Shown here: positions 1 to 63,912 of the stretch, one piece after another
How positions within the stretch are numbered: position 1 is the stretch's first letter
Layout of the letters: every line of letters begins with the position of its first letter
NCBI RefSeq assembly: GCF_001194135.2
Contig: NC_068983.1
Location: forward strand, 163,220,664-163,284,575
Source of the DNA: Octopus bimaculoides
Lineage: Eukaryota
DNA: 63,912 nucleotides
Direction of reading: 5' to 3'
Translations under genes and position numbers: made by a program
Notes under the pieces: generated by a model
What the model saw: the letters and a program-made list of their open reading frames with translations, nothing else
Told to the model about the DNA's origin: nothing
Databases searched by the model: none

Positions 1-90
<90 letters not shown>
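1..90. repeat. (ATT)n microsatellite, forming the 3' tail or target of the adjacent R4-like element
   Basis: Pure ATT run directly abutting the element's 3' end. Confidence 0.98.
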
Positions 91-92
<2 letters not shown>

Positions 93-442
93 CCCTTCGT
101 AACACAGTGTAGGTAAAAATGCACGGGAGTCTTTAGTCATCTGTCAAATCCCAACAAGGACCTGAGACATAATACTTTGCTTAATATGTGCGTTGTGCCC
201 AGTAAGGCTGCTTTTTGCAAGACATCAATCTTGCATGGGATTTCCAGTTGCCTTAAGAAGTCTTGAAGTTTCAATGCGATTGAGCCCAACGCTTCGATCA
301 CCACTCGTATCACTTTTACATAACTCTTCTTCGCAGGGTTCTTGAAGCTTGACCAGTAAACAAGTGTCGCCTTAGTCTTCTGGCTGTGGACAGCTGACGC
401 TTCCCAATATGCCCACGAAAATAAGCTGTGAGATTTCATCAC

Positions 443-444
<2 letters not shown>
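91..444 (-). mobile_element. 3' fragment of an R4/Dong-like non-LTR retrotransposon (restriction-like endonuclease C-terminus)
   Basis: Minus ORF ends ...VIEALGSI...KIDVLQKAALLGTTHILSKVL, the typical RLE-clade C-terminal LQKxxLLGT motif. It is followed by a short UTR and an (AAT)n tail. Confidence 0.8.
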
Positions 445-495
<51 letters not shown>

Positions 496-573
496 GATAA
501 TGATAATACTTTTGAGCGGATTGGGCTACTCGACCTCCCCAAATTTCTAACTGGGCCCCACATGTTGTTGTTG

Positions 574-638
<65 letters not shown>

Positions 639-639
639 G

Positions 640-1310
640 CCTTTCCACAGCTTCTAACGCTGGAGATGTACTACACTGAACTAAGTTAACACCTCTTATT
701 TTTCGAGCACCATCCGGAGTATTGGAGCGGTTCCAAGCAGTACTGTTTTCTGCAAGTGCTCCACCCTTATTGCAGCCCCTATTTGTTCCATGTACTTCTT
801 GAGATTTTTGCTCACAGTTCCTAAGGCTGCGACAATTATTGGTATTATTACCACTTTCTTCATCGACCACAACGGCTTATCATCCCAAGTTAACCTGTCA
901 TATCTATCGACTTTTCTTTCTTCCTCATTGCATACCTTGTTGTCAGTTGGGCATGCTATATCTGTGATCCAGCATCGTTTGCTTTCTTTCTCAATTAAGA
1001 CTATGTCCCGCTTCCTATTCTCTATCTCATGGTCGCAATGAATCATAATATCCCATAGGATCTGAGTTATCATTTTTGATGATGCCTTCGGCTTTATGTT
1101 CGTACCACATTTTTGCTCTGTCAAGTCCATACTTGTTGTAAAGTGTCGAATGGACAATCCTTGTTATATTGTCATGACGTCTCTTATATTCTTTCTGGGC
1201 TAGTGGTGTACATTGACTGGTGATATGCTATACGATCGCACCATTTTATCCACAAATTCTGCACATATCACTTTCTGATGTGTTGTTTATTCTGTATTTG
1301 ATGGTTCTTA
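640..1310 (-). mobile_element. 5'-truncated R4/Dong-like non-LTR retrotransposon (CCHC knuckle + RLE domain), decayed
   Basis: Minus translation gives CRICG...HITSQCTPLAQKEYKRRHDN (zinc knuckle), then RDIVLIEKESKRCWITDIACP...EERKVDRYD...IPIIVAALGTV...LQKTVLLGTAPILRMVLE. ATT-type repeats flank both sides. Confidence 0.9.
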
Positions 1311-1330
1311 ATTATTATTATTATCATTAT

Positions 1331-1500
1331 TGATGTGTTTACGTTCCCGTAACCAAGCAGTTCGGCCAAACGGACCGATAGAATGAGTACGAGGTTTAAT
1401 AAAATAAGTACTGAGGTTGGTTTGTTAGACTAAAAATCCTTCAAGCCTGTGCTCCAGTATGGCCGCAGCCTAATGAGTGAAACAAGTAAATGATAACAGT
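1331..1500 (+). mobile_element. SINE family A, 3' half
   Basis: Matches the 3' half of full copies at 50395-50800 and 60478-60862 (gtgtttacgtccccgtaac...ccgatagaataagtac...gtgctccagcatggccgcag...tgaaacaagtaaa). Confidence 0.8.
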
Positions 1501-2259
1501 CATAAGACAAAAATGCACCAGCATGGCCCACCGCATATTTGTGTATCTTAGACAACCACTGGAAACGTGTAATTATACCAATCCCATTTTCTAAGCGTAA
1601 GATACTTTCAATTAAAGCAAACAGAGGAATATAAAGTGTCAGTCTTGTGCGGCACACACACCTCACACACATGATGTGATGCCACTGCCTTTTAGCTATT
1701 TTCTTGCAAGTGTGATGTCTTAACGTATAAGACTCAAGCTTGTATCTCCATTATAGAGACAGCACGGTGTTTTGACGACGAGAAATACATGAAATTGTTT
1801 CAACAAAGCGTCTTAGTGTAAGTTTTATTCCTGCTTAGTTGTCATTCAAAAGCAATTTTACTTTCCAGCACTTATGAACTGGTTCTCTTAGCTGGACTTC
1901 GTTTCAATAACTTGGGCTGAGTCATTCAGAGAAATGTTTTATCGCTTGGTTATTGATACAACACAGAATCATTATACACCGCCCGTCCATCACTGTTAAG
2001 CCTTTCAAATCAATTTTCTCTCCTTTCTTTTCTATGATTATTTATTATTTAATAAATAGTAACTGTCCTGGATAAGGTTATGTTTTCGACTCACGAATTA
2101 TCTGACAGGAAAACAAAACCAGTTGTGTAAAAGCATGAACATTTCAAAAACAGAAAATAAATTTCAAACTAAAAGATTTAAAAGAAAACAATAGAAAATG
2201 AATATTATCATAATAGTGAGAGCCTCATTAATTCACGTTTAAACGCTAAATTGTTCAAA

Positions 2260-2934
2260 CTTACACACGTTGTCACGTGATTTATTGATCATCTTGACTA
2301 ACACGTTTTATTTGCCTAAAACTAGTCGGGAACAATTACAGTGAATGGTCGGTGATTAACCGTTGAGTAGATATCGATAATAATATAATTACTAGAGTGA
2401 TTGAGATTATCGGGAGTGGGGGAATATTGTGAATGTTTCCTTCTAGTTTCAGAGCCGATCGAATCTAGTTATTGGTGTTAGTCATTGGGTCACTATTAGA
2501 AATTAAGTTCTATTGTTATCCACGACTCGCATTAGACTGTTCCATTGTTTAATGTCATTAAAAATAATATTGATAAACTGAATAGACACAGAAGACATTA
2601 GTCACTGACATATCGGCGCATGCGCACAAAGGAGCACGCGGAATTTTATGATAGAAACAAAAATTATATCATATATTGATTCGCTTTAACTAACGTCTGC
2701 GCTATCTCGTTTAGGAGAGGAATATTTTCCTGTGAATCGATTACCACAATAGTTTTCTGAACTTCAAACAAAAATTTCGATTCACATATGACCAACACAA
2801 GTTTTGCGACATTGGTTTTAAGTATTGTTTGGTTTACAAGACTAGACACAAGTCTACACGATTCCTCTGAAGGTAGGCACTTTACCTGCGGGGAAGTGTT
2901 GACAGCAGAACTATAAACTGACGGCAGATTTAGG

Positions 2935-2998
<64 letters not shown>

Positions 2999-3100
2999 GC
3001 GCGCACGGGCTCTCTTTCTCTGACTGGAGCGGCAAATTGTAGGAGAGTGTCTTTATACGTTCGCTGGCGTTGCTAGAAATAGCTGTCAAGTCCCCTTGAC
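2260..3100. promoter_or_regulatory. Possible promoter or regulatory island (NRF1-like GCGCATGCGC at 2616-2625; GTCACGTGA E-box at 2272-2280)
   Basis: Motifs are seen directly, in unique sequence that looks locally CpG-richer and contains a (CA)n tract. No linked transcript is evident. Confidence 0.25.
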
Positions 3101-4079
3101 ATCACTACTGCTGACGGATATAGCAAAAGAAGCACATAGAAGATAGCGGAGATCTAGGTACTACGTGAAACACGAGACACGCAATGACTCGTCTTTATCA
3201 TTGGTAGAAATCGTTCGTGTTGCCTCTAGCTAAAACACTAAATAATAACAACAGGCATTTGATGTTAACTTGAAAGAGGAAAAAACCGTTCAGCGAGGAC
3301 TTTCAAGCAGCTGATACTATTTTGCAACAATTTTTATTTCAGAGATTTCCTTCTATATGATGGATTGTCTTCACTACAACTGGAGGATCATCTTCTAACC
3401 TTGAATATACTGAATGGCTGTTGATTCTTATGAGTTTTTGCACTCTCTAAAACAGGGTCCTAGTTTTCATTCCACACGGTATTCAAAAATCCCTGTCTTC
3501 ACCGAGCAAACTTGGTGCGGTTGCCGGTTTAATCGCGGAAGGCCTGATTAGGCAACGGGTAGGTTGAACCGGATTATATGTTACCAAAAGCATAACAGCG
3601 ACCGGATATACATACATACATGCAATCACGCACACACATATACATACATAAATACATACAATCACACCCCCCCACACACGTATATATACGGACAATCACA
3701 CGTATACATACATACATACATACATACGTACATAGATACATACATACACTCTCTCTCTCTCAAACACAGAAGCATACATACATACATACATACATGCAAT
3801 CACACACACACACGTATACATACATAAATACATACAATAACACACACACACACACGCGTATATATACAGACAATCACACACCCAAGCATACATACATACG
3901 TACATAGATACATTGATATATAAATACATACATAAATGAATATATACATCCAAACGTATATACATACAAGCAGTGCATAAGAGAATACATCCAGCTGAAC
4001 AATTGAGAAATCTGCAGTTACTCTATTCAGATTATAAATTCAGGTTTATAACTTGTAAATTATCTTAACGTCTCTATTG

Positions 4080-4235
4080 GAAGTTTGAAACCACCAGAGA
4101 AAACTTTGACGACTTTCATCATGGTTGTCCGTTGGTTCCCTTGGTAACAACTTTTATTAAGAATTATGGTTACCAGGGCGAAGCGTAATGAAGACAATTG
4201 CGAATATTCTCTCTGGCGGTTTGAAACTGGCATTG
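4080..4235. repeat. Imperfect fold-back palindrome (MITE-like)
   Basis: agtttgaaaccaccagagaaaa...cccttggtaacaa on the left matches the reverse complement of tggttaccaggg...ttctctctggcggtttgaaact on the right. Confidence 0.55.
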
Positions 4236-4558
4236 TAGACGTCTAGAGATAGATTATGATATGGGAATATTATATTAGTCAGCCTTATTGAATGCTTTCT
4301 TCGGTAGACGAATGCATATCTGCGAAGAAAAGAAATACTGTGAATTCTCGCTTTCCTGTTTAATTATATTTATACTAATTTCTATATAACTATTTTAGAA
4401 ATGAATTGATGACATTAACAATCGCCTGTCCATCTTATGTCTTAATGTACTTTCACTAGCCTGACCGGTGCATTGCCTGGAGCCAACCCTTGTTTACCTA
4501 GATTCTGCGTTATATAAATATGTGTGTGTGTGTGTGTGTGTGTGCATATATACATAGA

Positions 4559-4591
<33 letters not shown>

Positions 4592-4594
4592 TTC

Positions 4595-4663
<69 letters not shown>

Positions 4664-4764
4664 ATACAAATATACATTCATGTATGAGAAACTAGCCATA
4701 TGTCTAACATATTTAATGCTAGGTAGCGAAAATATAGACGAGAATGTTAGGGGGCAGAGAATGT

Positions 4765-4967
4765 AGGCGGTGGGCTGGTAGAACCTTTAGGATGCCGGGA
4801 TAAATGTTTAGTGGTGTTTCGTCCTTCTTTACGTTCTGGGTTCAAATTCCGCTCAGGTTGACTTTTGAGTTCGATAAAATAAGTGTCTGTTAAGAATTGG
4901 TGGCGATGTAATAGAATTAACCCACAACTAAACATTGATGTCTCTTTGCTAAAATTTGAAACCAACG
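4765..4967 (+). mobile_element. SINE family B (tRNA-like head), degenerate
   Basis: ggcggtgggctggtagaa...gttctgggttcaaattccgc...gataaaataagt...gatgtaat...aaatttgaaacc; homologous to 17210-17427. Confidence 0.8.
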
Positions 4968-5895
4968 TATGGAGAATATGCAAGGAAATTAAGTAGGAGA
5001 AGCTGGTCGGGGGCATGTCTATGGATCAGAGTGTAGGAGTTGATTAGAAACAAAGGGAATAATTTCATAAAGGGAAATATTACATACGGTGTGCAATAAC
5101 AATGTGGTAAAGTCAGACATACAATTGTTTCGAAAGCTACCCTGCAAGGGTATACACAATAATATCCTGTGTTGAAGATTTTTGTGATTTTTTGGATAAA
5201 TTTCATTTCGTGAGGGTACGAATAAATTAATTCCAACTTGATTCTGTAGAATTAAGATGATACAAGGACGACAGTCTAATCTTAATCAGTAATGAACATG
5301 CTCACCAATTAGACGAACCTAAAATTGTTCTAATTAAAGCTAGTGAAAGAATTAAACAGAAAATGACAAAAGGAAGTGTGATTGGGGGCCATTGCCCAAT
5401 TAAACAAAACGTACTGAAATATTCAGAAATAAATACGAACACTGTTACATGCGATGAATAAGACACCGTCAGTTATGTAGACATCATGAGTACTTGAGCA
5501 GAGAACAAGCACATATTTGCATGTATGTGTGCATTGAAACAGAACATTATGATTGTTAAGTATTAAAACAGCGAATTGGTGTCAGGTGATAGGAATAGTC
5601 ATGGCTTGTGTAATACAAGAGTCTATCGATGTGATCAGTTACGACTTCTTATTGTACTTAAATCGATCAATTTGATATTTGCCCAAATAAAATTGTGTAA
5701 CAATTATGAGATTGATACAGACCGCTTCATATTGTCTAACGAATTATTGACCATATATTATATCTCATAAATTTCTGTTGTCTTGAGGTGAAGGAAATAA
5801 TTTTCAGAGACCTCTCAAGTTTATAACACACACACACAACACACACATACGTGCGCGCACACACACAAACACACACTTTCTTGTACATATGCAGA

Positions 5896-5940
<45 letters not shown>

Positions 5941-6127
5941 GTACGTGGCCATATAGATTCATATAAATGTATATATATATATATCCCAGTTTGTATGATT
6001 GTGCATAGAAGAATATATTAATCAATGAAATTTCAACTTGGTCTGATTTTCACAGTTTATTATTTACAATTTTACGCAATCATCAGATTTATGTAGTGAC
6101 AGTCATGTTCCATAATTTACAACTGTG

Positions 6128-6200
<73 letters not shown>

Positions 6201-6214
6201 ACATATCGTATAAT

Positions 6215-6500
6215 TTATAAACAGGGTAAATTTTAGTCATTTCTCAGCAGATTGAAAGAAATTTATGAACAGCTTCAATCGATTTTCAAACCTTATTGGG
6301 TTCTCATTAGAGGCGTCTACATCATTCTGCCAGTCTCCGGAGAAACAATAGCCAAGCTGCTTATATACTCAACGAATGCAGTGGTTACTGTATGAAGGAG
6401 TCCCTAATTTGCATACCGAAAGTGTTTAACACTCTATAAATACCAGCGGCCTGTCAATGGGGTATTAGTCCACACAGTATCTAGGTATGATATAATAAAT
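6215..6500 (-). mobile_element. Probable PLE-derived terminal repeat relic carrying a decayed hammerhead-like motif (6272-6315)
   Basis: Abuts a (TA)n run. Minus strand reads gcct-CTAATGA-gaacc-caataa-ggttt-GAAA-atcgatt-g-aagc. Confidence 0.4.
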
Positions 6501-6526
6501 ATATCACATATGGTATAATTATAAAC

Positions 6527-6710
6527 AGGAGCACCGCATTTCGTCGAAGGATTCCATTCCAGGACTTATTCTTTGTAAGCCTAGTAATTAATTCTATCGG
6601 TCACTTTTGCCGAACCGTTATGTTACCGGGACATAACACCAACATCGGTTGTTTATGCCCCATTGTAGGGTGTCAAACACAGACACAAAGACACGCACAA
6701 AAAAATATAT

Positions 6711-6765
<55 letters not shown>

Positions 6766-6917
6766 ATGGGGTTCCTTCAGTTTCCGCGTACCGAATCCAC
6801 TCGCAAGGCTTTGGTTGGCCTCAGACTATAGTAGATGACACTTCCCCAATGTGCCACGCAGTGGGACTGAACCTGGAATCATGTGGTTGGGAAGCAAGCT
6901 TCTTACCAAACAGCTCC
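6527..6917 (-). mobile_element. SINE family A, near full length, with internal microsatellite
   Basis: Reverse complement of the head (ggtaagaagcttgcttcccaaccacatgattccaggttcagtcccactgcgtggcac), core, internal (TA)n/(CA)n and 3' part. Confidence 0.9.
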
Positions 6918-6953
6918 TTACCATACATACATGCATACACACACACACACGCA

Positions 6954-6987
<34 letters not shown>

Positions 6988-7929
6988 GCGTACACGCGTG
7001 TACATACACACGTAAATGTTTTAGTTTGCTACTAGTTAGAACTTAACACGTGAAAGCCAAAGTGAAATTCAAAACTAAAAGGTTTATACGTTTGCATTAT
7101 ATTTCAATAATACAACTTAAAAGAACTCTATGGAAGAAAATATAAAAGAGGTACAAGTTTAGCTGTGTTCTTCAACGATCTCTAGGAACAAGGTTTGTGT
7201 GACACAATGCGATGTGTAACAATATATATTGTCCAATTAACGGCGCGTAACTTTTGTCAGTTGATGACAGATGAATAATACTTCTTAATAACGATAGCCA
7301 CGCTAATGGTCAAATTTCCAATATTTTGACTTTGGTGCTGTCCGTAATATCCTGATTATGATATGTCTGAGAGAAATATATCTTTCTTTGAATTTCTTCT
7401 GTGATGCCAATGTTTAGTAAAACTCCTTATACTTGTTACATATTATGTCATACTACACTTAGCCCTGTAACCATATATTCTCATTGTAGATCGGGCAGGG
7501 GACCAGTTTGTTGGTTGAGTCTTCGGTAAGGTGCATTCCTAGGTAGACGCTATCTTACAGAAAGCCTCGTGCATATACATTTTATATTCAGTTCCTTCCT
7601 ATGATTAACTTGGAGGATTGTAGTTATGGTGTTACGATATGTGAAGAAAGGCATTCTTAAATTAAAAACTATTAGTTATATGAAAATCTTAAAGAAAAAC
7701 ACAATGACAAGAATTTTTAGGAAGGAAGTTTCGTTAGAAGTTAAGCCCTTTCGCTGTTTACAGCTTTTTAAACACACGTCTTATAGGATATCCACGTCCA
7801 CACACACACACACACACAAATTCGGTGTACTTAAATATGTTTAGGCTCAAAAGTGTCTCAGGTCATATCCAACTTAATAGCACCACCTGATAGAACTTGC
7901 TGAGCCACTTTTTAGTCAAGCTTCGTTGT

Positions 7930-9050
7930 ATGTAATAGGAGCCATTCATGTAAGGAATTTTTGCCGACTGAGCTGTGTCGAGGTATGAGTGGCTTATCTG
8001 GTATCCTTTCAAAAACTTGTCTAGATTTCGATTGAAGGTGATAGGATGTATTTCTTCTTCGATTTGTTTTGGGATAATGTTAAATGGAGCAGAACCTCTT
8101 GAAGAGCAAAAACTGTGTCTCAGTGAATTTATGTGCTGTGGGACTAAATTGTGTAGGGCACATATGGCACGGGTTCCAGCCTTGGATGAGACCTATATCT
8201 GATGTTGTAGTCGTTTGAGCAATGCTCGTGGTATATTTTCCAGGTTGCAAATGTTGTGGTACTGATGGCGGCGTTGGAGAGAATGAAGATTCTATGTTTC
8301 AAGGCAGTCCTAATAATTAAGACCAACGGTGCCTTTTTTTGTTGTCATTGATCTCTGTGATGAATCAATTCTCGTAACGTTTGTTTTTGGGATGGGGAAA
8401 CCATACAGTGGCAGAAGAATTGTAGCCGTACAAAGGGGGAGAAAAGGAAAATGACCACATCTTGCTCTCTGGACCGGAAAGTTCTGGGGGATCCAGGAAC
8501 TCATCCTGTAGGCTATAGCAACTTGCCGTAACTGCTCCAGCTGATAGGATTGTCAACAATTATTCCTAAGTTTCTAATATTATTGAATGCCATGAATAGT
8601 ACTGAAGGAAGAGAATATATTTGGTAGAGCGCATTCTCTTTTCCAAAGTGCTTCAGTTTCAATTTTCCCTCAGTTAACTGCATGTCATTTTCGTCCGTCC
8701 ATTGACCCACAGAAGGCAGATCAGAATGGGGTTTCATTCAATCTTCTCCTCCATTGACAAGTTTTTGAAGCCTGATGTTATCAGCGGATATTATTGCGTT
8801 GCAGTGCTTGGTAAGACTTGAAATATCGTTTATATAATCTATAAAAGGCAAGTGCTCATAATAGTCGCTTGGAGGATTCTGGTGCTGAATTTTTGCTGGG
8901 TTTCAGTGGATTTAAACAATCACAACGTTGGATATGTTCACTGCAAAATACTTAATCCAGTTCAGCAGATTACTACGGATTTCAATGCTGGAGAATTCTG
9001 TCGAAAGCTTTGCTGAAATCATAATATATAACTTCAGTGTTCGAACCCGT
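7930..9050 (-). mobile_element. CR1/L2-like LINE, RT and C-terminal region, heavily decayed
   Basis: Minus-strand frames give (V)IYYDFSKAFD, IYINDISS...ADNI, IRNLGIIVDNPISW and ...FNIIPKQI...NLDKF..IPDKP, across frameshifts and stops. Confidence 0.8.
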
Positions 9051-9054
9051 TCCC

Positions 9055-9088
<34 letters not shown>

Positions 9089-9523
9089 NNNNNNNNNNNN
9101 NNNNNNNNNNNNNNNNNNNNNNNNNNNNNNNNNNNNNNNNNNNNNNNNNNNNNNNNNNNNNNNNNNNNNNNNNNNNNNNNNNNNNNNNNNNNNNNNNNNN
9201 NNNNNNNNNNNNNNNNNNNNNNNNNNNNNNNNNNNNNNNNNNNNNNNNNNNNNNNNNNNNNNNNNNNNNNNNNNNNNNNNNNNNNNNNNNNNNNNNNNNN
9301 NNNNNNNNNNNNNNNNNNNNNNNNNNNNNNNNNNNNNNNNNNNNNNNNNNNNNNNNNNNNNNNNNNNNNNNNNNNNNNNNNNNNNNNNNNNNNNNNNNNN
9401 NNNNNNNNNNNNNNNNNNNNNNNNNNNNNNNNNNNNNNNNNNNNNNNNNNNNNNNNNNNNNNNNNNNNNNNNNNNNNNNNNNNNNNNNNNNNNNNNATAT
9501 ATATATATATATATATGTATGTA

Positions 9524-9564
<41 letters not shown>

Positions 9565-10762
9565 GTATGTATTGTACATGAGAAGAGAGAGGAGACAAAG
9601 CGCAGAGAACTCTTTATTCTTTTCTCCCGTCATATCGGTGTCTTATCATAAAGATAGAAACCGCTGACAGATATGCCAAGTCTAACGACATCGATCACCA
9701 TTTTGTTTTCTAGTGAACTATTTCGAACCACATCTCGCTCTCTTTAAATTTCAACACAAAATTACAATGGAGGAGGCGGGCTTCATTTATACAAGGTTCC
9801 TCAGAAAATTTGGCTATTTTAGTGCTATAATTCAGTCCTACTAATCAGAGCTAAATACTTATACGCACCGACTAAAATCTTTGATTAAAACATAGAAATT
9901 TATTGGCAGAGAAGTTCAAACAACAAACAAATAATTTCCAAAAGAGCAAATAGATAAAGGGGTTTTCTATAATTCTCTGCCAGACATAGGCTTGGCAATA
10001 AAGCCCCGCTGCCTAAGTTTTACTCTTCCAGAAGACCTAACATCTGATCTCTCTAAAGATGCCGAACTCTGATGACAGATCCACGGCTGCTTTCCGCCAT
10101 CTGATTTGTAGAGCGAAACTGAACTAACCTCGGCTCACTCAGACGCTCCATAAAACGTCTGCTCTTTCTCAACAGGACTGCCAACATCGTAGACATGTAT
10201 CTGGGGGTTTATGTGTGTGTAACAATTGTTGGGAGTCTTAATTGGAAGGCGCTGGACGGAAACTAATAATGGACTTTCAAGAACAGATTCACCCAACTAA
10301 TTCTTCAGTTACAATGAATAGGTAAATAAAATTCTGTAGATTTATTATAATCAGGATATTACGGACATCATCAAATCAAAGAAGGAAATATTGGAAATTT
10401 GAGGATTAATGTGATTATGCTTATTAATGAATCTAATCCGTCTGTCAACAACTGACGGGATTTAGTGAACGTTAATTGGACAAGATAACATTACCAATCT
10501 GATTACGTTACGCATCTTGCCTTCCCAAATATCTCTGCACCGCAGAACGAAACATAACCTGAATTTTTCGGTTTTGGTTTTGGTTTTGTTTCGAAATGGA
10601 AATATTGGGGAATGTAAATGTGAAAACCGTTGTTTTTATTTATGTTTTCATTTCTTTATTTCCATCACGTGGCACTCACACACATACACTTACACACGGA
10701 CATGCGCTCACATGCTAATGCACTCACACAAACAAACACATACCATAGGTATAACCGTAACA

Positions 10763-10974
10763 AATATTGGTCTCAAATTTGCCAACAAGTTCGGGGCATG
10801 GTGGGGTGGAGGCGGGGATCGATCCCAGTATTCAGCTCATACATACTTTACTGAATCCGAAAAGATGAAAGACAAATTAGATCTGGACGGAATTTCAACG
10901 CAGAATGTAAAAACGGACAAAATGGCGCTAAGCATTTTTCCTGGCGCGGAGACGAATTTGTCACCTCACCGCCT
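10763..10974 (-). mobile_element. SINE family B, degenerate
   Basis: Reverse-complement match to the family B head and body (gcttagcgccatttt...aaattccgtcc...ctgggatcgat). Confidence 0.75.
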
Positions 10975-11599
10975 TACCCCTAACAAGCATTCCCGATTTT
11001 CTACTCTGTTAATCTTATTTATTTGATCCCATTTCATTTCATCTCCCACCTTCACTAATATTATTAGCAACTTACCTTTGAACTCTGGACCATTCTTTTA
11101 AATCACCAGCCCTGTCGTTGAGATTTTCTTCTCTTGATTTACTCATATTTTATTTCATTTATTCATTTACATATTTCTACTCTTAAATGTCACTCGTTCC
11201 AAAGTTCATTCGCCTACTCATCTGCAGTTTTTTCTATTGAATTTTCCCATTGAATTCTTTGACTATTCTAACGCTCACCCAGGCTGTTTCATTCATCCTT
11301 ATCAAAACATATCCTTTCCATTTCTTTTTACTTCTTTCCTTTTCTACTTTTCTTTTTTTTCTCGCGGCCTTTTCTTCTGTCTCTTCTTTTCTTCTTTATT
11401 TTCTTTCCTTTCTGTTTCCTTTTTCATCTTTTGTCTCTCTCCTTTATCATATTTTCCCTCCAACACTTCGAGAAGAATCGTATGTATATATTCGGAAAAT
11501 ATGCTATAAATCTACAGACAACTGTTAAACAAAGTCATGGATGCGAAAAATCTCCATTCTCCTTAGCATTATTAATGTTTATATATATATATATATATA

Positions 11600-11775
11600 T
11601 ATAAGCATTTTATAAATAAGGGCAAAAAAAATTCTTATGCCAAATATGCCGAGAAATACACTTTAAATCGTTATATAACGACATTTATGTGGTTATATGA
11701 TGATTTAAAGTCTATTTCTCGGCATATTTGGCATAAGAAATTTTTTCTGTTGCCCTTATTTATAAGTTGTTTATA
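11600..11775. repeat. Near-perfect fold-back palindrome (MITE-like)
   Basis: Arms tataaataagggcaaaaaaaattcttatgccaaatatgccgagaaatacactttaaatcgttatataac and its reverse complement, around a ~12-nt loop. Confidence 0.9.
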
Positions 11776-12425
11776 ATTTTCACCTTAAAAGGTATTTTTT
11801 AAATATGCTGGCATCTGATAAAATTTGATTTGAAAATGTTATGCTATATATATATATATATATATAGGAAAATACATACATACATACANNNNNNNNNNNN
11901 NNNNNNNNNNNNNNNNNNNNNNNNNNNNNNNNNNNNNNNNNNNNNNNNNNNNNNNNNNNNNNNNNNNNNNNNNNNNNNNNNNNNNNNNNNNNNNNNNNNN
12001 NNNNNNNNNNNNNNNNNNNNNNNNNNNNNNNNNNNNNNNNNNNNNNNNNNNNNNNNNNNNNNNNNNNNNNNNNNNNNNNNNNNNNNNNNNNNNNNNNNNN
12101 NNNNNNNNNNNNNNNNNNNNNNNNNNNNNNNNNNNNNNNTATATATATATATACATGCATATACATATATATATATGTATATATATATACACCATGGACT
12201 CTGCCGTCGTTAGACGACGTATCAGGATTTGGTAATTTTTTTGCCGAACGACCACACAGATGATTTGTTTATATTGATCAAATGTTTCTGTTCACATAAG
12301 CTCACTCCTTCCATCAAATTGATATTACCTGTACAGGTGCACCGTATGCCTCATGTCAGGAATCGAAATCAAGATGTCGCAATTCTGAGTGCAACACCAT
12401 AACCACTAAGTCACGCGGCTATATA

Positions 12426-25849: not shown

Positions 25850-26030
25850 CCACAATCACCAGGAACACACAAGTAACATGTCAAAACACATAATGGAAGA
25901 GGAATGTCTCATATTATTCAAACGGTTCCTGGACGAATATCTCCAACACAATCCATGGAGACCACCTCTACCCGGATATATCTCTGCAAACAACAACTCT
26001 TAACTCGAAAATGTGCTCTGGTGACTAAAG
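25850..26030 (+). mobile_element. CR1-like LINE extreme 3' fragment
   Basis: ...LFKRFLDEYLQHNPWRPPLPGYISANNNS*, resembling the FKxxLDxxL..IPDxP..PGY..NSL C-terminus also seen near 7930-8030. Confidence 0.6.
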
Positions 26031-26149
26031 TATGAATATAATATGAAGACATCGTCGAATGTCTTTTCCAGTTGCTGCTTTTAAGTTAGTCATTGCCAGG
26101 GACATTCCTGGCCAAAGCTCATGTAAGTATTTAAGTATAAAAAGGGTAA

Positions 26150-26240
26150 AACCGCCTTCGGTCATGAATGACCATGATGTTGCACCTAGAAAGTGCCCCC
26201 CCCCCCCAAGGCATAAGCCCGGGCAAGGTTATTTATGGAA
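26150..26240 (-). mobile_element. SINE family C 3' tail fragment
   Basis: ccttcggtcatgaatgaccatg...gcacctagaaag...aagcccgggcaaggt..ttatggaag matches 54385-54470. Confidence 0.85.
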
Positions 26241-29200
26241 GAGTCTGGACATCGAAGCAAGAGCAATATACCTAGACCCGGAAAGTAGGCTGGTCGTCTT
26301 GGATGTCGATGGCAGCAATGGATGTGCTTTTCGACTGATAACAGTTTATGCACCGTCCTTAACAGGCCGACCAGATTTCTTTCGACGTTTAGAGGTTTTC
26401 CTGGGGACATCTCGACCTTTACGTTTAGTGGGGGATTGGAATGCTACCCTGGACACGCATCTAGACTATGTGGGCAGAGATAATAATAGTAGGGGATGCA
26501 AATGCCTCAAAGACCTGCTCAGACGTTTCAAACTGTCTGACAGGTACCAACTGGACCACACGAATGTGGCAATGTGGACATGGAGCAACCGCATCGGGTC
26601 GTCCAGGTCGTATTTAGATAGAGTATTCTGTAGGACAGTGGATAAGGATAGTGTAGGTTGTCCACAGTTACACATAGTAAGTTACACAGACCACAAATTT
26701 GTGACTTGTACACTTGATTTAGATAAGACACATAGGCAGGGTCCCGCTTACTGGAAGCTGAACGCGTCGTTCACGGCACGACAGGGACCGAATTAACACA
26801 TTAGTTAATAGAGCATTGACGGGTGCCATCATCAACAACAGATGTGGTATGCCCTAAAGAAAGCAATTAAAGCAGAATCGGTGAGGTACAGTAAGGCCCT
26901 AGCATTAGACTGAAATAGAATAGAGGGAGACCTAGTTAAGAAATTAGAAGAGGCACTTAGAACTGGCATCGTGTTCAACGTACTGGCGGTGAGGTTGGCC
27001 CTCGACCAACACTTCAACGCCAAGCACGAAGGATGCGTTGTCAGAGCTAGGATGCATGCTCTGAGGAACGAAAGAGTTGGTGCCGCCAGAGTGGTGGAGG
27101 CGCAACGAGGCAACAGAGCCACCATTAGGTCCTTCACAGATGAACAGGGGCGCGAAGTACTCGAGCCTGAAAGGATGTGTGAGGCCTTTCAACAAGACTT
27201 CGTCCGACTGTTCAGGACAACTGGTGGGTCAGAACGCAGAGTGGACTTTAGTGCCTACCTGCATGGCCTGCCACGACTCTCAGCAAGAGAGGTGGAGTGT
27301 TGTGAAAGAAACATCACAGCCGCGGACGTACGGGATGCGATGGCAGGCTGCGCGAGAGACAAGTCACCAGGCTTGGATGGTCTGCCCTACGAACTTTATT
27401 GTCATATGCCAGACTTGTTTGGAGGCGTCTTGGCAGCTAGCTGTCTACAGCAACTAGCAACAAAACGGGAGTATCCCTGTCTTTGTATAGGGAGAAGCTA
27501 AAGAAAGATCCACACAAAGGGGAATGTCATAGATAACTTCAGGCCCATCACTCTGCTCAACGCAGATTTGAAAATTTTGGCCAAGGTGTTAGCCGAGAGG
27601 TTGGCGCTTGTCATCGAGAAACTTGTCGACAAGGTGCAAACGTGTGTCGTGCCGGGTAAGAGTATCCATGACAACATTCATCTGATGCGCTACATCATAG
27701 ACAGAGTAGTTAAGGAACCTGGCATAGGTGGGGCCCTGAGCAATTTGGATCAATCAAAGGCTTTCGATAGGGTAGACCACCACTACTTGGAGGCTGTCCT
27801 TAGAGCGGCTAGTTTCGAACCCAACTTCCGCGGTTGGATCGCTGCCTTATACAGCAGCATCCGCTCGGTAGTTCGCGTAAATGGTCATCTATCCAGACCA
27901 TTTAACATCATGCGTTCGGTTCGTCAAGGATACTGCCTCTTGTCGCTTCTGTATGTATTGACCCTTTAACCACTACTCCAGAAGCTGGCGACGCTGAGGG
28001 GCATCCCACGAGACCTGGCATGTGGGAGGAGCATACGAACGACATCGCCATCATAGTGGCGAGCCACAAGCACATCGACCTGGTCGGTGAGTCACTAAAA
28101 GAAATAGGAAGCGGTAATGGTAGCAAAAATTAAAACGGGAAAAGTCAGTGGGTTTGCGGCTCGGTACCTGGGGAAGCAAGCCCATGCCGCCCAACAGCGT
28201 CTCCATCGTGGCACGCTGGACCGACGGACCGGTTAAATTTCTCGGAGTCTGGTTGGGGCCGGACCTCCAAATGGAGAAGAACTGGGGCGAAATAACGACT
28301 AGGGTGGCCACACTCACACAGCAATGGGCCGAGACGAAGTTATCCCTAAAAGGTCGTGCAGATGTGGCGAAAGCGTTCATTGCATTCGTCATCGATTACC
28401 GTCTGACTGTCGTGCCTTGTCCCGACCCTATCATCACCAAACTGGAATACATACTCTTCTGCTTCTTGTGGAAGGGAAGCGTTCCGATGGTTAGGCGATC
28501 CATTTGCTGACAACACCCGCTAACTGGAAGGCTAGGCATGCCGTGGTTGATGCTGCGTAGACATGCGCTGAGACTGCGATATCTCTGGCGCTTCATAGAC
28601 GACGGTGAACAGGTGTGGTCGCCATTTGTGAAGCGCGCTTCTCCGCAGCTCGTCTCCTTGACCTGACTGCAGTAGAAGATCAAAGAGAGACCGAGGCTAG
28701 GTGAATGGCANNNNNNNNNNNNNNNNNNNNNNNNNNNNNNNNNNNNNNNNNNNNNNNNNNNNNNNNNNNNNNNNNNNNNNNNNNNNNNNNNNNNNNNNNN
28801 NNNNNNNNNNNNNNNNNNNNNNNNNNNNNNNNNNNNNNNNNNNNNNNNNNNNNNNNNNNNNNNNNNNNNNNNNNNNNNNNNNNNNNNNNNNNNNNNNNNN
28901 NNNNNNNNNNNNNNNNNNNNNNNNNNNNNNNNNNNNNNNNNNNNNNNNNNNNNNNNNNNNNNNNNNNNNNNNNNNNNNNNNNNNNNNNNNNNNNNNNNNN
29001 NNNNNNNNNNNNNNNNNNNNNNNNNNNNNNNNNNNNNNNNNNNNNNNACGTCCTCGGGCAGAATCTGGGCGTCGACGAGGAACACCTGATCCGCCTGTTG
29101 AGGACAACTTTCGGGTCGGGACCTATGGACAATCACCAAAGATCCCTGGCCTGGTAGTGCTATCGAGAAGCATTACCCGTTCGGGATAAGCTCTACAGGT

Positions 29201-29456
29201 ACGGTTCGAGACACATCGGACCGACTTGCCCGAGATGCGGTAAGGGCAACGAAACCGTTCTGCATGCACTCGTGCAGTGTCCAACTATTTCGGACATGTG
29301 GGCTTATGGCGAACGGCTGCTGTCACGTGTGGGACGAGTCCGCCTGTCGGTTTCAGATTTTGTCTCGTGAAAGTTTCAAAAACAGGTGAGCGAATGTAGC
29401 AAAGATGTTGCGTGCAAGTGACGAAACCACTTTGAGCATGATCCTGTAAATCGAAA

Positions 29457-29553
<97 letters not shown>

Positions 29554-29823
29554 CACTTTACTTTCATGTGTTTAATCCCTCCCTGCCTGAGGTGACCGTG
29601 GTCTTTTCCGTGGGCGTTTCTTTCCGCGTATAAACCTGATCTTACTTTTTACGTTTTTAAAACTCTTCTGTGATGCACGATCCCTCTTGATCATTTTTTT
29701 CCCGATCCCTTTTGATCGAATTTTACTTTTTTTTCCTATTTTCCCCCTTTTTTTCATTTTCGAAAAGCTCTACATTTGTATTTGTCCCCTCTGTGTTCAG
29801 CCGTGTGTGGCCAATAAAGAAAG
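26232..29823 (+). mobile_element. Tx1/L1-clade LINE ORF2 (APE endonuclease, RT, CCHC) and 3' UTR; 5'-truncated, frameshifted, contains an assembly gap
   Basis: EN: RLITVYAP...LVGDWNA...WTWSN...SYLDRVF...YTDHK...YWKLN. RT: KSPGLDGLPYELY, NFRPITLLNAD.KILAKVLA.RL, LDQSKAFDRVDH, VRQG. C-terminal CPRCGKGNETVLHALVQC. T-rich 3' UTR with aataaa, then (TATC)n/(CT)n. Confidence 0.95.
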
Positions 29824-29835
29824 TTATCTATCAAC

Positions 29836-29884
<49 letters not shown>

Positions 29885-29905
29885 CATCCATCCATCCATC
29901 CATCC

Positions 29906-29959
<54 letters not shown>

Positions 29960-30400
29960 GCATACATGCACATTTACATACAGTTTTTTTGATTCGAGTC
30001 ATGTACACAAGATAAGTGTTTCCACCATTCCCAAGAAGTATTGCGAACCAATATGGCTTCTGCAGTTCGAGATTGAAGATGCTCTGATCCGTTTCCATCA
30101 ACTTGGTTTGATGCAAAGTGCAGCCGCTAATGATGTAATACTTTGTGTTTCATTGGATATGTCTCGACACGACTGGTGAAGGTTGTGGCGAATACAAGTC
30201 ATTGCGTCTCGTCGCTGATTATATTTAGAAATATGCAGTTGTGGTCAGATTTCTGTAGTTTGCTTTCTCATTTACTGCATGCATTATTGTCGAATTCGTG
30301 AAACAATACATTGAGTAATTAATGCCCCCCCCCGCTTCGCATACATGCACATACATATCTACACATAAACACACACATGCATATGTATATATATTCATAA

Positions 30401-30431
<31 letters not shown>

Positions 30432-30524
30432 CTTATTCATGATTATGCATACACACATACACATGGCTGCACATTCACAAATACATATATGTACATGATT
30501 ATACATGTTTCTGGATATATATAC

Positions 30525-30570
<46 letters not shown>

Positions 30571-30899
30571 TATATACACATATATATACACGCACATATA
30601 TATTTCTCCTCTTTTCTCTTTTTCCGTTTATCCTATATATATATGTGTGCGTGTATGTATATATGTATATGTGTGTGTGTGTGTGTATGTGTGTGTGTAC
30701 GTCTTTGTCTCTGTGTGTTTGTCTGTGTGTCTGTGTGTGTATAGATATACATGTAACGTTCGGCTATCCAAATACATAGATGGCTCATAAATTACTACTC
30801 TTCTACAAGATAATGATACTAAAGTAATTCCCAATAAATTGGTTGGCAACGATAAATATACGAACAGACACGAACCTAAGATTAACTTCAGTGGAAAAC

Positions 30900-32050
30900 C
30901 AAGATACACTTAAAGTTATCGTGACGTGGATGGTGTGTATGCAAGACTAGTAAATGGATTAAGATAACTTCTGGTATTATTCTCCTCTTATTATATTCAA
31001 GTTATTGATCACAAAAATACATCGGTATACTGGGAAGAGTCTCAGTTAAATTCAACAGAATTAACATTTTGAGAAAATGGTTTCTGTCACGCACTTTCTT
31101 TTGACTTTTCAACCAAGCAATATGTCTCTCCACTCATGCATATTGTATTCATTTGGGAGAATACAAACAGCTTGAAAATATAATCAAATTCACTGATAGA
31201 TTCACTGAGAAGAAATACAGAACAAAATATAGCATAAAAACTCTCTATATATTAGCATATACAGGATATATATATATATATAATCACATATAGGATATTA
31301 TAGGACACAAATATAACCTCAGCCACACATAGAGCTGCATCTACACACATAGTCACACTTTTATATAATTCTCTGACGTTCATCGTCGGAGCCATCTCAG
31401 AGAATGTTTAGAATTCAAATGCTCAAACACACACACATACAAACATTATGCCTTAACAATAATATCATTGACTGTAACTTCGGAGTTACGCCCAGCTAAG
31501 CCATCATCGGTCTATGATGCATTTGAGTTAATCTTGGTTTTTATATAGACTCCGTTGAGATAATCTTTTTTCTCGGTAGGTGGAGTTCTGTTGAATGGTA
31601 ATTAGGTTGTAGCGTAGGTTGTGAGGGAGAAATGTTATGGAGAAGTAGTTTGTAGTTTAAATTTGCGTGGAGGACTTTTGTAAACAGGTGTGTATATTTA
31701 AGAGTGTCAGCTTTAGGCCATGCGATTGTTTTTAGGAGTTTACAAAAGAATGTAGGAGTTTCTTGGTCAGAAGGTGTATCGCTAGTTTTATCTTTTGTTG
31801 TTTTCTTTGGATTTAATCCTTTGCTCAGATAAAGTAACGGTCAAAGTCCGAAGTTTAGTTCGGCATTTAATACTCTTTAATTGGGTATACCAGCGGATTT
31901 GCGATGCGATTTTTAAGGGTTCACAAAAGAATGTAAGTAGTTAGCATGCTTTAATTGGTCAGAAATTTTCTTTGCGTGTTGTGGATGTTATTTATAATAT
32001 TCCCCTGTTTCTATTGGGAAGGTGGAGGTCATTGGTGTATATATTAATAT
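30900..32050 (-). mobile_element. Unclassified, probably PLE-related decayed repeat
   Basis: Segment 31445-31514 (minus) aligns with 32371-32436 (plus), and both carry hammerhead-like geometry. The rest is strand-skewed with no clear ORF. Confidence 0.3.
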
Positions 32051-32068
32051 TTCTATTTATGTTCAGTT

Positions 32069-32284
32069 ATAATCCTTTCCATTGTGGGCACAAGGCCTGA
32101 AATTTGGGAGAGAGGGATAGTGGATTACATCTACCCCTGTACTCAACTGGTACTCACTTTATCGACCCCAAATGGATGAAAGTTAAAGTCGACCTCGGTG
32201 GAATTTGAACTCAGGATGTAGCGGCAGACAAAATAACGCTAAGAATTTCGTCCAGCGTGTTAACGATTCTGCTAGCTTGCCGCT
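32069..32284 (-). mobile_element. SINE family B, full length with type-1 tail
   Basis: aatcctttccattgtgggcacaaggcctgaaattt...actggtactcactttatcgacccc...gaatttgaactcagga...gttaacgattctgctagcttgccgc. Confidence 0.9.
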
Positions 32285-32436
32285 TTATCTTCAGTTATAA
32301 TGAAAACAATATTACATTGATGTGATAGGCTACTCTATAATTTTTTAGAGTATAAATTTATTATTCTGACTAGTAGTCCGACGTTGGCTAAGCTACCCGA
32401 AACTCTGATGTCACTGTCAACAATATACCTGTTTAA

Positions 32437-32491
<55 letters not shown>

Positions 32492-32803
32492 TCTTGGGTG
32501 CACAGCTGTGTGTATGACTACAACTCTACAAGTAAAAACTCCATGTAAATTATCATTAACTCGTCTGCTTCTAGTATAGTGGTTAGTCGGTTACTGTATT
32601 TAGCGGTGTTACTCGTTATGATGTTCGGAAATCTGATGTTAGATCTCCGTAGCAGAATGCAATAATGTGTTTCCTTGATAACTCCTTGCAATTAGCCATT
32701 CAAGTGTACTTGGAACCTCCAATGTTGAGTTCCAATACACTGCAAGTACGAAACGTATATATGAACAAAAAAACATATGTAGGTATTTATATTAATTTTC
32801 ATG

Positions 32804-32858
<55 letters not shown>

Positions 32859-33089
32859 CATACATATATATATCGTCAGTAAGACTTAAATCCGAAATAG
32901 AAGCATACTGTTAGTTATAGAGCTGTATCTTATACAGGTAAAGTTGGAAAAGGCCGGCTTATGGGATTTCCCTGGGTTTTACATCCATAAAGCACTTTGT
33001 TTTACAGTATATCGTCAAATCCCAAACCAGTTGGCTTACGGCTTCTTTAGCAAGCGGCTTCTCTAGAAAATGGAGGAGGAAAAATCGTT

Positions 33090-33460
33090 GTTACTCTATG
33101 TCAACGACAGGGCTTTGTCTCTCTTTGGCTGTCAATCGTAAATGGCTCTGTTATCGTATAGGGCCCAGTAAGCCAGTAGGAATTTCCTGAAGTGCAGACA
33201 TGGTCCGAAGACCTCTGTTCTGGAGTGAGGGATGTTCCCCGGGTCGACGGGAGTCCTTTACTATCTTCACTTGTTCAGCTATGCACAGTTTACAACGCTT
33301 GGTCCCGTTTATGTAGGGGTCTGGATTTTCTAGAATTCTTCATGATATTACATGTGGAATTCCGTCGTTCTGCAGCGGCTATACATGGCAGTCTAATGAG
33401 CTGAGAAATGAATGTAAAACCTGGTGTGTGTTGTTGTGGCTACCACCTCCTCACAATATG
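33090..33460 (-). mobile_element. Penelope-like element, C-terminal end of a GIY-YIG-type endonuclease (second PLE lineage), decayed
   Basis: Minus frames give RILENPDPYINGTKRCKLCIAEQVKIVK and SRTEVFGPCLHFRKFLL, matching the PLE C-terminal W.IL...PY...K.C.LC..EK...LN.R.E...C.H..KF.L pattern. Confidence 0.7.
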
Positions 33461-33535
33461 GGGAATAGGCTGGGTATATGTATGCAAATTAAATATTTTT
33501 CGAAGCGTATCCTTTCATGTACCTGGAAAATATTT

Positions 33536-33909
33536 ACAAGACCATTCAGAGAGCGCAAACCTCCGCCAAGGCAACAATAACGTACTCTCAACGATTAGCC
33601 GGAGATGATTTTTAAAATGAGAATATCTGAAATAAACTCGACTGCTCTCACAAACGAGAATACTAACAATGAACCCGACCGCTCTCAAAAATTAAGTAAA
33701 AAAAAACCCGGAAAAATTATCCAGAATTCTTGTCCGGTATCGGATCGATCCCAAAATCTAATCGGTTCGTGCCAGTCACGAGGCCAAACATGTCTGTAAA
33801 TTTCATCCGAATCCATCCAGCGGTTCTTGCGATATCTTGTCCACGGACAAAGAAACAAACAAATACGACTGGAAAACAATACCTCCGCCTTCGCTAAGGC
33901 GGAGGTAAT
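33536..33909 (+). mobile_element. Helentron-type non-autonomous element (HINE/DINE-1-like)
   Basis: 5' end acaagaccattcagagagcgcaaACCTCCGCCaagg; 3' terminal hairpin ACCTCCGCCttcgctaaGGCGGAGGT. Subterminal inverted repeats, T-rich insertion context, no TSD. Confidence 0.75.
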
Positions 33910-34543
33910 TAAGAAGATATTCATAATATGTGTGAATCTATTTTTCTTTTTCTCTGTAGATTGTTAATAGTTCAGCAGTTGAGGAAGAACAAAGAAATAT
34001 TTCTTACATACAAATTAACTGTTTCCAGGGTGTTCTACTTTAAATTCGTTAAGCAGTTAGTATCATAGTTTTGACGATGAACGAAATACACGTGCCGTTT
34101 TCAGTATTTTCTTTCCGAATGCAGATATTAGCTTTAAACTTTTATTCCCTAGTAGTGCAGCCTTTGTTATGTGTTAGAATAGATATCTCTTCGTTTACAT
34201 AGCAACTCGAGTATTTTTGAAAATATATGCGGATGCTTTTAGAATTCACAGCCAGAATAATTCGAACATGTGTGGGACCCTGGAGCCGGGTATATCAATG
34301 TAGATAATCATATCCAGAGTAACTATCACCATGTTATAGCGACGGAAATTTATCACCTGATGTTTCATCTAATGTTGAACTTCCTACTGCTACAAAGAGA
34401 GAGATGTGTGACGTGGAACATATTGGGAGTTCATGCTATATATTTCTTGTCTAACATGTTTAATGACATATATATATATATATATATGCATACCATGCAT
34501 ATATGGGTACAGGACGTCACCAACAGTGCAAATAACATACACA

Positions 34544-34647
<104 letters not shown>

Positions 34648-34744
34648 ACATATGTATATATACAAATATATATACACATATGTATATGTGTGTGTATGCG
34701 TAAATATATATATTATATAGACATATACATTATGTATATATAAA

Positions 34745-35092
34745 TGTGTATGTGTCTCCGTTTGCCCCCCCCCCTCACAGCATATGCTGGTTTACTCCCA
34801 CCGCATGATGCTGGTTCCATACCCCTTAGAGTAACATCAAAATTCACTCACCCGTCCAAAAACACTCCCCAAGATTTCCTATCATTAATAAACTCTCTTG
34901 CCACACTCACTCCAACAACTCTAACTACCAAAGCTTTCTTCACTCCATCCATCCATCTATCCATCCATCCATCCATCCACACAAACCGAGGTCTGCTTCT
35001 GGTTCTGCTGCCTACCACTTCAGCCTTCATCCCTTTCCTTACTATCCGCTCCTTGTCCAACTTCTCCATGTGGCCAAACCACCTCAATTATT
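34745..35092 (-). mobile_element. RTE-clade LINE 3' end
   Basis: MRWFGHMEKLDKERIVRK..KAEVVGSRTRSRPRFVWMDG...VKKAL...AREFINDRKSW, the typical RTE C-terminus, followed by a 3' UTR. Confidence 0.85.
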
Positions 35093-35362
35093 TTATTTAA
35101 TTTATTTACCGCAGATGTCGCTATGCTGGTGATTTTAAATAAAAATGAAATGGTGCTCTGCGTGATTACCTAAAACTAAACATTTTACGATCTTTTAATG
35201 AGTAAGGAAAAAAAATTAAACATGTAGATTCTATGTATCGTCTTCATTGCCTTTGATTTACAATTTACATTTCTAATTTGGCCATGATTAATCTAGAAGC
35301 GATTATCTCCCTTACAATAATAAGCCGCCAGGGCACGCTACTTGTTAAAAATATACACAACC

Positions 35363-35574
35363 ATACTGTGCTGAAAATTTCCTGGCTTTGGATAAAAGAA
35401 AATACAGGAGTATCAGTTGATTATGATTTTATTCAACATATTCTTACAGATTCACACACTTCTTGCTGGGGTCCTTCAGTTTTTCTAAGCCCTGTAAAAG
35501 AATGCCGAAGGCTGGGCCTCCAACCAGGCCTTTCACTGTAACCTTAAAGCCAGGAATTTTTCAGCATTCCCTCG
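35363..35574. mobile_element. mariner-derived MITE
   Basis: TIRs tgctgaaaatttcctggcttt / aaagccaggaatttttcagca, extended on the right by ttccctcg then TA. The outer part of the left TIR is decayed. Confidence 0.7.
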
Positions 35575-35578
35575 TATA

Positions 35579-35648
<70 letters not shown>

Positions 35649-36515
35649 TTTGTTTGTATGCATGTGTGCGCGCGTGTGTTTTAATAAAGATTTTAATAGT
35701 ATATATAACAGCCTACAGCCGTAAAACATTGTGTTTTTGAAGATATATGTTATTTCGATTTTACCATGTCTATCAGAATATCAGACGTATGAATTGCAAA
35801 TTCAATATGATATTGGAATTACAAAAACTTTCTGCTTAAATCAGAACAATCGAAGATTACCCATAACTAAGATGTGATATGTATATATTTAAAGTTATTT
35901 CTAGAATATTCGCGAGTGTTATGAATGTATTAACTGCAGTCATCCTAAGCAGTTTGAAACAAATGAGACTATATAAAACATTCATATACTTCCATCCTGC
36001 ATTTTTGATTTTGGTAATAGAGTCACTTATCAGTTTGGGGTTTCTGTGAAAATTACTAATTTCCGTGACAAAATGGTTCTCTTATTACAAAAACGCAGTG
36101 TTAAAAGGAGAAAAGTATTGCACAGATTGGAGATCAAGTGATCGAGACTGACGGCTATCAACCTAGACATTGTTTCTCTTCTTCCAAGTCTATATATACA
36201 CAAACAATTATACATACATACACACTTACATGCACATATTTATACGCATAATCATATGGGTATATCTGTATGTGTGTATATAGATATATGTATATATGTA
36301 TGTACGTCTATGTATACAGATATGTGTGTGTATATATATGTATATATGTATATACATACATATGTGTATATATTTGTAAGTATATGCGTATGTTATGTGA
36401 AGAAGAATATATTATCGCATAAGGATATATATAAATATTTATCACTGTTAGCGATTTTCAGACGGGTATAAATATTTTTATTAGTATACATAAAAACATA
36501 ATGTATTTTATAATA

Positions 36516-36602
<87 letters not shown>

Positions 36603-37130
36603 AAACACTCATATATAAGTATATAAATATATAAGTGTGTGTGTGTATCTGTAAGTGTCTAAGTATATCACACATAACATGTATTGTATGATGTTACAGT
36701 TATGAATGTGAATGTATAGTATATATGTATATACCATATATATATATATATATGTGTGTGTATGTATTTATGTATGTATATAGACATATGAATGTGTAGA
36801 TGCACGTTTGTGTGTATATGTGTATGAGTATGCATATTTGTATATATGTATAGCCATATTTCTATATGTTCATGCGTGTGTGTGTGTGTGTTTCGCTGTT
36901 GAATATTGATATCGATATTATTAAAGTATTTTTAGAAAAGTCTCCGTCTCAGGAATGGAATCAATGAGAATATTAAGAATTCTTCAAGAAATACCATAAA
37001 CATGTTACCGAATATATTTCGTTTGCATTAAACACAAAATCTCGCCATTTAGGCATTTTCTGTATAATTCATTTAAGTGCTTTGGAAAGAAAGTTTTACT
37101 TCGTGTCGTCAACATCTGGATATCTATCGT

Positions 37131-37163
<33 letters not shown>

Positions 37164-37164
37164 G

Positions 37165-37205
<41 letters not shown>

Positions 37206-37543
37206 GTACATATGTATGCATATATGTATATATATACATATATATATATGTGTGTGGGTGTGTGTGCGTAAGAGCCGTACTCATTCTCATACTCCTATAT
37301 ATACATATTCACACATCACACTAACGTACAGGTAGAGATTCATAGGTACATATCCATGCACTAACATAACCGCCCATAAATACCTAGATGAATATTTCGA
37401 TATCCATGTTTGTTTGTTTAATAACACTTTCTATCTCTCGCTCTCTCCCTCACTATCTCTCGCTTTCACACACACACTCTCTTCCCCCTCTCTCTCTCTG
37501 CACACACACACACACACACACACACGCATATATNNNNNNNNNN

Positions 37544-37574
<31 letters not shown>

Positions 37575-37741
37575 ATATATCTATCTATCTCCTTGTCTGT
37601 CTATCGGAAACTTTCCACTCACCTCAATAATATTGCATAATAGGATGTTTTGCTTACACCCGTACATAGAAAATATACCGCTACAAACGACATACATACA
37701 TGCACATATACACACATGATGTATTGTTGATATACACATAT

Positions 37742-37935
37742 AGGCCCAGGTGTAACTGTGTGGTAAAAAGGCGCAGGCGTGGCTGTGTGGTAAGAAGTGT
37801 GCTTCCCAACCACATTGTTCCGGGTTCAGTCTCACTACGTGGCACCTTGAGCAAGTGTCTTCTACTATAGCCTTGGACCGACCAAATCCTTGTCAGTAGA
37901 TTTGGTAGACGGAACCTGAAAGAAGCCCGACGTAT
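37742..37935 (+). mobile_element. SINE family A head and core with a duplicated 5' end
   Basis: ggcccaggtgtaactgtgtggtaaaaa precedes ggcgcaggcgtggctgtgtggtaagaag...gaaagaagcccgacg. Confidence 0.85.
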
Positions 37936-37946
37936 ATATATAACTT

Positions 37947-38402
37947 TTTAAAACCTGGAAAAATCATTATTGCTGAAACATATTGCCATGAAATTGCCAA
38001 AATGAACGAAAAACTGCTACTCTTCCGTTCCAGAATGGTCGATCACACATTTCACTTATGATGCTCCAGAAGTTGAGGGAAGTTAGCTACGAAGTTAGTT
38101 CTTCCTTACTCAGTTTATTCCTCAGACCTTTCTCCTAGCGACTACCGCTTTTTCAAGCACCTTCATGGTCTCCTACAAGAGGAGTTCAAAAATCAAACCG
38201 ATGCTGAAAGTGCGTTCAAAGGGTTCATCATCTCCAGAACTCCAGATTTTTATCTTGCCGGAATAAACAAACTTGTAACTTGTTGGCGAAAATGTGCTGA
38301 TTGAAATGGTACTTACTTTTATGAATAAAATTTCCGCATTGTTGAAATATATTGCGATGAATTTCATGTTTCAAAACGTTGCTTACTTTTTACTCAGCCT
38401 GG
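37947..38402 (+). mobile_element. mariner transposon 3' half (same family as 13903-14924)
   Basis: YSSDLSPSDYRFFKHL...EFKNQTDAESAFKGFI...GINKLVTCWRKC, and right TIR cgttgcttactttttactcagcctgg then TA. Confidence 0.88.
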
Positions 38403-38827
38403 TACATAGATACATACTACATATATACATACATCCACACATAAATACATGTATACAAACACAAATGCATACAAACACACATGCATACAAACACACATGC
38501 ATACAAACACACATACATGCATGTATGTGTGTGTGTGTGTGTGTGTGTGTACCGACATTCTTTTCTAATCCTTATAACTGCAACCGAACCCACGGTTGTT
38601 ATTATTAATAATAGAAGTCTCTAACGAAAGTACTTCTTAATTTTTGAGTAATCCGTTTGGACGCATTCTTTGAAAGAAATATCAAATGATTCTGTTTTGT
38701 TTACTTTAAAAATAGTACCAAAGTTCGGTAATTAGCAATTTAATTAGTGGCCTTTTAACATCAAACTATTTTATCGTCTGACACTGCATTTATCCATTGT
38801 ATATTTCATGATCTGAAGATGTCTTTA

Positions 38828-39177
38828 GTCGGATAAAGTATTGTATTTAACTGGTACTCCGTCGGTTACGACGACGGGGTTCCAGTTGATCCGATCGACG
38901 GAACAGACTACTTGTGCAAATTCTTGAGTACTCACTCCACTGGCACACGTACTCTTAACATATTTCTCAGGGAAATTCAGCGTGTCAGACAGAATTGACA
39001 AAGCTGATCCTTTTAATTACTGGTACATTTTTTAATTACAGGTACATTTTTGTCAGGTATGTGGATTGGAGCAAGGTGAAATAACATGATTTGCACAAAG
39101 TCCCAAAGCGCAGGACTTAATCGAACTCACAACCTTGCGATCCTGAAGCCAATACATTAACCACTAAACCACACGAC
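38828..39177 (-). mobile_element. tRNA-derived SINE, C-like head with a different tail (family D)
   Basis: Minus head gaagtcgtgtggtttagtgg...caaggttgtgagttcgatt, body related to 54560-54716, and a distinct tail (...ccgtcgatcggatcaactggaacccc...). Confidence 0.7.
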
Positions 39178-39246
39178 TTCATAATGTATTGTACACATAA
39201 GTAAACACACATTCCACAATCTCACAATCATACACACACAGACATA

Positions 39247-39303
<57 letters not shown>

Positions 39304-53563: not shown

Positions 53564-54377
53564 ATATATATATATATATATATATCTATCTATCTATCTA
53601 TACAGGCGTGTAGGTTAGGTACTTGTGTATGTTTTTAATGCCAATATGATATTCATTTACAAAACCAAAGTATAACGCCTTTCTTAGTATGTGATATCAC
53701 TTGTTAAATTATATTTTTATTTTCATTTATCACGTATTATTGCAATGCGTGATTAACCAGTCTGATTCAGGGGTGATCTATACATTTTATTAAGATTTGC
53801 ACTTGAGAAATATTAGTTTTATAATATATTACGACTTTCGTGTAATAGTCATTTTACTAAACAGACATCGGAATGACTATATCTGAAATAGAATTTATTC
53901 ATCTAATTCTACTTAATAACAGAAAGCTACGAAGCTGCAAGTCATAAATTTCTTGCTTTACCAGAAATACAATATTGCTTTGCATGAATCAAGAGAGAAA
54001 AAAATGATGTTTGGAATGTAGTAATCATGTTTTTCATTGATCGAGGCCTCCGTAGTAGAAATGACATTTATACTACATTGTCTAAAGTTTGTTTTGAAAG
54101 CACAGATATTCCAGCAGATAATGACAGCAGCTAAATTCACAGATTTAATTAGAGTTCCAAGTGTGGTAATATATTCCAGACGGCATTTACATTCATTGTA
54201 AGTAATGTTTTCAACTTTATGTAACCGGAAAAGAAACTTGCTGAGTTTCACACCATCTGATTAGGAAGCATTCATGCATATAAACACAGACCTATGGACA
54301 TGTGTTAAAACCAGTATACGCAGGCACACACATGATTTGTTTGTGCTTAAAAGAGTAAATAGTTGACTAATGTGAGG

Positions 54378-54716
54378 AGACCACCCCTTCGGTCATGAAT
54401 GACCATGGGATTGCACCTAGAAAGTTACCCTCTGAGGCACAAGTCCGGGCAAGGTGGCTTATGGAAGGCCAGCAGTCACCCAAGCATACCAGCCCTCCCC
54501 TTTGCACACCATTGATGTTATCCAAGGGAAAGGCAAAGGGGCCGATACAGCTTGGCACCTGTGACGTCGCAACTCATTTCTACAACTGAGTTAACTGGAG
54601 AAACGTGAAATAAAGTGTCTTGCTCAAGAACACAACATGCAGCCCAGTCCGGGAATCGAACTCACAACCTCACCATCGTAAGCTCTACGCTTTAAACACT
54701 GAGCCATGGGCCTTCA
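54378..54716 (-). mobile_element. SINE family C, full length (tRNA head + central domain + 3' tail)
   Basis: Minus strand reads gaaggcccatggctcagtg (A box)...gtgagttcgattccc (B box)...gttgtgttcttgagcaagacacttt...ctaggtgcaatcccatggtcattcatgaccgaagggg. Confidence 0.9.
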
Positions 54717-55289
54717 CTAATACTACTGAAAAATTCGTAATGAGCCTCAAGACGTATATCAACTACCTGTTTTACAAGGGGTTCAACCATCTATGGACCC
54801 ATTTCATTACTATGGTTTATTCCCAATTTAATATTTTGCCTGTGTGGAACCCGACCCCAAATCTTATATGGATCCTCATAGAACATATAGACCCCGTTTG
54901 AGAACCACTGTGCCACACAATCCAATGTAGGATCCTGTACGCTGTCTCTCGGCGAGACAAGTTAGCTGGAAAACTACCATTCAGAAAATATTTTACCCAC
55001 GTGGAAAGATGAAAATAAACCGCTGGATATGTTAGTCCTGAATGAAGTATGAAGGAAAAAGAAGACGTGCGATGTTTCTTCGTGATAGAGAAACTCTACC
55101 TTTTACCGAGGTCTTCAGAACGTCACATCTCTGTATACACAAAATTGTTAAGTTAAAGATCATTCACCTTCGGAAGTGCGATGATATATATTTCCTGTAG
55201 AAAACCACACCAAGCAAGGCCTGTAAGCTTTAGACTCTAGTTTAGATTTATCAACAGTTTTAAAGATATTATACAAGTGAGTGAGCAAA

Positions 55290-55540
55290 GTGTTTTTTTA
55301 CAATGTTCTCATTATTATTTGACCATATTCGAAGAAGCAGAAGTCTGGAAAACATTATCAATGAAGGATGAGAGGAGTGTAGTAGATCAAGTGGCAGACA
55401 AAGAATGCAATGGATGGACAATACCAAGAGATTGTTGGATAAAAGTGGCAAGACAGCTGAAGAACAGGCGCTTCACTGGAAGGAGTTCCGTTGTAATGTC
55501 GTCAATGCCCTGCAGGCGTACGATACATGACAACGATGAC
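55290..55540 (+). mobile_element. RTE-like LINE 3' end, decayed
   Basis: FDHIRRSRSLENIINEG*..SRSSGRQRMQWMDN...HWKEFRCNVVN, followed by a gac/gat-like tail. Confidence 0.6.
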
Positions 55541-56000
55541 GAGAACAGTGTTAGAATTGTATATAGTGAGATAATCGATAATAAATGAAATCATCTTTTT
55601 ACTCTGCAGGAATTAATCTTGCCATACGTGTCCAATTTCATATTTGATGAATTCAATATCTTTAACGTATTATTTTAGATGGTTTTGTTTATGAATTATA
55701 TAGTTTGAAAACCTGTTATATAAAATAAAAAAAGAGANNNNNNNNNNNNNNNNNNNNNNNNNNNNNNNNNNNNNNNNNNNNNNNNNNNNNNNNNNNNNNN
55801 NNNNNNNNNNNNNNNNNNNNNNNNNNNNNNNNNNNNNNNNNNNNNNNNNNNNNNNNNNNNNNNNNNNNNNNNNNNNNNNNNNNNNNNNNNNNNNNNNNNN
55901 NNNNNNNNNNNNNNNNNNNNNNNNNNNNNNNNNNNNNNNNNNNNNNNNNNNNNNNNNNNNNNNNATATATATGTATGTATATATATATACATACATATAT

Positions 56001-56033
<33 letters not shown>

Positions 56034-56326
56034 TATATATATACACACGCACGCATATATATATATATATATATATATATAATGTATGTACGTGTGTACG
56101 TAAAGGAGATAAAAACGAAAACGATGAAGAGAAAGAAAGAAGTAAAGGGGAAATTATAAGAGAAAAGAAGAGGAGAAAGTCAGGCATAAAGAATAGAGAG
56201 AGAATATGGTAATTATTTTTAATAAAGGAGAGGCAAAGTGTAATGTATATAAAATGTAAAAGATATAAAAATATATAAAATATTATTTAAAATATAAAAA
56301 TATTATTTACAGTATATGATTTTTAA

Positions 56327-56477
56327 AATAAAGGCCATTTGCCAACATAACATGGCTGTCCTGAAAAGGACGAAGTTACTGTTATTTTAGCTCCAAGAAA
56401 CATCGTTTTTACCTGACTGTACGACACGCTATCTGTGTCCCAGGACAGCCACATTATGTTGGTAAATAGCCTTCACT
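56327..56477. mobile_element. Kolobok-like MITE (151 bp) with TTAA target duplication
   Basis: 37-bp TIRs (aataaaggccatttgccaacataacatggctgtcctg; 31/37 match), TTAA at 56323-56326 and 56478-56481, and purine-purine termini unlike piggyBac CCC ends. Confidence 0.75.
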
Positions 56478-57653
56478 TTAAAGAACTATCACTCAATGTT
56501 TCTCTTTGAGAGATTTAGAAATAATATTTCTATTTTTAAAATATCTCTGACAATAAAAATAAACATTTAAATATATAATATAAAATATATATTATAAAAC
56601 AAAACAATATAACATGAAGATAATTTACTTGAAATATGAAAAAATAAATGAAAATCGATATTTGAATAAATACATAAATGAATGTAATTGAAAGTAGAGG
56701 AAAATGGAGAGAAAGAAAGGAATACAGGAATGAAAACTAGGTAAAATAGCAGGCGTGAGTTTGAGGAAAAGATGAGTGATAGATAATTGAATAGGAGTCA
56801 TTTATTAATGAGTCATTGAGGTTTAGGTAGGCTGAATAGATATTGAGAAACCCACATATCATGTTAAGAGTCGCTTGGGCGAATTACTTTAAGTTTTAAG
56901 TGTATATATGTGGCTAGACAAAGAACCACGTGTATGCTAAATCCTACACGACTAGGTGAAAAGCGCTTTATTTAATATGTGACATTAATAAAAATCTGTA
57001 AATGTACAAACATCCAGATTTCTGAGTACCTTAATTTTNNNNNNNNNNNATATATATATATATATATATAATTCACCCTTGCTTTAGTGGACAAATTATT
57101 CTTTCTTTATTCTTTATACCTGTCAATATTGTTCTTGCTTTTCCCTTTTAATTTCCACTGATTTCTCTTCCTTTTTTATCTCCTTCATTTCGTAACCTTC
57201 TCCAATTTCTCCATTTCTCTTTTTCCTCAGTTTACATGTATCTAGAATACTCTTTTTTATCCTTTTGCTTCCTTTCTGATTCTCTCCTAAAATAATTATA
57301 AAATATCTGGTCATAGTGAGGTGAATGTCGATGCAATGAAATGCTCCTTGAAGATCCGTTGTGATTGAGCATCTATATGCACTTGGAACACCCATTGCAG
57401 GGCTACAGACAACCATAATGGTGAAACGCGCGTAGGCACTCGTGTTTCTTCTGCTTTGTCCTACATTTGCTTTGTAACTCATAACTACTGGCACTACTCA
57501 GGATAGAAATTACTAAACCAGTTTACAGAAAACAGACTGGATAATGAAAATATACGTGGCGCTCTAAACAGAACAGACATGCATTTACCTGTGCATGTAA
57601 TTCCTACTTACGACTACAAATGTGTGCGTTTCTGTGTGTATGTGTGTGTATAA

Positions 57654-57903
57654 AACTAGGGTGTTAGAACATCTACATTACCAGAAATAAGAACTAAAAC
57701 GTACATGTGTATACATAATCGTATACACATGTACTAACAGGGATTGTAGTCGTCCGAAAACGCCAGGGAATTCTCGATCGGTGTTTTCGATGGATTACAG
57801 TCCCTGTCAGTACATAAATATACAATCATGTGCTTTAACTACAGCAGTGTAGCTTTTTAGCTCTTACTTCTAGCAATGTAGGTGTTCTAACACCACCCTA
57901 GTT
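57654..57903. repeat. 250-bp nested fold-back element
   Basis: Outer arms aactagggtg(gtg)ttagaaca.ctacatt...agaa.taaga.ctaaaa; inner 36-bp stem at 57729-57815 centred on GAATTC; an extra perfect hairpin at 57701-57734. Confidence 0.85.
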
Positions 57904-57951
57904 ATATTTAGTGACAATTATAGTTTTCCTTTTTAGTAACATATTGCACAC

Positions 57952-57988
<37 letters not shown>

Positions 57989-58369
57989 NNNNNNNNNNNN
58001 NNNNNNNNNNNNNNNNNNNNNNNNNNNNNNNNNNNNNNNNNNNNNNNNNNNNNNNNNNNNNNNNNNNNNNNNNNNNNNNNNNNNNNNNNNNNNNNNNNNN
58101 NNNNNNNNNNNNNNNNNNNNNNNNNNNNNNNNNNNNNNNNNNNNNNNNNNNNNNNNNNNNNNNNNNNNNNNNNNNNNNNNNNNNNNNNNNNNNNNNNNNN
58201 NNNNNNNNNNNNNNNNNNNNNNNNNNNNNNNNNNNNNNNNNNNNNNNNNNNNNNNNNNNNNNNNNNNNNNNNNNNNNNNNNNNNNNNNNNNNNNNNNNNN
58301 NNNNNNNNNNNNNNNNNNNNNNNNNNNNNNNNNNNNNNNNNNNNNNNNNNNNNNNNNNNTGTGTGTGTA

Positions 58370-58585
58370 TGTTTGTATGTCTGTGTTTGTCCCCCCAACA
58401 TCGCTTGACAACCGATGCTGGTGTGTTTACGTCCCCGTAACATAGCGGTTCGGCAAAAGAAACCGATAGAATAAGTACTAGGCTTACAAAGAAGAAGTAC
58501 TGGGGTCGATTTGCTCGACTAAAGGCGGTGCTCCAGCATGGCCACAGTCAAATGACTGAAACAAGTAAAAGAGTAAAAGAGTAAG
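58370..58585 (+). mobile_element. SINE family A 3' half (5' part probably in the gap)
   Basis: tttgtccccccaacatcgcttgacaaccgatgctgg...aaacaagtaaaagagtaaaagagt. Confidence 0.92.
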
Positions 58586-58714
58586 AGTATATATATATCT
58601 GTAAAAATATGTGACACTTATTCGGTGTCACATGTTTTTACAGATAAATTCCTCTATTTACATATTTTTACAGATAAATTCCTCTATTTACATATTTTAC
58701 AGATAAATTCCTCT

Positions 58715-58980
58715 ATATAGTTGGAATTTACAACAAAATAAAACAAAAATAAACAAAAAACGAAGACGGGTGTGTAAACAATAAACGGATGTATTAGTTT
58801 TATGCTCAGGAAGTGAGAAAGTCGTTTACGTTTCGAGCCTACGCTCTTCAACAGAAAGGAACACAGAAATAAGCAGTGCGAGAGAAAAAAGAAAAGGTTT
58901 AGTGGCTAGCGATCAATCATGGCGAATGCCTGACAGAAATGGTAATACAGGAGACCTAGGAAGAAGGGGAGATAAAAAAA
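58715..58980 (-). mobile_element. PLE 3' terminal segment (same family as 44800-45055)
   Basis: Reverse complement aligns with 44930-45058 (..ttgaagag.gtaggctc...ttcc.gagc...aaactaataca...acac..gtcttcgt...aa.ttc.aactatata). Confidence 0.8.
58823..58858 (-). ncRNA. Minimal type-I hammerhead-ribozyme-like motif (variant core CUGUUGA)
   Basis: cuuu-CUGUUGA-a-GAGC-guag-GCUC-GAA-ACGU-A-aacg: 4-bp stem II, palindromic ACGU stem III, GUA cleavage triplet, stem I with one mismatch. Lies at a PLE terminus. Confidence 0.55.
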
Positions 58981-59689
58981 AATATGTATATGTGTGTGTG
59001 TGTGTGTGTATCTGTGTGTTACAATGTATGACTCTTTGTATGTAAGTGAATATACCTACAAACACACACACGTTTGTTTATATCATATATGAATGTTGAT
59101 TTTCGATTCTGCATGTATGCGTGTGTTCATATTTATTCAAAAAAAGAATATTGCTTCCTAAATACATGTAGTTGATAATATTTTATAGATATATGAGGTG
59201 TCTATCAACTGTTCTTCGAAGTTTCGTTTTAGGTGAAATGTCTTTTTCTTTTAAAAAGTTAAATAATAGCCATAACATCACCATTGAACTCGTTTGTGCA
59301 AATGATGAAAGGGAATATAATTTTTTTGTTATTTTCGTGTATGAAAGAACTGAAATAAACACAAACATTTTATTGCAGACATTGTAAATGAGAATATTCA
59401 AGTCAGGCTGCTATTTCACTCTATACTGTTTCTATATATTTCATATGTTTTATGTTTATAAGTACTTATTCCTATGAATACTTATAAATCCACTTTGATG
59501 TTGTAGCGATGAAATTGGATGTGTGTTTTTGTGTATTTCTACCAATGGTCATGTCTGTCTAAAAAGACGTTGTCCTACGATGTCCTCTCTACGATGTTAC
59601 ATCGGAACACTTGAGCTTGTTATACTAACTAGAAGTAAAATTAAAATGAGTGTAGATTGCTCATGTACTTATGCGGAATGGTTAGATTG

Positions 59690-60040
59690 AAAGATGGAGG
59701 GAGACGGGGAGAAGGGGAGGGGGAGAGAAAAGAACAGAGAGAAAGAAGGAAAGAGAGAGAAAAAGAGAGAAACAGAAAGAGAGAGAAAGAGAGAGAGAGA
59801 GAAAGAGAGAAAGAGAGAAAAAAGAGCAAGACAGAAAGAGAGAGAAAAAAGAGGGAAAGAGAGCGAGCGAGAAAGAGAGAGAGGGGGAAAGATTGAGATA
59901 GTGAGAGAGAGAAAGAGTGAGAGAAAGATAGAAAGAGAAAGAGAAAGAGATAGAGAGACAGAGGTAGAGAGATAGATAGAAAAAGATAGACAGATAGATA
60001 GATATACAGATAAAGAGAGATAGAGATAGAGAGAGATCAG
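59690..60040. repeat. GA-rich polypurine tract and (GATA)n
   Basis: Direct reading. Confidence 0.9.
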
Positions 60041-60234
60041 ATCTAAAGTACCATTTTCCCGAATTTCTTTAGTAATTCGCCATTTTTAGTAATTCTTTGG
60101 TAATTACTTTTCTTTAGTAATTCGTCATCTCCGTTGTAACCGCGAATACAATATTTTCACTTTTGAACTTGCAATGGTTACCACTTCAGAACTGCCGATA
60201 TATTCTTGGCTGAAACTTCACTTTGAGCAGTTAT

Positions 60235-60449
60235 TGGTTTAAAAATCTGGCGCAAGGCCAGCAACTTCGGGGTAGGAACTAAGTCGATTACAGCGATCCC
60301 AGTGTTCACCTGATACTTACTTTATTGATCTTGAAAGGATGAAATGCAAAATCAAACTTGGCAGAATTTGAGCTCAGAACGTAGAGATGGACACGAATAC
60401 CGCTAAGCATTTTGTCAGGCGCGTTAACCATTCTGCAAGGTCGCCACCT
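60235..60449 (-). mobile_element. SINE family B
   Basis: ggcgcaaggccagcaacttcggg...gaaaggatgaaatgcaaa...gaatttgagctcagaacg...ccgctaagcattt...gtcgccacc. Confidence 0.85.
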
Positions 60450-60477
60450 TTCCTTTGAGCAATTTTAACATTTAGGT

Positions 60478-60862
60478 GCAGGCGTGGCTGTGTGGTAAGA
60501 AGCTTGCTTCCCAACCACATGGTTACGGGTTCGGTCCCTCTGCGTGGCACTTTGGGCAAGTGTCTTCTACTATAGCCTCGGTCTGACCAAAGCCTTGTGA
60601 GTGGATTTTGTCGACGAAAATTGAAAGAAGCCCGTCGCATATATATGTGTGTGTATTTGTGTCTGTGATTGTCCCCCACCATCACTTGACAACCGATGTT
60701 GGTGTGTTTACGTCCCCCCGTAACTTAGCGGTTCAGCCAAAGCATCCGATAGAATAAGTACTAGGCTTACAAAGAATAAATCCTGGGGTCGAATTGTTCG
60801 ACTAACGGTGGTGCTCCCACGATGGCCGCAGTCAAATGACTGAAACAAATCAAAGAATAAAA
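60478..60862 (+). mobile_element. SINE family A, full length, short internal microsatellite
   Basis: gcaggcgtggctgtgtggtaagaagcttgcttcccaaccacatgg...gaagcccgtcg...tgaaacaaatcaaagaataaaag. Confidence 0.95.
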
Positions 60863-60987
60863 GAAAAAAAGAATCTAACCTGCTCACATTTGAAATTAAC
60901 TCAGCCATTTATAAAGCCGACAACTAGATGAGGGTTGAGAGGTGACGCTTCATATTCATCTAAGATATCTTGACACTAATGATATTC

Positions 60988-61633
60988 TTTTCTACTCTAC
61001 GCACAAGGCCCGAAATTATTGGAGAAGGGGTCACTCGATTACATCGATCCCAGTACGCAACTGGTACTTAATTTATCGACCTCGAAAGGATGAAAGGCAA
61101 AGTTGACCTCGGCGGAATTTGTACTCAGAACGTAACGGCAGACGAAATACCGCTAAGCATTTCGCCCGGCGTGCTAACGTTTCTATTTCTTTATTGCCCA
61201 CAAGGGGCTACACACAGAGGGGGACAAAGAAGGACATACAAATGTATTAAGTCGATCACATCGACCCCAGTGCGTAACTGGTACTTAATTTATCGACCCT
61301 GAAAGGATGAAAGGCAAAGTCGCCCTCGGCGGAATTTGAACTCAGAACGTAACGGCAGACGAAATACCGCTAAGCATTTCGCCCGGTGTGCTAACGTTTC
61401 TTATTTCTTTATTGCCCACAAAGGGCTAAACATAGAGGGGACAAACAAGGACAGACGGAGGAATTAAGTCGATTACATCGACCCCGGTGTGTAACTGGTA
61501 TTTAATTTATCGACCCCAAAATGATGAAAAGCAAAGTCGACTTTGGTGGAATTTGAATCTAGAACGTAACGGCAGACGAAATACCGCTAAGCATTTCGCC
61601 CAGCGTGCTAACGATTCTGCCAGCTCGCTGCCT
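60988..61633 (-). mobile_element. Head-to-tail trimer of SINE family B
   Basis: Three ~220-bp units, each with gtactcagaacgtaacggcagacgaaataccgctaagcatttcgccc-like sequence. The two upstream units end in tail type 2 and the last in tail type 1. Confidence 0.93.
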
Positions 61634-61732
61634 TCCTGATATTAATGTTATCAAAACTCCTCCGATTCACTCCACTCGTGAAATACAAACGAAAATATGT
61701 CTCAAGTTCCATTAAAATATAAATGATAAGCG

Positions 61733-61951
61733 CATGCGTGGTTGTGTGGTAACAAACTTGATTTCCAACTACATGGTTCTGGGTTCAGTCCCGCTGCGTG
61801 ACACTTTCGGCAAGTATCTTCTGTTGTAACCTCGATCCGCCGAAAGCCTTGAGTGGATTTGGTTGAGGGAAACTGAAAGAAATCCGTAGTATATATGTAT
61901 ATGTATATATATATGTACATATATGTATGTGCGTATGTATGTATGTATGTA

Positions 61952-61989
<38 letters not shown>

Positions 61990-62165
61990 TCTATTTGTCC
62001 TCCAACACTGCTTGATGTGTTGATGTGTTTATGTCCCCATAACTCAGCGGTTCGGCAAAATTAACCGATAGATAAGTAGTAGATTTTATTAAAATAAATA
62101 CTGGGATCGCTACATGCGATTAAATATTCTTCAAGGCGATGCTACAGCATTGCCGCAAGTAAAAG
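61733..62165 (+). mobile_element. SINE family A, full length with internal microsatellite
   Basis: gcatgcgtggttgtgtggtaac head, core, (TATG)n(TG)n, and 3' part with gcggttcggcaaaa...ccgatag. Confidence 0.85.
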
Positions 62166-62248
62166 AGAAAAGAATAGATTAATGTTTCTTAGAAAATTAA
62201 TTGCTCGTTAGCTATTTATTTTCTTGGCCTTTCTCCTTGAAATGTCTA

Positions 62249-62485
62249 TTGGATTGGTGCATAATTATTGCGGCTTATTTTCAACAAATTTTATTCAACA
62301 AAAACAATAACAATATTTAACAAAATCATCTCTAAATGACGGACTGACCGTCTGCAAAGCAAATGGGAAGTAGTGATTGAAGTAGATGGTGAATATACTC
62401 CGGAATAATCATTTAAAGGTGTTTTTGTTACATGTTGTTATCGTTTTTGTTGAAAAAAAGCCGTAATAATTATGCACCAACCCAA
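62249..62485. mobile_element. mariner-derived MITE (237 bp)
   Basis: TIRs ttggattggtgcataattattgcggct / agccgtaataattatgcaccaacccaa, TA on both sides. Retains the last transposase codons (..KWEVVIEVDGEY..). Confidence 0.9.
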
Positions 62486-63687
62486 TATTTTCTGAGATAA
62501 CTGAAGCCAATTCTTTTATTGTTTTAATTTAGAATATTTTGTTCCATCAATATGAAGCTAATATCAGTGAAAAAAACCCACTGCTAGTGATTTTCTTCAA
62601 GACATATTGTTAGTCTCTAATTTCATGTATCACATATTACTTCAGATATTTGGATTTATCTTAAAACCACTGGAAGAGAAATCAATGTCCAAGAAATAGA
62701 AAACTGGAAAAATTTCTAATATATTTTGGATGTTTTCTGAAATTTGCAGGATCGTCTTAAATATCCCTGTAATATCTTTAGAGATGAGAAGAAAAAAAAA
62801 ATAGAAACGATTAATTTTTCCCGGATAGCTATCTCTCTGTTAACAGCAGTATCGGTTTCACTAAAACTTCTGTAAAAACATCTTTTCAGCTTCTTTGAAA
62901 TATCGTGTTTCTTTTTCATATGAATACATGCATACATATACAAACACAAGCACGCTCCCACACACACTCTCACACACACTCTCACACACGTACATATATG
63001 TTTTTTCTCTTATTTTACACGCCAGCATCTGTATTTGCCTGAACAGTATTTTAATGTTTATGTAAATTATTGAAATAGAAACCTCTTTTCTTTCGTTTGA
63101 CTCTATTCTCAGTTATTCCTGTTCAAAGAAACCATTTTCAAACAGGCAATTGTAAATTCTTTCTTTGAACACGAATACTACGATGAATGGAAGAGAGGTA
63201 ATAATGTTTGTGGATGCATTTATTTAATGCATTTCTGTATTTGAAAATATTTAACGCGTGAATATATATTTTATTGTATTAAAAAGAAAAAGGCAAACCG
63301 ACATGCGTATCTTAATATCTGGCCTAAATAAACTGTTTCTATCCTTTTACTAAACTGTGACGTAAATTGATATTTACTTTATTGTTAATAGAGTTATGTA
63401 TTTCGTTTCTGTGGCTGTTTTGTCAGACGTTCAGTGTGAACTCCTATGTTGAGACAGATGGTGCTTAAGTAGGTCAGGATTGGAGAGGGCATGTCCTTGA
63501 TGAGATAGCCAATGGTTTCGAAAAGACTTTGATATTAATTAATCTAATAGTTAATCAAATAATCGATTACTTAATTGGTTAAATGATTAACCAATTGACA
63601 AATAATAAAGAAGTGAAATAGAACCAGTTCTTGTGTTTATTATCGCCATAATGACTCTCTCGAGTTAAACAAGCTCCGTAACATAGA

Positions 63688-63845
63688 GCATGGCAGTGTG
63701 GTAAGAAGCTTGCTTCCTAATCACATGGTGCTGGATTCAGTCCCACTGCATGGCACATTGGTCAAGTGTGTTCTATAGCCTCAAGCAGACCAGACCTTGC
63801 GAGTGGAGGATTTGGTAGACAGAAACTGAAATAAGCACGTCGTAT
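63688..63845 (+). mobile_element. SINE family A head and core
   Basis: gcatggcagtgtggtaagaagcttgcttcc...ggcacattggtcaagtgtg...ggtagacagaaactgaaa, followed by a microsatellite. Confidence 0.88.
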
Positions 63846-63875
63846 ATACATACAAACATACATACATACACACAC

Positions 63876-63912
<37 letters not shown>

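What the first reader, a model, noticed from the sequence alone, without database searches (positions are those of the whole stretch)
61175..61460. SINE-B alternative tail matches the 3' end of the Tx1-like LINE: candidate SINE-LINE partnership
Seen: SINE tail (minus) tacatttgtatgtccttctttgtccccctctgtgtgtagccccttgtgggcaataaagaaa versus LINE end at 29771-29823 tacatttgta----tttgtcccctctgtgttcagccgtgtgtggccaataaagaaa, and similarly 53017-53068. That is ~50 nt of clear homology ending exactly at the LINE terminus. Other B copies carry an unrelated tail. Established: shared 3' ends mark SINEs mobilised by stringent LINEs, usually CR1/L2/RTE types, and are uncommon for L1/Tx1. Inference: one SINE head and body has swapped tails to use two LINE machineries, and the Tx1-like RT may recognise its own 3' end. 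This modular SINE, its Tx1-like driver and the multimers form the best candidate undescribed system in the window.
Basis: partly seen in the sequence, partly recalled or inferred. Interest (0 to 1): 0.75.

Follow-up and report, generated by a model that had tools for sequence, protein, structure and literature searches.

The report
Octopus SINE trimer with LINE-derived linkers
Two units of a three-unit copy of a common octopus short repeat (SINE) end in about 45-55 bases copied from the very end of a nearby L1/Tx1-type LINE. This shows a real tail swap, but nothing here shows that the LINE ever moved the SINE.

Summary
On the minus strand, 61404-61462 and 61186-61245 match the last 42-43 nt of both LINE copies (ends near 29823 and 53068) at 84-88% (E about 1e-8), ending exactly at the LINE terminus AATAAAGAAA.

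The context weakens the interpretation. Both LINE-like tails are internal linkers of one 653-bp SINE trimer (61634-60982, minus strand, 217-bp period). The trimer ends in the family's ordinary tail and has a probable 13-bp target duplication around the whole unit. It does not lie in (TATC)n, the microsatellite that adjoins the 3' end of every LINE copy seen. No stand-alone tail-2 SINE is in the window, and no further octopus DNA could be reached.

- The LINE has APE, RT and zf-RVT domains (L1/Tx1 group).
- Its 3' terminus plus (TATC)n is conserved in Argonauta relatives.
- The SINE tails are as close to LINE copy 1 (37/42) as the two LINE copies are to each other (34/42).
- The ordinary tail 1 weakly resembles 3' ends of a second LINE lineage of the same group.

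Verdict: a real, LINE-derived tail exchange in a modular SINE. A Tx1-like partnership is plausible but unproven. Moderate interest.

The parts
60982..61634 (-). Composite SINE-B trimer, 653 bp, made of 2.7 units of 217 bp
   Evidence: TRF reports period 217, 2.7 copies, 89% matches. Sequence read; alignment.
61635..61647 (-). Candidate 5' target-site duplication CATTAATATCAGG, abutting the SINE start
   Evidence: Matches 60969-60981 at 10/13, and all 3 mismatches are transitions. Fixed-position test with +/-2 nt slack gives p about 0.008. A free search was not significant.
60969..60981 (-). Candidate 3' target-site duplication CATTAGTGTCAAG, abutting the end of tail 1
61404..61634 (-). Unit m1: full head (AAGGCAGCGAGCTGGCAGAATCG...), body and tail 2
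61404..61462 (-). Tail 2 of m1, the LINE-derived segment ending in AATAAAGAAA
   Evidence: 88% over 42 nt to 29781-29822, E=1.2e-8. 37/42 columns match LINE copy 1.
61397..61403 (-). Junction TAAGAAA between the m1 tail and the truncated head of m2
   Evidence: Nearly identical to the second junction.
61186..61396 (-). Unit m2: head truncated at CGTTAGC, body and tail 2
61186..61245 (-).
   Evidence: 84% over 43 nt to 29781-29822. TACATTTGTA also matches the LINE upstream of an 8-nt insertion.
61180..61185 (-). Junction TAGAAA between the m2 tail and the truncated head of m3
60982..61179 (-). Unit m3: same head truncation, body, and the ordinary tail 1 (60982-61033)
   Evidence: Tail-1 profile hit at 61035-60978, E=1.6e-12.
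26053..29823 (+). LINE copy 1. It is 5'-truncated and frameshifted, with an assembly gap at 28711-29047. It carries APE, RT and zf-RVT domains and a 3' UTR.
   Evidence: Pfam Exo_endo_phos, RVT_1 and zf-RVT. tblastn with Argonauta ORFs.
29771..29823 (+). 3'-terminal segment of LINE copy 1 that is shared with SINE tail 2
29824..29959 (+). (TATC)n microsatellite directly after LINE copy 1
   Evidence: TRF; sequence
52597..53069 (+). LINE copy 2, a 5'-truncated 3' UTR fragment whose terminal segment 53017-53068 is shared with tail 2
   Evidence: blastn 29360-29867 against 52609-53112
52479..52596 (+). (TCTC/TATC)n directly upstream of LINE copy 2
53070..53296 (+). (TATC)n grading into (TCTG)n directly downstream of LINE copy 2

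Best explanation
The flagged stretch is the inner part of one old, composite copy of the abundant octopus SINE. That SINE has a head with Pol III box-like motifs and a body that the literature calls CORE-type. At some earlier point a variant arose in which the normal tail was replaced, exactly at the body/tail boundary, by the last 53-60 nt of an L1/Tx1-group LINE that inserts next to (TATC)n microsatellites. Template switching during reverse transcription is the likely cause, but that is inferred. In this locus the variant is joined head-to-tail to a head-truncated ordinary SINE. The junction was then duplicated, most simply by unequal crossing-over between the SINE bodies, or the element descends from a dimeric or trimeric master copy. 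The result is [full SINE + tail 2][truncated SINE + tail 2][truncated SINE + tail 1]. The whole 653-bp unit was probably integrated once, through tail 1, at an ordinary site. So the LINE-like segments here are fossil linkers. They show that a tail-2 RNA or master copy once existed. They do not show that the LINE mobilised it.

Shown: the homology, its terminal position, the trimer anatomy, the absence of (TATC)n, and the conservation of the LINE terminus.
Inferred: template switching, unequal crossing-over, and integration through tail 1.
For: - Homology. Tail 2 is as close to LINE copy 1 (37/42) as the two LINE copies are to each other (34/42), and it is further from the Argonauta LINEs.
- Tail 1 and tail 2 diverge right after ...ATCGACTTAAT in the alignment of 12 units.
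- The trimer has a 217-bp period, a full first head and two internal heads cut at the same base.
- Both junctions are nearly identical (GGGCAATAAAGAAATA[A]GAAACGTTAGCAC), which implies one origin.
- A candidate 13-bp TSD abuts both consensus ends, p about 0.008. Other SINE-B copies have 13-bp and 9-bp TSDs.
- The unit bodies are about equally distant from each other (9-15%) and from an independent copy of the same subfamily (10-15%), so the composite is as old as ordinary copies.
- The same TSD-(SINE)n-TSD architecture is described in a bivalve (PMC11481361).
- The LINE sits at (TATC)n in all four 3' junctions seen, but the trimer does not.
Against: - Only one locus is available. Genome-wide copy number, the existence of monomeric tail-2 SINEs and other multimers could not be examined.
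- The TSD is imperfect (10/13) and was not significant in an unconstrained search.
- Two independent template switches at a pausing site in the head cannot be fully excluded.
- A tail-2 SINE could have been integrated by the LINE elsewhere, and the trimer would not reveal it.
Confidence: 0.55

Rival explanations
1. SINE-B with tail 2 is a genuine SINE subfamily that the Tx1-like LINE mobilises by recognising its own 3' end, and the multimer is a by-product of that system.
For: - 42-53 nt of 84-88% identity end exactly at the LINE terminus. This lies within the 35-61 bp and 72-95% range accepted for SINE-LINE pairs in bivalves (PMC11481361).
- The LINE terminus TTGTGGC[C/T]AATAAAGAAA plus (TATC)n is conserved between Octopus and Argonauta LINEs that share only 49% amino-acid identity. 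This suggests selection on the 3' end.
- Each tail-2 segment is followed by a short imperfect repeat of the terminus (TAAGAAA or TAGAAA), as if it had once been an RNA 3' end.
- A Tx1 family is already thought to drive SINEU (PMC4494074).
Against: - No tail-2 unit in the window terminates an insertion.
- No (TATC)n lies at either tail-2 end or around the trimer.
- The composite ends in tail 1.
- The shared segment has no significant secondary structure: z from -1.7 to +0.1, and only a 3-4 bp hairpin.
- There is only one locus.
Confidence: 0.3
2. A SINE-derived tandem repeat. The 217-bp unit (truncated head, body and LINE-like linker) belongs to a satellite-like family that grows by unequal exchange, and this locus is a short array or a retrocopy of one.
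For: - 2.7 regular units at 89% identity.
- The junctions are identical.
- SINE-derived tandem arrays are reported in bivalves and squamates (PMC11481361).
Against: - Only 2.7 units are present.
- The array starts with a full head and ends with a full ordinary tail inside a candidate TSD, which is typical of one retroposed or locally expanded element.
- There is no other array in the 64 kb.
Confidence: 0.1
3. Chance or compositional resemblance of two T/C-rich, AATAAA-containing ends.
For: Both segments are pyrimidine-rich and end in a polyadenylation-like motif.
Against: - blastn E=1e-8 in the window.
- The profile finds exactly the four sites, with a gap of 14 orders of magnitude in E-value to the next hit.
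- 70 metagenome contigs that share the 18-mer show no extended similarity.
Confidence: 0.02

Closest known systems
SINE-LINE pairs with a common 3' tail, including tail exchange in CORE-SINEs (MIR/L2, MIR3/L3, Mar-1/RTE, AFC/CiLINE2; table in PMC3747384)
   Same: One head and body carries alternative 3' tails copied from LINE 3' ends. The homology length and identity here (42-53 nt, 84-88%) are typical.
   Different: The donor is an L1/Tx1-group LINE. Only 3 of 58 catalogued pairs involved L1-clade LINEs (PMC3472496). The tail is seen only as an internal linker, not at the end of an independent insertion.
Microsatellite-specific Tx1-clade LINEs: Kibi (TC)n, Koshi (TTC)n and crocodilian (TTCC)n/(TTTC)n families. 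Also SINEU driven by Tx1-Mar (PMC4494074).
   Same: The LINE has APE, RT and a C-terminal zinc-binding domain, is associated with a microsatellite, and is proposed to drive a SINE.
   Different: The repeat here is (TATC)n. The SINEU link rests on a shared target and poly(A), whereas here the link is a shared 3' sequence without a shared target. Tx1-clade placement was not tested.
TSD-(SINE)n-TSD multimers in the blood clam Scapharca broughtonii (PMC11481361)
   Same: The first unit has a full head, the internal units share one head truncation, the last unit has the complete tail, and a single TSD pair flanks the whole.
   Different: In the clam the internal units carry a truncated version of the same tail. 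Here they carry a different, LINE-derived tail.
L1-mediated chimeric retrocopies made by template switching (U6/L1 type, cited in PMC4494074)
   Same: A small-RNA-like sequence is fused 5' to a short 3' fragment of a LINE. This is the likely way tail 2 was joined to the SINE body.
   Different: The fusion lies at an internal point of the SINE (the body/tail boundary), is embedded in a multimer, and is not at the LINE's target.

Membership tests
SINE (Pol III, tRNA-type head; CORE superfamily per literature) | Short, multicopy, dispersed element flanked by TSDs | tested here: met
   12 units of about 200-230 bp in 64 kb. TSDs of 13 bp (12/13) and 9 bp (9/9) occur at two copies.
SINE (Pol III, tRNA-type head; CORE superfamily per literature) | tRNA-derived head with A and B boxes | tested here: inconclusive
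   A B-box-like GAGTTCAAATTCC and an A-box-like TGGCAGAATCG are visible. ARAGORN finds no tRNA, and Rfam finds nothing in 60900-61900 at E<=1.
SINE (Pol III, tRNA-type head; CORE superfamily per literature) | CORE central domain | tested here: inconclusive
   Alignment to a MIR consensus recalled from memory was not above shuffles. The literature states that octopus SINEs are mainly tRNA-Core and tRNA-Deu and that OR1/OR2 is a CORE-SINE.
Stringent-type SINE-LINE partnership | SINE 3' region is homologous to the 3' terminus of the LINE | tested here: met
Stringent-type SINE-LINE partnership | The shared tail forms the 3' end of independently inserted SINE copies | tested here: not met
   Both tail-2 segments are followed by another SINE unit, and no other tail-2 copy is in the window. 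A genome-wide test was not possible.
Stringent-type SINE-LINE partnership | Shared target site or 3' repeat with the LINE | tested here: not met
   The LINE copies end at (TATC)n. The trimer and its junctions have none.
Stringent-type SINE-LINE partnership | Conserved 3' stem-loop or trans-mobilisation dependent on the tail | tested here: inconclusive
   Only a 3-4 bp hairpin appears, with no significant z-scores. The mobilisation assay is not testable with these tools.
Tx1 clade of L1-group LINEs | APE endonuclease, RT and a C-terminal zinc-binding domain, with an L1-like RT | tested here: met
   Pfam Exo_endo_phos, RVT_1 and zf-RVT. The nearest solved structure for the Argonauta relative is human L1 ORF2p at E=2e-37, against R2 at 4e-25. 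ORF1 carries a CCHC knuckle.
Tx1 clade of L1-group LINEs | Target-specific insertion | tested here: met
   (TATC)n adjoins the 3' end in 4 of 4 copies, and both flanks in window copy 2 and Argonauta copy 2. The 5' flank of window copy 1 is not (TATC)n.
Tx1 clade of L1-group LINEs | Phylogenetic placement of the RT within the Tx1 clade | not tested
   No reference Tx1 or L1 clade sequences were available in these tools.
TSD-(SINE)n-TSD multimer | Full first head, identical head truncation in later units, complete tail only on the last unit, and one TSD pair | tested here: met
   The TSD is 10/13, p about 0.008.

The most novel reading that the evidence does not exclude
The main octopus SINE family behind the octopus-specific SINE expansion takes its 3' tails from L1/Tx1-group LINEs, not from RTE or CR1 types. 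Tail 1 would come from one lineage and tail 2 from a (TATC)n-targeting lineage. This would imply stringent 3'-end recognition inside the L1/Tx1 group in an animal, and would name the LINEs that drove the expansion.
Probability: 0.2. Interest if true: 0.7.

Novelty: new member of a known kind. Interest (0 to 1): 0.4.

Why it matters
SINEs make up roughly a tenth of octopus genomes. The papers reached here name no partner LINE for them. SINE-LINE pairs that share a tail are rare in the L1 group, at 3 of 58 catalogued pairs. A confirmed tail from a microsatellite-targeting Tx1-like LINE would add an animal case of sequence-specific template recognition in that group. It would also point to which LINEs drove the octopus SINE expansion. 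As it stands, the locus only proves that the tail exchange happened.

Tried and rejected
1. I translated the trimer and searched the 5.8-billion-protein set for ORFs spanning SINE plus tail 2. It gave one weak O. bimaculoides hit that is not locatable, so no octopus ORF-level data exist there.
2. I scanned the metagenome collection for TTGTGGGCAATAAAGAAA. All 70 contigs were chance matches, and L041 is bacterial. Viral and GTDB collections gave nothing for the tail or the SINE core.
3. A look-up of a window ORF found nothing on record.
4. LINE relatives at 40-45% identity (cuttlefish L078, ENA L079) lack the tail-2 terminus and (TATC)n. Short contigs L080-L082 add little.
5. Tail 1 against tail 2 or the LINE end was not significant.
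6. RNA folding of the shared segment showed no significant structure.
7. Rfam and ARAGORN gave nothing for the SINE head. The CORE test with a recalled MIR consensus was uninformative.
8. A full-text search of the paper library for the tail and SINE strings found nothing, and no paper found names an octopus SINE-LINE pair. Repbase and Dfam could not be consulted.

Full report
**What is at the coordinates.** Read on the minus strand, 61634-60982 is a 653-bp head-to-tail trimer of the window's commonest SINE, called 'SINE-B' here. Tandem Repeats Finder reports a 217-bp period, 2.7 copies and 89% matches.
- Unit m1 (61634-61404) has a complete head (AAGGCAGCGAGCTGGCAGAATCGTTAGC...).
- Units m2 (61396-61186) and m3 (61179-60982) both start at CGTTAGC.
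- m1 and m2 end, after ...ATCGACTTAAT, in a 59-60-nt 'tail 2' that finishes with GGGCAATAAAGAAA.
- m3 ends in the ordinary 'tail 1' (...GGCCTTGTGC..GTAGAAAAGAATAT).
- The two junctions are almost identical, AATAAAGAAA-TAAGAAA-CGTTAGC and AATAAAGAAA-TAGAAA-CGTTAGC, which points to a single origin for the junction.

Nine other SINE-B copies lie in the window: near 4780, 10937, 16357, 17165, 17215, 19165, 20352, 22237, 32277 and 60443, where 16357 is a fragment. All of them carry tail 1 in one of two subtypes.

blastn within the window aligns the m1 tail to 29781-29822 at 88% over 42 nt (E=1.2e-8) and the m2 tail at 84% over 43 nt. A profile of six tails hits exactly four sites in the window, the two LINE ends and the two SINE tails, with E between 3e-17 and 2e-14. 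The next hit has E=0.6. The similarity ends at the LINE terminus AATAAAGAAA. Over the terminal 42 columns, the m1 tail matches LINE copy 1 at 37/42. That is more than LINE copy 1 against copy 2 (34/42) and far more than against the Argonauta relatives (25-29/42). Tail 2 is therefore derived from this Octopus LINE family. Chance is excluded, since 70 metagenome contigs sharing the 18-mer show no further similarity.

**The LINE.**
- Copy 1 (about 26053-29823) is 5'-truncated and frameshifted and contains an assembly gap. It retains Exo_endo_phos, RVT_1 and zf-RVT matches. It aligns to APE, RT and C-terminal ORFs of an Argonauta hians relative.
- Copy 2 (52597-53069) is a 470-bp 3' fragment.
- The RT of the Argonauta relative is closest to human L1 ORF2p among solved structures (E=2e-37, against 4e-25 for R2). 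Its ORF1 has a CCHC knuckle.
- Both window copies are followed directly by (TATC)n, and copy 2 is also preceded by it.
- The two Argonauta copies end in TTGTGGCTAATAAAGAAA followed by (TATC)n.
- The 5' flank of window copy 1 is not (TATC)n.

This is an L1/Tx1-group LINE associated with (TATC)n, like the microsatellite-specific Tx1 families Kibi and Koshi and the crocodilian (TTCC)n families (PMC4494074). I did not test Tx1-clade placement by phylogeny. The terminus is conserved between lineages that share only 49% amino-acid identity. That argues the 3' end matters to the element. More distant relatives (cuttlefish L078, ENA L079) lack it.

**Why the partnership is not shown.** In this window tail 2 never ends an insertion, because each copy is followed by another SINE unit. 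The composite ends in tail 1. A 13-bp direct repeat abuts both consensus ends of the whole trimer: CATTAATATCAGG at 61647-61635 and CATTAGTGTCAAG at 60981-60969. It matches at 10/13, with all mismatches transitions, and p is about 0.008 with +/-2 nt slack. An unconstrained search was not significant. Ordinary SINE-B copies show 13-bp and 9-bp TSDs. There is no (TATC)n at the trimer or at its internal junctions, although every LINE 3' junction seen has one. By the shared-target criterion used for SINEU and Tx1-Mar, this copy was not integrated by the (TATC)n LINE. Folding gives only a 3-4 bp hairpin, GCC(C)-N5-6-(G)GGC, before AAUAAAGAAA, with z-scores between -1.7 and +0.1.

**Most likely history.** The steps below are inferred.
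1. A SINE-B variant acquired the last 53-60 nt of the LINE at the body/tail boundary, probably by template switching.
2. It became joined to a head-truncated ordinary SINE-B. The head sequence ...CAGAAT|CGTTAGC and the junction ...AAGAAA|CGTTAGC share AGAA, which would fit a microhomology-guided switch onto the 3' end of a tail-2 RNA.
3. The junction-bearing unit was then duplicated, by unequal crossing-over or by descent from a multimeric master.

The body distances are star-like: m1-m2 11.3%, m2-m3 9.3% and m2 to the independent copy c17215 9.9%. The composite is therefore as old as ordinary copies of its subfamily. The same TSD-(SINE)n-TSD anatomy is described in a clam (PMC11481361). The difference is that the internal tails here come from a LINE.

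**An unexpected lead.** A profile of tail 1 gives its best non-SINE hits, in 628 kb of mixed sequence, at the 3' ends of three copies of a second LINE lineage of the same group in L079 (E=0.016, 0.021 and 0.18). The next is the cuttlefish relative L078 (E=1.3), and all are above background, where the best chance hit has E about 3. The shared block is CCCCC..A/T-run..GGCCTTGTGCCA.AATTTG. This is weak evidence and comes from non-Octopus cephalopods. If it holds, both tails of this SINE come from L1/Tx1-group LINEs.

**Limits.** No further Octopus DNA was reachable. I could therefore not determine copy number, the existence of monomeric tail-2 SINEs, the partner subfamily or the age profiles. Repbase and Dfam could not be consulted. 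The papers reached describe octopus SINEs as tRNA-Core and tRNA-Deu, and L1-Tx1 as present and recently active. None names a SINE-LINE pair. Shared tails with L1-clade LINEs are rare, at 3 of 58 pairs (PMC3472496).

**Verdict.** This is a real LINE-derived tail exchange in a modular SINE, preserved as linkers in a trimer. It counts as a new member of a known kind and is of moderate interest until a genome-wide census is done.

Noticed in passing
window 26053-29959 and 52479-53296; L001 12729-12811 and 18797-18915: The L1/Tx1-group LINE is consistently joined at its 3' end to (TATC)n in Octopus and in Argonauta. Window copy 2 and Argonauta copy 2 have the microsatellite on both sides. This suggests a (TATC)n-specific LINE, a target not listed among the Tx1 families in the papers read.
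   Followed up: partly
window tail-1 segments (e.g. 16243-16303, 16953-17014, 17370-17432); L079 13196-13262, 19944-20006, 1598-1665; L078 13040-13100: The ordinary SINE-B tail 1 shares a block (C-run, A/T-run, GGCCTTGTGCCA.AATTTG) with the 3' ends of a second LINE lineage of the same group, found in a cuttlefish and an unidentified ENA assembly (E 0.016-1.3).
   Followed up: partly
L001 12789-12965 and 18898-19074: In Argonauta, the 177 nt after the (TATC)n of one LINE copy recur at 98.9% identity after the (TATC)n of the next copy. This is either a head-to-tail LINE array sharing a 5' UTR or an unusually long target duplication.
   Followed up: partly
window 16954-17172 (-) and 17208-17432 (+): Two SINE-B copies lie head-to-head about 35 bp apart, forming a roughly 480-bp imperfect palindrome.
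   Followed up: no
window 29680-29730 and 52880-52960: The LINE 3' UTR carries 2 (copy 1) or 3 (copy 2) copies of a small palindrome, CGATCCCTTTTGATCG. The SINE body ends in a different palindrome, GTCGATGTAATCGAC, at a comparable distance from the 3' end.
   Followed up: no
window 12854-13486 (-): A 210-aa ORF with helix-turn-helix matches typical of the N-terminus of a Tc1/mariner-type transposase.
   Followed up: partly
window 61740-61800 and 20670-20700: A second, unrelated SINE-like family (…GGTTCTGGGTTCAGTCCC…) lies next to the trimer and elsewhere. I did not examine its tail or a possible LINE partner.
   Followed up: no
L081 1706-1781: A related LINE fragment from an ENA metagenome ends in ...CTCTTGTGGCCAAT followed by CAACACACACATC instead of AAAGAAA plus (TATC)n. 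This may be a sublineage with another terminus or target.
   Followed up: no
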